Positions 1 through 64,000 of a stretch of 64,000 nt of DNA are shown here, piece by piece. Position 1 is the first letter of the stretch. The number at the start of each line of letters is the position of its first letter. The position numbers and the translations under genes are program-made. The DNA is from Escherichia phage vB_EcoM_11B_SA_NWU, in the sequence record OR062527; one strand, written 5' to 3'. The notes under the pieces were generated by a model. That model was not told the origin of the DNA. It searched no databases and saw nothing but the letters and a program-made list of their open reading frames with translations.

Positions 1-79
1 TCTAAGACCTTCATCTATACGTAACATTTCAAATATATTCATAATACCTCCTAAGTGTTTATAGAAGGTATTTATAAAA

Positions 80-535
80 TTAAAAGAGGTTGTTCATTAT
101 TCGGTAAAGTGAAGGACCCATCACATATTGCCATTGAGTACGAGGAATAAGAGCAAAAGCGTCCATTTCTGGAATCATAACTCCATCTTTATTTTCAAAA
201 TAAGACTCGCAATGGCAATTTCTGAACATCTCATGCTCTACTGGAATCGTATAATAAAATAACTGTAAGTCTTTATTACTAGAATATTTAAATACACCTA
301 GGTCTTCTAGAAGGTCTGGATTATAATTGCTAAAACCGGTCTCTTCTAAGCATTCTCTTTGTGCTGCATCTAATGCGCTTAAATCAGAATTTTCTACGCG
401 GCCCTTTGGAATATCCCAGCGATGTGCCATCATTCCAGGCTTACGAGAACCAGTAACCCGACCCATAAATAAATCTTTATCTTCTGTCATAAAGATAATA
501 CCAGCTGATAGTGTTTTCATTTTAATTTCCTGCAT
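80..535 (-). CDS. nudE: Nudix hydrolase NudE (T4 e.1-like); likely true start at ATG 520 (SD AGGAAA)
   Basis: Nudix box ...AAQRECLEETGF... (REx2EE); 151/146 aa; position at start of e-region. Confidence 0.85.
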   Translation of the reverse strand: MQEIKMKTLSAGIIFMTEDKDLFMGRVTGSRKPGMMAHRWDIPKGRVENSDLSALDAAQRECLEETGFSNYNPDLLEDLGVFKYSSNKDLQLFYYTIPVEHEMFRNCHCESYFENKDGVMIPEMDAFALIPRTQWQYVMGPSLYRIMNNLF

Positions 536-1005
536 TCAGTGATAAAGTTATTTAAATTTTGAATATATTTCTTTTCATCAAAAATCTTTTGTTGTCTGCG
601 TAGCCGCCATGGCATTTCAATGAACGTGTACCATATCCCAGATAATATTGCTGCAGTAAAAATATTAACAAGTATGGTTAAAAGAATCCAATCTCCTATT
701 CTGTCCATTGGATTTTTTATAAAAAAGTAAAATATGAATGATGTCACAGGAAGACTAATAATATACCATAGAATCATAATTTTATCTGTGAACCAATCAG
801 CGTTCGTTAACTTAGCGCGACCATTATGAATACATACGAATTTATCATCTGTTATAATAGATGGCTTAGCTGCTTGATATCCCATTCTAAACTCCCTAAT
901 CAACAAATTTTTCATATCTTCGGAACAACCATTCCAGTCAACTCTATCAACTGAAATGCCATCATCCCCATCATCTAAATCATACCAGCGAGTTTTTAAA
1001 ATCAT
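517..1005 (-). CDS. small membrane protein (e.x early region), 162 aa, 2 predicted TM helices
   Basis: ORF with hydrophobic helices; stop overlaps nudE start; C-terminus ...FITECRKLK encodes SD of next gene. Confidence 0.6.
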   Translation of the reverse strand: MILKTRWYDLDDGDDGISVDRVDWNGCSEDMKNLLIREFRMGYQAAKPSIITDDKFVCIHNGRAKLTNADWFTDKIMILWYIISLPVTSFIFYFFIKNPMDRIGDWILLTILVNIFTAAILSGIWYTFIEMPWRLRRQQKIFDEKKYIQNLNNFITECRKLK

Positions 1006-1364
1006 TTAATTTTCCTACAATCACTCACAAACTCTTCCATTGATTCTTTTTCAATATAAGACATGTAGCTATTATATTCCTTTAATTGTATTTTGTAATC
1101 TTTTTTTCTTTGCCAATTTATTTTAAAATTATCATAATGAAAATATAACATAGTACCAAAGAATGAAAATAATGAAATCGCTATAGTATAATGAAGTTCA
1201 CTCCAAACCTCTGTTATAATTACTGTGCCGTCAATGTTTAAAATAAAACAGTCAATTAACAATCCAATAAGACTACCAGCAAGAGCTGCAAATACTGATA
1301 CGGCAAGAATTAACAGTGCCTCAGGAAACGAATATTTAACTTTATTTAGTTTTGGCTTTTGCAT
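1002..1364 (-). CDS. small membrane protein, 120 aa, paralog-like of neighbours
   Basis: TM helices; ATGA start/stop overlap with downstream gene; C-terminus ...FVSDCRKIK. Confidence 0.6.
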   Translation of the reverse strand: MQKPKLNKVKYSFPEALLILAVSVFAALAGSLIGLLIDCFILNIDGTVIITEVWSELHYTIAISLFSFFGTMLYFHYDNFKINWQRKKDYKIQLKEYNSYMSYIEKESMEEFVSDCRKIK

Positions 1365-1738
1365 CGTGATTCCTTAACAAATTTCATAATTTCATCAAAT
1401 TCATACATATCTAATTTAAGCTGATGTTCCTTTTTAATCTTTTTACACTGAGCTTTCCAATCACGTACACGTTTACGATAGTGTCTTCCTTGATACCAAT
1501 ATCCTATCCAATTTATAGGTACTAATAAAAGCGGAACTACTAATGGAAGAATTAATACTAACAAAAATACTGCGTCTGATTCAATATCAGTAGTAACATC
1601 TATAACTATTCCAATAATCATTAGGACTACAAATGATATAGCTGTCACAGGACCTATTAATATATCAGTAGGAATTAGCTGGCGCTTTAATTCATACTTC
1701 ACAGGTTTACTTGGAAGGTATAGTGATGGCTTTGACAT
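1346..1738 (-). CDS. small membrane protein, about 130 aa (ORF-track start at 1759 is TTG; ATG at 1738 preferred)
   Basis: TM helices; SD AAGGAA upstream of ATG; C-terminus ...FVKESRCKSQN. Confidence 0.55.
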   Translation of the reverse strand: MSKPSLYLPSKPVKYELKRQLIPTDILIGPVTAISFVVLMIIGIVIDVTTDIESDAVFLLVLILPLVVPLLLVPINWIGYWYQGRHYRKRVRDWKAQCKKIKKEHQLKLDMYEFDEIMKFVKESRCKSQN

Positions 1739-2240
1739 ATTCTCTACATTCCTTAACAAATTTTTCTAATAATAAATCGCTTTCAAAATTGGGATTTTCC
1801 ACGAATTTATCAAAAAGATCATCAACAATAGTCAAGATATTCTTTTTACTAAGAATACGTTTATTTTCATGTTTTGTTTCAGAGTCAACTATAAGAGTAA
1901 AGAAATATTTCTTGCCCTGAAATTTTACAGTAGTATCAATATAGAATAAATTTGACTTTTGTAAATTACGTTTAAACCATGCATCACTTAAACTATAAAC
2001 GCCAAGATAATCATAATCGTCGTTTAAATAACAGACCGTCCATTCAGGAGAAACAAAATCAGTAAATTCAACGTCAAAATCGCATGTTAATAAATGAATT
2101 GATTCAATACTGTTAATAAGTATTCCAGGACGTATTAAAGACTTTTTACCTCTAGAAAATCTTCCAGAAAGACTTTCATCAGTTTCATATGAAGAACCCC
2201 CAATAATAATTACGTCCTTCTGCCATACGTTTAAGAGCAT
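1707..2240 (-). CDS. hypothetical protein 177 aa
   Basis: long ORF, single Met; no clear SD; overlapped at 5' end by a 46-aa ORF with strong SD. Confidence 0.5.
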   Translation of the reverse strand: MLLNVWQKDVIIIGGSSYETDESLSGRFSRGKKSLIRPGILINSIESIHLLTCDFDVEFTDFVSPEWTVCYLNDDYDYLGVYSLSDAWFKRNLQKSNLFYIDTTVKFQGKKYFFTLIVDSETKHENKRILSKKNILTIVDDLFDKFVENPNFESDLLLEKFVKECREYVKAITIPSK

Positions 2241-2322
2241 TTAATAATTGGTCTGGAACATCAACCTGTCTTTGGAACTCTTCAAACATTGAATTGAAAT
2301 CACTTTGCATTTTCATTTTCAT
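2182..2322 (-). CDS. small ORF 46 aa (MKMKMQSDF...) overlapping start of the 177-aa gene
   Basis: strong SD (TAGGAAT) before ATG; different frame from 1707..2240. Confidence 0.3.
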
Positions 2323-2363
2323 TCCTACTTACTCCAAGTAATAGGGGCCGAAGCCCCTTATCA

Positions 2364-2957
2364 TTATTTCAGAGAATTAATATATTCCTGAACATCGGCA
2401 GAGGTAGTTTCAACCCCAGAAATATTACCATTAAAGGTTTCAACTCGAGCAAGAGTATCTTCAATATCAACCTTAGTCAGTGCTGCAATTTCAACTACAT
2501 CATCAGCAGTACTAATTCCAAGGGCATTCGCGGCGCGAGTTTCACGAATATATTCCAATTTAACTGCAAGTTCTTGGCGAGCATCATCTAACTCAACTAC
2601 TTTCTTGGCAATTTCAATTCGCATTTCAGCATAACCATCAGCTTTAGTAGTCAACTGCTCAGCTGTTCGACGATATAGTAAACCGAGTTTAGCATGCATT
2701 GTTACATCTTGACCTTCAGAAAGAAGCTTGCGAATTTCGCGCTCTTTTGATTCGGCCTGCTTATTCTTTTCGACAATAAGTTCACGAATACGCTTTTCTT
2801 CGTTAATAGATTTAATGGAAGCAGTTTTTAGGTCTTTAATCTTATCAAGTAGTTTTGCTGCTGCAGCAGTATACTGTTCTTCAACAGATAGATTTTTAGC
2901 CATAGCAGAACCAAGTTTAGTGCGAATAAACTCAACAATTTTCTTCAGTGTGTTCAT
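2364..2957 (-). CDS. coiled-coil protein 197 aa, function unknown
   Basis: heptad-rich helical sequence; SD AAGGAAAT before ATG; early promoter and stem-loop upstream. Confidence 0.6.
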
Positions 2958-3029
2958 AGTATTTCCTTAGGTTAATTAAGATTTAAAATCTGTGAGAGTA
3001 TTAGTATTATACTCTATCCTCAAGTTATA

Positions 3030-3064
3030 GGCTCATAATATCTCAATCATGAGCCTATGTAAAC
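3030..3064 (-). promoter_or_regulatory. early promoter GTTTAC-18-TATTAT overlapped by stem-loop (PeSL-like)
   Basis: -35 GTTTAC, 18-nt spacer, -10 TATTAT; inverted repeat AGGCTCAT/ATGAGCCT. Confidence 0.55.
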
Positions 3065-3340
3065 TTATTTCATATTATTGAAATATTCTTCTGCAATTTC
3101 GTCGTTATCATGATAAACTTTAGAAGACAGTTTAACATAACCTTCAGCAGTGAACATGTTAATCACAACCTTTACAGTATACCACTGACCGTCTTCATTA
3201 CCCATTACTGCATAAGTTTCAAACATCGGATGATCAGGACCGATAACTTTAATATCATTCACTGTACGACCAAAATCTTCTGAAACACATTTCATAAAGA
3301 AGTTGAACAGTTCGCCGTAATTATCCATTTCATTCTCCAA
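3065..3340 (-). CDS. hypothetical protein 91 aa
   Basis: ORF preceded by early promoter GTTTAC-18-TACTAT and SD GGAGAA. Confidence 0.55.
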   Translation of the reverse strand: MENEMDNYGELFNFFMKCVSEDFGRTVNDIKVIGPDHPMFETYAVMGNEDGQWYTVKVVINMFTAEGYVKLSSKVYHDNDEIAEEYFNNMK

Positions 3341-3365
3341 GTTGTTTTCTGTATCAGTAGTTGAT

Positions 3366-3401
3366 AGTTGTATAGTACCACGGAAGAACAGGGATGTAAA
3401 C
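3366..3401 (-). promoter_or_regulatory. early promoter GTTTAC-18-TACTAT
   Basis: shares flanks TTCACAAA..GTTTACAT and CTATCAACTACTGA with copy at 7478. Confidence 0.55.
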
Positions 3402-3532
3402 AGTTTTGTGAAAAAATTTTTAAAAATTTTTAGGAAATTCTAGGGCAGGGAGGGGCAATTAAAAGATAGGATAATATATTATAAAGGGTAGAAACTAAAT
3501 GATGCCTAGAGAGGCCCGGAAAGGCCTAGATA

Positions 3533-3561
3533 CCAAAAAGCCCCAACCTTTTGGTCGGGGC
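3533..3561 (-). terminator. intrinsic terminator hairpin, copy A (downstream of CTS-protein gene)
   Basis: 9-bp GC stem GCCCCGACC/GGUUGGGGC, 4-nt loop, U-run. Confidence 0.7.
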
Positions 3562-3569
3562 TAAGAATG

Positions 3570-4043
3570 TTATTTGATTTGTTTAGCAGACCAAATGCGG
3601 TCTTTAATAATTTTTTGGATGTCTTCAACATACTCAAGAGAGTGAACATGTGGATTATCTTTGAAACTATAAGCACGGGCTAACTTTTGGCCTTCGGTTT
3701 TGATTACTAAAAGCTCTTTAAGGATAGCTTCATATTTAGAGATAATTCCTTTAACGATATTTTTTTCTTGTGCAGCTTTAGGATCTGCTTTAGGAGCAGG
3801 TTTACCCGAAGCCTTTGCAAAAGCAGCGCCAGTAGCAACTAAACTTTTCCAGGCCATACTAACTGCATTTCCCGTAAATCCTTCTGCTTTCATGTCGCGA
3901 GCAAATTGGAATCGTGATTCGTCAGAAGCATCTTTATAGGAATATTTACCCGCTGCAATGGCTGCTTTTGCAACAGCTTGAATTTCGGTGCTAGATGCTT
4001 CATTTAACACCGCTTCATTTAAAAATTGAGCATATGATTTCAT
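3570..4043 (-). CDS. internal-protein-like capsid-targeted protein, 157 aa (ORF-track N-terminal extension to 4208 rejected)
   Basis: N-terminus MKSYAQFLNE-AVLNE resembles T4 internal-protein CTS with LxE protease sites; Ala/Lys-rich basic body; SD AGGAAATAAG; late promoter TATAAATA upstream. Confidence 0.6.
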   Translation of the reverse strand: MKSYAQFLNEAVLNEASSTEIQAVAKAAIAAGKYSYKDASDESRFQFARDMKAEGFTGNAVSMAWKSLVATGAAFAKASGKPAPKADPKAAQEKNIVKGIISKYEAILKELLVIKTEGQKLARAYSFKDNPHVHSLEYVEDIQKIIKDRIWSAKQIK

Positions 4044-4083
4044 CTTATTTCCTGTTTTAATTCGTGGATTTAATATACTACTA

Positions 4084-4091
4084 TATTTATA
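4084..4091 (-). promoter_or_regulatory. late promoter TATAAATA for CTS-protein gene
   Basis: exact TATAAATA on minus strand 41 nt upstream of ATG. Confidence 0.55.
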
Positions 4092-4120
4092 CCAAAAAGC
4101 CCCAACCTTTCGGTCGGGGC
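4092..4120 (-). terminator. intrinsic terminator hairpin, copy B (near-identical to copy A)
   Basis: same stem, GAAA loop, U-run; 35 of 36 nt identical to copy A. Confidence 0.7.
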
Positions 4121-4164
4121 TAAGCCTTGCGGCAACCTTGTCGGGGTTCCACCTGCTAAGGCAA

Positions 4165-4330
4165 GTGTTTGTACGAAACGCCGGGATTCGAACCCGGTTA
4201 TCAAGCAATTGACGCTACTCAATATTTTTAAAAGGCCATATCTCGACCATATCCGAACGTTCCGTCAAAAACGCTACTCGGCTTACGGCAAAGATATTTC
4301 CTCGAATCGATAATTCGGTGCGCCGTTTCT
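4165..4330 (-). ncRNA. tRNA-like stable RNA(s), T4 species 1/2 RNA-like
   Basis: T-arm GGTTCGAATCC and acceptor-like 3' end but too long for one canonical tRNA; internal repeat GAGUAGCGU. Confidence 0.35.
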
Positions 4331-4432
4331 GCTGTGATATAAGGGGGCATTAACAAAACATAAAGATTTATTAATGCCAGTCCTTAAACAGGGAACATCA
4401 GTCCGACGACTTACCGGTAGCGACCCGGTTTC

Positions 4433-4783
4433 TTAATATTCTTTTAAAGCATCAATTTGTTCACGGCGTAAACGCCATAAATCAATTGCTTCATAAGCAG
4501 ATTCAACATTTCGAATTAGCCGACATTTATGTAAAGACTTATGATTTTGATATTGTGTAGATAACGGAATTTTATCTAAAAGGTCTTTACGTTCAAAGTA
4601 TTCGTAACCATCTAAGCCAAATGAACGATTTTTGAGAAATTGCCAATGACCAAATTCGTTTTCGACATAAACATAATCTGCATGCTGATAAAGCAAATTA
4701 ATTACACGTTCAGAAATAACAGTATCATTATGATTAAAATAGAATGTTAAATCATGAACTACTAAATAAACATTACCTTTCAT
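4433..4783 (-). CDS. hypothetical protein 116 aa inside tRNA region
   Basis: ORF with SD GAGGAAAA; starts right after tRNA-Arg 3' end. Confidence 0.5.
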   Translation of the reverse strand: MKGNVYLVVHDLTFYFNHNDTVISERVINLLYQHADYVYVENEFGHWQFLKNRSFGLDGYEYFERKDLLDKIPLSTQYQNHKSLHKCRLIRNVESAYEAIDLWRLRREQIDALKEY

Positions 4784-4801
4784 ATTTTCCTCACTTATAA
4801 T

Positions 4802-4877
4802 TGGTCGAGGCAGTAGGGATCGAACCTACGACCCAGGACTTAGAAGGTCCTTGCTCTTCCTTCTGAGCTATGCCCCG
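4802..4877 (-). tRNA. tRNA-Arg (anticodon UCU)
   Basis: manual fold: 7-bp acceptor, D and T arms, anticodon loop CUUCUAA, encoded CCA. Confidence 0.8.
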
Positions 4878-4880
4878 TAA

Positions 4881-5531
4881 TTAAAATTTCATTTTTCGAC
4901 CTTTAAACCATCCTTCTGGAATTGGGTCAGTTTTCTTAATACGTTTAGAAACTTTTTCATCTAATGAATGAATCCACATGGTTCCAAACTGAGAATTGTA
5001 TTTTCCAGAAGAATTAATCTTGGCTGAATCAGATATTTTCTTTTTCGTTTCTTTGTTATGTAGTTTACCTAAAAATCCAAAAGTTGGTTTTCTTATTCCA
5101 TTTTCCCATTGAATTTTCATAGATTCAGAAACTTTTTGCGATACCTTCGAATAGTCTCTTCTTAAGTTAGATTCTCTTACTCCAGATGAACAAATTGATG
5201 CAAAATTTGGACTATTACAAATATGATCCCAACCGCCTTCGCCACCAATCTTAAGATTATAAACGTTGCCTTTTAAAAATTCTTCTGTTACAATTTCAAG
5301 CTCTTTTGCGTACATTTCTTTAGCAGAAGAAAATTCATACAAAATTTCTTTTGTGAAATTATTTATTCCATACTTAGCAATTGCTCTTTTTATTCTTTTA
5401 CCAGAACCCATATAACCATCATTTATATTAGATGTTTTATGAGCTCCAACATAAACAGTTCCATTGATTAAATTAGTTATTTTATAAATCAGATAATGCA
5501 TATCTCCTCCATAGTTGAGATTATTATACAT
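4881..5531 (-). CDS. segB: GIY-YIG homing endonuclease (SegB-like)
   Basis: N-terminal HYLIYKITNLINGTVYVGAHK...DGYMGSG GIY-YIG module; embedded in tRNA cluster as in T4. Confidence 0.75.
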   Translation of the reverse strand: MYNNLNYGGDMHYLIYKITNLINGTVYVGAHKTSNINDGYMGSGKRIKRAIAKYGINNFTKEILYEFSSAKEMYAKELEIVTEEFLKGNVYNLKIGGEGGWDHICNSPNFASICSSGVRESNLRRDYSKVSQKVSESMKIQWENGIRKPTFGFLGKLHNKETKKKISDSAKINSSGKYNSQFGTMWIHSLDEKVSKRIKKTDPIPEGWFKGRKMKF

Positions 5532-5558
5532 TATTCCATTCCAATTGTAAACAAAAAA

Positions 5559-5631
5559 GGTGACCGATGGGAGTTGAACCCATGACTACGAGAATCACAA
5601 TCTCGAGTTCTACCAACTGAACTACGGCCAC
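5559..5631 (-). tRNA. tRNA-His (anticodon GUG), no encoded CCA
   Basis: manual fold: acceptor GUGGCCG/CGGUCAC, anticodon loop UUGUGAU, T-loop UUCAACU; non-canonical -1 position. Confidence 0.6.
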
Positions 5632-5745
5632 ATTAATACCTACTCCAACAATCAAGATGTCTTCACACGAAATTAAGAGAAGAGTGATCAGTTCAACCCC
5701 TATAATCGCGTCAAGTAGATATTAATGTGACAGTTGTCACAAATT

Positions 5746-5820
5746 TGGCGGACGTGATAGGATTCGAACCTATAACCAATCGCTTAACAGGCGATCGCTC
5801 TGCCATTGAGCTACACATCC
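5746..5820 (-). tRNA. tRNA-Asn (anticodon GUU)
   Basis: manual fold: acceptor GGAUGUG/CACGUCC, anticodon loop CUGUUAA, CCA encoded. Confidence 0.75.
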
Positions 5821-5824
5821 AAAT

Positions 5825-5911
5825 TGGTGGGGAGTGATGGAGTCGAACCACCCGAGTCGTAATGACAATGAATTTACAGTCCACACCGCTACCTCTACGG
5901 GATAACTCCCC
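5825..5911 (-). tRNA. tRNA-Tyr (anticodon GUA), long variable arm
   Basis: acceptor GGGGAGU/ACUCCCC, anticodon loop CUGUAAA, 87 nt type II. Confidence 0.7.
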
Positions 5912-5920
5912 AAATTAATT

Positions 5921-5995
5921 TGGTGGCCCTGGGTGGAATTGAACCACCATCTGGCGATTATGAGTCGCTTGCTTGAACCTTCCAGCTACAGGGCC
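5921..5995 (-). tRNA. tRNA-Met or Ile2 (anticodon CAU)
   Basis: acceptor GGCCCUG/CAGGGCC, anticodon loop CUCAUAA, CCA encoded. Confidence 0.7.
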
Positions 5996-5996
5996 T

Positions 5997-6072
5997 TGGT
6001 GCTGATTGACGGAATCGAACCGCCGACATCCTCATTACAAGTGAGGTGCTCTACCTACTGAGCTAAATCAGC
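5997..6072 (-). tRNA. tRNA-Thr (anticodon UGU)
   Basis: acceptor GCUGAUU/AAUCAGC, anticodon loop CUUGUAA. Confidence 0.8.
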
Positions 6073-6077
6073 AAAAC

Positions 6078-6167
6078 TGGCGGAGGCGATAGGATTCGAA
6101 CCTATGAGTCGCCGGAGCGACTGCCGGTTTTCAAGACCGGTGCATTCAACCACTCTGCCACGCCTCC
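6078..6167 (-). tRNA. tRNA-Ser (anticodon UGA), type II
   Basis: acceptor GGAGGCG/CGCCUCC, anticodon loop CUUGAAA, long variable arm. Confidence 0.8.
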
Positions 6168-6169
6168 AG

Positions 6170-6243
6170 TCTCCATACAAGGATTTGAACCTTGGACCTC
6201 CTGATCCCAAATCAGGCGCTCTACCAAACTGAGCTACACGGAG
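6170..6243 (-). tRNA. tRNA-Pro (anticodon UGG), no encoded CCA
   Basis: acceptor CUCCGUG/UAUGGAG, anticodon loop UUUGGGA; abuts tRNA-Ser. Confidence 0.75.
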
Positions 6244-6253
6244 TAAATTAAAT

Positions 6254-6327
<74 letters not shown>

Positions 6328-6332
6328 AAATT

Positions 6333-6419
6333 TGGTGCGAGAAGTGGGACTCGAACCCACAAGGAAATCATTCCGCAGCATTTTAAGTGCTGTGCCTTTA
6401 CCAATTTGACCATTCTCGC
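6333..6419 (-). tRNA. tRNA-Leu (anticodon UAA), type II
   Basis: acceptor GCGAGAA/UUCUCGC, anticodon loop CUUAAAA. Confidence 0.8.
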
Positions 6420-6420
6420 G

Positions 6421-6493
6421 CTGGGAATAAAGGATTCGAACCTTTGCATCCTGGAATCAAAATCCAGTGCCTTACCAACTTGGCTAATTCCCA
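6421..6493 (-). tRNA. tRNA-Gln (anticodon UUG), no encoded CCA
   Basis: acceptor UGGGAAU/AUUCCCA, anticodon loop UUUUGAU. Confidence 0.75.
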
Positions 6494-6590
6494 ATTATTA
6501 ACAAAGGCTCTTTAGCAAGAACCCTTGATGATAGAGGGTATTAATCAGTGCGGTATGAGTTAATAATAACAAATAATTCTTAAAGCATAT

Positions 6591-6878
6591 TTACCATTTA
6601 TGATAATACATATTTACGATGCATTCAAGGCCCAAAGGATTCCTGAAAATATCATATTCAAGAGGACCTTTTTCTGTTTCAATAAAGAAATCAAAATTTA
6701 CTGTATTAAATTTACGGTCTTCCTTCACTAATTTAACTTGAGAAGATGAACGGTCAACATAAACCTTTTCAACTTCAAAACATGTTAAAACGCCATAATC
6801 ATCAATCAAGGCTTTAGCCGCGTCTTGATCATATTTATATCCATTTTCAATGGACGATACTTTAGCATAAAGAATCAT
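6591..6878 (-). CDS. hypothetical protein 95 aa (hypervariable locus between tRNAs and 57B)
   Basis: ORF in operon with two upstream small ORFs; no recognisable motif. Confidence 0.5.
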   Translation of the reverse strand: MILYAKVSSIENGYKYDQDAAKALIDDYGVLTCFEVEKVYVDRSSSQVKLVKEDRKFNTVNFDFFIETEKGPLEYDIFRNPLGLECIVNMYYHKW

Positions 6879-6881
6879 TAT

Positions 6882-7271
6882 TTACCCTTCATCAACAATA
6901 GTATGAGTGTGGGCATTTACAATTTGCCACCAATCAAAGCGATTAGAACCATACATCGGTTTGTTTTCATTTTCTTTGATAATATCACGAAGTTCATCTT
7001 CAGTAGCGGCTTTCGCGATTAAATCAGCATATCCACCACGAGGATAATAATTATCACCTGCAAAAAGTAAAAAGTTTGGTTTAATGTTATTGAACTCTTC
7101 AAGAGTAATAACTGTTCCACCAGGTTGAACAATCTCTACATATTTATATCCTAATTTTTGAGCAGCATCTACTGCTTCAAGCAGGGTATCATGAGCCCAT
7201 CCAATTTGGCAATCTGGCTTTTCAGATGGATTAGCCTGATAATCCGCGTACACTTTATACATTCTATTCAC
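6882..7271 (-). CDS. hypothetical protein 129 aa
   Basis: ORF, start overlaps stop of upstream 61-aa ORF. Confidence 0.5.
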   Translation of the reverse strand: MNRMYKVYADYQANPSEKPDCQIGWAHDTLLEAVDAAQKLGYKYVEIVQPGGTVITLEEFNNIKPNFLLFAGDNYYPRGGYADLIAKAATEDELRDIIKENENKPMYGSNRFDWWQIVNAHTHTIVDEG

Positions 7272-7449
7272 CTTTAGAAATTTTATCCATAACGATAGCG
7301 ATTAAACCAATTAAAAATGCTACTACAAGTGAAAAAACATTTTCTGCTGTAGTTAATAATCCGCATATAAATCCAACAAACATTGAAAAACTAAAAGCGG
7401 AAGCAGAAATTGCAATAGCAACATTTCGAATTAATTCACAGCGTTTCAT
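7264..7449 (-). CDS. small hydrophobic membrane protein 61 aa
   Basis: two hydrophobic helices; SD GAGGAGAA; early promoter GTTTAC-18-TACTAT upstream. Confidence 0.5.
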   Translation of the reverse strand: MKRCELIRNVAIAISASAFSFSMFVGFICGLLTTAENVFSLVVAFLIGLIAIVMDKISKGE

Positions 7450-7477
7450 TTTATTCTCCTCAGTAGTTGATAGGGTA

Positions 7478-7507
7478 ATAGTATCACAACTAAAACCCTA
7501 TGTAAAC
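7478..7507 (-). promoter_or_regulatory. early promoter GTTTAC-18-TACTAT with stem-loop TAGGGT/ACCCTA
   Basis: sigma70-like hexamers; conserved flanks. Confidence 0.55.
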
Positions 7508-7519
7508 AACTTTGTGAAA

Positions 7520-8216
<697 letters not shown>

Positions 8217-8217
<1 letters not shown>

Positions 8218-8930
8218 TATAGTACCTTTAGTGTATTTTTAATTTTAGAAAAAAGTTCTTCAAGAGAACCATCGTTTGTAATTACTAAATCACCATCACG
8301 AATTGGCAATCCAGCTTCTGTAATATGTGTATCATTGGATTTTTGACCAGGACGAACTACATGAATTACTGTAGCACCCATCGCCCTAGCCGCATCCATT
8401 TCATGATCTTGACGAGTATCAGGAACGATATAATAATCATAACCTGAGTTAAATTTATCAAGATAATCTAAAGCAAATAATTTTACCCAATACATGCGGT
8501 CGAAGTTATTAACAATCAAATCCGTACCTAGGGCTTGCATCAGACGACGGACTGACCATTGATCTTCAATATTATTTATAACGTCAATAATCTTGTTAAA
8601 TGCTACGGAATTAACTGCGTCATCAAAAACAAACACACCTTTAATTGGGCTTTTACTATTAAGATAGCAAAATGCTTGTTCCATAATCGTGATTACTTCT
8701 AATTTAGTCAGATTTAAATTAGTCTCACGATCATAGTCAATTCCTTCAAACTCTTTACGAGTTAAGCAAGGATAGTCAGTGTTTGCTGCAAATACGCCCC
8801 ATGCATAAGCCAATGCATCCTTAATAGGACCAGCAAGTTGGTATTTAACTGCAGAATAATTGCTCATGATAAAATCAGCAGTAGTATCTTTTCCACTACG
8901 CTTTACACCGCTTAAAAAGATTAGTTTCAT
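8217..8930 (-). CDS. 1: deoxynucleoside monophosphate kinase (gp1); ORF-track start 8969 trimmed to ATG with SD GAGGAGAA
   Basis: P-loop GVKRSGKDT; N-terminus MKLIFLSG... as T4 gp1. Confidence 0.85.
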
Positions 8931-8979
8931 GTGTTTCTCCTCAAATTTAATTAAGATTATAACACACAAAACTGAAGCA

Positions 8980-9510
8980 TTAAACTTCTGCTATAATTTT
9001 TCCATCTTTTTCTACTTGAAAATAGGTGTAAGGAATCGTTGCAGTACATACTAAGGCCGGGTCTGAATCTTCTGTGTAGCTAAATTCTACTTCAGATAGG
9101 TCAGAAACCCAAGGCTTATAAAAATTTATTGACATCACGATTTCAGTTTTACTATTATCTAAAATGTAAAGCGTAATGTACTCAGGACCTGTTTTTTGGG
9201 CAGTATTTTCACCTGTAAGATAGTTACTAGTTCCTAGCATCCATTCATACATTCCTATCCACGACTTAAGTTCTTCATCAACTATAAATCTCACGATGAG
9301 TGGATCGTACTCAAATGTAACTCCTGGACGTTGTGCTCGGCCCAGTCCAAATGGCCCAGTCACGGTATCAGTAACAGGTATTCTAATTCCTGGAATAGGA
9401 ACTGACTGGGCATTTAAAGTAAAAGCAGATGTAGTATTACTATGTGGTATTGATACTACAAAGTTAGTTGTATTTGCTTGGTTAAAAATTTGTTGCAGAG
9501 CTTGCGACAT
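8980..9510 (-). CDS. 3: tail completion/sheath stabilizer gp3 (176 aa; start trimmed from 9591)
   Basis: SD GAGGAA before ATG for MSQALQQ; length and synteny. Confidence 0.75.
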   Translation of the reverse strand: MSQALQQIFNQANTTNFVVSIPHSNTTSAFTLNAQSVPIPGIRIPVTDTVTGPFGLGRAQRPGVTFEYDPLIVRFIVDEELKSWIGMYEWMLGTSNYLTGENTAQKTGPEYITLYILDNSKTEIVMSINFYKPWVSDLSEVEFSYTEDSDPALVCTATIPYTYFQVEKDGKIIAEV

Positions 9511-9616
9511 ATATTCCTCATAATGCTTTATAACTGTTGGTGGTATAATGGGTCTAAGTCCCTTCCATTCAATTCCATTTAGAACAAACAACAGAAAAGA
9601 ATGGAAGATAATAGAA

Positions 9617-10441
9617 TTAGATATTTGACCAGACTTTGTTTGCAGAGAAACGTTTTCCTTTTGAAACGAACTGCTGAAGTGGCATCAACACAACGTTCGC
9701 CCAATCTTTCGGGGCGATTTCAACAAGGCTACCCATAATATTACCGGGTATATATGCCTTAATCATTTGGTCTGCACCCCTAAATCCTTTCACTTGACTC
9801 CAATCAATTTTTAATTTCGTTTTATTAGTAATAGTAGGTGTATTTGCATATTGCTTTAAAAGCTCTTCTAGAAATTGCTGACGAGCTTTAGGTGGAATAT
9901 AGTGCAAGTTTAATCCGTACATTAAATTATGCTTACCTAAACCAAGGTAAATTATCAAAGGAAATTTATCCCAGTAAGGAAGAGTTTCCTTGTGTTTAGC
10001 ATCATAAGCAAAAGCATATATTCGTCCCGGCTGCGGGCGAACAACTTTATGTCCTTTTACTTGCTTAATAGTTTCAGCAAACCATTTTCTGGTTTTATTA
10101 TTAATTGCTGCACCTTCATTACGAATTTTATCGCGCAATGTTTGTCTGAATGAATTTATCATAAGCAGTTGTCTTTCTTGCTTATTGAGCTTATTCATTG
10201 GTTTTGATTCAAGCTTTTGAATCTTTTCAGCTGTTTTAATTCCTGAAGCATATTTTGACATTGCCGAAGTAAACGTAGAGTATTTGATTCCTCTTTCTTC
10301 AGCAAATTGTTTTCCTGTCATTCCTTTTGCTTTGGCCTTTTTATATTCAAGACCTATTTGAATCCATTTCTTTTCGTTTAATGATTGCTTAACCTTTGGA
10401 ACTTGGGGAGTGCTTTCATTAATTATTTGAAAAATAGCCAT
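9617..10441 (-). CDS. 2: DNA end protector gp2
   Basis: 274 aa, synteny between gp3 and gp4. Confidence 0.75.
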
Positions 10442-10893
10442 TATGCCCCCTTAAAGCCAAGAGCTCGTAATCCATCTTCTGTTAGAATTCTAAATTTTAT
10501 TCCACGCTTTTCAGCTAAAGATTGTGCTGCTTTCCATTTGTCAGTGTTCACAGACCAGGTATAAATTTCATTCATAAATCTTTTCTTCGCTGCGGTTGTT
10601 AGATGTGCTGGTTTAACTGGTGGTTGTGTTTCTTTTTTAGGTTTTATTTCAATAAAAAATTCTTGTCCAGAAGAATCTTTCATCCAAATATCCATGAAGT
10701 ATCTACGTTTTTTCCCTTCTGCATTACAAAAATAAGGAATTACTGCTGTTTCACTACCCCATGCAATAATTTCTGGATTTTTATCTAACCATTCAAAAAA
10801 GAATTTTTCCCAATTTGATCTATACGTAATTTTTTTAGGGTCACCTCTATATTTTGATATATTTTTAGGAACCCATTTTCCAGAATATGCCAT
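10441..10893 (-). CDS. 4: head completion protein gp4
   Basis: 150 aa; late promoter TATAAATA on minus strand upstream. Confidence 0.7.
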
Positions 10894-10904
10894 TGGATTC
10901 TCCT

Positions 10905-10912
10905 TATAAATA
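10905..10912 (+). promoter_or_regulatory. late promoter TATAAATA (gp53)
   Basis: exact T4 late consensus 29 nt upstream of ATG. Confidence 0.6.
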
Positions 10913-10919
10913 GATAATA

Positions 10920-10927
10920 TATTTATA
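10920..10927 (-). promoter_or_regulatory. late promoter TATAAATA (gp4), divergent from gp53 promoter
   Basis: exact consensus on minus strand 27 nt upstream of ATG. Confidence 0.55.
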
Positions 10928-10940
10928 AACAGGAGGGCCC

Positions 10941-11531
10941 ATGCTCTTTACATTTTTTGATCCGATTGAATATGCGGCCAAAACGGTGAATAAAAACGCG
11001 CCGACTATTCCTATGACAGATATTTTTAGAAACTATAAAGACTATTTTAAACGCGCTCTTGCGGGATACCGCTTACGTACTTATTATATTAAAGGTTCAC
11101 CACGCCCGGAAGAATTAGCAAATACTATATATGGAAATCCGCAGTTGTATTGGGTTTTATTGATGTGTAATGATAATTATGACCCGTACTATGGATGGAT
11201 TACTTCGCAAGAAGCTGCTTATCAAGCATCTATACAAAAATACAAAAACGTAGGTGGAGACCAAATAGTATATCATATGAATGAGAACGGTGAAAAATTT
11301 TATAATTTAATATCATACGATGATAATCCATATGTTTGGTATGACAAAGGCGATAAAGCTAGAAAATATCCTCAATATGAAGGAGCGCTTGCTGCGGTCG
11401 ATACGTATGAAGCTGCTGTTCTTGAAAATGAAAAACTTCGTCAAATAAAAATAATAGCAAAATCAGACATCAATTCATTTATGAACGACCTTATACGTAT
11501 AATGGAGAAATCTTATGGAAATGATAAGTAA
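10941..11531 (+). CDS. 53: baseplate wedge protein gp53
   Basis: 196 aa; SD AGGAGGG; late promoter; precedes gp5. Confidence 0.75.
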   Translation: MLFTFFDPIEYAAKTVNKNAPTIPMTDIFRNYKDYFKRALAGYRLRTYYIKGSPRPEELANTIYGNPQLYWVLLMCNDNYDPYYGWITSQEAAYQASIQKYKNVGGDQIVYHMNENGEKFYNLISYDDNPYVWYDKGDKARKYPQYEGALAAVDTYEAAVLENEKLRQIKIIAKSDINSFMNDLIRIMEKSYGNDK

Positions 11532-13242
11532 TAACCTTAATTGGTTTGTTGGTGTTGTTGAAGATAGAATGGACCCATTAAAATTAGGTCGTGTTCGTGT
11601 TCGTGTGGTTGGTCTGCATCCACCCCAAAGAGCGCAAGGCGATGTAATGGGTATTCCAACCGATAAATTACCATGGATGTCAGTTATTCAACCTATAACT
11701 TCTGCAGCAATGTCTGGAATTGGAGGTTCTGTTACAGGGCCAGTAGAAGGAACTAGAGTTTATGGTCATTTTTTAGACAAATGGAAAACTAACGGAATTG
11801 TCCTTGGCACGTATGGTGGGATAGTTCACGAAAAACCTAATAGACTTGAAGGATTTTCTGACCCAACTGGGCAGTATCCTAGACGTTTAGGAAATGATAC
11901 TAACGTATTAAACCAAGGCGGAGAAGTAGGATATGATTCGTCTTCTAATATTATCCAAGATAGCAATCTAGACACTGCGATAAATCCTGATGATAGACCG
12001 CTATCAGAGATTCCAACCGATGATAATCCAAATATGTCAATGGCTGAAATGCTTCGCCGTGATGAAGGATTAAGACTAAAAGTTTATTGGGATACCGAAG
12101 GATATCCGACAATTGGTATTGGTCATCTTATCATGAAGCAGCCAGTTCGTGATATGACCCAAATTAATAAAGTTTTATCAAAACAAGTTGGTCGTGAAAT
12201 TACAGGAAATCCAGGTTCTATTACAATGGAAGAGGCGACGACTTTATTTGAGCGTGATTTGGCTGATATGCAACGTGACATTAAATCACATTCTAAAGTA
12301 GGACCAGTCTGGCAAGCTGTCAACCGTTCTCGCCAAATGGCATTAGAAAATATGGCATTTCAGATGGGTGTTGGCGGTGTAGCTAAATTTAACACAATGT
12401 TAACTGCTATGTTAGCAGGAGATTGGGAAAAAGCATATAAAGCCGGTCGTGATTCATTGTGGTATCAACAAACAAAAGGCCGTGCATCCCGTGTTACCAT
12501 GATTATTCTTACGGGGAATTTGGAATCATATGGTGTTGAAGTGAAAACTCCAGCTAGGTCTTTGTCGGCAATGGCTGCTACTGTGGCGAAGTCTTCTGAT
12601 CCAGCTGACCCTCCTATTCCAAATGACTCAAGAATTTTATTCAAAGAACCAGTTTCTTCATATAAAGGCGAATATCCTTATGTGCATACAATGGAAACTG
12701 AAAGTGGACATATTCAGGAATTTGATGATACCCCTGGGCAAGAACGATATAGATTAGTTCATCCAACTGGAACTTATGAAGAAGTATCACCGTCAGGGAG
12801 AAGAACAAGAAAAACAGTTGATAATTTATATGATATAACAAACGCCGACGGTAATTTTTTGGTTGCTGGAGATAAAAAGACCAATGTTGGCGGATCTGAA
12901 ATTTATTACAACATGGATAATCGTCTTCACCAAATAGATGGAAGCAATACGATATTTGTTCGAGGCGATGAAACTAAGACGGTTGAAGGTAATGGAACTA
13001 TCCTAGTCAAAGGTAATGTTACTATTGTAGTTGAAGGTAATGCTGACATTACAGTTAAAGGAGATGCTACCACTTTAGTTGAAGGTAATCAAACTAATAC
13101 AGTAAATGGAAATCTTTCTTGGAAAGTTGCTGGGACAGTTGATTGGGACGTTGGTGGTGATTGGACAGAAAAAATGGCATCTATGAGTTCTATTTCATCT
13201 GGTCAATACACAATTGATGGATCGAGGATTGACATTGGCTAA
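11515..13242 (+). CDS. 5: baseplate hub/cell-puncturing protein gp5 with lysozyme domain
   Basis: lysozyme motif EMLRRDEGLRLKVYWDTEGYPTIGIGHL; C-terminal VxGxxxxx beta-helix repeats. Confidence 0.95.
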   Translation: MEMISNNLNWFVGVVEDRMDPLKLGRVRVRVVGLHPPQRAQGDVMGIPTDKLPWMSVIQPITSAAMSGIGGSVTGPVEGTRVYGHFLDKWKTNGIVLGTYGGIVHEKPNRLEGFSDPTGQYPRRLGNDTNVLNQGGEVGYDSSSNIIQDSNLDTAINPDDRPLSEIPTDDNPNMSMAEMLRRDEGLRLKVYWDTEGYPTIGIGHLIMKQPVRDMTQINKVLSKQVGREITGNPGSITMEEATTLFERDLADMQRDIKSHSKVGPVWQAVNRSRQMALENMAFQMGVGGVAKFNTMLTAMLAGDWEKAYKAGRDSLWYQQTKGRASRVTMIILTGNLESYGVEVKTPARSLSAMAATVAKSSDPADPPIPNDSRILFKEPVSSYKGEYPYVHTMETESGHIQEFDDTPGQERYRLVHPTGTYEEVSPSGRRTRKTVDNLYDITNADGNFLVAGDKKTNVGGSEIYYNMDNRLHQIDGSNTIFVRGDETKTVEGNGTILVKGNVTIVVEGNADITVKGDATTLVEGNQTNTVNGNLSWKVAGTVDWDVGGDWTEKMASMSSISSGQYTIDGSRIDIG

Positions 13243-13252
13243 TATACTTCCA

Positions 13253-13771
13253 ATGAGCGCTGATTTAGGAGAATCCATGGAAGGTTCTTCTATCGACGTC
13301 ACCTTTACCGCTCAATTAGAAACAGGTGAAACGTTAGTATCTATAAATATAACTAGTTACGAAGAAACTCCTGGGGTTTTAGTAGAAGAAAATCGCTTAT
13401 ACGGAACATATGAATCTGTGTTTGGATTTGGAAATGACGCGTTGAAATATCGTTTAGGTGATGAATTTAAAACTGCTGCTTCATGGGAAGAACTTCCTAC
13501 TGATTCTGACACTCAGTTGTATTTGTGGAAAGCTCCTCAGAATCTCCAGAAGAAATTCACTTACGAAGTAACATTAATATATGACTACCAAGAACAAAGT
13601 GAATCTGGAGGTTCTGGCAGTAATTCTAGGTCATCTTCTGATACTACTGAACCAACAGATCCTCCTGCTCCAGTAAGAAAAACTCTCGTTAAAAATTATA
13701 CTAAAACTATAGTTGGAAATTGGAGTCGTTGGGCTAATAAATTAAGAAGCTATGTGTATGAGAGGTCATAG
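13253..13771 (+). CDS. 5.1: gp5.1-like hypothetical protein (start uncertain, 13214-13253)
   Basis: ORF between gp5 and gp5.4. Confidence 0.5.
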
Positions 13772-14065
13772 ATGTCAGGATTAAGTTATGATAAATGCGT
13801 TACTGCTGGTCATGAAGCATGGCCTCCAACAGTTGTGAATGCTACACAAAGTAAAGTATTCACTGGAGGAATTGCTGTTCTCGTAGCAGGTGATCCAATT
13901 ACAGAACATACAGAAATTAAAAAGCCATATGAAACACATGGCGGAGTGACACAACCTAGAACTTCTAAGGTATATGTCACAGGAAAGAAAGCTGTTCAAA
14001 TGGCTGATCCAATATCATGCGGTGATACTGTGGCTCAGGCATCATCTAAAGTATTCATTAAATAG
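13772..14065 (+). CDS. 5.4: PAAR-repeat spike tip protein gp5.4
   Basis: 97 aa, position after gp5. Confidence 0.7.
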
Positions 14066-14073
14066 GATTTAAA

Positions 14074-16056
14074 ATGGCAAATACCCCTGTAAATTATCAA
14101 TTAACAAGAACAGCAAATGCTATTCCCGAGATATTCGTCGGGGGTACGTTTGCTGAAATAAAACAAAACCTCATTGAATGGCTTAATGGCCAAAATGAAT
14201 TTTTGGATTATGATTTTGAAGGCTCAAGATTAAACGTTCTGTGCGACCTTTTAGCTTATAATACATTGTACATTCAGCAGTTTGGTAATGCTGCTGTGTA
14301 TGAAAGCTTTATGCGTACTGCTAACTTACGAAGTTCAGTTGTTCAGGCTGCACAAGATAATGGATATTTACCTACTTCAAAATCCGCTGCACAGACCGAA
14401 ATTATGTTAACATGCACCGACGCATTGAATAGGAATTACATTACTATTCCTCGCGGAACTCGCTTTTTAGCATATGCAAAAGATACTTCTGTTAATCCAT
14501 ATAACTTCGTTTCTACCGAAGACGTTATTGCTATTCGTGATAAAAATAACCAATATTTTCCACGTTTAAAATTAGCCCAAGGACGTATAGTAAGAACTGA
14601 AATCATTTATGATAAATTAACACCTATTATCATTTATGACAAAAACATAGATAGAAACCAAGTTAAACTATACGTTGATGGAGCAGAATGGATTAACTGG
14701 ACAAGAAAGTCAATGGTTCATGCTGGTTCTACATCAACAATTTACTACATGCGTGAAACTATTGATGGAAACACTGAATTCTATTTTGGCGAAGGTGAAA
14801 TTTCTGTTAATGCGGCAGAAGGAGCTCTAACTGCTAACTATATTGGAGGTCTTAAGCCTACCCAGAACTCTACTATTGTTATTGAGTACATCAGTACTAA
14901 CGGTGCAGATGCGAATGGTGCAGTCGGATTTTCATACGCAGATACATTAACAAATATAACTGTCATCAATATTAACGAAAATCCAAATGATGACCCAGAT
15001 TTTGTTGGGGCAGATGGCGGTGGCGATCCAGAAGATATTGAGCGTATTCGCGAATTGGGTACTATTAAACGCGAAACCCAGCAACGCTGCGTAACTGCGA
15101 CCGACTATGATACATTCGTTTCAGAGAGATTTGGTTCTATTATTCAAGCTGTGCAGACTTTCACTGATTCTACTAAACCTGGGTATGCATTTATTGCTGC
15201 TAAACCTAAATCAGGACTATATTTAACTACTGTGCAACGTGAAGATATTAAAAATTATCTCAAAGACTATAATTTAGCGCCTATTACACCGTCAATTATT
15301 TCTCCTAATTATCTTTTTATTAAGACTAATTTAAAAGTCACATATGCTTTAAATAAACTACAAGAATCCGAACAGTGGCTTGAAGGTCAAATAATTGATA
15401 AAATTGATCGCTATTATACCGAAGATGTAGAAATTTTTAACTCATCTTTTGCCAAGTCTAAGATGTTAACTTACGTAGATGATGCAGATCATTCTATCAT
15501 TGGTTCATCAGCGACTATTCAAATTGTTCGTGAAGTACAAAACTTCTATAAAACGCCTGAAGCAGGTATTAAATACAATAATCAAATAAAAGATCGTTCT
15601 ATGGAATCTAATACGTTTTCATTTAATTCTGGACGAAAGGTTGTAAATCCTGATACCGGTTTAGAAGAAGATGTATTATATGACGTTCGTATAGTATCAA
15701 CAGACCGAGATTCTAAAGGAATTGGTAAAGTTATTATTGGTCCATTTGCTTCTGGCGATGTTACAGAAAATGAAAACATTCAGCCGTATACAGGCAACGA
15801 TTTTAACAAATTAGCAAATTCTGATGGACGCGACAAATACTATGTTATCGGTGAAATAAATTATCCAGCTGACATGATTTATTGGAATATCGCTAAAATT
15901 AATTTAACATCTGAAAAATTTGAAGTTCAGACTATTGAATTATATTCTGACCCAACCGATGATGTTATCTTTACTCGCGATGGTTCACTGATTGTATTTG
16001 AAAATGACTTACGTCCACAATACTTAACTATCGATTTGGAGCCTATATCACAATGA
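14074..16056 (+). CDS. 6: baseplate wedge protein gp6
   Basis: 660 aa, synteny. Confidence 0.8.
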   Translation: MANTPVNYQLTRTANAIPEIFVGGTFAEIKQNLIEWLNGQNEFLDYDFEGSRLNVLCDLLAYNTLYIQQFGNAAVYESFMRTANLRSSVVQAAQDNGYLPTSKSAAQTEIMLTCTDALNRNYITIPRGTRFLAYAKDTSVNPYNFVSTEDVIAIRDKNNQYFPRLKLAQGRIVRTEIIYDKLTPIIIYDKNIDRNQVKLYVDGAEWINWTRKSMVHAGSTSTIYYMRETIDGNTEFYFGEGEISVNAAEGALTANYIGGLKPTQNSTIVIEYISTNGADANGAVGFSYADTLTNITVININENPNDDPDFVGADGGGDPEDIERIRELGTIKRETQQRCVTATDYDTFVSERFGSIIQAVQTFTDSTKPGYAFIAAKPKSGLYLTTVQREDIKNYLKDYNLAPITPSIISPNYLFIKTNLKVTYALNKLQESEQWLEGQIIDKIDRYYTEDVEIFNSSFAKSKMLTYVDDADHSIIGSSATIQIVREVQNFYKTPEAGIKYNNQIKDRSMESNTFSFNSGRKVVNPDTGLEEDVLYDVRIVSTDRDSKGIGKVIIGPFASGDVTENENIQPYTGNDFNKLANSDGRDKYYVIGEINYPADMIYWNIAKINLTSEKFEVQTIELYSDPTDDVIFTRDGSLIVFENDLRPQYLTIDLEPISQ

Positions 16057-19000
16057 CAGTAAAAGCACCTTCAGTCACTAGTCTCAGAATTTCCAAGTTA
16101 TCCGCTAATCAGGTGCAAGTACGCTGGGATGACGTTGGTGCTAATTTCTACTATTTTGTAGAAATCGCTGAGACAAAATCAAACTCGGGAAAAAATCTCC
16201 CGAGTAATCAATATCGTTGGATTAATTTAGGATATACAGCAAATAATAGTTTCTTTTTTGATGATGCTGATCCATTGACATCATATGTTATTAGAGTAGC
16301 TACAGCTGCGCAAGATTTTGAGCAGTCTGATTGGATTTATACCGAAGAGTTTGAAACTTTTGCTACAAATGCTTATACATTTCAAAACATGATTGAAATG
16401 CAATTAGCCAATAAATTCATTCAGGAAAAATTTACTCTTAATAATTCTGATTATGTTAATTTCAATAATGACACAATAATGGCTGCGTTGATGAATGAAT
16501 CATTTCAGTTCAGCCCATCGTATGCTGATGTCTCATCAATCAGTAATTTTATTATTGGTGAAAACGAGTATCATGAAATACAAGGTTCTATCCAGCAAGT
16601 ATGTAAGGATATTAACCGAGTTTATTTGATGGAATCAGAAGGGATTCTATATCTTTTTGAGCGTTATCAACCCGTAGTTAAAGTATCAAATGATAAAGGA
16701 CAAACTTGGAAAGCTGTAAAGCTCTTCAATGACCGCGTAGGATATCCTTTATCTAAGACTGTATATTACCAATCTGCAAACACAACATACGTTCTAGGAT
16801 ACGATAAGATTTTCTATGGCCGTAAATCGACTGACGTTAGATGGTCAGCAGATGATGTCAGATTCAGTTCACAGGATATAACATTTGCTAAATTAGGAGA
16901 CCAACTTCATTTGGGATTCGATGTTGAAATCTTCGCTACTTATGCGACTTTACCAGCGAATGTATATCGTATAGCTGAAGCCATTACTTGTACGGATGAT
17001 TATATCTATGTTGTTGCCAGAGATAAAGTTAGATATATAAAAACGAGTAATGCACCTATAGATTCTGACCCGTTATCACCAACATACTCGGAAAGACTTT
17101 TTGAACCTGATACAATGACTATAACTGGAAATCCTAAAGCTGTATGCTATAAAATGGATTCTATTGGTGATAAAGTTTTTGCTCTTATTATTGGTGAAGT
17201 TGAAACATTAAATGCCAATCCGAGAACTTCAAAAATAATTGATTCCGCTGATAAAGGAATATATGTTTTGAATCAAGACACGAAAACATGGAAAAGAGTT
17301 TTCGGTAATACCGAAGAAGAAAGAAGACGTATTCAACCTGGATACGCAAACATGTCAACTGATGGTAAATTAGTTTCTCTGTCTTCGAGTAATTTTAAAT
17401 TTTTAAGTGATAACGTTGTTAATGACCATGAAACTGCTGTAAAATACCAGTTAATCGGTGCTGTCAAATATGAATTTCCTCGCGAATGGTTAGCTGATAA
17501 ACATTATCATATGATGGCGTTTATAGCGGATGAAAAATCTGATTGGGAGACTTTTACTCCTCAACCGATGAAATACTACGCAGAACCGTTCTTTAACTGG
17601 TCTAAAAAATCTAACACTCGTTGTTGGATAAACAACTCTGATAAAGCTGTTGTAGTTTATGCAGATTTGAAATACACCAAAGTTATTGAAAATATTCCAG
17701 AAACATCACCAGATAGATTAGTGCATGAATACTGGGATGATGGCGATTGCACTATAGTAATGCCAAATGTTAAATTCACCGGATTTAAAAAATACGCATC
17801 AGGAATGCTTTTTTATAAATCTTCTGGTGAAATAATTTCTTATTATGATTTTAACTATCGTGTGAGAGATACAGTAGAAATTATTTGGAAGCCGACTGAA
17901 GTATTTTTAAAAGCATTTTTACAAAACCAAGAGCGTGAAACTCCTTGGTCACCAGAAGAAGAACGTGGATTAGCTGACCCTGATTTAAGACCATTAATTG
18001 GCACAATGATGCCTGATTCTTATTTGTTACAAGATTCTAATTTTGAGGCATTTTGTGAAGCATATATTCAATATCTTTCTGACGGATATGGAACTCAGTA
18101 TAACAATTTACGAAATTTAATTCGTAACCAATATCCACGAGAAGAGCATGCGTGGGAATATTTATGGTCAGAAATATATAAAAGAAACATTTATTTAAAT
18201 GCTGACAAACGCGATGCTGTTGCAAGATTTTTTGAATCACGTAGCTATGATTTTTATTCTACTAAAGGAATTGAAGCATCATATAAATTTCTTTTTAAAG
18301 TTCTTTATAATGAAGAAGTTGAAATTGAAATTGAATCGGGAGCAGGTACTGAATATGATGTAATCATTCAATCTGATTCTCTTACAGAAGATTTAGTAGG
18401 ACAAACTATCTATACTGCAACTGGAAGATGTAATGTTACTTATATAGAAAGAAGCTATTCTAATGGTAAATTGCAATGGACCGTGACTATACATAATCTT
18501 TTGGGGCGGTTAATAGCAGGACAAGAAGTTAAAGCAGAAAGACTTCCGGGCTTTGAAGGCGAAATTATTCGTGGGGTTAAAGGAAAAGATTTGCTTCAAA
18601 ATAATATAGACTATATTAATAGAAGTAGATCATATTATGTAATGAAAATTAAATCCAATTTACCTTCTTCCCGCTGGAAATCTGACGTTATTCGTTTTGT
18701 TCACCCAGTAGGATTTGGATTTATAGCAATCACGCTTTTAACTATGTTTATTAATGTCGGTTTAACTCTTAAACACACAGAGACAATAATTAATAAATAT
18801 AAAAACTACAAATGGGATTCTGGATTACCTACTGAATACGCAGACCGTGTAGCTAAATTGACTCCTACCGGTGAAATTGAACATGATTCAGTAACGGGTG
18901 AAGCAATTTATGAACCTGGTCCAATGTCCGGTATAGAATATCCTCTTCCTGGTGACTATAATACCGAAAATAATAATTCAGTATTTCAAGGTCAATTGCC

Positions 19001-19151
19001 GTCTGAACGACGTAAATTAATGAGTCCTTTATTTGATGCATCTGGAACAACATTTGCACAATTTAGAGATTTAGTTAATAAACGTCTAAAAGATAATATA
19101 GGAAATCCAAGAGACCCTGAAAATCCAACACAGGTTAAAATAGATGAATGA
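16053..19151 (+). CDS. 7: baseplate wedge protein gp7
   Basis: 1032 aa, synteny. Confidence 0.8.
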   Translation: MTVKAPSVTSLRISKLSANQVQVRWDDVGANFYYFVEIAETKSNSGKNLPSNQYRWINLGYTANNSFFFDDADPLTSYVIRVATAAQDFEQSDWIYTEEFETFATNAYTFQNMIEMQLANKFIQEKFTLNNSDYVNFNNDTIMAALMNESFQFSPSYADVSSISNFIIGENEYHEIQGSIQQVCKDINRVYLMESEGILYLFERYQPVVKVSNDKGQTWKAVKLFNDRVGYPLSKTVYYQSANTTYVLGYDKIFYGRKSTDVRWSADDVRFSSQDITFAKLGDQLHLGFDVEIFATYATLPANVYRIAEAITCTDDYIYVVARDKVRYIKTSNAPIDSDPLSPTYSERLFEPDTMTITGNPKAVCYKMDSIGDKVFALIIGEVETLNANPRTSKIIDSADKGIYVLNQDTKTWKRVFGNTEEERRRIQPGYANMSTDGKLVSLSSSNFKFLSDNVVNDHETAVKYQLIGAVKYEFPREWLADKHYHMMAFIADEKSDWETFTPQPMKYYAEPFFNWSKKSNTRCWINNSDKAVVVYADLKYTKVIENIPETSPDRLVHEYWDDGDCTIVMPNVKFTGFKKYASGMLFYKSSGEIISYYDFNYRVRDTVEIIWKPTEVFLKAFLQNQERETPWSPEEERGLADPDLRPLIGTMMPDSYLLQDSNFEAFCEAYIQYLSDGYGTQYNNLRNLIRNQYPREEHAWEYLWSEIYKRNIYLNADKRDAVARFFESRSYDFYSTKGIEASYKFLFKVLYNEEVEIEIESGAGTEYDVIIQSDSLTEDLVGQTIYTATGRCNVTYIERSYSNGKLQWTVTIHNLLGRLIAGQEVKAERLPGFEGEIIRGVKGKDLLQNNIDYINRSRSYYVMKIKSNLPSSRWKSDVIRFVHPVGFGFIAITLLTMFINVGLTLKHTETIINKYKNYKWDSGLPTEYADRVAKLTPTGEIEHDSVTGEAIYEPGPMSGIEYPLPGDYNTENNNSVFQGQLPSERRKLMSPLFDASGTTFAQFRDLVNKRLKDNIGNPRDPENPTQVKIDE

Positions 19152-20148
19152 TTCAAGTGTTATCTATCGTGCGATAGTTACTTCAAAATTTAGAACAGAA
19201 AAAATGTTGAATTTTTATAATTCAATTGGAAGTGGTCAGGATAAAAACACTATCTTTATCACATTTGGAAGATCAGAACCGTGGTCATCAAACGAAAATG
19301 AGGTGGGATTTGCCCCACCTTATCCAACCGATTCTGTATTAGGTGTAACTGATATGTGGACGCATATGATGGGAACAGTAAAGGTTCTTCCATCTATGCT
19401 TGATGCAGTTATTCCTCGTCGAGATTGGGGAGATACTAGATATCCGGATCCATACACATTTAGAATTAACGATATTGTAGTGTGTAACTCAGCTCCTTAC
19501 AACGCTACTGAATCAGGCGCAGGCTGGTTAGTATATCGTTGTTTAGATGTTCCTGATACCGGAATGTGTTCAATAGCATCTTTAACTAATAAGGATGAAT
19601 GTCTTAAATTAGGTGGAAAATGGACTCCTTCTGCTAGGTCAATGACTCCTCCTGAAGGCCGAGGAGATGCTGAAGGAACAATTGAACCTGGCGATGGATA
19701 TGTATGGGAATATCTTTTTGAGATTCCGCCTGATGTATCTATAAATAGATGTACGAATGAGTATATTGTAGTTCCTTGGCCTGAGGAATTAAAAGAAGAC
19801 CCGACTAGATGGGGGTATGAAGATAATCTCACTTGGCAGCAAGATGATTTTGGATTAATTTACCGTGTTAAGGCAAATACTATCCGTTTTAAAGCATATT
19901 TAGATTCAGTTTATTTTCCTGAAGCTGCATTGCCGGGAAATAAAGGATTTAGACAAATATCAATAATTACGAATCCTCTTGAAGCTAAAGCTCATCCAAA
20001 TGACCCAAATGTTAAAGCTGAAAAGGATTATTATGATCCGGAAGATTTAATGAGGCATTCGGGCGAAATGATTTATATGGAAAATAGGCCACCTATTATT
20101 ATGGCAATGGATCAGACAGAAGAAATCAATATTCTGTTTACATTTTAA
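19144..20148 (+). CDS. 8: baseplate wedge protein gp8
   Basis: 334 aa, synteny; terminator hairpin downstream. Confidence 0.8.
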   Translation: MNDSSVIYRAIVTSKFRTEKMLNFYNSIGSGQDKNTIFITFGRSEPWSSNENEVGFAPPYPTDSVLGVTDMWTHMMGTVKVLPSMLDAVIPRRDWGDTRYPDPYTFRINDIVVCNSAPYNATESGAGWLVYRCLDVPDTGMCSIASLTNKDECLKLGGKWTPSARSMTPPEGRGDAEGTIEPGDGYVWEYLFEIPPDVSINRCTNEYIVVPWPEELKEDPTRWGYEDNLTWQQDDFGLIYRVKANTIRFKAYLDSVYFPEAALPGNKGFRQISIITNPLEAKAHPNDPNVKAEKDYYDPEDLMRHSGEMIYMENRPPIIMAMDQTEEINILFTF

Positions 20149-20153
20149 ATTAA

Positions 20154-20178
20154 GGGAGCCCATGGGCTCCCTTTTTCT
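20154..20178 (+). terminator. terminator hairpin after gp8
   Basis: GGGAGCCCATGGGCTCCC palindrome followed by TTTTT. Confidence 0.65.
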
Positions 20179-20179
20179 T

Positions 20180-20187
20180 TATAAATA
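20180..20187 (+). promoter_or_regulatory. late promoter TATAAATA (gp9)
   Basis: exact consensus upstream of gp9 ATG. Confidence 0.6.
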
Positions 20188-20211
20188 CTATAAACTCATA
20201 AGGAAACCGCT

Positions 20212-21078
20212 ATGTTCATTCAAGAACCAAAGAAATTGATTGATACCGGCGAAATTGGTAACGCTTCTACTGGTGATATCTTATTCGACGGTGGTAATAA
20301 AATTAATAGTGATTTTAACGCAATTTATAACGCGTTTGGCGATCAACGTAAAATGGCAGTAGCAAATGGCACTGGAGCAGATGGTCAAATTATCCATGCT
20401 ACTGGATATTATCAAAAACACTCTATTGCAGAATATGCAACTCCAGTAAAAGTTGGCACTAGGCATGATATTGATACCTCTACTGTAGGTGTTAAAGTTA
20501 TCATTGAAAGAGGCGAACTTGGCGACTGCGTTGAATTTATTAACTCAAATGGATCAATATCAGTTACTAATCCTTTAACGATTCAAGCTATTGATTCAAT
20601 TAAAGGCGTTTCAGGTAATTTAGTAGTAACTAGTCCATATAGTAAAGTTACCTTACGTTGTATTTCATCTGATAATTCTACGTCGGTTTGGAATTATTCT
20701 ATTGAAAGTATGTTTGGTCAAAAGGAATCACCTGCTGAAGGTACATGGAATATTTCTACATCTGGATCAGTTGACATTCCACTATTTCATCGCACTGAAT
20801 ACAATATGGCTAAATTGCTAGTTACGTGCCAATCAGTAGATGGAAGAAAAATTAAAACAGCAGAAATAAATATTCTTGTGGATACTGTTAATTCAGAAGT
20901 TATTTCTTCTGAGTATGCTGTCATGCGAGTTGGAAATGAAACGGAAGAAGACGAAATCGCTAATATTGCATTTAGTATTAAAGAAAATTACGTAACGGCG
21001 ACTATAAGTTCTTCAACTGTCGGTATGAGAGCAGCAGTTAAAGTTATCGCTACGCAGAAAATCGGGGTGGCTCAATAA
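20212..21078 (+). CDS. 9: baseplate protein gp9 (long tail fiber socket)
   Basis: 288 aa; late promoter TATAAATA at 20180. Confidence 0.8.
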   Translation: MFIQEPKKLIDTGEIGNASTGDILFDGGNKINSDFNAIYNAFGDQRKMAVANGTGADGQIIHATGYYQKHSIAEYATPVKVGTRHDIDTSTVGVKVIIERGELGDCVEFINSNGSISVTNPLTIQAIDSIKGVSGNLVVTSPYSKVTLRCISSDNSTSVWNYSIESMFGQKESPAEGTWNISTSGSVDIPLFHRTEYNMAKLLVTCQSVDGRKIKTAEINILVDTVNSEVISSEYAVMRVGNETEEDEIANIAFSIKENYVTATISSSTVGMRAAVKVIATQKIGVAQ

Positions 21079-22883
21079 TGAAACAAAATATTAATATCGG
21101 TAATGTTGTAGATGATGGTACCGGTGACTACCTGCGTAAAGGTGGTATAAAAATAAATGAAAACTTTGATGAGCTTTATTATGAACTCGGTGATGGTAAT
21201 GTTCCATATTCAGCCGGTGCCTGGAAAACTTATAATGCTTCATCTGGGCAAACATTAAAAGCTGAATGGGGAAAATCATACGCTATTAATACTTCGTCTG
21301 GAAGAGTAACACTGCAACTTCCTAAAGGAACTGTTAATGATTATAATAAAGTAATTAGAGCTAGGGATGTATTTGCAACATGGAATGTTAATCCAGTTAC
21401 TTTAGTAGCCGCTTCTGGTGATACTATCAAAGGATCATCGTCATCGGTTGAAATTAACGTTCAATTTAGTGATTTAGAGCTAGTTTATTGCGCTCCGGGT
21501 CGTTGGGAATATGTCAAAAATAAACAAATTGACAAAATTATTAGTTCAGACATTAGCAATGTAGCTCGTAAAGAATTTTTAGTCGAAGTTCAAGGACAAA
21601 CAGACTTTTTAGATATTTTCCGTGGAACTAGTTATAATGTTAATAACATCAGAGTAAAACACCGCGGTAACGAATTGTATTACGGCGATGTTTTTAGCGA
21701 AAACAGTGACTTTGGCTCTCCAGGGGAAAATGAAGGAGAATTGGTTCCTCTTGATGGATTTAATATTAGATTAAGACAGCCTTGTAATATTGGTGACACT
21801 GTTCAAATTGAAACATTTATGGATGGTGTATCGCAGTGGAGAAGTTCATACACAAGACGTCAAATAAAAGTATTAGATTCAAAATTAACATCAAAAACTT
21901 CTTTGGAAGGAAGTATTTACGTTACTGATTTATCGACAATGAAATCAATTCCATTCTCCGCATTTGGATTAATTCCAGGAGAACCTATTAATCCTAATTC
22001 TCTTGAAGTTCGTTTTAATGGAATTTTACAACAACAAGCTGGAACAGCCGGATATCCTCTGTTTTTATGTGAAGGCGCTAATTCAGATACACAAGAAGGA
22101 TGTATATCTCTTGGTGGTGAATGGAAAGAATCAAACACAGATTATTCTATAGAATATGAAGATGGAAAACCGATCAGTCTTTTATTTGATAGAAAATTTG
22201 AATCAGGTGATATAATCGTTATAACATGGTTCAATAATGATTTAGGAACTCTTTTGGAAAAAGATGACATCATTGAATTAACTGATGAACGCTATGTTAG
22301 CAAAGGATCATCTACTGAAGTTACTGGTGACGTAGCCTTAACTGATTTTGATAAAATCGGTTGGCCAAATGTTGAAAAAGTTGATTCTTATACTAGAACA
22401 TATAATTCAATATCATCTATTTTCGATAGCATTTATCCCATTGGTTCAATTTATGAAAATGCTATAAACCCAAATAATCCGGTGACTTATATGGGATTTG
22501 GTTCATGGAAATTATTTGGTAAAGGACAAGTTTTAGTAGGATGGAATGATGATGTTACGGATCCAAACTTTGCATTAAATAACAATGATTTAGATTCTAG
22601 CGGAAATCCTTCGCATACTGCCGGTGGAACAGTTGGAACAACATCAGTGACACTTGAGAACGCAAATCTTCCTGCGACTAAAACTGATGAAAAAGTTTTA
22701 ATTGAAGATGAAAACGGATCAGTTATTATTGGAGGTTGCCAATATGACCCAGATGAAACTGGTCCTATATATACAAAATATCGTGAAGACTACGCAACAA
22801 CAAACTCTTCACATACTCCTCCTGCTAATATTAGTAATATTCAACCGTCTATTACTGTATACCGTTGGATAAGGATTGCATAA
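21078..22883 (+). CDS. 10: baseplate protein gp10
   Basis: 601 aa, synteny. Confidence 0.8.
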
Positions 22884-23542
22884 TGAGTTTACTTAATAAT
22901 AAAGCGGGAGTTATTTCCCGCTTAGCAGATTTTCTTGGTTTTAGAACTAAGAAAAATGATATTTCGGTTATGAATAATCAGCCGGTAGGTGCTGTAACAA
23001 TTTCACAAATAGCAAAAGGTTTTTATGACCCAAATGTAGAATCTGCTATCAATGATGTTAGAAATATGGCAGAGCAACAGGTTGGAGCTGTATTAGTTAA
23101 TATAAGTGGCGTATCTCCTACCGGCGTGCAGCAAACAGACTATTGGTCATTTGAAGGAACTGTTACTGATACTTCAGCCAAACCAGGTGACCCAGTTATT
23201 GTTAATATGTTTGGCATTCCTGTTAAAGCTACTAATGGAATGACTTCAATCGAATTTACCAGTGCCGTTAGAACAGCTCTGCAGGAAATGGTTGCAAAAT
23301 TTATCGCAATTGATTCATTTGAAGACCATCCTACCATAGGAAATAAAATACAAGTTAAGTATTTAGATAACCAAGAACATATCTTAGAACAATACTCTGA
23401 TAAAGGAATTACTTTCAAACAGGAAATAATTTCTCCTTCTAAACCTGGGTATGGAACTTGGCAATTATTAGGTGCGCAAACTGTTACGCTAGATAGTCAC
23501 ACCCAACCTACAGTATTTTATTATTTTGAGAGAATAGCATGA
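22883..23542 (+). CDS. 11: baseplate protein gp11 (short tail fiber attachment); TAATG overlap with gp10
   Basis: 219 aa from [10 protein letters not shown]... Confidence 0.8.
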
Positions 23543-25089
23543 GTAACAATACATATCAGCACGTATCAAATGAATCAAAATACGTTAAATTCGATCCTGC
23601 AGGATCGAATTTTCCTGACACTGTCACGACAGTGCAGTCAGCATTATCAAAAATAAGTAATATCGGCGTAAATGGTATTCCTGATGCAACTATGGAAGTT
23701 AAAGGAATAGCAATGATTGCATCGGAGCAAGAGGTTTTAGATGGAACTAATAATTCTAAAATCGTTACACCAGCTACATTAGCAACAAGATTATTGTATC
23801 CAAATGCTACTGAAACTAAATATGGATTAACGCGCTATTCAACAAATGAAGAAACTTTAGAAGGCTCAGATAATAATTCATCAATAACGCCGCAAAAACT
23901 GAAATACCATACTGACGATGTATTCCAAAATAGGTATTCATCTGAATCATCAAATGGAGTTATTAAAATATCATCTACTCCTGCGGCTTTGGCTGGTATA
24001 GATGATACTACGGCGATGACTCCGTTGAAAACCCAAAAACTCGCAATAAAATTAATTTCGCAAATAGCTCCTTCAGAAGACACAGCATCAGAATCTGTTA
24101 GAGGTGTAGTTCAGTTATCAACTGTCGCTCAAACTCGTCAAGGAACTCTCCGCGAAGGATATGCAATTTCTCCGTATACCTTTATGAATTCTGTTGCAAC
24201 ACAAGAATATAAGGGTGTTATACGTTTAGGAACACAATCAGAAATTAACAGTAATTTGGGAGATGTTGCAGTAACAGGTGAAACATTAAATGGTCGAGGA
24301 GCTACCGGTTCTATGCGTGGGGTAGTAAAATTAACGACGCAAGCCGGTATTGCCCCTGAAGGTGATAGCTCTGGAGCATTAGCATGGAACGCAGATGTAA
24401 TTAATACTCGCGGTGGACAAACTATTAATGGTTCTTTAAATTTAGATCATTTAACAGCAAATGGAATTTGGTCGCGCGGCGGAATGTGGAAAAATGGCGA
24501 TCAACCTGTTGCCACTGAAAGATATGCGTCCGAAAGGGTTCCAGTTGGAACTATTATGATGTTTGCTGGAGATTCAGCTCCTCCTGGTTGGATTATGTGT
24601 CATGGTGGAACCGTGTCAGGAGATCAATATCCTGATTATAGAAACACAGTTGGAACGAGATTTGGTGGCGATTGGAATAATCCTGGCATTCCTGATATGC
24701 GAGGTCTTTTCGTCAGAGGAGCTGGTACTGGTGGTCATATTTTAAATCAACGAGGGCAAGATGGTTACGGGAAGGATAGACTTGGTGTAGGATGTGACGG
24801 AATGCATGTTGGCGGTGTTCAAGCACAACAGATGTCATACCATAAACATGCTGGTGGTTGGGGAGAATACCAAAGACATGAAGCTCCATTTGGCGCGTCC
24901 GTTTATCAAGGATATCTTGGAACTAAAAAATATGCCGACTGGGATAATGCTTCATACTTCACTAATGATGGATTTGAATTAGGTGGACCGAGAGATGCCC
25001 TTGGTACACTTAATCGTGAAGGATTAATTGGTTATGAAACTAGACCATGGAATATATCATTAAACTATATTATTAAAATTCATTACTAA
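23539..25089 (+). CDS. 12: short tail fiber gp12
   Basis: 516 aa, repeat-rich fiber sequence, synteny. Confidence 0.85.
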
Positions 25090-25098
25090 GGATTACAA

Positions 25099-26556
25099 AT
25101 GATTGAATTAAAAGATTTACCTTTTGTTGATAGCGTTCCTGACGAAGGTCAGGAGCGTATTTCATGGATTAAAAATGGTGAAGAAATACTAGGAGCTAGT
25201 ACTAAGTATGGAAACGATGGATCAATGAATAGACCAACTGTGTCCGTATTTAAAAATGTTGAGGTTCTTGATGAAAATATAGGAATTCTTAAAACTGCCG
25301 TTGAAACATCACAGGAAGATATTAAAACAATTCAAGGCATTTTGGATGTATCTGGAGATATCGAAGCACTATCACAGATTAGCGTTAATAAAAATGACAT
25401 ATCAAATTTAAAGACGCTTACGAATGAACACACTGATATATTAAATGGTACAAATGCCACTGTTGACCGCATTCTTTCTGATATAGGTCCATTTAATGAA
25501 CATGCAAATTCAGTTTATAGAACAGTTCGAAATGATTTGTTATGGATTAAAAGAGAATTAGGGCAATATGCTGGACAAGATATTAATGGTCTTCCTGTTG
25601 TAGGAAATAGCAGCACGGGTATGAAGCACCGTATCATTAATAATACAGATGCTATAACTTCCCAAGGAATACGTCTAAGTGATTTGGAAGAAAAATTTAT
25701 TGAATCTGATGTAGGTTCACTGACAATTGAAGTTGGAAATCTTAGACAAGAACTTGGGCAAAGACCATCTTCATTTAGTGAAAGTATATATTCACGTGTG
25801 CATAATTTAGATCAATCGCAGATTAATCTTAGTTCCGAAATTAAATCTATCAAAACTTCTATTGGATATCCAGGAAATACTTCAATAATCACAGATGTCA
25901 ATGTCAATAGTCAAGAAATTTCAGCTTTAAATGATGAACTAAATAAAAGTGGCGGCGTTAAACAGCGATTAACTGTTATTGAAACATCGATTGGTTCAGA
26001 TGATATTCCTTCTAGTATTAAAGGTCAAATTAAAGATAATACCACTTCTATTGAATCTTTAAATGGAATTGTAGGTGAAAACACCTCGTCCGGTTTAAGA
26101 GCTAACGTTTCATGGCTAAATCAGATAGTTGGAACTGATTCTAGCGGAGGTCAACCTTCTCCTCCGGGGTCTCTTTTAAATAGAGTTTCAACTGTTGAAA
26201 CCTCTGTTAATAGACTTAACAATGATGTTCAAAACTTACAGGTTGAAATTGGTAATAACAATTCCGGAATTAAAGGGCAAGTTGTAACACTAAATAAATT
26301 AGTAAATGGAACAAATCCGAATGGTTCAACTGTCGAAGAACGCGGATTGACTAATTCAATAAAAGCTAATGAGACTAACATTTCTTCAATTAATCAAGAG
26401 ATTCGTAGTATTAAAGGTAATGTGTCCTCATTACAGAGGGATGTCCAGACTTTACAAGAAGCTGGTTATATTCCTGAAGCTCCAAAAGATGGTCAAGCTT
26501 ACGTTCGTAAAGACGGCGAATGGGTATTGCTTTCTACCTTTTTATCACCAGCATAA
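25099..26556 (+). CDS. wac: fibritin (whisker) Wac
   Basis: coiled-coil heptads; C-terminal foldon [27 protein letters not shown]. Confidence 0.9.
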
Positions 26557-26587
26557 CATGGGGCCGCAAGGCCCTAAAGGATTTTAA

Positions 26588-28289
<1,702 letters not shown>

Positions 28290-28330
28290 TAAATATTATA
28301 AACTAATTAAAGCCCAGATTAGGAGAAATC

Positions 28331-31468
<3,138 letters not shown>

Positions 31469-31499
31469 ATATATTAAAGCATATTAAAGAGGATTAAAA

Positions 31500-33479
31500 A
31501 TGACTTTATTATCTCCGGGCATTGAGCTCAAAGAAACTACGGTTCAAAGCACCGTGGTTAATAACTCTACTGGTACAGCAGCTTTGGCCGGTAAATTCCA
31601 GTGGGGTCCTGCTTTTAAGATTAAACAGGTTACAAATGAAGTAGATTTAGTTAATACTTTTGGTCAACCAACCGCTGAAACTGCTGACTATTTTATGTCT
31701 GCGATGAATTTCTTGCAGTACGGAAATGACTTACGAGTAGTTCGTGCTGTTGATAGAGATACCGCTAAAAACTCATCTCCGATTGCTGGTAATATTGAAT
31801 ACACAATTTCTACCCCAGGTAGTAACTATGCAGTTGGAGATAAAATCACGGTCAAATATGTTTCAGATGATATTGAAACTGAAGGTAAAATTACTGAAGT
31901 AGACGCAGATGGAAAAATTAAGAAAATTAATATTCCTACTGCAAAAATTATCGCTAAAGCAAAAGAAGTCGGTGAATATCCAACATTAGGTTCTAACTGG
32001 ACTGCAGAAATTTCTTCATCTTCTTCCGGTTTAGCTGCAGTAATAACTCTTGGAAAAATTATTACTGATTCCGGTATTTTATTAGCTGAAATCGAGAGCG
32101 CTGAAACTGCTATGACAGCAGTTGATTTTCAGGCAAATCTTGAAAAATATGGAATTCCAGGAGTAGTAGCTCTCTATCCAGGCGAATTAGGCGATAAAAT
32201 TGAAATTGAAATCGTATCTAAAGCTGACTATGCGAAAGGCGCTTCTGCATTACTCCCAATTTATCCAGGTGGTGGTACTCGTGCATCTACTGCTAAAGCG
32301 GTGTTTGGATACGGACCACAAACTGATTCACAGTACGCTATTATAGTTCGTCGTAATGATGCTATTGTTCAAAGCGTTGTTCTTTCAACTAAGCGTGGCG
32401 AAAAAGATATTTACGATAGTAACATCTATATCGATGACTTTTTCGCAAAAGGCGGCTCAGAATATATTTTTGCAACTGCACAAAACTGGCCAGAAGGCTT
32501 CTCTGGAATTTTAACTCTGTCTGGTGGATTATCATCAAATGCTGAAGTAACAGCAGGAGATTTGATGGAAGCTTGGGACTTCTTTGCTGACCGTGAATCT
32601 GTTGACGTTCAACTGTTTATTGCGGGTTCTTGTGCTGGTGAATCTTTAGAAACAGCATCTACTGTCCAAAAACACGTCGTTTCAATTGGTGATGCTCGCC
32701 AGGATTGCTTAGTATTGTGCTCACCACCGCGTGAAACTGTAGTTGGAATTCCTGTAACCCGTGCTGTTGATAACTTAGTCAATTGGAGAACTGCAGCAGG
32801 TTCATACACTGATAATAACTTTAATATCAGTTCAACCTACGCAGCAATCGATGGCAACTACAAATATCAGTATGACAAATATAATGATGTGAATCGTTGG
32901 GTTCCATTAGCAGCTGATATTGCTGGTTTATGCGCGAGAACCGATAACGTTTCTCAGACTTGGATGTCTCCAGCTGGTTATAATCGTGGCCAGATTCTTA
33001 ACGTTATTAAACTTGCTATTGAAACTCGCCAGGCTCAGCGCGACCGTTTATACCAAGAAGCTATCAACCCGGTAACTGGTACAGGTGGTGATGGTTACGT
33101 ATTGTATGGTGATAAAACAGCTACTTCTGTTCCTTCTCCATTTGATCGTATTAACGTTCGTCGTCTGTTTAATATGTTGAAAACGAATATCGGACGTAGT
33201 TCAAAATATCGTTTGTTCGAATTAAACAATGCGTTTACTCGTTCTTCATTCCGTACAGAAACTGCTCAGTACTTGCAAGGAATTAAAGCTCTTGGCGGAA
33301 TTTATGAATATCGTGTAGTTTGCGATACAACAAATAACACTCCGTCAGTAATTGATAGAAATGAGTTTGTTGCAACATTCTACATCCAACCGGCGCGCAG
33401 TATAAATTATATCCAGCTTAACTTCGTTGCGACTGCTACTGGTGCAGATTTCGATGAGTTAACTGGTCTTGCTGGTTAA
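31500..33479 (+). CDS. 18: tail sheath protein gp18
   Basis: 659 aa, synteny. Confidence 0.9.
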   Translation: MTLLSPGIELKETTVQSTVVNNSTGTAALAGKFQWGPAFKIKQVTNEVDLVNTFGQPTAETADYFMSAMNFLQYGNDLRVVRAVDRDTAKNSSPIAGNIEYTISTPGSNYAVGDKITVKYVSDDIETEGKITEVDADGKIKKINIPTAKIIAKAKEVGEYPTLGSNWTAEISSSSSGLAAVITLGKIITDSGILLAEIESAETAMTAVDFQANLEKYGIPGVVALYPGELGDKIEIEIVSKADYAKGASALLPIYPGGGTRASTAKAVFGYGPQTDSQYAIIVRRNDAIVQSVVLSTKRGEKDIYDSNIYIDDFFAKGGSEYIFATAQNWPEGFSGILTLSGGLSSNAEVTAGDLMEAWDFFADRESVDVQLFIAGSCAGESLETASTVQKHVVSIGDARQDCLVLCSPPRETVVGIPVTRAVDNLVNWRTAAGSYTDNNFNISSTYAAIDGNYKYQYDKYNDVNRWVPLAADIAGLCARTDNVSQTWMSPAGYNRGQILNVIKLAIETRQAQRDRLYQEAINPVTGTGGDGYVLYGDKTATSVPSPFDRINVRRLFNMLKTNIGRSSKYRLFELNNAFTRSSFRTETAQYLQGIKALGGIYEYRVVCDTTNNTPSVIDRNEFVATFYIQPARSINYIQLNFVATATGADFDELTGLAG

Positions 33480-33573
33480 TACGGTGCATTCTAAAGGCCT
33501 GTTTCGACAGGCCATATAAATACACTATATCCTTAATTCTTTAATTCTATATGCCCTAGGTTAAACATAGGGA

Positions 33574-33581
33574 TATAAATA
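33574..33581 (+). promoter_or_regulatory. late promoter TATAAATA (gp19); second copy at 33515-33522
   Basis: exact consensus 22 nt upstream of ATG. Confidence 0.6.
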
Positions 33582-33595
33582 CTACAGAGGCTAAT

Positions 33596-34087
33596 ATGTT
33601 TGTAGATGATGTAACACGAGCGTTTGAATCTGGTGATTTTGCTCGACCTAACTTATTCCAAGTAGAGATTTCTTATCTTGGCCAAAATTTTACGTTCCAA
33701 TGTAAAGCTACTGCTTTACCAGCTGGTATTGTAGAAAAAATTCCAGTCGGATTTATGAACCGTAAAATTAATGTGGCAGGTGATCGTACATTCGATGACT
33801 GGACTGTTACAGTAATGAACGATGAGGCACATGATGCTCGTCAGAAGTTTGTTGATTGGCAAAGCATTGCTGCTGGGCAAGGAAACGAAATTACTGGTGG
33901 AAAACCCGCAGAGTATAAAAAGAGCGCTATTGTTCGCCAATATGCTCGTGACGCTAAAACAGTAACAAAAGAAATTGAAATTAAAGGTCTATGGCCTACT
34001 AACGTGGGTGAACTTCAATTAGATTGGGATTCAAACAACGAAATCCAAACATTTGAAGTAACTCTTGCTCTCGATTATTGGGAATAA
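33596..34087 (+). CDS. 19: tail tube protein gp19
   Basis: 163 aa; late promoter TATAAATA at 33574. Confidence 0.9.
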   Translation: MFVDDVTRAFESGDFARPNLFQVEISYLGQNFTFQCKATALPAGIVEKIPVGFMNRKINVAGDRTFDDWTVTVMNDEAHDARQKFVDWQSIAAGQGNEITGGKPAEYKKSAIVRQYARDAKTVTKEIEIKGLWPTNVGELQLDWDSNNEIQTFEVTLALDYWE

Positions 34088-34092
34088 AATGA

Positions 34093-35744
<1,652 letters not shown>

Positions 35745-35745
<1 letters not shown>

Positions 35746-35987
35746 TGGAAGGTTTAATTGAAGCTATTAAATCAAACGACCTCGTAGCCGCTCGTAAATT
35801 ATTTGCTGAAGCCATGGCTGCAAGAACGACTGATTTAATTAAAGAAGAAAAAATCACTATCGCTCGTAATTTCTTAATCGAAGGTGAAGAACCTGATGAC
35901 GAGGATGAAGATGACGACGAAGATAGCGATGATGATAAAGACGACAAAAAAGACAAAGACTCTGACGAAGACGAGGATGATGAATAA
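35745..35987 (+). CDS. 67: prohead core protein gp67
   Basis: 80 aa with acidic C-terminal tail. Confidence 0.7.
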
Positions 35988-36412
35988 TGATTCTAATCCC
36001 TGAAACTCATGAATTAGTTCTCGAGAATGTCGAAGCACTTATTCCTGAAGCACAGGGTCGCTTTGACGAGTTGTCTTCTGCTTTAAATAAAGACGATATA
36101 AATACAATTATCGAGAATATGCTTGATGATGAAACCGATTTAGCGATTGCATTAGCTTCTATTAATGAAAATATGCCGTTAAATGAATTCATCGTTAAAC
36201 ATGTTTCTGCCCGTGGTGAAATTACTCGCACTAAAGATCGCAAAACCCGCGAACGTAATGCATTTCAAACTACCGGGTTGTCTAAAGCAAAACGTAGACA
36301 AATTGCTCGTAAAGCTACCAAAACGAAGATTGCCAATCCAGCAGGTCAATCTCGTGCTCAGCGTAAGCGTAAAAAAGCTCTCAAACGCCGTAAAGCATTA
36401 GGATTAAGCTAA
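35987..36412 (+). CDS. 68: prohead core protein gp68
   Basis: 141 aa basic C-terminus, synteny. Confidence 0.7.
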
Positions 36413-37050
36413 TGAATGAACCCCAATTGCTAATTGAAACTTGGGGTCAACCTGGCGAAATTATTGATGGTGTACCAATGCTTGAATCTCACGATGGGAA
36501 AGACTTAGGTTTAAAACCTGGTTTATACATCGAAGGAATATTCATGCAAGCAGAAGTCGTCAATAGAAATAAACGTCTTTATCCAAAACGTATATTAGAA
36601 AAAGCGGTAAAAGACTATATTAATGAGCAAGTTTTAACTAAACAAGCTCTCGGAGAATTAAATCATCCTCCACGCGCTAATGTTGACCCGATGCAAGCCG
36701 CTATCATTATAGAAGATATGTGGTGGAAAGGAAATGACGTATACGGACGAGCTCGTGTTATTGAAGGTGACCATGGTCCTGGAGATAAATTAGCAGCTAA
36801 TATTCGTGCCGGATGGATTCCAGGAGTTTCTTCTCGTGGATTAGGTTCATTGACTGACACAAATAAAGGTTATCGTATCGTAAACGAAGGATTCAAATTA
36901 ACTGTAGGTGTTGATGCAGTATGGGGTCCAAGTGCTCCAGATGCATGGGTAACTCCTAAGGAAATTACTGAATCACAGACGGCGGAAGCCGATACAAGTG
37001 CCGATGACGCCTATATGGCTCTCGCAGAGGCCATGAAAAAAGCGTTATAA
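36412..37050 (+). CDS. 21: prohead protease gp21
   Basis: 212 aa, synteny between 68 and 22. Confidence 0.85.
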   Translation: MNEPQLLIETWGQPGEIIDGVPMLESHDGKDLGLKPGLYIEGIFMQAEVVNRNKRLYPKRILEKAVKDYINEQVLTKQALGELNHPPRANVDPMQAAIIIEDMWWKGNDVYGRARVIEGDHGPGDKLAANIRAGWIPGVSSRGLGSLTDTNKGYRIVNEGFKLTVGVDAVWGPSAPDAWVTPKEITESQTAEADTSADDAYMALAEAMKKAL

Positions 37051-37080
37051 ATATTATTATCTAAACAACAGGACTACAAA

Positions 37081-37890
37081 ATGCTTAAAGAACAACTGAT
37101 TGCTGAAGCGCAGAAAATTGATGCTTCCGTTGCTCTTGATAGTATTTTCGAATCAGTTAATATTTCTCCGGAAGCAAAAGAAACTTTCGGCACTGTATTC
37201 GAAGCTACCGTCAAGCAGCACGCCGTTAAATTAGCTGAATCTCATATCGCTAAAATTGCTGAAAAAGCAGAAGAAGAAGTAGAAAAAAATAAAGAAGAAG
37301 CAGAAGAAAAAGCTGAGAAGAAAATCGCTGAGCAAGCTTCTAAATTCCTTGACCATCTTGCGAAAGAATGGCTCACTGAAAATAAATTGGCAGTAGATAA
37401 AGGCATTAAAGCCGAACTGTTTGAATCCATGCTTGGCGGATTGAAAGAGCTCTTCGTTGAACACAACGTTGTTGTTCCAGAAGAATCAGTTGATGTTGTA
37501 GCTGAAATGGAAGAAGAACTGCAAGAACATAAAGAAGAATCAGCTCGTCTGTTCGAAGAACTCAATAAGCGTGACGCATATATCAATTATGTGCAGCGTG
37601 AAGTGGCATTGAGCGAAAGTACTAAAGATCTGACTGAGTCTCAAAAAGAAAAAGTCTCTGCTCTGGTCGAAGGTATTGATTATTCAGATGCATTCTCAAG
37701 CAAATTGAGTGCCATCGTAGAAATGGTGAAGAAATCTAATAAAGATGAAAGCACTATTACTGAGAGTATAAATACTCCTGATACTGAAGCAGCCGGACTG
37801 AATTTCGTCACTGAAGCTGTAGAAGATAAATCTGCACAAGGTGCAGAAGATATTGTAAGTGTATATGCGAAAGTCGCATCTCGTTTCTAA
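37081..37890 (+). CDS. 22: prohead scaffold core protein gp22
   Basis: 269 aa acidic helical scaffold-like. Confidence 0.8.
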   Translation: MLKEQLIAEAQKIDASVALDSIFESVNISPEAKETFGTVFEATVKQHAVKLAESHIAKIAEKAEEEVEKNKEEAEEKAEKKIAEQASKFLDHLAKEWLTENKLAVDKGIKAELFESMLGGLKELFVEHNVVVPEESVDVVAEMEEELQEHKEESARLFEELNKRDAYINYVQREVALSESTKDLTESQKEKVSALVEGIDYSDAFSSKLSAIVEMVKKSNKDESTITESINTPDTEAAGLNFVTEAVEDKSAQGAEDIVSVYAKVASRF

Positions 37891-37908
37891 TTTTAAAGGT
37901 TAACACAA

Positions 37909-39474
37909 ATGACTATCAAAACTAAAGCTGAACTTTTGAACAAATGGAAGCCATTACTGGAAGGTGAAGGTTTACCGGAAATTGCTAATAGCAAACAAGC
38001 GATTATCGCTAAAATCTTTGAAAACCAGGAAAAAGATTTCCAAACAGCTCCAGAATATAAAGACGAAAAAATTGCTCAGGCATTTGGTTCTTTCTTAACA
38101 GAAGCTGAAATCGGTGGTGACCACGGTTACAATGCTACCAACATCGCTGCAGGTCAGACTTCTGGTGCAGTAACTCAGATTGGCCCAGCTGTTATGGGTA
38201 TGGTACGTCGTGCTATTCCTAACCTGATTGCTTTCGATATTTGTGGTGTTCAGCCGATGAACAGCCCGACTGGTCAGGTATTCGCACTGCGCGCAGTATA
38301 TGGTAAAGACCCAATCGCTTCCGGTGCTAAAGAAGCATTCCACCCAATGTATGGTCCAGATGCAATGTTCTCTGGTCAGGGTGCTGCTAAGAAATTCCCA
38401 GCTCTGGCTGCTAGCACAGAAACTACAGTAGGTGACATTTATACCCACTTCTTCCAGGAAACTGGTACCGTGTATCTGCAAGCTTCTGCTCAGGTAACAA
38501 TTAGTTCAAGTGCTAATGATGCAGCTAAATTAGATGCTGAAATTAAGAAACAAATGGAAGCTGGTGTACTGGTAGAAATCGCTGAAGGTATGGCTACTTC
38601 TATCGCTGAACTTCAGGAAGGTTTCAACGGTTCTACCGATAACCCATGGAATGAAATGGGCTTCCGTATCGATAAACAAGTTATCGAAGCTAAATCTCGT
38701 CAGCTGAAAGCTGCTTACTCTATCGAATTAGCACAAGACCTCCGCGCTGTTCACGGTATGGATGCTGATGCTGAACTGTCTGGTATTCTGGCTACCGAAA
38801 TCATGCTGGAAATCAACCGTGAAGTTGTTGATTGGATTAACTACTCAGCTCAGGTTGGTAAATCTGGTATGACCCTGACTCCGGGTTCTAAAGCTGGTGT
38901 ATTTGACTTCCAGGATCCGATTGATATTCGTGGTGCTCGCTGGGCAGGTGAATCCTTTAAAGCTCTGTTGTTCCAGATTGACAAAGAAGCAGTTGAAATT
39001 GCTCGTCAAACCGGTCGTGGTGAAGGTAACTTCATTATCGCTTCCCGTAACGTAGTTAACGTTCTGGCTTCAGTTGATACTGGCATTTCTTATGCTGCAC
39101 AGGGTCTGGCTACTGGATTTAACACTGATACTACCAAGTCAGTATTTGCTGGTGTTCTGGGTGGTAAATACCGTGTATATATCGACCAGTATGCTAAACA
39201 GGATTATTTCACTGTAGGTTATAAAGGTCCGAACGAAATGGATGCTGGTATTTACTATGCTCCATATGTAGCTTTGACTCCGCTGCGTGGTTCTGATCCG
39301 AAGAACTTCCAACCAGTAATGGGATTCAAAACTCGTTACGGTATCGGTATCAACCCATTTGCAGAATCCGCTGCTCAGGCTCCGGCTTCTCGCATCCAGA
39401 GCGGTATGCCTTCTATTCTGAATAGCCTTGGTAAAAACGCTTACTTTAGACGTGTATATGTTAAAGGTATCTAA
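37909..39474 (+). CDS. 23: major capsid protein gp23
   Basis: 521 aa; biased high-expression codon usage; synteny. Confidence 0.95.
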   Translation: MTIKTKAELLNKWKPLLEGEGLPEIANSKQAIIAKIFENQEKDFQTAPEYKDEKIAQAFGSFLTEAEIGGDHGYNATNIAAGQTSGAVTQIGPAVMGMVRRAIPNLIAFDICGVQPMNSPTGQVFALRAVYGKDPIASGAKEAFHPMYGPDAMFSGQGAAKKFPALAASTETTVGDIYTHFFQETGTVYLQASAQVTISSSANDAAKLDAEIKKQMEAGVLVEIAEGMATSIAELQEGFNGSTDNPWNEMGFRIDKQVIEAKSRQLKAAYSIELAQDLRAVHGMDADAELSGILATEIMLEINREVVDWINYSAQVGKSGMTLTPGSKAGVFDFQDPIDIRGARWAGESFKALLFQIDKEAVEIARQTGRGEGNFIIASRNVVNVLASVDTGISYAAQGLATGFNTDTTKSVFAGVLGGKYRVYIDQYAKQDYFTVGYKGPNEMDAGIYYAPYVALTPLRGSDPKNFQPVMGFKTRYGIGINPFAESAAQAPASRIQSGMPSILNSLGKNAYFRRVYVKGI

Positions 39475-39489
39475 TCTTTGACGATTTAA

Positions 39490-39520
39490 GGGACCTTCGG
39501 GTCCCTTTAGTTGTTTTTAT
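39490..39520 (+). terminator. UUCG-tetraloop hairpin/terminator after gp23
   Basis: GGGACC-UUCG-GGUCCC followed by T-rich run. Confidence 0.6.
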
Positions 39521-39522
39521 GG

Positions 39523-39530
39523 TATAAATA
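39523..39530 (+). promoter_or_regulatory. late promoter TATAAATA (gp24)
   Basis: exact consensus. Confidence 0.6.
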
Positions 39531-39557
39531 AATCATATAAACCAAAAGGAAAGCGCA

Positions 39558-40841
39558 ATGGCTAAAATCAACGAACTTCTGCGCGAATCAACCACAACGA
39601 ATAGCAACTCAATCGGTCGCCCAAATCTCGTTGCTTTGACTCGCGCTACCACTAAATTAATATATTCTGACATTGTAGCAACGCAAAGAACTAATCAACC
39701 TGTTGCTGCTTTTTATGGTATCAAATACCTTAACCCAGACAACGAATTTACATTTAAAACTGGTGCTACTTACGCTGGCGAAGCTGGATATGTAGACCGA
39801 GAAAAAATCACAGAATTAACAGAAGAGTCTAAATTAACTCTCAATAAAGGCGATTTATTCAAATATAATAATATCGTTTATAAAGTATTAGAAGATACAC
39901 CATTTGCTGATATTGAAGAAAGCGATTTAGAATTAGCTCTTCAGATTGCAATTGTTCTTTTAAAGGTTCGTCTATTTTCTGACGCAGCGTCAACAAGCAA
40001 ATTTGAAAGCTCTGATAGTGAAATTGCGGATGCTAGATTCCAGATTAATAAATGGCAAACCGCAGTTAAATCTCGCAAACTTAAAACTGGTATCACAGTT
40101 GAATTAGCACAAGATTTAGAAGCAAACGGATTCGATGCTCCTAATTTCTTAGAAGATTTGCTTGCAACCGAAATGGCAGATGAAATCAATAAAGATATTC
40201 TGCAGTCTTTGATTACAGTATCAAAACGTTATAAAGTTACAGGAATTACTGATACTGGATTCATTGATTTGAGTTATGCATCTGCACCTGAAGCTGGTCG
40301 TTCATTATACCGAATGGTATGTGAAATGGTTTCGCATATCCAAAAAGAATCAACTTATACAGCAACGTTCTGTGTTGCTTCTGCTCGTGCCGCTGCGATT
40401 CTTGCTGCATCAGGTTGGTTAAAACATAAACCAGAAGATGACAAGTATCTTTCACAAAATGCCTACGGGTTCTTAGCTAATGGTTTACCGCTTTATTGCG
40501 ATACTAACAGCCCATTAGATTATGTAATCGTTGGCGTAGTAGAAAATATCGGTGAAAAAGAAATTGTTGGATCAATTTTCTATGCTCCGTATACAGAAGG
40601 TCTCGACTTAGATGACCCTGAACATGTAGGTGCATTTAAAGTTGTTGTTGATCCAGAAAGCTTGCAACCGTCTATCGGTTTATTAGTTAGATATGCTTTA
40701 TCTGCAAATCCTTACACCGTAGCAAAAGATGAAAAAGAAGCAAGAGTAATTGATGGTGGAGACATGGATAAAATGGCGGGTCGTTCAGATTTGTCCGTTT
40801 TATTAGGTGTTAAGCTACCAAAAATTATCATTGATGAATAA
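39558..40841 (+). CDS. 24: capsid vertex protein gp24
   Basis: 427 aa; late promoter at 39523. Confidence 0.9.
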   Translation: MAKINELLRESTTTNSNSIGRPNLVALTRATTKLIYSDIVATQRTNQPVAAFYGIKYLNPDNEFTFKTGATYAGEAGYVDREKITELTEESKLTLNKGDLFKYNNIVYKVLEDTPFADIEESDLELALQIAIVLLKVRLFSDAASTSKFESSDSEIADARFQINKWQTAVKSRKLKTGITVELAQDLEANGFDAPNFLEDLLATEMADEINKDILQSLITVSKRYKVTGITDTGFIDLSYASAPEAGRSLYRMVCEMVSHIQKESTYTATFCVASARAAAILAASGWLKHKPEDDKYLSQNAYGFLANGLPLYCDTNSPLDYVIVGVVENIGEKEIVGSIFYAPYTEGLDLDDPEHVGAFKVVVDPESLQPSIGLLVRYALSANPYTVAKDEKEARVIDGGDMDKMAGRSDLSVLLGVKLPKIIIDE

Positions 40842-40846
40842 ATCAA

Positions 40847-40869
40847 AGGGACCGAAAGGTCCCTTTTTA
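40847..40869 (+). terminator. terminator hairpin after gp24 (GAAA tetraloop + T5)
   Basis: AGGGACC-GAAA-GGUCCCU followed by TTTTT. Confidence 0.7.
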
Positions 40870-40870
40870 T

Positions 40871-41875
40871 TTAGCTCACCAACTCAATCCAAGCCGGACG
40901 AAGTACATCTTGTACCATTTTAACTAATTCCTTTTTAACCAAAGAAGGATTATCCGCTTGAGTTAGAGTAATACCTTCACGAGAAGTTTCTTCCAAAATA
41001 TCTTGAACAGTTAGTCCCATCACCTTTCCAAAATCTTTAGGACCAATTTCGCCAATTTTAGAAATAACATTATTTACTCGGTTCAGTGTAACATAACAAG
41101 CTAAAATTCCCATCAGCTTATTATCAGCTTCTGATAGTTCAACTTTAGCTTTAATAGGCTTATCAGACTTTTTCTTTTCACTAAATTTGGAATTCTTACA
41201 TTTAATTGCTACACGATTTCCATTATGAAGCCAAGAAGGATAACAAGGTTTCAATACATATCCTTCAGCGGTAAACACTTCACCTTTTGCTTCGGCATTC
41301 CAAACGCATTTATTTGCATCAACTAATCCAGCATGGTCTACTGTAAAATTATAATCTTGGACGACAGAATCTAAATCATTTGGCAATTTAATAAGCTCTT
41401 CAAATTTACCGCGACCTAAAAGTGGAGCCATTTTAAATTTGAATGTATTACAGAATGATTCCATCATATAATCATCGACATAAGTCACATCACCACTTTC
41501 TGTAGTGACAATAATGTCAAATACATAAAAATCTTTATCACCATAATCAACATTCTTCTGAATGCCAGGTCCAGCGAATTCGCCAAAGACTTGATAAGAT
41601 ACAACCGCTGAAGTTTCCATAATATCTTGTACTGCTTTAATGGAATCAGCGTAATTCTTTAGAATAATTTCATACCCAAAGAAATCTTCAGCAGGAAGAA
41701 TAGGACCAGTACGTTTAGCGCAAGTTACTTTATCACGCTCAATAATCAATGAGAAATTTGTGCCGTGAATCTTTTCACGAGCTACCCATTCGCCGCCAGT
41801 CAATCCTAAGCTATAAAGTTTTTCAATAAATTTAGAGTTGTAATGATTTTCAAGACTGCTATACTTTTTAAACAT
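40871..41875 (-). CDS. rnlB: RNA ligase 2 (RnlB)
   Basis: 334 aa; nucleotidyltransferase motif I ...[10 protein letters not shown]. Confidence 0.85.
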
Positions 41876-41884
41876 AATTAATCC

Positions 41885-42163
41885 TCAAAATGTAATTTCT
41901 AACCAATCACCATCACGCTGATCACTATTAACTTTAAAGCTGAATCCTTCTTTTCTCAACCAATCACCAATTTCTTCAGTAATCAATTTATCGCGAGCAG
42001 TACAATAATAACTAAAATATGTTTTACCTTGTTCAGCTGCTTTATTAGCAAGTTCCGAAAAATCTTTAATAAAACACTCTAGTTTAAACTGTTTGCTTTT
42101 TAATGCTTTTTCGCGTAATTGATTAGCAAAAGATTCATTTTCATAAAGATCATACTGTTCCAT
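41885..42163 (-). CDS. hypothetical protein (24.2-like)
   Basis: 92 aa ORF. Confidence 0.5.
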   Translation of the reverse strand: MEQYDLYENESFANQLREKALKSKQFKLECFIKDFSELANKAAEQGKTYFSYYCTARDKLITEEIGDWLRKEGFSFKVNSDQRDGDWLEITF

Positions 42164-42365
42164 TTTTCACCTTTTTATTAATATGTCTTTTTCTATAGAC
42201 AACTTTTTCTCGAGTTTCAAATTTATTCTTAGCAGTCATAGCTCGAGCCCATAATACAGCCACTTCTTTCGCCTGTAAGTTTAATTCACGAGCAATTTCA
42301 ATGAATGACTTTCCAGACTCATGAAGAGTAAACACCACAACCTCAGTTCTCATAATCAATCTCAT
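42150..42365 (-). CDS. small helix-turn-helix protein (24.3-like)
   Basis: 71 aa; HTH-like segment FTLHESGKSFIEIARELNLQAKEVAVLWARA. Confidence 0.5.
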   Translation of the reverse strand: MRLIMRTEVVVFTLHESGKSFIEIARELNLQAKEVAVLWARAMTAKNKFETREKVVYRKRHINKKVKNGTV

Positions 42366-42454
42366 GTTATCGAGTTGGTGCCATTATATACATCGTTTTC
42401 TGACTATGTTTTGTGTGCTTTCAAAATGAAGAAAGGGGCCGAAGCCCCTTACGA

Positions 42455-43873
42455 TTATGGATAGGTATAGATGATACCAGTTTCTAAAGCAGTTTTATGA
42501 ATGATGTATCCATTACGTGATTCTTGAACATCAACTTCTGGATAGTCTTTCATCATCTTCTGAAGAGTGTAACGATGCAAGTAGTACTTACTATCTGGAT
42601 CGTCAGTTTTCCAATCTTTACCTTCTTCAGTCATTTTTTGGATTTCATCCATAACCCACCAACCGCACCAGATGTAAGCTGAAGTACGGTGTGGAAGAGG
42701 ATGAACATAAGGCAATTCACCTTCTGGTTCCGGAGCAACTTTATCAGTCACTTGAACTTGACCTGTTGTTTTAACTGTTTTGCTATCATAATCAGTTGCT
42801 GCAACGACAGCAGTAACTTCAATAGTTTGACTTCCAACAGATGAGGTATCGACAGTATATACGTTAGTTGACCCTTCTACAGGAGAAGAATCTTTCTTCC
42901 ACGAGTAAGTAATTTGTGCTTCTTCTGGAGCATCCGTAACATTAGCCGTAAATGTAGCCGAAGCATCTTGCTGAACGTTAATAGAAGGAGGAGTCAATGT
43001 AACCTGTGGATTCATTGTCTTCTTATTAACCGTTAATGATACTTCATTCGAAGTAACTTCCTTTTCATTGTAATTTTCAGCAGTTACTTGGGCTACGCAT
43101 TTAATTCTTTTTACTCCACTTGTAGTTGGAGTATAGCTAAATGTAGAGTTAGTTTCTCCACCAACTTGTGAATCATCTACATACCACTGATACGTAGCAG
43201 ATGCTCCATCAGGTTGAGAAGCTAAGGCAGCAGTAAATTGAACTGGGGTTCCAATTACTCCAGCTGAAGGACTATCGGGAGTTACTGCCAAAGTAGTTGT
43301 CTGTGTCTTTTTATTAACAGTCAGTGACACTTCATTAGAAGTAACTTCTTTTGCATCATAATCTGTCGCGGTTACTTGAGCTACACACTTAATTGTTTTA
43401 ACTCCACTTGTGTCAGGAGTGTAATTGAATGTAGCGCTAGTCGCTTCGCTCACAGGAGAACTGTCAACGTACCATTGATACGTAGCAGATGCGCCTGATG
43501 GCTGCGAAGCCAAAGCAGCGGTAAATTTAACAGCTGTTCCAATCACTCCAGCCGCAGGACTAGCAGGAGTTACGGCTAAGGTAGTCGTCTGTGTCTTATT
43601 TTTAACTGTGATAGTTGTTGTCGCTTCAGCCGTTTCCGGGCCTCCTTCAGAAAGTGTATTTGTTGCAACTACTTTAATAGTCTTTTGACCAGCAGGACCT
43701 TTTAATACATAATCAAAAGTTGCTTCAGACCCATCTTGTGGAGCATTATCTACACTCCAAGCATAAGTAATAGTTCCACCTCCAGTTTCACCACTGGGTG
43801 CAGCAGTAAACTGCTTGGTTTCATCAATAACTCCTGACGGTGTTTTAGGAGTTATATCAACTGTAAAAGCCAT
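42455..43873 (-). CDS. hoc: highly immunogenic outer capsid protein Hoc, 472 aa with extra Ig-like domain
   Basis: tandem Ig-like repeats and C-terminal capsid-binding domain; SD AAGGA. Confidence 0.85.
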   Translation of the reverse strand: MAFTVDITPKTPSGVIDETKQFTAAPSGETGGGTITYAWSVDNAPQDGSEATFDYVLKGPAGQKTIKVVATNTLSEGGPETAEATTTITVKNKTQTTTLAVTPASPAAGVIGTAVKFTAALASQPSGASATYQWYVDSSPVSEATSATFNYTPDTSGVKTIKCVAQVTATDYDAKEVTSNEVSLTVNKKTQTTTLAVTPDSPSAGVIGTPVQFTAALASQPDGASATYQWYVDDSQVGGETNSTFSYTPTTSGVKRIKCVAQVTAENYNEKEVTSNEVSLTVNKKTMNPQVTLTPPSINVQQDASATFTANVTDAPEEAQITYSWKKDSSPVEGSTNVYTVDTSSVGSQTIEVTAVVAATDYDSKTVKTTGQVQVTDKVAPEPEGELPYVHPLPHRTSAYIWCGWWVMDEIQKMTEEGKDWKTDDPDSKYYLHRYTLQKMMKDYPEVDVQESRNGYIIHKTALETGIIYTYP

Positions 43874-43882
43874 AAGTTATCC

Positions 43883-44563
43883 TTATTTTAATGTTACGAA
43901 AGAAGAATTGCGTGTTTCACGAATTAGAACTGATCCGTCGCGATTAATGTAATAAATTAAGCTAAACAGAGTTTGGTGTGCTGACGCGTGTTCAAAACTA
44001 GTTGGATGAGATTTCCAATCAGGAGTTTCAGCGATCCATTGATAAATCCACCAAGGAACCGTACAGAATCCTGGATTTTTCCCCAATAATTGAAGATTCG
44101 GGCTAAAGTTTTCCGGAAGAGTAAATACAGACGGCTTTTCAGATTCAATAATCTCAGCTACAGCTTGTTCAAACTTTTCTTCAACAAAAGGAGTGTCTTC
44201 AATCAAAACATCAGTATTTTCAGGAATTTTATCCGTTTCTACCACTTCAATTTTAATATCAGATTTAACTGGAGAATCAATCAGAAGTGCTGCTTCTGGA
44301 TTAACTTCTTCATCGTCATATTTTAATCCCTCTGCAGCATCAGCAGCATCAATTAAGTCTTTAATAGATAACCCATCAGTCTCTGGCATAGGTTCACTAG
44401 CGAGCTTCTGGAGGGCTTCTTCAATATCAACAACAATATTATCAAAAGATTTATTCTTTTTGACCTTTATACCAAACTGTTCAGCATATTCAGCTAATTT
44501 AGCTTTAGCTTCTTTATTATCATCAAGAGCCTTCAGCTCTGCAATATAATCTTTATCTATCAT
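43883..44563 (-). CDS. inh: Inh-like protein (prohead protease inhibitor)
   Basis: 226 aa, position next to hoc. Confidence 0.6.
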   Translation of the reverse strand: MIDKDYIAELKALDDNKEAKAKLAEYAEQFGIKVKKNKSFDNIVVDIEEALQKLASEPMPETDGLSIKDLIDAADAAEGLKYDDEEVNPEAALLIDSPVKSDIKIEVVETDKIPENTDVLIEDTPFVEEKFEQAVAEIIESEKPSVFTLPENFSPNLQLLGKNPGFCTVPWWIYQWIAETPDWKSHPTSFEHASAHQTLFSLIYYINRDGSVLIRETRNSSFVTLK

Positions 44564-44576
44564 AATATTTCCTCAG

Positions 44577-44584
44577 TATAAATA
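44577..44584 (+). promoter_or_regulatory. late promoter TATAAATA (uvsW)
   Basis: exact consensus 30 nt upstream of ATG. Confidence 0.55.
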
Positions 44585-44613
44585 TAGATATATTTATTAC
44601 ATGGTATTTAGAC

Positions 44614-46125
44614 ATGACTGACATTAAAGTACATTTTTATGATTTTAGTCACGTGAGAATTGATTGTGAAGAAAGTACATTTCATGAACTCCGTGATTTC
44701 TTTAGCTTTGAAGCTGATGGGTATCGTTTTAATCCGAAATACAAATATGGCCACTGGGATGGACGAATCCGTCTTTTAGATTATAATCGCCTTCTTCCAT
44801 TCGGCTTAGTCGGGCAAATTAAAAAGTTCTGTGATAACTTTGGCTATAAAGCCTGGATTGACCCACAAATTAACGAAAAAGAAGAATTATCAAGAAAAGA
44901 TTTTGATGAATGGCTTTCTAAATTAGAAATCTATTCAGGAAATAAAAGAATTGAACCACACTGGTATCAAAAAGATGCAGTGTTCGAAGGATTAGTTAAT
45001 CGTCGTAGAATTCTTAATCTTCCAACTTCGGCTGGTAAATCTTTAATTCAAGCTTTGCTTGCACGTTATTATTTGGAAAATTATGAAGGTAAAATTCTTA
45101 TCATTGTTCCAACAACTGCTCTGACAACTCAGATGGCTGATGACTTTGTTGACTATCGTTTATTCAGTCATGCAATGATAAAGAAAATTGGTGGCGGAGC
45201 ATCAAAAGATGATAAATATAAAAATGATGCACCAGTCGTTGTTGGTACATGGCAAACTGTAGTAAAACAACCAAAAGAATGGTTCTCACAGTTTGGAATG
45301 ATGATGAATGATGAATGCCATCTTGCTACAGGAAAAAGTATTTCATCTATCATATCAGGTTTAAATAACTGTATGTTCAAATTTGGTCTATCTGGTTCAT
45401 TACGTGACGGCAAAGCCAATATCATGCAGTATGTTGGAATGTTTGGCGAAATATTTAAGCCAGTAACGACTTCTAAGTTAATGGAAGATGGACAAGTAAC
45501 TGAGCTAAAAATTAATAGTATTTTTCTTCGTTATCCTGATGAGTTCACTACTAAATTAAAGGGAAAAACTTACCAAGAAGAAATAAAAATTATTACGGGG
45601 CTTAGTAAAAGAAATAAATGGATCGCTAAATTAGCTATTAAGCTTGCGCAAAAAGATGAAAACGCTTTTGTCATGTTTAAACATGTATCGCACGGTAAAG
45701 CTATTTTCGATTTAATTAAAAATGAATACGATAAAGTTTATTACGTATCAGGGGAAGTTGATACCGAAACACGCAATATAATGAAAACCTTAGCTGAAAA
45801 TGGTAAAGGAATAATTATAGTAGCTAGTTATGGTGTATTTTCTACTGGTATTTCAGTTAAAAATCTGCATCACGTTGTTTTAGCGCACGGTGTTAAATCA
45901 AAAATCATTGTATTACAAACAATCGGTCGTGTATTACGTAAGCATGGTTCTAAGACAATAGCAACAGTCTGGGACCTCATAGATGATTGCGGTGTTAAGC
46001 CAAAATCTGCTAATACGAAAAAGAAATATGTTCATTTGAACTATCTTTTAAAACACGGCATTGATCGTATTCAGCGCTACGCGGATGAAAAATTTAATTA
46101 CGTAATGAAAACAGTTAATTTATAA
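44614..46125 (+). CDS. uvsW: UvsW helicase
   Basis: Walker A PTSAGKS, DEcH motif NDECH; late promoter at 44577. Confidence 0.9.
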   Translation: MTDIKVHFYDFSHVRIDCEESTFHELRDFFSFEADGYRFNPKYKYGHWDGRIRLLDYNRLLPFGLVGQIKKFCDNFGYKAWIDPQINEKEELSRKDFDEWLSKLEIYSGNKRIEPHWYQKDAVFEGLVNRRRILNLPTSAGKSLIQALLARYYLENYEGKILIIVPTTALTTQMADDFVDYRLFSHAMIKKIGGGASKDDKYKNDAPVVVGTWQTVVKQPKEWFSQFGMMMNDECHLATGKSISSIISGLNNCMFKFGLSGSLRDGKANIMQYVGMFGEIFKPVTTSKLMEDGQVTELKINSIFLRYPDEFTTKLKGKTYQEEIKIITGLSKRNKWIAKLAIKLAQKDENAFVMFKHVSHGKAIFDLIKNEYDKVYYVSGEVDTETRNIMKTLAENGKGIIIVASYGVFSTGISVKNLHHVVLAHGVKSKIIVLQTIGRVLRKHGSKTIATVWDLIDDCGVKPKSANTKKKYVHLNYLLKHGIDRIQRYADEKFNYVMKTVNL

Positions 46126-46138
46126 GGGCTTCGGCCCT

Positions 46139-46381
46139 TTGGAGAAAAAGATGTTACTAGAATTTAAACAATTTCTTTATGAAGCTTCTATTGATGAATT
46201 TATGGGTAAAATTGCCTCTTGTCAAACATTAGAAGGTTTAGAAGAACTTGAAGCTTATTATAAGAAAAGAGTTAAAGAAACTGAATTAAAAGATACTGAT
46301 GACATCTCAGTCAGAGATGCTTTGGCAGGAAAAAGAGCTGAATTAGAAGATTCAGACGATGAAGTAGAAGAAAGCTTTTAA
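46139..46381 (+). CDS. uvsW.1: UvsW.1 small acidic protein
   Basis: 80 aa; SD GGAG; directly after uvsW. Confidence 0.55.
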   Translation: MEKKMLLEFKQFLYEASIDEFMGKIASCQTLEGLEELEAYYKKRVKETELKDTDDISVRDALAGKRAELEDSDDEVEESF

Positions 46382-46436
46382 ATTAAAAAAGGCCCAACCA
46401 AAAAGGAAGGGCCAAAACTATAGACTAAAGGTCACA

Positions 46437-46604
46437 CTATAGCAAAAGTTGTGTTTCATTTAATTGTTCTTCCGAACTTTCTGAAACTGGTAGTTCTTTA
46501 ATGTAATTATAACAAGGCCCAGGATGTACAGGACCTTTGTCTGTTTCAACAACCAATGCAGAATCGATTGGAGTTTTACAGACAACACAAATCTTATCTG
46601 ACAT
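46437..46604 (-). CDS. small Cys-containing protein (uvsY.-2-like), 55 aa; ORF-track start 46667 trimmed
   Basis: SD AAGGAG before ATG for MSDKICVVC; late promoter TATAAATA at 46630-46637. Confidence 0.45.
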   Translation of the reverse strand: MSDKICVVCKTPIDSALVVETDKGPVHPGPCYNYIKELPVSESSEEQLNETQLLL

Positions 46605-46727
46605 GATTGTCTCCTTTTGAATATAGTAATATTTATAAACCCATTTTAATCCGCATTTCTTGTACACGGATTAAGCAAGCTTCCATCTCTGCTAATAGTC
46701 GAAATACTTCTTTATAATCTGTCATAT

Positions 46728-46955
46728 TTACCCCATATCTCTCATATGCATATCAATGCCCATATCTTTAGAATAAAAATATTCATCAAGATATCCGGCA
46801 AATTTTCCTTTAATATAAAGGACATCTTCACCACATGGGTGGTCGGCCAGGATACGAATATCCTGACGCTTAAGATTATGCTTTTTCATTAAGAATTGAA
46901 TTTCCGTTTCAAATTCTTCTTCATAATTAAAAGCATCATCAATGCTATATCTCAT
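46728..46955 (-). CDS. hypothetical protein (uvsY.-1-like)
   Basis: 75 aa ORF upstream of uvsY. Confidence 0.5.
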   Translation of the reverse strand: MRYSIDDAFNYEEEFETEIQFLMKKHNLKRQDIRILADHPCGEDVLYIKGKFAGYLDEYFYSKDMGIDMHMRDMG

Positions 46956-47368
46956 TATTTTCCAGCCTCAAATGCTCGCATGTCTTGAATATGCTTAATA
47001 GCAAATCCACGTGATTTAATAGCATCAAGAGCTCCGCTACAGAAATCTAATAAAATCCCCCAATACTGTAACGAGGTATCAACCTTTAAAACATCCTTAT
47101 CAGCTGATAGAACTGTTTTCATTTCTGATTTCTCGTAACGATCCATACTAAATTCATCACCATCTCCTCGTCCCGAGTAGTAATCTAATTTAGCTTTAAG
47201 AGCAACTTTTTTCTGTGCTTCAATTCTAAGCATTTCCTTTTTAATACTTGAATGCTTATTAAGCCATTTACTATATAACATCACATTGTTAGCTGCTTCA
47301 TACTGTAATTTAGTCGAATCTATAAACACATCTTTCTTCAATTCTTCTTGAAGATCTTCTAATCTCAT
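46955..47368 (-). CDS. uvsY: recombination mediator UvsY
   Basis: 137 aa, synteny. Confidence 0.8.
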   Translation of the reverse strand: MRLEDLQEELKKDVFIDSTKLQYEAANNVMLYSKWLNKHSSIKKEMLRIEAQKKVALKAKLDYYSGRGDGDEFSMDRYEKSEMKTVLSADKDVLKVDTSLQYWGILLDFCSGALDAIKSRGFAIKHIQDMRAFEAGK

Positions 47369-47434
47369 ATTGTTCTCTATTCAATTGTTATTGGATGGAC
47401 TTAGATTCATTATACCACGTTTATACGTGAAGCA

Positions 47435-47833
47435 TTATACTCTATTACTGGAAGCTAGTTGTAGTTTTATCTGCTCAATATCATCAGGGTTATCAATGAC
47501 CGAAAAGCGTATTTCTACTATCAGAGTATAATCATCATAAACTGGTATAACATTAACTGCTAATTTATCAATACGCGGCTCATAGTTTCTTACTGCGCTT
47601 TCGATATTACGCTCAACCGTGTCAGCAGTAAGAGGAGTCATATTCTCAAAAAGTTGGTCAGATAAATCACATCCAAATTCAGGGTCAAACGGTCTTGAAC
47701 CTTTTCTTGTTGTAATAATTCCTAAAAGACTATTTTTAATTGACCTTAATCCAAGTGATCTTGAAACGTCTTTGTTCCAATCCATTTTCATCTCTGGGTC
47801 AATATCAGAATAAAGCTTATTAATATTTGCCAT
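47435..47833 (-). CDS. 25: baseplate wedge protein gp25
   Basis: 132 aa, synteny. Confidence 0.85.
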   Translation of the reverse strand: MANINKLYSDIDPEMKMDWNKDVSRSLGLRSIKNSLLGIITTRKGSRPFDPEFGCDLSDQLFENMTPLTADTVERNIESAVRNYEPRIDKLAVNVIPVYDDYTLIVEIRFSVIDNPDDIEQIKLQLASSNRV

Positions 47834-48459
47834 TACAATAGCTCAAAGAATTCTTTGAGTCCTCTTATTACATGAGCGTGAGTTTTTCCACACTCTGGAC
47901 ATTTAATTGGAACAGCCAAATACACAGTAGGCTTTAAAAGCATATCTTTTATAGCTACAATATCTGACTCTGTGATGATAGAATATAAATCTTCCAATTC
48001 TTTTTCATTTAAGTCTTCAACTGGAATGCTTTCCCCGTTAGCATGAATCGTTTCTATACATGATACTATCATATGGGCTATATTTTTATCATCAAAAATT
48101 TTAGGGTAATGGAATTTAATTTTAATGTCACCCAGTGTATACCAGAGGTCTTCTGGTGCATCTATTTGTGTATGTAATAGATTTATATGGGTTGGTATTT
48201 CAGTTCCACAGGTGCACTTCCAGGAGTTTTCGTGATTAACTTCTCCAAGAGAATGCGCCCATAAATGAATCAGTAATAGTTCTGATTCTTGGCGGTTTAA
48301 ATCTTTTGCATTTGTACAGTCTTTGATTAGCTTTTTAACAATTACTTCTACGGAACCATTATTTTTGGCAGTAATAAGTTCTAGATATTCTTTAAGAGTA
48401 AATGCGCGACAGTTGATTATTTTAGAACCAACTCTCACATCAAATTTGTATTCATACAT
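47833..48459 (-). CDS. 26: baseplate hub protein gp26
   Basis: 208 aa; minus-strand late promoter at 48481. Confidence 0.8.
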
Positions 48460-48480
48460 ATTTAGCTCCTTTATTTATCA

Positions 48481-48492
48481 TATTTATAAATA
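48481..48492. promoter_or_regulatory. overlapping divergent late promoters (gp26 minus, gp51 plus)
   Basis: TATTTATAAATA contains TATAAATA on both strands. Confidence 0.55.
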
Positions 48493-48509
48493 GAATAAAA
48501 GGAGCATCT

Positions 48510-49262
48510 ATGGCAAACATTATTCGTTGTAAATTACCAGATGGTGTTCATCGTTTTAAACCATTTACGGTAGAAGATTATCGAGATTTTTTGTTAGTTC
48601 GAAACGATATAGAACATCGGTCACCACAAGAACAAAAAGAAGTAATTGCTGATTTAATTGCTGATTATTTTGGAGACTATCCAAAGACTTGGCAACCATT
48701 TATATTTTTGCAGGTATTTGTAGGTTCAATAGGTAAAACTAAAGTACCAGTCACATTTGTATGTCCAAAATGTAAAAAAGAAAAGACAGTTCCATTTGAA
48801 ATATATCAAAAAGAATTAAAGGAACCTATTTTTGATGTAGCTAATGTTAAAATTAAATTAAATTTTCCTTCTGAGTTTTATGAAAATAAAGCAAAGATGA
48901 TTACTGAAAATATTCATTCTGTTCAAGTAGATGAAATGTGGTATGATTGGAAGGAAATTAGTGAATCAAGTCAAATAGAACTTGTTGACGCCATCGAGAT
49001 AGAAACATTAGAAAAAATTCTCGATGCAATGAATCCTATTAATTTAACATTGCACATGTCGTGTTGTGATAAGTACATTAAAAAATACACTGATATAGTA
49101 GATGTGTTTAAGCTATTAGTTAATCCAGATGAGATATTTACTTTTTATCAAATTAATCACACGCTTGTAAAAAGTAATTATAGCTTAAATTCAATAATGA
49201 AAATGATTCCTGCCGAGCGCGGATTCGTATTAAAACTGATTGAGAAGGATAAACATCAATGA
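48510..49262 (+). CDS. 51: baseplate hub assembly protein gp51
   Basis: 250 aa; late promoter at 48485. Confidence 0.8.
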
Positions 49263-50431
49263 GTATGTTACAACGTCCTGGATATCCAAATCTCAGCGTT
49301 AAATTATTTGAGAGTTATGACGCTTGGAGTAATAATAGATTTGTTGAATTAGCTGCTACTATTACCACATTAACTATGCGTGACTCTCTTTATGGTCGAA
49401 ATGAAGGAATGCTACAATTTTATGATTCTAAAAACATTCATACAAAAATGGATGGAAATGAAATAATTCAGATTTCTGTAGCTAATGCAAACGATATTAA
49501 TAATGTTAAAACACGAATTTATGGATGCAAGCATTTTTCCGTGTCAGTAGATTCAAAAGGCGATAACATCATTGCTATTGAATTGGGAACTATTCATTCT
49601 ATAGAAAATCTTAAATTTGGTAGACCATTTTTCCCTGATGCCGGTGAATCTATAAAGGAAATGCTTGGCGTAATTTATCAAGATCGTACATTATTAACTC
49701 CAGCGATAAATGCTATTAATGCTTATGTTCCTGATATTCCATGGACTAGCACATTTGAAAACTATTTGTCATATGTAAGAGAAGTTGCTCTAGCGGTAGG
49801 AAGCGATAAGTTCGTATTTGTATGGCAAGACATCATGGGAGTTAACATGATGGACTATGATATGATGATAAATCAAGAACCGTATCCAATGATTGTAGGT
49901 GAGCCAACTTTAATAGGTCAATTCGTCCAAGAATTGAAATATCCATTAGCATATGATTTTGTTTGGTTGACTAAATCAAACCCGCATAAACGTGATCCAA
50001 TGAAAAATGCTACTATCTATGCTCATTCATTTTTAGATTCTTCATTACCAATGATTACTACAGGAAAGGGTGAAAACTCTATTGTAGTGTCAAGGTCAGG
50101 TGCTTATTCTGAAATGACTTATAGAAATGGATATGAAGAAGCTATTCGTCTTCAGACTATGGCGCAGTATGATGGTTACGCTAAATGTTCTACTGTCGGT
50201 AATTTTAACTTGACTCCTGGCGTTAAAATTATTTTTAATGATAGTAAAAACCAATTTAAAACAGAATTTTACGTTGATGAAGTTATTCACGAATTATCAA
50301 ATAATAATTCCGTAACTCATCTTTATATGTTCACTAATGCAACGAAACTGGAAACAATCGACCCAGTTAAGGTTAAAAATGAATTTAAAACTGATACTAC
50401 CACTGAAGAAAGTAGTTCTTCCGATAAGTAA
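49259..50431 (+). CDS. 27: baseplate hub protein gp27
   Basis: 390 aa, synteny. Confidence 0.85.
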
Positions 50432-50912
50432 TAAAGAAGTTTCTATTCCTAAGATGGGTCTTAAACATTATAACATTTTAAAAGATGTTAAAGGTCCTGA
50501 TGAAAATTTAAAGCTTCTTATTGATTCTATTTGTCCAAATTTATCACCGCCAGAAGTTGATTTCGTTTCTATTCATTTGCTAGAATTTAATGGAAAGATT
50601 AAATCTCGTAAAGAAATAGATGGTTATACTTATGACATTAATGATGTTTATGTATGCCAAAGATTGGAATTTCAATACCAAGGAAATACATTTTATTTTA
50701 GACCTCCTGGAAAATTTGAACAATTTTTAACTGTAAGCGATATGTTATCCAAATGCTTGCTTAAGGTCAATGATGAAGTTAAAGAAATTAATTTTCTTGA
50801 GATGCCAGCATTTGTTTTAAAATGGGCAAATGATATTTCTACAACTTTAGCAATTCCTGGCCCTAATGGTCCAATAACCGGAATTGGCAATATTATTGGA
50901 TTATTTGAATGA
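50379..50912 (+). CDS. 28: baseplate hub distal protein gp28 (177 aa; start trimmed from 50337)
   Basis: SD TAAGGT before ATG for MNLKLILPL. Confidence 0.7.
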
Positions 50913-52681
50913 AAAAGCCACAAGAAATGCAAACGATGCGTAGAAAAATTATTTCAGATAATAAACCAACACAGGAAGCGGCTAAATCCGCTTCTAACAC
51001 TTTATCTGGACTTAATGACATATCTACGAAATTGGATGATGCTCAAGCTGCCTCTGAATTAATAGCTCAAACTGTCGAAGAAAAATCGAATGAAATAGTT
51101 GGAGCAATTGATAACGTTGAAAGCGCAGTAAGTGATACTACTGCCGGTTCTGAGTTAATTGCTGAAACTGTTGAAATTGGCAACAATATTAATAAAGAAA
51201 TCGGTGAATCGCTCGGAAGCAAATTAGATAAATTAACAAGTTTACTGGAACAAAAAATTCAGACAGCTGGAATTCAGCAAACTGGAACGAGTTTAGCAGT
51301 AGTCGAAAATGCTATTCCTGTTAAAGTCGTCGAGGATGATACAGCTGAATCTGTGGGTCCTTTATTACCGGCTCCTGAAGCAGTTAATAATGATCCTGAT
51401 GCTGATTTTTTCCCTACTCCTCAGCCAATTGAACCAAAACAAGAGTCTCCAGAAGAGAAGCAAAAAAGAGACGCATTTAACTTAAAAATATCTAATGCAT
51501 TAGATAAATTAACAAAGACAGTTGATTTCGGATTTAAGAAATCTATTTCAATTACTGATAAAATATCTAGCATGCTATTTAAGTATACCGTCAGTGCTGC
51601 TATTGAAGCTGCTAAAATGGTTGCATTGATAATGGCTGTTGTTATTGGAATAGACCTGCTGATGGTTCATTTTAAATACTGGTCAGATAAATTTTCAAAA
51701 GCCTGGGATTTATTTGGTACTAATTTTACTAAATTCTCTAACGAAACTGGAACATGGGGTCCTTTATTACAGAGCATCTTTGATTCTATTGATAAAATTA
51801 AACAACTTTGGGAAGCTGGAGATTGGGGCGGATTAACAGCAGCTATTGTTGAAGGGCTTGGAAGTGTTCTTTATAATTTAGGAGAGCTTATTCAATTAGG
51901 TATGGCTAAATTATCTGCTGCAATTCTTCGAGTCATTCCTGGCATGAAGGATACTGCTGATGAAGTAGAAGGAAGAGCATTAGAAAATTTCCAAAATTCT
52001 ACTGGAGCGTCTCTTAATAAAGAAGACCAAGAAAAAGTAGCAAATTATCAAGATAAACGAATGAATGACGATCTTGGCCCAATAGCAAAAGGATTAGACA
52101 AAATTGCGAACTGGAAAACTCGTGCATCTAACTGGATTCGTGGTGTAGATAATAAAGAAGCATTGACTACTGACGAAGAACGTGCAGCAGAAGAAGAAAA
52201 ATTAAAGCAACTTTCACCGGAAGAAAGAAAAAATGCTTTAATGAAAGCTAATGAAGCTCGTGCTGCGATGATTCGTTTTGAAAAATACGCTGATTCAGCT
52301 GATATGAGCAAAGACTCGACAGTTAAATCAATTGAAGCTGCTCATGAAGACCTTAAAAAACGAATGAATGATCCGGATTTAAATAACTCACCAGCGGTTA
52401 AAAAAGAACTTGCTTCTAGATTTGCTAAAATTAATGCCACTTATCAAGAGCTCAAGAAAAATCAACCTGAAGCAAAACCTGAAACTTCTGCTAAATCACC
52501 AGAAGCAAAACAGGTCCAGGTGATTGAAAAGAACAAAGCACAACAAGCTCCTGTTCAACAAGCATCTCCTTCAATCAATAATACTAATAATGTTATTAAG
52601 AAAAATACTGTCGTTCATAACATGACACCTGTCACAAGCACAACTGCTCCTGGTGTATTTGGCGCGACGGGAGTTAATTAA
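50909..52681 (+). CDS. 29: tail tube length tape-measure/hub protein gp29
   Basis: 590 aa, synteny. Confidence 0.85.
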   Translation: MKKPQEMQTMRRKIISDNKPTQEAAKSASNTLSGLNDISTKLDDAQAASELIAQTVEEKSNEIVGAIDNVESAVSDTTAGSELIAETVEIGNNINKEIGESLGSKLDKLTSLLEQKIQTAGIQQTGTSLAVVENAIPVKVVEDDTAESVGPLLPAPEAVNNDPDADFFPTPQPIEPKQESPEEKQKRDAFNLKISNALDKLTKTVDFGFKKSISITDKISSMLFKYTVSAAIEAAKMVALIMAVVIGIDLLMVHFKYWSDKFSKAWDLFGTNFTKFSNETGTWGPLLQSIFDSIDKIKQLWEAGDWGGLTAAIVEGLGSVLYNLGELIQLGMAKLSAAILRVIPGMKDTADEVEGRALENFQNSTGASLNKEDQEKVANYQDKRMNDDLGPIAKGLDKIANWKTRASNWIRGVDNKEALTTDEERAAEEEKLKQLSPEERKNALMKANEARAAMIRFEKYADSADMSKDSTVKSIEAAHEDLKKRMNDPDLNNSPAVKKELASRFAKINATYQELKKNQPEAKPETSAKSPEAKQVQVIEKNKAQQAPVQQASPSINNTNNVIKKNTVVHNMTPVTSTTAPGVFGATGVN

Positions 52682-52689
52682 GGAATAAT

Positions 52690-53784
52690 ATGGCAATTGT
52701 TAAAGAAATAACTGCTGATTTAATTAAAAAGTCCGGTGAAACAATTTCAGCCGGACAGAGTACTAAATCAGAAGTAGGAACTAAAACATACACAGCCCAG
52801 TTTCCAACTGGGCGTGCTAGTGGTAATGACACTACAGGGGACTTCCAGGTAACAGATCTATATAAGAATGGATTATTATTTACTGCATACAATATGTCAT
52901 CTAGGGATTCTGGAAGTCTTAGAACGATGAGATCTAACTACTCTTCTTCATCTTCGAGTATTTTACGTACAGCCAGAAACACTATCAGTAATACAGTATC
53001 AAAACTATCAAATGGACTAATATCAGATAATAATTCAGGAACAATAAGTAAAGTTCCTGTTGCAAATATTCTTTTACCTAGATCTAAATCTGACGTCGAT
53101 ACGTCATCACATAGATTTAATGATGTTCAAGATAGTCTTATTACAAAAGGCGGAGGTACTGCTACTGGTGTGCTAAGCAATATGGCTTCAACCGCAGTAT
53201 TTGGAGCGTTGGAAAGTATAACACAAGGTATAATGGCTGATAATAATGAACAGATCTATACAACAGCCAGAAGCATGTACGGCGGTGCTGAAAATAGAAC
53301 TAAAGTGTTCACTTGGGATTTAACTCCGCGCTCAACAGAAGATTTAATGGCTATTATTAATATCTATCAGTATTTTAACTATTTTTCTTATGGTGAAACT
53401 GGTAAATCTCAATATGCTGCTGAAATAAAAGGATATTTAGATGAGTGGTATCGTTCTACATTTATTGAACCATTAACGCCAGAAGACGCGATTAAAAACA
53501 AGACGTTATTTGAAAAAATGACATCGAGTTTAACGAACGTTCTTGTAGTTTCAAACCCGACAATTTGGATGGTGAAAAACTTTGGTGCAACTTCTAAATT
53601 TGATGGAAAGACTGAAGTATTCGGTCCATGCCAAATACAGAGTATTAGATTTGATAAAACACCAAATGGTAACTTTAATGGATTAGCTATTGCTCCTAAC
53701 CTTCCAAGTTCTTTTACACTCGAGATTACTATGAGAGAGATTATTACGTTAAACCGTGCTTCTTTATATACGGGGACTTTCTAA
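52690..53784 (+). CDS. 48: baseplate-tail tube junction protein gp48
   Basis: 364 aa, synteny. Confidence 0.8.
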   Translation: MAIVKEITADLIKKSGETISAGQSTKSEVGTKTYTAQFPTGRASGNDTTGDFQVTDLYKNGLLFTAYNMSSRDSGSLRTMRSNYSSSSSSILRTARNTISNTVSKLSNGLISDNNSGTISKVPVANILLPRSKSDVDTSSHRFNDVQDSLITKGGGTATGVLSNMASTAVFGALESITQGIMADNNEQIYTTARSMYGGAENRTKVFTWDLTPRSTEDLMAIINIYQYFNYFSYGETGKSQYAAEIKGYLDEWYRSTFIEPLTPEDAIKNKTLFEKMTSSLTNVLVVSNPTIWMVKNFGATSKFDGKTEVFGPCQIQSIRFDKTPNGNFNGLAIAPNLPSSFTLEITMREIITLNRASLYTGTF

Positions 53785-54749
53785 TGTATTCTTTAGAGGA
53801 ATTTAATAATCAAGCAATAAACGCAGACTTCCAACGTAATAATATGTTCAGCTGTGTTTTTGCTACAACTCCATCAACTAAAAGCTCATCGTTAATAAGC
53901 TCAATTAGTAACTTTGCTTATAATAACTTGGGTCTAAATTCAGATTGGTTGGGATTAACTCAAGGTGATATTAATCAGGGAATTACCACGCTAATTACCG
54001 CTGGCACACAAAAACTAATAAGAAAATCGGGAGTCAGTAAATATCTTATTGGAGCTATGAGTCAGCGTACTGTTCAGAGTTTATTAGGCTCATTTACAGT
54101 TGGTACATATTTAATTGACTTCTTTAACATGGCATATAACTCATCTGGATTGATGATATACTCTGTAAAAATGCCAGAGAATAGATTATCCTATGAAACT
54201 GACTGGAACTATAATTCTCCTAATATTCGTATAACTGGAAGAGAATTAGACCCTTTGGTTATTTCATTCAGAATGGATTCAGAAGCTTGTAACTATCGTG
54301 CAATGCAAGACTGGGTTAACGCTGTTCAAGACCCAGTAACTGGATTGCGTGCTTTGCCGCAAGATGTCGAGGCAGATATTCAGGTTAATCTTCATTCTCG
54401 CAATGGATTACCACATACTGCGGTGATGTTCACTGGATGCATTCCAATATCAGTGAGCGCTCCTGAGTTATCATATGATGGAGATAACCAAATAACTACA
54501 TTTGACGTTACTTTTGCGTATAGAGTGATGCAGGCTGGAGCAGTTGATAGACAAGCTGCCCTTGAATGGCTTGAATCTGCTACTATAAATGGTATTCAAA
54601 GCGTTCTCGGAAATAGTGGAGGTGTTACTGGACTATCTAATTCGCTTTCACGACTTAGTAGATTAGGGGGAACTGCAGGAAGCATTTCAAATATTAATAC
54701 TATGACAGGAATTGTCAATTCGCAAAGTAAAATATTAGGAGCAATATAA
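53784..54749 (+). CDS. 54: baseplate-tail tube initiator gp54
   Basis: 321 aa, synteny; hairpin terminator downstream. Confidence 0.8.
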   Translation: MYSLEEFNNQAINADFQRNNMFSCVFATTPSTKSSSLISSISNFAYNNLGLNSDWLGLTQGDINQGITTLITAGTQKLIRKSGVSKYLIGAMSQRTVQSLLGSFTVGTYLIDFFNMAYNSSGLMIYSVKMPENRLSYETDWNYNSPNIRITGRELDPLVISFRMDSEACNYRAMQDWVNAVQDPVTGLRALPQDVEADIQVNLHSRNGLPHTAVMFTGCIPISVSAPELSYDGDNQITTFDVTFAYRVMQAGAVDRQAALEWLESATINGIQSVLGNSGGVTGLSNSLSRLSRLGGTAGSISNINTMTGIVNSQSKILGAI

Positions 54750-54751
54750 CA

Positions 54752-54779
54752 ATGGGGACCGAAAGGTCCCCATATTTTT
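54752..54779. terminator. bidirectional hairpin terminator between gp54 and 96-aa ORF
   Basis: AUGGGGACC-GAAA-GGUCCCCAU followed by T-run. Confidence 0.6.
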
Positions 54780-55068
54780 ATTTACGGAATGAAATAAAAG
54801 CAGCAACTGAAGCAACAGAGGTTTCTTCAATATAAACCTCAATTTTTACCGGAGCTTCTGACTCAAATTTACCTGTTACTACACCTTGGAAAATACTTTC
54901 AGTCTGTTCTGGCTTTGAAAAATTTTCAGAAGGAAAAATTCCAAACTTTTTATCGGTTCCGAAAATTTTAATAAATTCATCATAAACTGCTTCATTGAAA
55001 GCGTTATCAGCGGGAATAACGCCTTCAACGACGAGTTCTTGACCTAAAAAGCGCAAAGAAGATTTCAT
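54778..55068 (-). CDS. hypothetical protein 96 aa downstream of alt genes
   Basis: SD GAGGAA; early promoter GTTTAC-18-TATAGT upstream. Confidence 0.5.
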   Translation of the reverse strand: MKSSLRFLGQELVVEGVIPADNAFNEAVYDEFIKIFGTDKKFGIFPSENFSKPEQTESIFQGVVTGKFESEAPVKIEVYIEETSVASVAAFISFRK

Positions 55069-55099
55069 TTTGTGTTCCTCATGTTATGTCAGTAAAACT

Positions 55100-55129
55100 A
55101 CTATAACACAATACGAGGGACTTGTAAAC
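55100..55129 (-). promoter_or_regulatory. early promoter GTTTAC-18-TATAGT
   Basis: sigma70-like hexamers upstream of 96-aa ORF. Confidence 0.5.
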
Positions 55130-57186
55130 TACATTTTGAACTTTTTAGACATTCTGTTGATGTTAACCAAAGAAGCTAAGATTTGAGAAACTTCGCTTTC
55201 CTCTTCTTTTGATTCTTCTACAAGGAATTGATTAAATCCAGCCATTGGACGAACTTCACCAGTTTCCATTAGATGGTCACCATCATATACCGATTCCTCT
55301 AATTGTTCAGAAGGAGGAACAATCGTGCCTTCAATTAGATACTTATTATAAGCGGTTTCTTTCATCATGTACGTACTTACTTTATTAATCTTCAGTAAAA
55401 TTCCACGCGGCAAAATAACTTCAGCTTCGGATGGAAATCCTGATAAATGACCCGGAACGATAACTTTAACTCGTTCAGCTCCTTTAATTACCATACCTAC
55501 ATTAGTTTCAGCGTCTTCATTCGCATATGTAGAATGACTACCCATATGCATTAAATCTTCAGCATCAACTGAACCTTCTCCTTCACCAGAAAATACTGTT
55601 CCAGCGTCATCTAAAGCCATATAATTTTTACCATATTCACCGAAGATATTTGGCTTGAGTGAAGTAGATACAAAGTTCTTGAAATAGAACATTTTATTTT
55701 CTATATTATGACGTAAAGTTTTAAAAGTAACTTCTTGGCCACGGTAAAGTGTAGTTCCCGGAGGAAGAACTGAACCTTTAGCAAATGCAGAATCCAACGT
55801 CTCAATGTGCTTAATAGCACGTTCCATATATTCTTCACGTGTAGAATCAGGTTTACCTAAAAGGAACGAGTTCATTTCAACATATGAATCTGCGCAATAA
55901 TCTTCAATTACATCAGACTCAGCCTGAGTTAATCCTTTTGGAGTTACTTCAGTGCTTGCATATTCATATGCCTGAGCAGCAGATTCATCAATTAATTTAT
56001 AAATTCCATTCATTACAAATTGAATAATAGCTGTCTTTTCATCTGGTGTAGCTTTAGAACCTTTAACTAAATCATTGACAATTTTCTTAATAACATCAAA
56101 GCTATTAGAAATATTAATGTCAGCAAGATCGCTTAAAATTTTATCAGTTTTATAATCAAAGAATTCTTTATTCTTTAAATATTCTTGAGAACCTTGATAT
56201 GTTATATCGCTCTGCAGCTTGATAGATGGATCGCGTAAACGTGCATGGGCCAATGCAATATGATTTCGGAAGCTTTCGAGTTCATAATCACTAGATTTAA
56301 AACGAGAAGCACTTCTCATACCACCGATAGCTCCTTTGCTAAAGTTTGAACCAACCTGAATAACGCCAGAGTTCATTGGTCCTTCTGCTTTATATACCGG
56401 AACTTTAGATTCAAACTCTTGATATTTCTTAGCAGCGAAGCTATCACCCTGAAGTGAAGCATCAACAGTAGAATATTGAGCTTGTGCTGCTAATCGACGA
56501 CTAATTTTAGTTTTCTGAATAACAGCTTGATCCGTGCGCTTATCATTTTCTAAAGCAATAGAAGCAGCAACAGCAACAGCTTTAGGAACAGCATTACCTG
56601 TTTTAACGTCTACATAAACATCACCAACCTTTGATTCAACTTTTGTGAATAACTCGGTTGAAATAGGAGGTACACCTGGAATGTCTTCTAAATTGGCATT
56701 TTTACGGTAAACCATAATATATGCGTACTTTTTATCATAATCCCAGATTTCCTTTAAAAGAACATATCGACCTGCTCCTTTAGTACGTACTAAACGGTCA
56801 GCAATAACTTGCATTTGACGAGCTGCGCCATTTGTTTTACTTTTTAGTACGCGGAATAGGCATGCATCAATTTTATACTGCTTCATTGTTTGAAGAGCAG
56901 TATCAAAAACAGCATTAATGACGCCAATTGGATTTCCACCCAAGTTTTTAAGCTTAACTAATGATAGTTTCTCATTAACACCTATCATTACGATATGCAT
57001 CATTTTGTCGCCTGGCTTAACGTTTTTATTCGTATCACCGCCAGAGGTGTATGTACAAAATCTAAATCCAGGAAGCACGCTTTCTTCACCTGCTTGAATA
57101 GCAAAAATTTGAGGTATTTTATGCTTAGGATTTAAGTTAACAACCGGCGCCGAAGCGCCGTCAAATAATTCTGTAATAAGTTCCAT
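55129..57186 (-). CDS. Alt-like ADP-ribosyltransferase paralog (685 aa)
   Basis: N-terminus MELITELFD shared with alt; motifs YRGQ, FYFKNFVSTSL, SEAEVILPRG; translationally coupled to upstream alt. Confidence 0.8.
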   Translation of the reverse strand: MELITELFDGASAPVVNLNPKHKIPQIFAIQAGEESVLPGFRFCTYTSGGDTNKNVKPGDKMMHIVMIGVNEKLSLVKLKNLGGNPIGVINAVFDTALQTMKQYKIDACLFRVLKSKTNGAARQMQVIADRLVRTKGAGRYVLLKEIWDYDKKYAYIMVYRKNANLEDIPGVPPISTELFTKVESKVGDVYVDVKTGNAVPKAVAVAASIALENDKRTDQAVIQKTKISRRLAAQAQYSTVDASLQGDSFAAKKYQEFESKVPVYKAEGPMNSGVIQVGSNFSKGAIGGMRSASRFKSSDYELESFRNHIALAHARLRDPSIKLQSDITYQGSQEYLKNKEFFDYKTDKILSDLADINISNSFDVIKKIVNDLVKGSKATPDEKTAIIQFVMNGIYKLIDESAAQAYEYASTEVTPKGLTQAESDVIEDYCADSYVEMNSFLLGKPDSTREEYMERAIKHIETLDSAFAKGSVLPPGTTLYRGQEVTFKTLRHNIENKMFYFKNFVSTSLKPNIFGEYGKNYMALDDAGTVFSGEGEGSVDAEDLMHMGSHSTYANEDAETNVGMVIKGAERVKVIVPGHLSGFPSEAEVILPRGILLKINKVSTYMMKETAYNKYLIEGTIVPPSEQLEESVYDGDHLMETGEVRPMAGFNQFLVEESKEEESEVSQILASLVNINRMSKKFKM

Positions 57187-57189
57187 GAT

Positions 57190-59283
57190 TTATCCTTGAA
57201 CGAACTTGTAAGGCATGTTTGTAATATCTATGCAAGACGCAATAATTCCAAGAGATGATTCTACTTTCTGTTTAATATTTGATGAAACAAATGATGCAAA
57301 GTCAACTCTGTCTTCTATTTCAATATCACCTGTCATTGCAACCAATTCACCAGTTTCCATTAAATGGTCTCCGTCATAGATTACCGATTCGGTGAGCTCT
57401 TCTGTGGTCATAACTTCAGCTTGAATGAGTTTTGTATTATTAGATGTTGTTCCGTCATTATTAGAAGCATCAGTTATTTTATTAACCTTGACCATCAATC
57501 CGCGTGGTAGAATAACTTCAGCTTCTGTTGCTATTCCGAGACTTCCTGGATATACAACATTAACTTTATGAGCTCCATCAATTGCCCATCCTATTTGAAC
57601 TTTAACATATTCAGGATTTTCTTTATACGCTCTTATTTCGTTTGGATTAATAGTTATTCCTTCTTCATTTTTATCAACTGTTAATTCATTGCGAGCTTCT
57701 GGTTCTAAAAGACCAATACCAGCATGTGTGATTCCAAAACGTCCAAAAATGATAGGAGTTAAAGAAGTAGATACAAAATTTCTGAAGTAGAACACTTTAT
57801 TTTTAACTAACGCTTCATATATAGGAGCAGTCATACTTTGAGCACGATAAACTGTAATGCCTTCTGGTATACGGTCACCATTTTCAAAAGCTGAATCTAA
57901 GTTATTTATAGCAGATTCAATTTCTTTTTCACTCATTACATCGTATCGTTCTGGATTGTAACGACCTAAAAGAAGATTATTGATGTCAGTATATCCTGAA
58001 CCGCAATATTCTCTAATGCCACGCTTTTGTGATGGAGTATATTTAGAACCATCGCGTGCAATAGTAATATCAATCATTGGACCAGCACCAATTCCAGAAA
58101 AACTGTAAATCATTCGTTTGAGGAATTTAGTTTTTGTTGCGTTCCAGGAATTTTTAGTTATTTCTTCCCAGACTTCATCTGATTGTCCTTTACGATTTTT
58201 ATTATGATTAGCAAGCCATTTATCTTTATAATCTTCAAAGAATTGATTTACAGCTGCTGCGTATTTCTCTAAACATTTTATTGAAGTAGTTGGTTCATTT
58301 TTAATTGCATTAAAAATTACTTCTTTAATTTTTTCTGAAACTTCACCGACTTGACTCATTGGAAAGAATTTATAATCATAGTGAAGTTCATCTGCCGTTC
58401 CTTCGGCAATAATTTTTGCTGCCTTTGTTTTAGAAGCTAATGAATTAATTCCAATTTTCATTTCTTCTGCTTCGGGAATTAAAGGTGCAGTAGCTGGTTT
58501 ATTAAAATTGGCTGCTGTAGATTCATACTTCTGGAATAATTCACTTTCAAATCTAGAAGATTCCAATGACTGACTTTGTGCAATTGCTCTACGGGAAATT
58601 TTAACTTTAACGATTACAGCTTGGTCAGAACGTTTATCATTTTCTTGTGCAATAGATGCTGCAATTGCCTCATTTTTAGTTACTTGAGCACCAGTATCTT
58701 TATTGATATAAACATCACCGACCTTCGATTCAACTTTAGTAAAGAGCTCTGTACTAATTTCCGGAACTCCTGGAATGTCTTCTAGTGATACATTTTTGCG
58801 ATGTATAAGAATATATGCATACTTTTTATCGTAATCCCAGAGTTCCTTAAGAAGGACGTATCTGCCACCTGAACGACTGCGGATGAGTCTATCAGCAATA
58901 AGTTGAATTTGTCGAGCTTGACCGGCGGTTTTAGACTTAAGAATACGAAGCATACAGGCATCAATTTTATATTGACGCATTGTTTGCATTGCAACAGTAA
59001 AAACAGAATTGATATAATTAATCGGGCTTGGACCAAGACCTTTTAATTTAGCAATTGAACCTTTAGCAGTTAATGTAAAAGGAACAATATGCATCATTTT
59101 GTCGCCCATCTTTAAATCACGATTAGTATCACCTCCAGATGTATAGGTACATAAACGAAAGCCTGGTTGTTCAATTGCATCATCAACATGAACTGAAAAA
59201 ATTTGTGGTATTTTCTTCTTTGGATTTAAGTTTGTAATCGGAAGAGTAGTATCTTCGTCAAATAATTCTGTAATAAGTTCCAT
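57190..59283 (-). CDS. alt: ADP-ribosyltransferase Alt (697 aa)
   Basis: motifs YRAQ, FYFRNFVSTSL, ATEAEVILPRG; late promoter TATAAATA 24 nt upstream. Confidence 0.85.
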   Translation of the reverse strand: MELITELFDEDTTLPITNLNPKKKIPQIFSVHVDDAIEQPGFRLCTYTSGGDTNRDLKMGDKMMHIVPFTLTAKGSIAKLKGLGPSPINYINSVFTVAMQTMRQYKIDACMLRILKSKTAGQARQIQLIADRLIRSRSGGRYVLLKELWDYDKKYAYILIHRKNVSLEDIPGVPEISTELFTKVESKVGDVYINKDTGAQVTKNEAIAASIAQENDKRSDQAVIVKVKISRRAIAQSQSLESSRFESELFQKYESTAANFNKPATAPLIPEAEEMKIGINSLASKTKAAKIIAEGTADELHYDYKFFPMSQVGEVSEKIKEVIFNAIKNEPTTSIKCLEKYAAAVNQFFEDYKDKWLANHNKNRKGQSDEVWEEITKNSWNATKTKFLKRMIYSFSGIGAGPMIDITIARDGSKYTPSQKRGIREYCGSGYTDINNLLLGRYNPERYDVMSEKEIESAINNLDSAFENGDRIPEGITVYRAQSMTAPIYEALVKNKVFYFRNFVSTSLTPIIFGRFGITHAGIGLLEPEARNELTVDKNEEGITINPNEIRAYKENPEYVKVQIGWAIDGAHKVNVVYPGSLGIATEAEVILPRGLMVKVNKITDASNNDGTTSNNTKLIQAEVMTTEELTESVIYDGDHLMETGELVAMTGDIEIEDRVDFASFVSSNIKQKVESSLGIIASCIDITNMPYKFVQG

Positions 59284-59306
59284 GTTATCCTCTCTAGTGT
59301 TTATTC

Positions 59307-59314
59307 TATTTATA
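59307..59314 (-). promoter_or_regulatory. late promoter TATAAATA (alt)
   Basis: exact consensus 24 nt upstream of alt ATG; preceded by UUCG hairpin 59320-59337. Confidence 0.6.
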
Positions 59315-59339
59315 AAATTAAAGGCCCGAAGGCCTTTAA

Positions 59340-59525
59340 TTAATAGAGAGCTAAAAGAGTACGATATACTTCAAACTTTGGACCTTTTTCATATGGATCA
59401 AATCTTTCCGTGAATTCATCATATGCTAGTTTATCTGGGAATTCAAGAATAACCTGCGATACCGCAGTGGAAACATCTCCACCTTCTTTTTGAGCCACGA
59501 CAATTGTTTCTAAGTAAGCTTTCAT
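59340..59525 (-). CDS. hypothetical protein 61 aa
   Basis: ORF overlapping ligase stop by 4 nt. Confidence 0.45.
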   Translation of the reverse strand: MKAYLETIVVAQKEGGDVSTAVSQVILEFPDKLAYDEFTERFDPYEKGPKFEVYRTLLALY

Positions 59526-60985
59526 AAACCAGTTACCTCATGAAAATCGCCAAATACATCTTCGAACGTATTAGCTTTAGTTTTATCTTCACGTAAACGA
59601 ATTGCAATTGGAAGAAATAGCTTAACGTAATCAGTACGTCCATCTAATTTTACCCAGCCGTTGCATTCGCACTCTAGAATTTTTCCAATATAATAATTTT
59701 GGTTTTCCATAATGCGAGTACGGTCAAGTTCATGCGATTTTACGCCGGCTTTATCTTTTAAGCCTGAACCAGCATTTACTTTAATTTTTCCACACTCTGA
59801 TTCAAGAATGAAACCACCTGCTTTAGTAGGGTCTTTACGGTGAGGATAAATTCCTACAATTTTTAAATCAACATCAATTACTTCTTTAAATTTATAAAGA
59901 TTTTTTGAACGAGCATTTTCCCATAATCCATCGATATTTTTGAGAATAATACCTTCAAGACCTTGGTCAATATACTTTTTGTAAATTACCTTAGCTTCAT
60001 CTAGGTTATTTACTACTTGGTTTTCAATTAAAATTACTTTATCATAGCCTGATGTCATTTGTTCTAGTTTAGAAAAACGTACATCATATTTTAAACGAAA
60101 CGCCGGAAGACCGTATATTTCTACCAACGGAACATAATCCCAGACCTGAAACTTCATGCATTGAGCTTCTTTTTCTGAAATAGTTCCCTTTAAAGATTTA
60201 TTAGCGATTCCATTAGAAGTAGTACGTGATTCAGCTACTTCGGCGAATTCTTTAGCTTTACTAATTTCAGGATAAGCATCAAAAAGAAAATCTAGGCCTT
60301 CTGGCTCCTTTTCAACTTGCTCATGGTATACCAATTCGCCATCAATTAACACACCTTCTGGATGAATCTGGCGAGCTTCTGCAGTCATTTTGATTAACTC
60401 TTCTTTGAGAAGATCTAATCCTAGATATTCATTACCAGCTCGTGATAAAAGACGAACATCATCTAATTCATCACCTCTGACTTCAGCAAAGCACCGAGCT
60501 CCATCAGCTTTTAATTGGGCAAAGGCTGGAAATTTGATATTCTTATTAATGCCTTTTTCATCATAAGAACTTGCCAGCATTTGAGGTTGTTCAGGAATTA
60601 AACCTGGCCAAACTTTATTTGCAATAGATACAGAAGCACCACATTCAAGGTCTCGCATCATTACTCGACGTAATACTTCAACATCATCTTTTTTACCATC
60701 GGTGATATATCCGATTAATTCCTCAATTGCCGCATTTCCAGTCAATTTCCGAGTAGCTAACGTGAATTCAATGAAGTCAAGCATATCGGTAAGAGTCAAC
60801 ATTCCAAAACTCTGGGTAGTAATACCCGGTTTAGGCCATTTCTTGATATAATACTGTAACCCACGAGAATAAGTCAGACGATATACTCGTTTAAGCAATT
60901 CATTATCTTTATTCTTTTCAAGAATTGCTTGCTTCTGCTTAGTTGAACCAATAGATGCTATTTCGTTCAGAATTTTAAGAATCAT
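59522..60985 (-). CDS. 30: ATP-dependent DNA ligase gp30
   Basis: 487 aa; adenylation motif KADGAR; N-terminus MILKILNEIASIGSTKQKQ as T4 ligase. Confidence 0.95.
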   Translation of the reverse strand: MILKILNEIASIGSTKQKQAILEKNKDNELLKRVYRLTYSRGLQYYIKKWPKPGITTQSFGMLTLTDMLDFIEFTLATRKLTGNAAIEELIGYITDGKKDDVEVLRRVMMRDLECGASVSIANKVWPGLIPEQPQMLASSYDEKGINKNIKFPAFAQLKADGARCFAEVRGDELDDVRLLSRAGNEYLGLDLLKEELIKMTAEARQIHPEGVLIDGELVYHEQVEKEPEGLDFLFDAYPEISKAKEFAEVAESRTTSNGIANKSLKGTISEKEAQCMKFQVWDYVPLVEIYGLPAFRLKYDVRFSKLEQMTSGYDKVILIENQVVNNLDEAKVIYKKYIDQGLEGIILKNIDGLWENARSKNLYKFKEVIDVDLKIVGIYPHRKDPTKAGGFILESECGKIKVNAGSGLKDKAGVKSHELDRTRIMENQNYYIGKILECECNGWVKLDGRTDYVKLFLPIAIRLREDKTKANTFEDVFGDFHEVTGL

Positions 60986-61251
60986 TGTTCATCCTTTAGA
61001 GTTTGGTTTACAGCTCTATTATAAATCAATTCATCATTAAGCTCAGTCAAAGACCTGTGGTACGTGGTTCTAACTTTATTTCCTTGCATCCAGTGCTTGA
61101 CGTAAATGAAACCTTGCTCTACACATTTTTTAAAAATTCGTTCGTCTTTTTGAGCTCGGAATTCTGGATTGCATCTAAAAAATTGATTTACGTGACCGTA
61201 ATCACGTGTAGTATTACCTTCATTTTCATAAATAGTGTGAACAACAAACAT
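60982..61251 (-). CDS. hypothetical protein (30.1-like)
   Basis: 89 aa ORF. Confidence 0.5.
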   Translation of the reverse strand: MFVVHTIYENEGNTTRDYGHVNQFFRCNPEFRAQKDERIFKKCVEQGFIYVKHWMQGNKVRTTYHRSLTELNDELIYNRAVNQTLKDEQ

Positions 61252-62087
61252 CAGAATGCTCCTTGGAAAATATTATCACCACTAGTAGGTCTATTATACA
61301 AATACTCTATGCCACCGGGTTTAATATAGTTCCATGTCTGAAACGGATGCGTCTGATATGGATGATATAGATTATAAGGATTAAATCCAGGAGTTCTCCA
61401 GGTAGTGTTCCAAGGAAAAGAATCATTTTTAATCATCTTTTCAATTACATCTTTTATAGCTTTTTCACTATCAAAACTTTCTTTATTTTCATTCGATGGA
61501 AAAAGCTTATTCTCTACATCATTCCATGTATAAACTCGCTGTGCAGTTTTTGGAATACTGTCACGCTCCCCTCGAGCCATCCAATAAACAGGAACATTTA
61601 ATATTTCACTCGCATGATCGCAGTGGTGAGCGAGATCGTCAATATAACAAATTACGTTATATTTCTCTTTTGCCTTTTTGAACAACTCTTCTTTTGAAGA
61701 ATCATGACCACACATCAATACTTCTGAGAAGGCACCAGGAAAAAGAGCATTCAAATTAAATTGACGATTCAGCAGAGCGTCAATAGAATCACCCAGTGCT
61801 GTAACAGCTACAAAATTATAATCTTCTTTTAATTTGTTAATTACACACAGGGCATCTTTATATGGAGACAAGTAACGAATAAAATCTGAACGATTGTATT
61901 TTTCAATTAACTTGACACCAAGTTCTTCATCACAATTAAAAAGTTTACCAGGTGAAATAAATTTTTCGTCCTGAATCATTTTTAAAATATGTTCTAATGG
62001 AAGATTATATTTTTGGGCAAAATAAGGAAGGCCTGATTGCCAGCTTAAACATACTCCATCAATATCAGTTAAAATAGTAGGCTTCAT
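61251..62087 (-). CDS. HAD-like phosphatase candidate (30.2-like)
   Basis: N-terminal motif ILTDIDGV (DxDG[TV]) typical of HAD hydrolases. Confidence 0.55.
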   Translation of the reverse strand: MKPTILTDIDGVCLSWQSGLPYFAQKYNLPLEHILKMIQDEKFISPGKLFNCDEELGVKLIEKYNRSDFIRYLSPYKDALCVINKLKEDYNFVAVTALGDSIDALLNRQFNLNALFPGAFSEVLMCGHDSSKEELFKKAKEKYNVICYIDDLAHHCDHASEILNVPVYWMARGERDSIPKTAQRVYTWNDVENKLFPSNENKESFDSEKAIKDVIEKMIKNDSFPWNTTWRTPGFNPYNLYHPYQTHPFQTWNYIKPGGIEYLYNRPTSGDNIFQGAF

Positions 62088-62548
62088 AGAGAGTCTCTTA
62101 ATAGGTTTAACACATCAATAAATTCAGCTTCGGTTAGTATTGTATCATCTTTTGTTAGACCACTAGCCATGCTGTGCTTCAAAACTTTTCCTTTCGAGGC
62201 TTGTAATGCATCACGAAACCCCTTGTTTTGAATCGCTGCTTCAAAATATGCATTTGTATACAATTCTTTCCACGCTGGGGAGTATCTTGAAAATGGAACT
62301 CCGAGCCAGAAGAGGGTCCCACGGTCCGCAGCTCTTGCATAAGACCTTCCAGCTTGTTGGGCGGCAAGCCCGGATAACCCAAATATACGTCTTTGCTGCT
62401 CAACATTTTTCACCTTGCATCCTTGGAGGAATCCTTCAAGACCTCCGAATTGAATACCATCCATGACGAAAGGCCATTGGGCGAAATTACTTAATGCGCA
62501 TGATGGCCATCTAAAATTGCTTCTAATCTCTAACTCAGACATTTTCAA
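62084..62548 (-). CDS. hypothetical protein (30.3-like)
   Basis: 154 aa ORF. Confidence 0.5.
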   Translation of the reverse strand: MKMSELEIRSNFRWPSCALSNFAQWPFVMDGIQFGGLEGFLQGCKVKNVEQQRRIFGLSGLAAQQAGRSYARAADRGTLFWLGVPFSRYSPAWKELYTNAYFEAAIQNKGFRDALQASKGKVLKHSMASGLTKDDTILTEAEFIDVLNLLRDSL

Positions 62549-62741
62549 TACTTATAATTTCAACATCAGCCCAATGACCATAGCAAGGAAGACGAAATTC
62601 AACTGGCCAGTTAGGGTCCTTTTCTAATATAATAGACTTAACTTGTGGTTCTTCATGTTCATCAGTATATGGATTTTTATCTGTTACTTTATATGTGACC
62701 TTAATGTATTGAATTCCAAAAATCTTATTAATTATATTCAT
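62535..62741 (-). CDS. hypothetical protein 68 aa
   Basis: ORF in overlapping string. Confidence 0.45.
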   Translation of the reverse strand: MNIINKIFGIQYIKVTYKVTDKNPYTDEHEEPQVKSIILEKDPNWPVEFRLPCYGHWADVEIISIENV

Positions 62742-62935
62742 ACTAATTCCTTTAATCCGTAAATAGGAGACAATTCATCACCCATACGAAGGTCTTCATT
62801 TCCATCTACCCAGGAAACAATATAAGCCTCTTTTATTTGAACACCACTCCATTTAAATGGAGGTAGAACCTTAGAAATTAATCCAGGTATACCAACTCCC
62901 TTTAATTCAACAGTTTGACCTAAAAAGAATTTCAT
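62738..62935 (-). CDS. hypothetical protein 65 aa
   Basis: ORF in overlapping string. Confidence 0.45.
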   Translation of the reverse strand: MKFFLGQTVELKGVGIPGLISKVLPPFKWSGVQIKEAYIVSWVDGNEDLRMGDELSPIYGLKELV

Positions 62936-63222
62936 TAGAACCTCATCTGAAAACCATGCGATTTAACATTACCGCCGCCAATATCAGAAATATTAATTTC
63001 ACGCGCAATCGAAGGATCGATGTCAATTTCACGATTAAGTTTAGCGATAGCTAAAGTATCACGCCCATTTACAGTACGGAACTCTAAAGGACAAACCACA
63101 TCAACGTAATTTTTAATCGATTCACTAGTAGGCTGCAAATGAGCAGGAAGGTCTTTAGGCGCCTTTGAGAAAACCACTTCACAAAAATTTTTGCGGGTGT
63201 CAAAATAAGTAGTCATAAACAT
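62935..63222 (-). CDS. hypothetical protein 95 aa
   Basis: ORF in overlapping string. Confidence 0.45.
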   Translation of the reverse strand: MFMTTYFDTRKNFCEVVFSKAPKDLPAHLQPTSESIKNYVDVVCPLEFRTVNGRDTLAIAKLNREIDIDPSIAREINISDIGGGNVKSHGFQMRF

Positions 63223-63263
63223 AATATTTTCCTCAGTAAGGGGCCAAAGCCCCTCATTTTATT

Positions 63264-63629
63264 TTAAATATCAAATTCATTAAGAACTACATCAAAGATT
63301 GCTTCAAGATGCTCAGGTTTAGCTCTGTTACTCAGAATATGACGAATCCAAGTTTTAACCAAAAGCTTGCGATTAGCACCATTCCAGCAAGGATGAGTCC
63401 CTAAATCGCGTTGACGAAAATCATCATCCAGAGCGATTTTAAAGTTGGAACCTTCCATTGTGATTGAAACCGTGATGCCATTTTCAAATCGCATATAAAC
63501 GTAGTTAGGAGTCATATACTGTTCAATTTCGCATACTGATCCATTTTGATGTTTCCAAAGGCAAATAGTATCAATAGAACCTGCAATACCATTAGAAACA
63601 TATTTACGTTCAAAGTTGATGTAGTTCAT
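63264..63629 (-). CDS. hypothetical protein 121 aa
   Basis: SD GGAGAA; early promoter with stem-loop upstream. Confidence 0.5.
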   Translation of the reverse strand: MNYINFERKYVSNGIAGSIDTICLWKHQNGSVCEIEQYMTPNYVYMRFENGITVSITMEGSNFKIALDDDFRQRDLGTHPCWNGANRKLLVKTWIRHILSNRAKPEHLEAIFDVVLNEFDI

Positions 63630-63655
63630 TTTTATTCTCCGAGATGTTTAATTGC

Positions 63656-63695
63656 GGTACAGGTATATAATATCATATCCTGTACCAAAGTAAAC
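63656..63695 (-). promoter_or_regulatory. early promoter GTTTAC-17-TATTAT enclosed by stem-loop GGTACAGG/CCTGTACC
   Basis: hexamers plus 8-bp inverted repeat around -10. Confidence 0.55.
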
Positions 63696-63697
63696 AA

Positions 63698-63964
63698 TTA
63701 TTTTACTACTTTCCAGTGTTGCATGTCAAGTTTACCGACTTTTTTCATCTTCTCAATTAAGCGTTCGGCACGTTGGCGAGCTGTAACATAATGCCATTCG
63801 CCTAATTCATTTTGTTCAATTTTTCCAACGATTACTGTATTCAATTCATAAATCCAACCAGTAAAGAAATTATGAACTTGAATTGTAAAGGTGAAATCTG
63901 TTCCCATACCTTCTGTTGTTTCTACTTCAATAATATCACCTTCAACTGCCATTAAGAACCACAT
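63698..63964 (-). CDS. hypothetical protein 88 aa
   Basis: ORF. Confidence 0.45.
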   Translation of the reverse strand: MWFLMAVEGDIIEVETTEGMGTDFTFTIQVHNFFTGWIYELNTVIVGKIEQNELGEWHYVTARQRAERLIEKMKKVGKLDMQHWKVVK

Positions 63965-64000
63965 AGTTTCGTTATATTCACCATTGAAGCATTTAGCTTT

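Follow-up and report, generated by a model that had tools for sequence, protein, structure and literature searches.

The complete T-even alt operon carries two paralogous Alt-type ADP-ribosyltransferase genes, the second of which (altB) may encode an injected enzyme with different targets

Results

Organization of the alt locus

The window analysed is the whole 64,000-nt stretch of Escherichia phage vB_EcoM_11B_SA_NWU (record OR062527). Two adjacent minus-strand ORFs of 697 and 685 aa, both starting MELITELFD, were found where an initial annotation of the sequence had placed them; they are designated altA and altB (Table 1). The altA stop codon (57192-57190) and the altB ATG (57186) are separated by 3 nt, with the altB Shine-Dalgarno sequence lying, as annotated, inside the last altA codons. 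Sequence comparison showed the same junction, AAGGATAAATCATG, in T2 and T4 and AAGGGTAAATAATG in JS10; an RBS is annotated at this junction in phage Ac3. The single late promoter proposed for both genes was located upstream of altA: its sequence, TATAAATA, occurs 24 times in the 64-kb window compared to 9.6 expected (none of 100 shuffles got to 24) and is equally placed in T2, T4 and REP2, with CATAAATA in its stead in JS10. A further TATAAATA within altA (57910-57903), considered as an altB promoter of its own, is shared with T2 and REP2, has no counterpart in T4 or JS10, and is probably fortuitous. The hairpin upstream of altA was missed by a consensus terminator scan and confirmed by direct RNA folding (-14.4 kcal/mol, z -4.5; 0/200 shuffles equally stable); its U-tract extends into the late promoter, it is kept in T2, T4 and JS10 and annotated as a terminator in Ac3, and a terminator 5' of alt is also mentioned in PMC1524935. 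The locus is an ordinary T-even alt operon in its complete form, i.e., terminator, late promoter, altA, translationally coupled altB, alt.-3, and terminator.

Table 1. Features of the alt region (window positions; domain limits and protease sites are predictions)
Feature	Position	Strand	Remarks
Terminator-like hairpin 3' of alt.1	59316..59341	-	11-bp stem, UUCG loop
T4-type late promoter TATAAATA	59307..59314	-	23 nt before altA ATG at 59283
altA Shine-Dalgarno GAGAGGA	59288..59294	-	4 nt 5' of ATG; read from sequence
altA	57190-59283	-	697 aa; T4 alt ortholog, different allele
altA N-terminal alpha/beta domain	58570..59283	-	residues 1-238; contains ITE4-6 prohead-protease site
altA all-helical variable middle region	58054..58569	-	residues 239-410; helices predicted by model
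altA ART catalytic domain	57388..58053	-	residues 411-632; R480, S505-T-S507, E587-A-E589; ends LTE630-632
altA C-terminal propeptide	57193..57387	-	residues 633-697; conserved YDGDHLMETGE motif; preceded by the conserved site aligned to T4 LTE-619
altB Shine-Dalgarno AAGGA	57193..57197	-	within altA codons 696-697; read from sequence
altB ('Alt2' equivalent)	55129-57186	-	685 aa
altB N-terminal alpha/beta domain	56476..57186	-	residues 1-237; includes ITE4-6
Upstream copy of 9-nt repeat CTAAAAAGT	56839..56847	-	left breakpoint of T4 deletion
altB all-helical variable middle region	55942..56475	-	residues 238-415; model all helices, pLDDT 76-92
altB ART catalytic domain	55294..55941	-	residues 416-631; R482, S507-T-S509, E587-A-E589; ends LEE629-631
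altB predicted C-terminal propeptide	55132..55293	-	residues 632-685; YDGDHLMETGE present
Downstream copy of 9-nt repeat CTAAAAAGT	55140..55148	-	right breakpoint of T4 deletion
alt.-3	54778..55068	-	96 aa, DUF5498; final gene of alt unit
Bidirectional terminator hairpin, alt.-3/gene 54 intergenic	54752..54773	.	terminator scan; annotated terminator in Ac3

altA and altB are paralogs with dissimilar middle regions

The two proteins are paralogs (41% identity over the full length, BLASTP E 9e-162), and both match phrog_802, the T4 Alt family of head-internal ejected proteins, from end to end (altA, E 2.5e-272, residues 1-696; altB, E 3.2e-256, residues 1-685). Each is built of four parts: a conserved N-terminal alpha/beta domain of ~235 residues, headed by what would be a 6-residue propeptide ending ITE; a predicted helical middle region of ~170 residues, extremely variable; a C3/VIP2-type R-S-ExE ADP-ribosyltransferase (ART) domain; and a probable C-terminal propeptide of ~55-65 residues directly after an LxE motif. 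Identity by segment was ~68% for residues 1-237, about 17-26% with many gaps for residues 238-458, and 38-55% in the ART core when the indel-rich loop region 519-574 was excluded. This agrees with the initial annotation, which had the N-terminal ~230 residues and the catalytic region aligning and the central residues unrelated in sequence; the middle segments compared alone gave no significant BLASTP similarity (E 3.5). Profile-profile comparison of the middle regions returned 51% probability (E 1.6e-4) from very shallow profiles, and the helix positions were alike in the two models, so that shared ancestry of the middle regions is likely. What distinguishes altB from altA is the helical middle region together with the loops near the active site.

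The altA N-terminal domain, 99% identical to that of T4 Alt and 68% to that of altB, was modelled by AlphaFold as an alpha/beta fold (pLDDT 70-88) and is presumed to be a head-core association module; the altB domain is likewise 68% identical to that of T4 Alt. In its middle region altA is 17% identical to altB, 29% to T4 Alt and 65% to JS10 alta. The middle-domain models were built on shallow alignments (21-23 sequences, pLDDT 72-75). No match to the altB middle region was found in a 50%-identity representative protein library, although the query translation proved correct and 44%-identity homologs exist, and no weight is given to this negative. A Pfam match to T3SchapCesA in this region (E 0.039, under the cut-off) was set aside as noise.

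Both copies keep an intact ADP-ribosyltransferase active site

Pfam family PF03496 (ADPrib_exo_Tox; Alt/VIP2 clade) was matched by altA with E 1.1e-37 (129.8 bits) and by altB with E 4.6e-20 (72.2 bits), against a curated cut-off of 23.4. The catalytic fold and the active-site motifs are those of the R-S-E toxins of this family (C3, VIP2, iota-Ia, CDTa, Vis): YRAQ at 479 in altA and YRGQ at 481 in altB; FYF(R/K)NFVSTSL in both, with STS at 505-507 and 507-509, respectively; and (T/S)EAEVILPRG in both, with EAE at 587-589 in altA and altB alike. Across 21-23 family members the R, S-T-S and E-x-E residues are invariant and align with the YR and EYE motifs of CdtA; for altA, no variation was seen among 23 sequences at R480, S505, S507, E587, E589 or E632. 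The R-S-ExE signature previously ascribed to both copies is borne out by R480/R482, STS and EAE, and the alignment disclosed no loss of the catalytic Glu or Arg from either one. The predicted ART fold matches those of Vis, C3, VIP2 and iota toxin; a sequence search of solved structures gave weak matches to binary-toxin ART domains only, and no Alt structure. Within the R-S-E family of ADP-ribosylating toxins ExE, as opposed to QxE, is the arginine-specific signature, and from this motif altA and altB are predicted to be arginine ADP-ribosyltransferases.

Candidate prohead-protease sites

For T4 Alt, cleavage is reported at ITE-6 and at LTE-619, the latter removing 63 C-terminal residues (PMC5694885); the LITE sequence that the initial annotation suggested as a head-protease site coincides with this mapped ITE-6 site. 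At the level of motifs, gp21 sites are present as ITE4-6 and LTE630-632 in altA and as ITE4-6 and LEE629-631 in altB. I/L-x-E motifs are common (11 in altA, 7 in altB), and the assignment of cleavage sites therefore relies on positional conservation and not on the motif alone: E6 and the aligned E631 (altB)/E632 (altA) are invariant in both paralogs. Within the altB tail, E631, Y634, D635, G636, D637, E641, G643 and E644 are invariant in the family alignment. The models fall below pLDDT 50 from residue 652 in altA and from residue 629 on in altB, where disorder begins exactly at the LEE motif. Processing, packaging and injection are demonstrated in the literature for T4 Alt only.

Distribution of the pair and its loss from T4

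T4 Alt (gpAlt, NP_049811), the head-packaged NAD+:arginine ADP-ribosyltransferase, is encoded in the same locus order (gene 30, alt.1, alt, alt.-3, gene 54) and has in common with altA the late promoter, upstream hairpin, R-S-ExE active site, and ITE-6 and LTE motifs. The two are 99% identical over residues 1-262 and ~95% over the last 94 residues, but only ~26-29% over the middle (263-410) and ~65% in the ART domain; given this low identity to T4 Alt, altA represents another allele. Bas37_0033 'Alt' and T2 Alt are closer, each with 97% identity to altA. altB is 41-43% identical to T4 Alt overall, with a middle sequence unrelated to it, and is essentially indistinguishable from the Tequatrovirus copies, being 98% identical to Alt2 (bas37_0032) of Bas37 (BASEL phage KarlGJung) and to the T2 ortholog (BBF63359), with equal length and the same upstream-gene junction. 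A further close counterpart is altb of JS10/JS98: JS10 altb is a cross-genus ortholog, 45/56/57% identical to altB in the middle/ART/tail, whereas identity to the altA type is 14-17% (middle) and 38-39% (ART); in the N-terminal domain altB and JS10 altb are 46% identical, below the 68% between altB and its own paralog.

The tandem pair occurs in ~400 of ~500 Tequatrovirus records, including T2, T6 and Bas37, where it is annotated 'Alt' + 'Alt2', and as alta + altb in Dhakavirus JS10; the junction is conserved in T2, Bas37 and JS10. The altB middle region was found in 445 phage records (401 at >=90% identity), and ~80% of records retain altB intact. The pair is already known and annotated, is normal for most T4 relatives, and is not a discovery; its unusualness, as implied by the initial annotation, does not hold. 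The second enzyme is nevertheless not characterised, in that a full-text literature search returned no biochemical, proteomic, enzymatic or target study of a second Alt, only annotation mentions (PMC1524935) and the supplementary tables of the HIDEN-SEQ study. The initial annotation's single alt gene in reference T4 is correct insofar as T4 has only one full alt gene. The DNA of T4 alt.-1/alt.-2 (NP_049810, NP_049809) is almost base-for-base the first ~350 nt of altB, corresponding to residues 1 to ~117 of its N-terminal domain; a 1-nt deletion in an A-run breaks the altB frame into alt.-1 and alt.-2, and T4 has lost 1,699 bp from between its two CTAAAAAGT repeats. The T4-type deletion junction was seen in 91/498 records. 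Both the T4 record and PMC1524935 already tie alt.-1/alt.-2 to alt, the T4 annotation calling them a partial duplication of alt; the present comparison shows them to be the remnant of a full-length paralog, altB, with T4 as the exception.

Selection and published transposon data

Compared with its T2 ortholog, altB gave a dN/dS of 0.039 at dS 0.27 (0.029 for the ART domain) and is under strong purifying selection. In Extended Data Table 7 of the HIDEN-SEQ study of Bas37 (doi 10.1101/2025.11.20.689424), the log2FC upon challenge with Mokosh type I was -7.74 for Alt insertions, which at altA may be polar on altB, and +1.32 for Alt2 insertions (both adjusted p < 1e-5); for clinical strain CFE331 the same source gives -1.56 for Alt and +0.12, not significant, for Alt2. 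It further reports that Bas37 Alt (97% identical to altA) failed to substitute for T4 Alt against Mokosh type I. With a transposon saturation of 0.71 for Bas37 Alt2 (class 'Intermediate'), altB can be dispensed with under laboratory conditions. As far as these published transposon data go, Bas37 Alt and Alt2 are not redundant.

Discussion

The textbook case of an enzyme that a phage injects along with its DNA in order to reprogram the host is Alt, which has recently been connected with escape from Mokosh type I and MazEF. Nearly all Alt experiments were done in T4, a minority lineage without the second enzyme; most T-even phages, therapeutic candidates included, inject or at least encode two Alt-type enzymes, along with one of several alt alleles. 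The targets of Alt2, once identified, could show why phages that are nearly identical differ in host range and in sensitivity to defences.

Judging by its sequence, its conservation and the Bas37 transposon data, we consider it rather probable that altB, within a complete alt operon, encodes another arginine ADP-ribosyltransferase that is packaged in the head and injected, and whose targets differ from those of altA, much as the initial annotation had suggested; its packaging, activity and targets are inferred. altA and altB would both be made late and would enter the prohead core through their common terminal modules, whereupon the gp21 prohead protease would trim them at both ends; the trimmed proteins would be ejected together with the DNA and would ADP-ribosylate arginines of host proteins. 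The target sets are proposed to differ because the middle regions and the STS-ExE loops differ. The loss of altB in the T4 lineage counts against this explanation, as does its laboratory dispensability. A fuller account, about which we are slightly more doubtful than confident, is that Alt2 is a second injected transferase directed by its middle region to other host targets and that it also vies with Alt for common docking sites in the prohead core; having it or lacking it, as T4 does, would then adjust the range of targets as well as the injected Alt dose, and change the outcome against defences such as Mokosh type I.

That altB might instead be an active late ADP-ribosyltransferase neither packaged nor injected, acting in the producing cell like ModA/ModB and using its N-terminal domain for some other purpose, we regard as unlikely. 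No proteomic report of Alt2 in virions was found in the literature and classical T4 work is silent on Alt2, the latter because T4 is without the gene; however, altB has 68% identity to the packaged Alt in its N-terminal domain, it keeps the two mapped gp21 sites along with the C-terminal propeptide motif, and it shares the late-promoter transcript of altA, to which its translation is coupled. Nor do we give much credence to a mainly stoichiometric effect, whereby altB would compete with Alt for limited prohead-core sites and so set the injected Alt dose (a T4 head holds ~40 Alt copies; PMC9026906). The N- and C-terminal modules are common to altA and altB, and in the HIDEN-SEQ tables Alt2 insertions are 2.5-fold enriched exactly where Alt is indispensable, i.e., with Mokosh type I, but competition alone leaves the invariant R/STS/ExE residues and the ART dN/dS of 0.03 unaccounted for; such an effect is, moreover, compatible with altB being a second injected enzyme and need not replace that explanation.

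The 91 of 498 records with the T4-type deletion, and the dispensability of Alt2 in K-12 and five clinical strains according to the HIDEN-SEQ sheets, are what would be expected were altB a redundant duplicate heading for loss, contributing nothing distinct, with T4 as the end state. This we think very improbable in view of the dN/dS of 0.04 at dS 0.27, the cross-genus orthologs with invariant catalytic residues, and the intact copy in ~80% of records. Also against it, the same sheets list a lowered baseline representation for Alt2 (~44 vs ~200 reads per site), and Alt2 insertions show a significant Mokosh type I phenotype of their own, opposite in sign to that of Alt.

Organization of the alt gene pair

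The positions and lengths that the initial annotation gave for the two open reading frames, altA (the ortholog of T4 alt) and altB (equivalent to Alt2 of phage Bas37 and altb of phage JS10), were exact, as was their common start. The late promoter motif TATAAATA was present upstream of altA, with a spacing to the ATG of 23 nt; the ribosome-binding AAGGA of altB falls within the last two altA codons as described, and the gap from the altA stop to the altB start is 3 nt. The motif was enriched in the window (24 occurrences for 9.6 expected, a count reached by no shuffle), and an 11-bp UUCG hairpin immediately upstream of the altA promoter ends the alt.1 unit. The further copy of the motif inside altA is kept in T2 and REP2, with none in T4 or JS10; although most likely there by chance, it could serve as an internal late promoter.

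altA and altB begin with the same 28 nt (ATGGAACTTATTACAGAATTATTTGACG); beyond them, the DNA of the N-terminal domains is only ~69% identical and synonymous divergence is saturated (dS ~1.5). Identity amid such divergence suggests a constraint at the level of the mRNA or propeptide, or a small gene-conversion patch.

Features of the alt region, in window coordinates or protein residues
Feature	Position	Strand or protein	Remarks
altA	57190-59283	-	697 aa, begins MELITELFD
altB	55129-57186	-	685 aa, begins MELITELFD
Late promoter motif TATAAATA	59314-59307	-	23 nt before altA ATG
Second TATAAATA	57903-57910	-	within altA codons 458-461, ~720 nt upstream of altB
Identical first 28 nt of altA / altB	59256-59283 / 57159-57186	-	ATGGAACTTATTACAGAATTATTTGACG
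CTAAAAAGT repeat copies	56847-56839 and 55148-55140	-	ends of T4 1,699-bp deletion
YDGDHLMETGE in altA	residues 636-646, about 57346-57378	-	invariant in 21-23 homologs
YDGDHLMETGE in altB	residues 634-644, about 55255-55287	-	invariant in 21-23 homologs
alt.-3	54778-55068	-	96 aa, downstream of altB; Pfam DUF5498, phrog_1739
Sigma-70-like promoter match	55100-55128	-	TTTACA, 17 nt, TATAGT, upstream TG; 10/12
alt.1	59340-59525	-	61 aa, upstream of alt operon; Pfam "Phage_blade" PF24647, E 6.8e-28
N-terminal alpha/beta domain	~residues 12-215	altA + altB	AlphaFold
All-helical middle	~residues 250-410	altA + altB	AlphaFold
ADP-ribosyltransferase (ART) domain	between middle and tail	altA + altB	AlphaFold
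Low-confidence C-terminal tail	after ART domain	altA + altB	AlphaFold

Occurrence of the pair and loss of altB in T4

The window is a Tequatrovirus genome whose 4.9-kb alt region was 99.2% identical to phage ECP52. At least 80% of this region was covered in 368 phage records, many of them annotated with two Alt-like ADP-ribosyltransferases, and 445 records contained the altB-specific middle region, 401 of them with at least 90% identity, T2 and T6 included. The T2 pair has equal lengths, 697 and 685 aa; in Bas37 (KarlGJung, BASEL) the "ADP-ribosyltransferase Alt" (bas37_0033) and "Alt2" (bas37_0032) are 97% and 98% identical to altA and altB, and in the pair of Dhakavirus JS10, named alta and altb, stop and start are likewise 3 nt apart. 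The tandem arrangement is thus standard in relatives, and not unusual as had been implied. Exhaustive phmmer searching with altB residues 236-420 (window 55927-56481) gave no match in a 50%-identity representative library; by tblastn, 44%-identical homologs of the middle region were obtained from 44 phage records. The phmmer null reflects either a cluster representative with a different middle region or a failure of the search.

T4 has a single alt gene, followed by alt.-1 and alt.-2, whose DNA is nearly the same, nucleotide by nucleotide, as the first ~350 nt of altB. Relative to intact altB, a 1-nt deletion in an A-run splits the T4 frame, and a 1,699-bp deletion has as its ends two copies of CTAAAAAGT. 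T4 thus carries an altB pseudogene that resulted from microhomology-mediated deletion. The T4-type junction occurred in 91 of 498 records, so that the intact pair is the majority state (~80%). A relation of alt.-1 and alt.-2 to alt was noted earlier by Nolan et al. 2006, who also reported a full-length duplicate of alt in phage 44RR (PMC1524935). Because this link is in the T4 record and the literature, and because hundreds of deposited genomes carry the annotated pair, some naming Alt2 or altb, the feature is already known; added here are the exact mechanism by which T4 lost altB, how often the intact and the deleted state occur, the finding that Alt2 keeps both protease sites, the evolutionary pattern module by module, and the tie to existing transposon data.

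Catalytic domain, fold and protease sites

Both products matched Pfam ADPrib_exo_Tox well above cut-off and, over their full length, the Alt family phrog_802. All of the shared motifs listed initially were found (YRAQ/YRGQ, FYF(R/K)NFVSTSL and (T/S)EAEVILPRG), and the R-S-ExE signature is intact in both copies: the catalytic Arg (R480 in altA, R482 in altB), Ser-Thr-Ser (505-507 and 507-509) and Glu-Ala-Glu (587-589 in both) are invariant in family alignments of 21-23 members. These residues line up with the CdtA motifs YR and EYE. Within the R-S-E family, ExE instead of QxE predicts arginine specificity. By our translation the T4 Alt motif is E574-M-E576. The Glu-to-Ala mutant of T4 Alt, E577A in the paper's numbering, is catalytically dead (PMC11404850); the mutated residue is presumably the second ExE Glu, residue 576 here, and the difference looks like a one-residue numbering offset.

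AlphaFold models, made from shallow alignments (pLDDT 74.5 for altB and 71.9 for altA), had the same four-part layout, with the helices of the middle regions at almost matching positions. The full-length alignment gave 41% identity (E 9e-162): ~68% over residues 1-237, ~17-26% with many gaps over residues 238-458, 38-55% in the catalytic core except for the indel-rich loop region between STS and ExE, and ~42% in the tail, where one motif is strongly conserved. Compared in isolation, the middle segments showed no significant pairwise similarity (E 3.5), in agreement with their original description as unrelated in sequence. Precomputed Pfam matches place PF26846, besides PF03496, on every full-length Alt homolog; PF26846 presumably covers the N-terminal region.

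Mass spectrometry showed that the T4 prohead protease gp21 cuts Alt after ITE-6 and LTE-619, with loss of 63 C-terminal residues (PMC5694885); the T4 head holds about 40 Alt copies (PMC9026906). The I-x-E (LITE) of the shared N-terminus, suspected from the start to be a processing signal, matches the mapped ITE-6 site. Candidate gp21 sites are ITE4-6 and LTE630-632 in altA, and ITE4-6 and LEE629-631 in altB; the glutamates of both are invariant across the Alt family, and confidence in the altB model falls exactly from residue 629. Just downstream of the C-terminal site, within the segment removed from T4 Alt (PMC5694885), sits YDGDHLMETGE, the best-conserved element of the whole Alt C-terminal third. 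Since this element belongs to the removed propeptide, the discarded piece probably serves some purpose itself, e.g., targeting, tethering or inhibition.

Selection and history of the modules

Compared with T2, altB had a dN/dS of 0.039 at dS 0.27 (ART domain 0.029), and is under strong purifying selection. Identities to JS10 for middle/ART/tail were 65/94/54% (altA and alta) and 45/56/57% (altB and altb), whereas identity between paralogs was only 14-17% for the middle and 38-39% for the ART domain. For the N-terminal domains (residues 1-235) the pattern was the opposite: 68% (window) and 66% (JS10) between paralogs within a genome, and 42-46% between orthologs across genera. The histories of the domains are thus incongruent. 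Cross-genus orthology of middle, ART domain and tail places the duplication before the split of Tequatrovirus and Dhakavirus; the N-terminal likeness within genomes indicates concerted evolution, or co-evolution with each phage's own head core, the pattern expected of a docking module. altA is itself a mosaic relative to T4 Alt, with 99% identity up to residue 262, ~26-29% in the middle, ~65% in the ART domain (94% for JS10 alta) and ~95% in the tail; the altA middle falls into several discrete identity classes among 794 records, and T4-type alt alleles occur together with intact altB, e.g., in phage APTC-EC-2A. By these observations, conserved terminal modules flank a variable cargo that is exchanged.

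Function of the second Alt protein

In T4, Alt is packaged and then ejected along with the DNA; it ADP-ribosylates the alpha subunit of RNA polymerase as well as further host proteins (PMC9503650, PMC5512222, PMC9026906). Evasion of Mokosh type I requires T4 alt, for which the Bas37 Alt allele could not substitute (2025 preprint, doi 10.1101/2025.11.20.689424). Extended Data Table 7 of this preprint held the only experimental data on a second Alt gene found in the literature; Alt2 is not discussed in its main text, and the readings of Alt2 that follow are ours, not those of its authors. Transposon saturation of Bas37 hit 116/164 TA sites in Alt2 ("Intermediate") and 164/179 in Alt ("Non-essential"), with mean insertion reads of ~44 for Alt2 versus ~200 for Alt and neighbouring genes. 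With clinical strain CFE331, log2FC was -1.56 for Alt (adjusted p < 1e-5) and +0.12 for Alt2 (not significant). The last sheet, which we take by its position and differing control means to compare K-12 deltaRM with Mokosh type I, gave -7.74 for Alt and +1.32 for Alt2 (both adjusted p < 1e-5). The paralogs are thus not redundant, and their responses are opposite in direction; altA insertions are possibly polar on altB.

The explanation that we favour, and hold to be somewhat better than an even bet, is that both proteins would be made late, packaged in the head, trimmed by gp21 and injected as arginine ADP-ribosyltransferases, with different targets set by the helical middle, which has diverged, and by the loops near the active site. 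That Alt2 is instead active only within the producing cell seems unlikely. That it is a decaying duplicate is more improbable still, being contradicted by the purifying selection on altB and by Alt2's own transposon phenotype. Alt2 might mainly set the dose of Alt through competition for core sites, which fits the enrichment of Alt2 insertions where Alt is limiting and is compatible with the favoured explanation; as its main role we regard this as doubtful.

Neighbouring genes

The 60-nt interval that separates altB from alt.-3 contains the sigma-70-like match, from which alt.-3 might be expressed early and independently; overall, matches in the promoter scan were no more frequent than in shuffled sequence. 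Mutations that extend the C terminus of T4 alt.-3 block CmdA degradation and permit escape from the CmdTAC defence system (PMC11618068). In the Bas37 transposon data, one of the comparisons with clinical strains showed depletion of the alt.-3 ortholog bas37_0031 (log2FC -2.70, adjusted p 0.02).

What the first reader, a model, noticed from the sequence alone, without database searches (positions are those of the whole stretch)
61251..62548. HAD-like phosphatase candidate and conserved unknown ORF downstream of DNA ligase
The 278-aa ORF begins MKPTILTDIDGVCLSW, matching HAD-superfamily motif I (DxDG[TV]) and suggesting a nucleotide or sugar phosphatase. The next ORF (154 aa) is an unknown conserved-looking protein. 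Both lie in a string of eight overlapping small ORFs beside ligase and the Alt transferases, a neighbourhood suited to nucleic-acid or nucleotide modification functions.
Basis: inference. Interest (0 to 1): 0.28.

Follow-up and report, generated by a model that had tools for sequence, protein, structure and literature searches.

The report
T4 genes 30.2 and 30.3 (AdfN)
These are phage T4's genes 30.2 and 30.3: 30.3 is the already characterised enzyme AdfN, which strips a host defence's ADP-ribose marks from phage DNA, and 30.2 is an untested but clearly HAD-type phosphatase that most resembles nucleotide-dephosphorylating enzymes.

Summary
The window is a T4-like (Tequatrovirus) genome. Both ORFs are real minus-strand genes.

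**Gene 30.3 (the "154-aa unknown")**
- It is 99% identical to T4 gp30.3. The true start is the ATG at 62542, giving 152 aa.
- gp30.3 is AdfN, a published NADAR-family DNA ADP-ribosylglycohydrolase that defeats the DarTG1 defence system.
- Its catalytic residues E36 and K43 and the phage-type H123 are present, and the C-terminal helix is intact.

**Gene 30.2 (the 278-aa ORF)**
- It is 97% identical to T4 gp30.2.
HAD motifs I (D8/D10), II (T96), III (K132) and IV (D150/D151) are essentially invariant across 75 divergent relatives.
- The nearest family is NT5C, the 5'(3')-deoxyribonucleotidases. The link rests on bridging relatives; gp30.2 itself gets no NT5C hit in Pfam. Its substrate is untested.
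- It stays next to DNA ligase in 74 of 80 related viral loci. The NADAR gene is not consistently linked to it.

**Verdict:** ordinary, largely known T4 accessory genes of low novelty.

The parts
61251..62087 (-). Gene 30.2: 278-aa HAD-superfamily phosphatase candidate (stop codon 61251-61253).
61503..62087 (-). gp30.2 residues 1-195: HAD Rossmann-like core plus a helical C1-type cap (cap is roughly residues 16-86).
   Evidence: pLDDT above 90 through residue ~190. Strand/helix order is b1(4-7), six cap helices (16-86), b2(91-96), b3(120-125), b4(145-150), b5(167-169). The conserved part of the family ends at about residue 200.
62052..62066 (-). HAD motif I, D8-I-D10-G-V (nucleophile Asp and acid/base Asp).
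   Evidence: D8 and D10 are present in 74/74 divergent relatives. The invariant W16 aligns with the Phe that follows motif I in mitochondrial deoxyribonucleotidase 2jao.
61800..61802 (-). HAD motif II, T96, at the end of strand b2.
   Evidence: T in 64 and S in 10 of 74 relatives.
61692..61694 (-). HAD motif III, K132.
   Evidence: K in 74/74 relatives. It sits just before helix 133-142.
61635..61640 (-). HAD motif IV, D150-D151, at the end of strand b4.
   Evidence: D or E at 150 in 73/73 relatives; D151 in 71/73.
61254..61502 (-). gp30.2 C-terminal tail, residues 196-278. It is aromatic- and Pro-rich, mostly low confidence, and carries a conserved G-IEY-L-x-x-(R/Q)PT stretch near the end. 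Its function is unknown.
   Evidence: pLDDT below 50 for residues 225-234, 239-257 and 270-278. The tail is absent or different in many homologues of about 200 aa, and the IEY..PT motif recurs among the sequences.
62084..62542 (-). Gene 30.3 = adfN: 152-aa NADAR-family DNA ADP-ribosylglycohydrolase (anti-DarTG1), full length.
62435..62437 (-). AdfN catalytic E36.
   Evidence: Invariant in 32 homologues. An E36A change abolishes function in T4 AdfN.
62414..62416 (-). AdfN catalytic K43.
   Evidence: Conserved in at least 90% of homologues. A K43A change abolishes function.
62174..62176 (-). AdfN H123 in the last strand: the histidine that marks phage (gp30.3-type) NADARs.
   Evidence: Invariant. 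It lies in strand 120-123. The literature describes His here in place of Glu/Asp.
60982..61251 (-). Gene 30.1 (DUF3045, 89 aa). It overlaps the 30.2 stop codon by 1 nt. Context only.
   Evidence: Pfam PF11243 at 2.9e-64. Found fused to a gp30.2 core in P0015.
59522..60985 (-). Gene 30, ATP-dependent DNA ligase: the most persistent neighbour of the HAD gene. Context only.
   Evidence: ORF. T4 and Bas38 annotation. Ligase lies no more than ~1.5 kb from the HAD gene on the same strand in 74/80 related loci, downstream in 73.

Best explanation
The interval holds two early/accessory genes of a T4-like phage. They are read on the minus strand as part of the translationally coupled run 30.6 > 30.5 > 30.4 > 30.3 > 30.2 > 30.1 > 30 (ligase).

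**Gene 30.3 (shown, via literature and confirmed features).** It encodes AdfN, a single-domain NADAR glycohydrolase. AdfN cuts ADP-ribose off guanine bases that the host toxin DarT1 puts on phage DNA, so the phage can replicate in DarTG1 hosts. This copy is full length and has the catalytic residues, so it should be active.

**Gene 30.2, what is shown.** It encodes a Mg-dependent phospho-aspartyl (DxD) HAD phosphatase with a helical C1 cap. This type closes over small phosphorylated molecules.

**Gene 30.2, what is inferred.** It most likely hydrolyses a nucleoside or deoxynucleoside monophosphate, in the manner of 5'(3')-deoxyribonucleotidases (NT5C). That would trim or sanitise a nucleotide pool during infection. 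It is dispensable in the laboratory host. Its variable C-terminal tail probably mediates a lineage-specific interaction.

**Confidence by claim.** About 0.97 for the identity of gp30.3. About 0.9 that gp30.2 is a catalytically competent HAD phosphatase. About 0.45 that its substrate is a nucleotide monophosphate.
For: **gp30.3**
- 99% identical to T4 gp30.3.
- Pfam PF08010 at 3.6e-69.
- E36, K43 and H123 are conserved.
- A profile of the family hits E. coli YbiA (2b3w) at E 0.0025.
- Published genetics and biochemistry of AdfN are in bioRxiv 10.1101/2024.07.11.602962 and PMC11125620.

**gp30.2**
- The motif I-IV residues are essentially invariant in 75 relatives that share only 21-48% identity.
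- The model core has pLDDT above 90 and HAD topology.
- A broad family profile hits 3bwv, a putative 5'(3')-deoxyribonucleotidase, at 5.6e-6. The next hits are the yeast nucleotidase SSM1/Sdt1 and other HADs.
- NT5C is the Pfam family most often hit by distant relatives (19/75).
- P0318 and P0338 match the gp30.2 profile at about 1e-20 and also pass Pfam's NT5C cut-off (40.2 and 36.8 bits against 24.8).
- P0318 is 26% identical to gp30.2 (E 5e-16).
- W16 aligns with the Phe after motif I in mitochondrial deoxyribonucleotidase.
- Knock-down of T4 30.2 gave no fitness effect in a CRISPRi-ART screen (scored 'Not Fit'; supplement of PMC11879866).
Against: - The gp30.2 protein itself has no Pfam, NCBIfam or PADLOC hit.
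- Single-sequence matches to solved structures are not significant (E about 1).
- No biochemical or genetic study of gp30.2 was found.
- A general dNMP phosphatase looks counter-productive for T4, which recycles host dNMPs. Any nucleotidase activity would need to be selective.
Confidence: 0.85

Rival explanations
1. gp30.2 is an enzymatic counter-defence nucleotidase. It removes a nucleotide precursor or a phosphorylated immune signal, in the way phage T5's HAD-type Dmp depletes dAMP to block dITP signalling by the Kongming defence system.
For: T5 Dmp is a phage dNMP phosphatase with an anti-Kongming role, and it carries HAD motif I (DLDGT, with D22 as nucleophile). gp30.2 lies in a block of accessory genes next to a proven counter-defence gene, adfN. 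It is dispensable in a laboratory host. Its tail varies between lineages, which is typical of genes in an arms race.
Against: No specific relationship to T5 Dmp beyond the superfamily motif was detected (hhalign probability 1.3%). There is no PADLOC or literature link. The Kongming paper does not mention T-even phages. The core of the protein is strongly conserved across Straboviridae, more like a housekeeping enzyme.
Confidence: 0.15
2. gp30.2 works with DNA ligase on nucleic-acid ends, for example as a 3'-phosphatase that makes nicks ligatable, like the HAD domain of polynucleotide kinase-phosphatase.
For: Ligase lies on the same strand within about 1.5 kb of the HAD gene in 74/80 related viral loci, often overlapping it. 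This includes a rearranged locus where the order is reversed but the two genes stay 667 nt apart (L002). Some viral structural neighbours are PNK-type HADs.
Against: The linkage can be inherited synteny, because almost all loci are T4-like. The five most divergent homologues (L076, L081-L084) have no ligase within 5 kb. The roughly 70-residue helical C1 cap is typical of small-molecule HADs, whereas end-processing HADs are capless (established HAD classification). T4-like phages already carry PseT, whose HAD_PNKP domain is seen in the same loci.
Confidence: 0.1
3. gp30.2 is the 'additional factor' that makes AdfN fully effective in T-even infections. For example, it might process ADP-ribose or a phosphorylated product of DNA de-ADP-ribosylation.
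For: adfN and 30.2 overlap by ATGA. NADAR lies within 1.2 kb upstream of the HAD gene in 37/80 HAD loci across distant T4-like phages. The AdfN paper leaves open that another phage factor may be needed for full activity.
Against: Only 20-22 of 80 gp30.3-type NADAR loci have the HAD gene within 5 kb. Several T4-like genomes keep the NADAR about 55 kb from the HAD-ligase block. AdfN alone removes ADP-ribose from DNA in vitro, and the authors favour a DNA-modification explanation.
Confidence: 0.07
4. gp30.2 is a HAD enzyme of another chemistry or substrate: a sugar-phosphate phosphatase or phosphomutase, a phosphoglycolate phosphatase, or a dehalogenase.
Against: The invariant second Asp (D10) of motif I and the K132/DD set mark phosphoryl transfer rather than dehalogenation (established HAD knowledge). 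The best sequence bridges are to nucleotidases.
Confidence: 0.2

Closest known systems
T4 gp30.3 = AdfN (anti-DarT factor NADAR); Pfam PF08010 Phage_30_3 within the NADAR/YbiA superfamily
   Same: 99% identical over all 152 residues. It has the same catalytic E36 and K43 and the phage-type H123, an intact C-terminal helix, the same genomic position, and the NADAR fold.
   Different: Two substitutions relative to T4 (A72 here for Q in T4, and M125 here for I). Nothing suggests a functional difference.
T4 gp30.2 (phrog_420), an uncharacterised conserved protein
   Same: 97% identical, the same 278-aa length, and the same position between 30.3 and 30.1.
   Different: Eight substitutions, half of them in the C-terminal tail (residues 197, 198, 240 and 269).
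5'(3')-deoxyribonucleotidases, Pfam PF06941 NT5C (human dNT-1/dNT-2; 3bwv from Staphylococcus epidermidis)
   Same: HAD core with a helical C1 cap. DxDGV motif I followed eight residues later by an aromatic residue (W16 against Phe). T/S, K and DD motifs. Bridging relatives pass the NT5C threshold.
   Different: gp30.2 itself gets no NT5C hit. It has family-specific invariant residues (R108, N111) and an extra tail of about 80 residues. Its substrate is untested.
Phage T5 Dmp (deoxynucleoside-5'-monophosphatase, anti-Kongming)
   Same: A phage-encoded HAD-type phosphatase with a DxDG[TV] nucleophile motif and a DD motif IV. It comes from a phage that also encodes a dNMP kinase.
   Different: No detectable specific homology (hhalign probability 1.3%). 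The genomic context differs (pre-early first-step-transfer region). T5 discards host dNMPs, whereas T4 recycles them.

Membership tests
HAD (haloacid dehalogenase-like) phosphatase superfamily - gp30.2 | Motif I, hhhDxDx[TV], at the end of strand 1 (nucleophile Asp plus an acid/base Asp two residues later). | tested here: met
   ILTD8ID10GV. D8 and D10 are present in 74/74 divergent relatives. The motif follows strand E4-7 in the model.
HAD (haloacid dehalogenase-like) phosphatase superfamily - gp30.2 | Motif II, Thr or Ser at the end of strand 2. | tested here: met
   T96 at the end of E91-96. T in 64 and S in 10 of 74 relatives.
HAD (haloacid dehalogenase-like) phosphatase superfamily - gp30.2 | Motif III, Lys (or Arg) before strand 4. 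| tested here: met
   K132 is present in 74/74 relatives, at the N-terminus of helix 133-142.
HAD (haloacid dehalogenase-like) phosphatase superfamily - gp30.2 | Motif IV, acidic pair (DD or GDxxxD) at the end of strand 4. | tested here: met
   YID150D151. D or E at 150 in 73/73 relatives; D151 in 71/73. It sits at the end of E145-150.
HAD (haloacid dehalogenase-like) phosphatase superfamily - gp30.2 | Rossmann-like alpha/beta core with a cap inserted after motif I. | tested here: met
HAD (haloacid dehalogenase-like) phosphatase superfamily - gp30.2 | Mg-dependent phosphatase activity. | not testable with these tools
   Needs an enzyme assay.
NT5C 5'(3')-deoxyribonucleotidase family (Pfam PF06941) - gp30.2 | Score above Pfam's gathering cut-off (24.8 bits). 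| tested here: not met
   The window protein has no NT5C hit. Relatives P0318 (40.2 bits) and P0338 (36.8 bits) do pass. L081's homologue reaches 24.0 bits, just below the cut-off. gp30.2 is therefore filed as NT5C-related, not as a member.
NT5C 5'(3')-deoxyribonucleotidase family (Pfam PF06941) - gp30.2 | Aromatic base-stacking residue eight positions after the nucleophile Asp (Phe in the mitochondrial enzyme; recalled from the literature). | tested here: inconclusive
   W16 (73/74 relatives) aligns with that Phe of 2jao. The role of the residue is recalled, not tested here.
NT5C 5'(3')-deoxyribonucleotidase family (Pfam PF06941) - gp30.2 | Hydrolysis of dNMPs or NMPs. | not testable with these tools
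   Needs a substrate screen.
NADAR superfamily, phage gp30.3/AdfN clade - gp30.3 | Pfam PF08010 above its cut-off. | tested here: met
   231.4 bits against a cut-off of 36, covering the full profile length.
NADAR superfamily, phage gp30.3/AdfN clade - gp30.3 | YbiA/NADAR fold. | tested here: met
NADAR superfamily, phage gp30.3/AdfN clade - gp30.3 | Catalytic Glu and Lys (E36, K43 in T4 numbering), plus His in the last strand for the phage clade. | tested here: met
   E36 and H123 are invariant and K43 is conserved in at least 90% of 32 homologues.
NADAR superfamily, phage gp30.3/AdfN clade - gp30.3 | Full-length C-terminal helix (lost in the inactive RB69 allele). | tested here: met
   All 152 aa align with T4 to the last residue. 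Helix 138-151 is present in the model.
NADAR superfamily, phage gp30.3/AdfN clade - gp30.3 | Removal of guanine-linked ADP-ribose from DNA, and rescue from DarTG1. | not testable with these tools
   Shown for the 99%-identical T4 protein in the literature.

The most novel reading that the evidence does not exclude
gp30.2 is a second enzymatic counter-defence factor of T-even phages. It would be an NT5C-related nucleotidase that selectively destroys a nucleotide precursor or a phosphorylated nucleotide signal used by a host immune system, analogous to T5 Dmp against Kongming. Its variable C-terminal tail would target it to a phage or host partner. A weaker variant is that it is the unidentified helper which makes AdfN fully effective in T-even infections.
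Probability: 0.15. Interest if true: 0.55.

Novelty: already known. Interest (0 to 1): 0.2.

Why it matters
**Annotation value.**
- The 'unknown' ORF should be labelled adfN, an anti-DarTG1 NADAR DNA ADP-ribosylglycohydrolase. This copy is predicted to be active, so the phage should resist DarTG1.
- gp30.2 can be labelled a HAD-superfamily phosphatase, NT5C-related.

**The one open question.**
- The substrate of gp30.2 is unknown. The family is conserved across T4-like phages, with about 1,500 clusters at 50% identity.
- No study of it was found, even though T4 is the best-known model phage.
- A defined nucleotidase in T4 would add a missing piece to T4 nucleotide metabolism or to its counter-defence set. 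That would be a modest gain, not a surprise.

Tried and rejected
**Direct database searches with gp30.2 gave nothing useful.**
- Pfam, NCBIfam and PADLOC returned nothing beyond chance-level hits.
- Single-sequence searches of solved structures gave nothing significant for either protein.

**Literature on gp30.2.**
- Searches for 'gp30.2', and for 30.1/30.2/30.3 combined with 'bacteriophage T4', found no study of the gene.
- The T4 genome review (PMC150520) is not held.
- The CRISPRi-ART paper mentions 30.2 only in its supplements, as unknown function and 'Not Fit'.

**Homology to T5 Dmp.** Rejected: hhalign aligns only motif I, with probability 1.3%, and Dmp itself has no Pfam hit.

**Fusion partners.** Long relatives of gp30.2 (P0253, P0317, P0206, P0243 and others) have no recognisable extra domain.

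**Independent gene contexts.** L081 and L083 gave no nucleotide-metabolism neighbours, only a clamp-loader-like AAA protein and PhoH.

**Promoter and terminator scan.** Site counts are within chance (23 promoter-like sites against 19.1 +/- 4.0 expected).

**Technical failures.**
- The AFDB Foldseek library was unavailable.
- Alignment A3 was too diverse for the locus search.

**Obligate NADAR-HAD coupling.** Considered and rejected on the co-occurrence counts.
Full report
**What is there.** The window is a T4-like phage genome. Positions 59300-64000 are 98.3% identical to several Tequatrovirus genomes, and 728 phage records match. All genes in this stretch are on the minus strand. The ORF table, the T4 reference annotation and the Bas38 annotation agree on the layout:

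- two Alt-type ADP-ribosyltransferase genes (55129-57186 and 57190-59283);
- alt.1 (59340-59525);
- gene 30, DNA ligase (59522-60985);
- 30.1 (60982-61251);
- 30.2 (61251-62087, 278 aa);
- 30.3 (62084-62542, 152 aa);
- 30.4 to 30.8 beyond that.

The finding's interval therefore covers T4 genes 30.2 and 30.3. The window proteins are 97% (270/278) and 99% (150/152) identical to the T4 proteins. The published residue numbering fits only the ATG at 62542. Junctions from ligase up to 30.6 overlap by 1-8 nt (ATGA for 30.3/30.2, TGATG for 30.2/30.1), which suggests translational coupling.

**Gene 30.3 is not unknown.** It matches Pfam PF08010 (Phage_30_3) at 3.6e-69. Two papers cover it.

- T4 gp30.3, renamed AdfN, is necessary and sufficient for T-even phages to overcome the DarTG1 toxin-antitoxin defence. 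E36A and K43A changes abolish activity. RB69 is sensitive because a frameshift removes the last 15 residues (bioRxiv 10.1101/2024.07.11.602962).

I checked the defining features on this copy.

- In an alignment of 32 homologues down to 35% identity, E36 and H123 are invariant and K43 is at least 90% conserved. H123 is the histidine that marks the phage clade.
- The AlphaFold2 model is confident (pLDDT 93.9) and includes the C-terminal helix 138-151.
- A family profile also reaches YbiA by sequence (E 0.0025).

This copy is therefore an intact adfN.

**Gene 30.2 is a HAD-type phosphatase.** Direct library searches fail: no Pfam, NCBIfam or PADLOC hit, and only phrog_420 'unknown function'.

- In 33 homologues, D8, D10 and G11 (motif I) and K132 (motif III) are invariant. 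T96 (motif II) and D150-D151 (motif IV) are at least 90% conserved.
- An exhaustive profile search found 1,540 cluster representatives at E <= 0.001 and 678 at <= 1e-10.
- In 75 of these, sharing only 21-48% identity with the query, the same residues hold: D8 74/74, D10 74/74, T/S96 74/74, K132 74/74, D/E150 73/73 and D151 71/73.
- The family-specific residues W16 (73/74), R108 (74/74) and N111 (72/74) are also conserved.
- The AlphaFold2 model has pLDDT above 90 through residue ~190. Its topology is the classical one: motif I after strand 1, a six-helix insertion (residues 16-86, a C1 cap), motif II ending strand 2, motif III before helix 133-142, and motif IV ending strand 4.
- The invariant second aspartate of motif I, with the Lys and the DD pair, indicates phosphoryl transfer rather than dehalogenation (established HAD knowledge).

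- The close-family profile's best solved hit is mitochondrial 5'(3')-deoxyribonucleotidase (2jao, E 0.015). W16 aligns there with the Phe that follows motif I.
- The broad profile hits 3bwv (putative 5'(3')-deoxyribonucleotidase) at 5.6e-6, then yeast SSM1/Sdt1 nucleotidase at 1.4e-4. All but one of the 29 hits are HAD proteins.
- Among 75 distant relatives, NT5C is the most frequent Pfam hit: 19 members, best 4.2e-10.
- P0318 and P0338 match the gp30.2 profile at about 1e-20. They also exceed Pfam's NT5C cut-off, at 40.2 and 36.8 bits against 24.8.
- P0318 is 26% identical to gp30.2 (E 5e-16).
- Viral structural neighbours that carry names are mostly '5' nucleotidase'.

The window protein itself does not reach the NT5C threshold. 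I therefore call it NT5C-related, not a member. The nucleotide-monophosphatase activity is an inference, at about 0.45.

**The C-terminal tail.** Residues 196-278 are aromatic- and Pro-rich and mostly of low confidence. Many relatives stop at about 200 aa, among them the 212-aa P0009 and P0010. Other lineages carry unrelated tails. A stretch G-IEY-L-x-x-(R/Q)PT recurs near the C-terminus in a number of homologues. I have no tested explanation. A lineage-specific docking peptide is my guess.

**Neighbourhood.**

- In 80 loci holding a gp30.2 relative (77 from viral contigs and 3 from metagenome assemblies), a ligase gene lies on the same strand within about 1.5 kb in 74, downstream of the HAD gene in 73, and usually within 0-500 nt.
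- A gp30.3-type NADAR lies within 1.2 kb upstream in 37 of those loci, and 30.1 is present in 24.
- In a rearranged contig (L002) the order is reversed, but ligase and HAD stay 667 nt apart.
- Conversely, of 80 loci found with the NADAR, only 20-22 have the HAD gene within 5 kb. Several T4-like genomes keep their NADAR about 55 kb away from the HAD-ligase block.

The NADAR is therefore a mobile accessory gene, not an obligate partner of gp30.2. The HAD-ligase linkage is persistent, but it may simply be inherited synteny. The five most divergent homologues (L076, L081-L084) lack a nearby ligase.

**Comparison with known phage nucleotidases.** T5 Dmp dephosphorylates dNMPs and thereby blocks the dITP-signalling Kongming defence (bioRxiv 10.1101/2024.12.20.629578). 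Its sequence shows a HAD motif I (WD22LDGT) and a DD motif. It has no specific similarity to gp30.2 (hhalign probability 1.3%). It is an analogue, not an orthologue. It shows that a phage HAD nucleotidase can be a counter-defence enzyme. T4 30.2 knock-down had no fitness effect in the laboratory host (supplement of PMC11879866), which is consistent with an accessory role. I found no paper on gp30.2.

**Verdict.** The HAD interpretation is supported. The 'unknown' neighbour is the known AdfN. Nothing here departs from T4 biology as already catalogued. The only open point is the substrate and role of gp30.2, for which I commit to an NT5C-like, selective nucleotide monophosphatase (about 0.45). 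The rivals are a counter-defence nucleotidase (a more specific version of that reading, 0.15), other small-molecule HAD chemistry (0.2), a ligase-associated end phosphatase (0.1) and an AdfN helper (0.07). Interest is low (0.2).

Noticed in passing
window 55129-57186 (-) and 57190-59283 (-): There are two full-length Alt-type ADP-ribosyltransferase paralogues in tandem (685 and 697 aa). T4 itself has one alt gene plus the degenerate fragments alt.-1 and alt.-2. Bas38 annotates the pair as Alt2 and Alt.
   Followed up: partly
window 62179-62406 (-): A 75-aa ORF lies inside gene 30.3 in another reading frame. It corresponds to T4's annotated 30.3' ('internal translation in a different reading frame'). 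P0116 (phage vB_Eco_NR1) starts in this frame and continues in the 30.3 frame, so it is a frameshifted adfN lacking E36 and K43.
   Followed up: partly
proteins P0115, P0114, P0145, P0192 (relatives of window 62084-62542): Several natural Tequatrovirus-like sequences carry only the C-terminal half of adfN, fused to pieces of 30.7, 30.8 or other neighbours. The gene is therefore broken by deletions in some phages, as it is by a frameshift in RB69. The 30.3-30.8 stretch looks deletion-prone.
   Followed up: no
protein P0015 (relative of window 60982-62087): A gp30.2 HAD core is fused in frame to a gp30.1 (DUF3045) domain. The protein is 302 aa, and its motif I reads DIDD instead of DIDG. This could be a real fusion or an assembly or frameshift artefact.
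   Followed up: no
window 61254-61502 (-), gp30.2 residues 196-278: The tail is variable, low-confidence and aromatic/Pro-rich. A G-IEY-L-x-x-(R/Q)PT motif recurs near its C-terminus in a number of homologues, while other lineages have quite different tails (for example ...LRAYY or ...LLNKVxANDS) or none.
   Followed up: partly
window 63239-63254 and 63700-63729: A GC-rich hairpin (AGGGGC-CAAA-GCCCCT) sits in the 41-nt gap between 30.7 and 30.6. An 11/12 sigma-70-like site (TTGACA-18-TAAAAT, minus strand) lies upstream of 30.7. Overall site counts are within chance.
   Followed up: no
loci L113, L114, L130, L136, L139, L143, L154, L159, L160, L162: Several T4-like genomes whose HAD-ligase block lacks a NADAR carry a gp30.3-type NADAR elsewhere, about 55 kb away on the same contig. 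The NADAR gene has therefore moved, or been acquired more than once, within Straboviridae.
   Followed up: partly
window 63698-63964 (-): The 88-aa ORF listed for 30.8 matches positions 27-124 of the 124-position Pfam model. T4 30.8 is 110 aa. The real start therefore probably lies beyond the window end at 64000.
   Followed up: no
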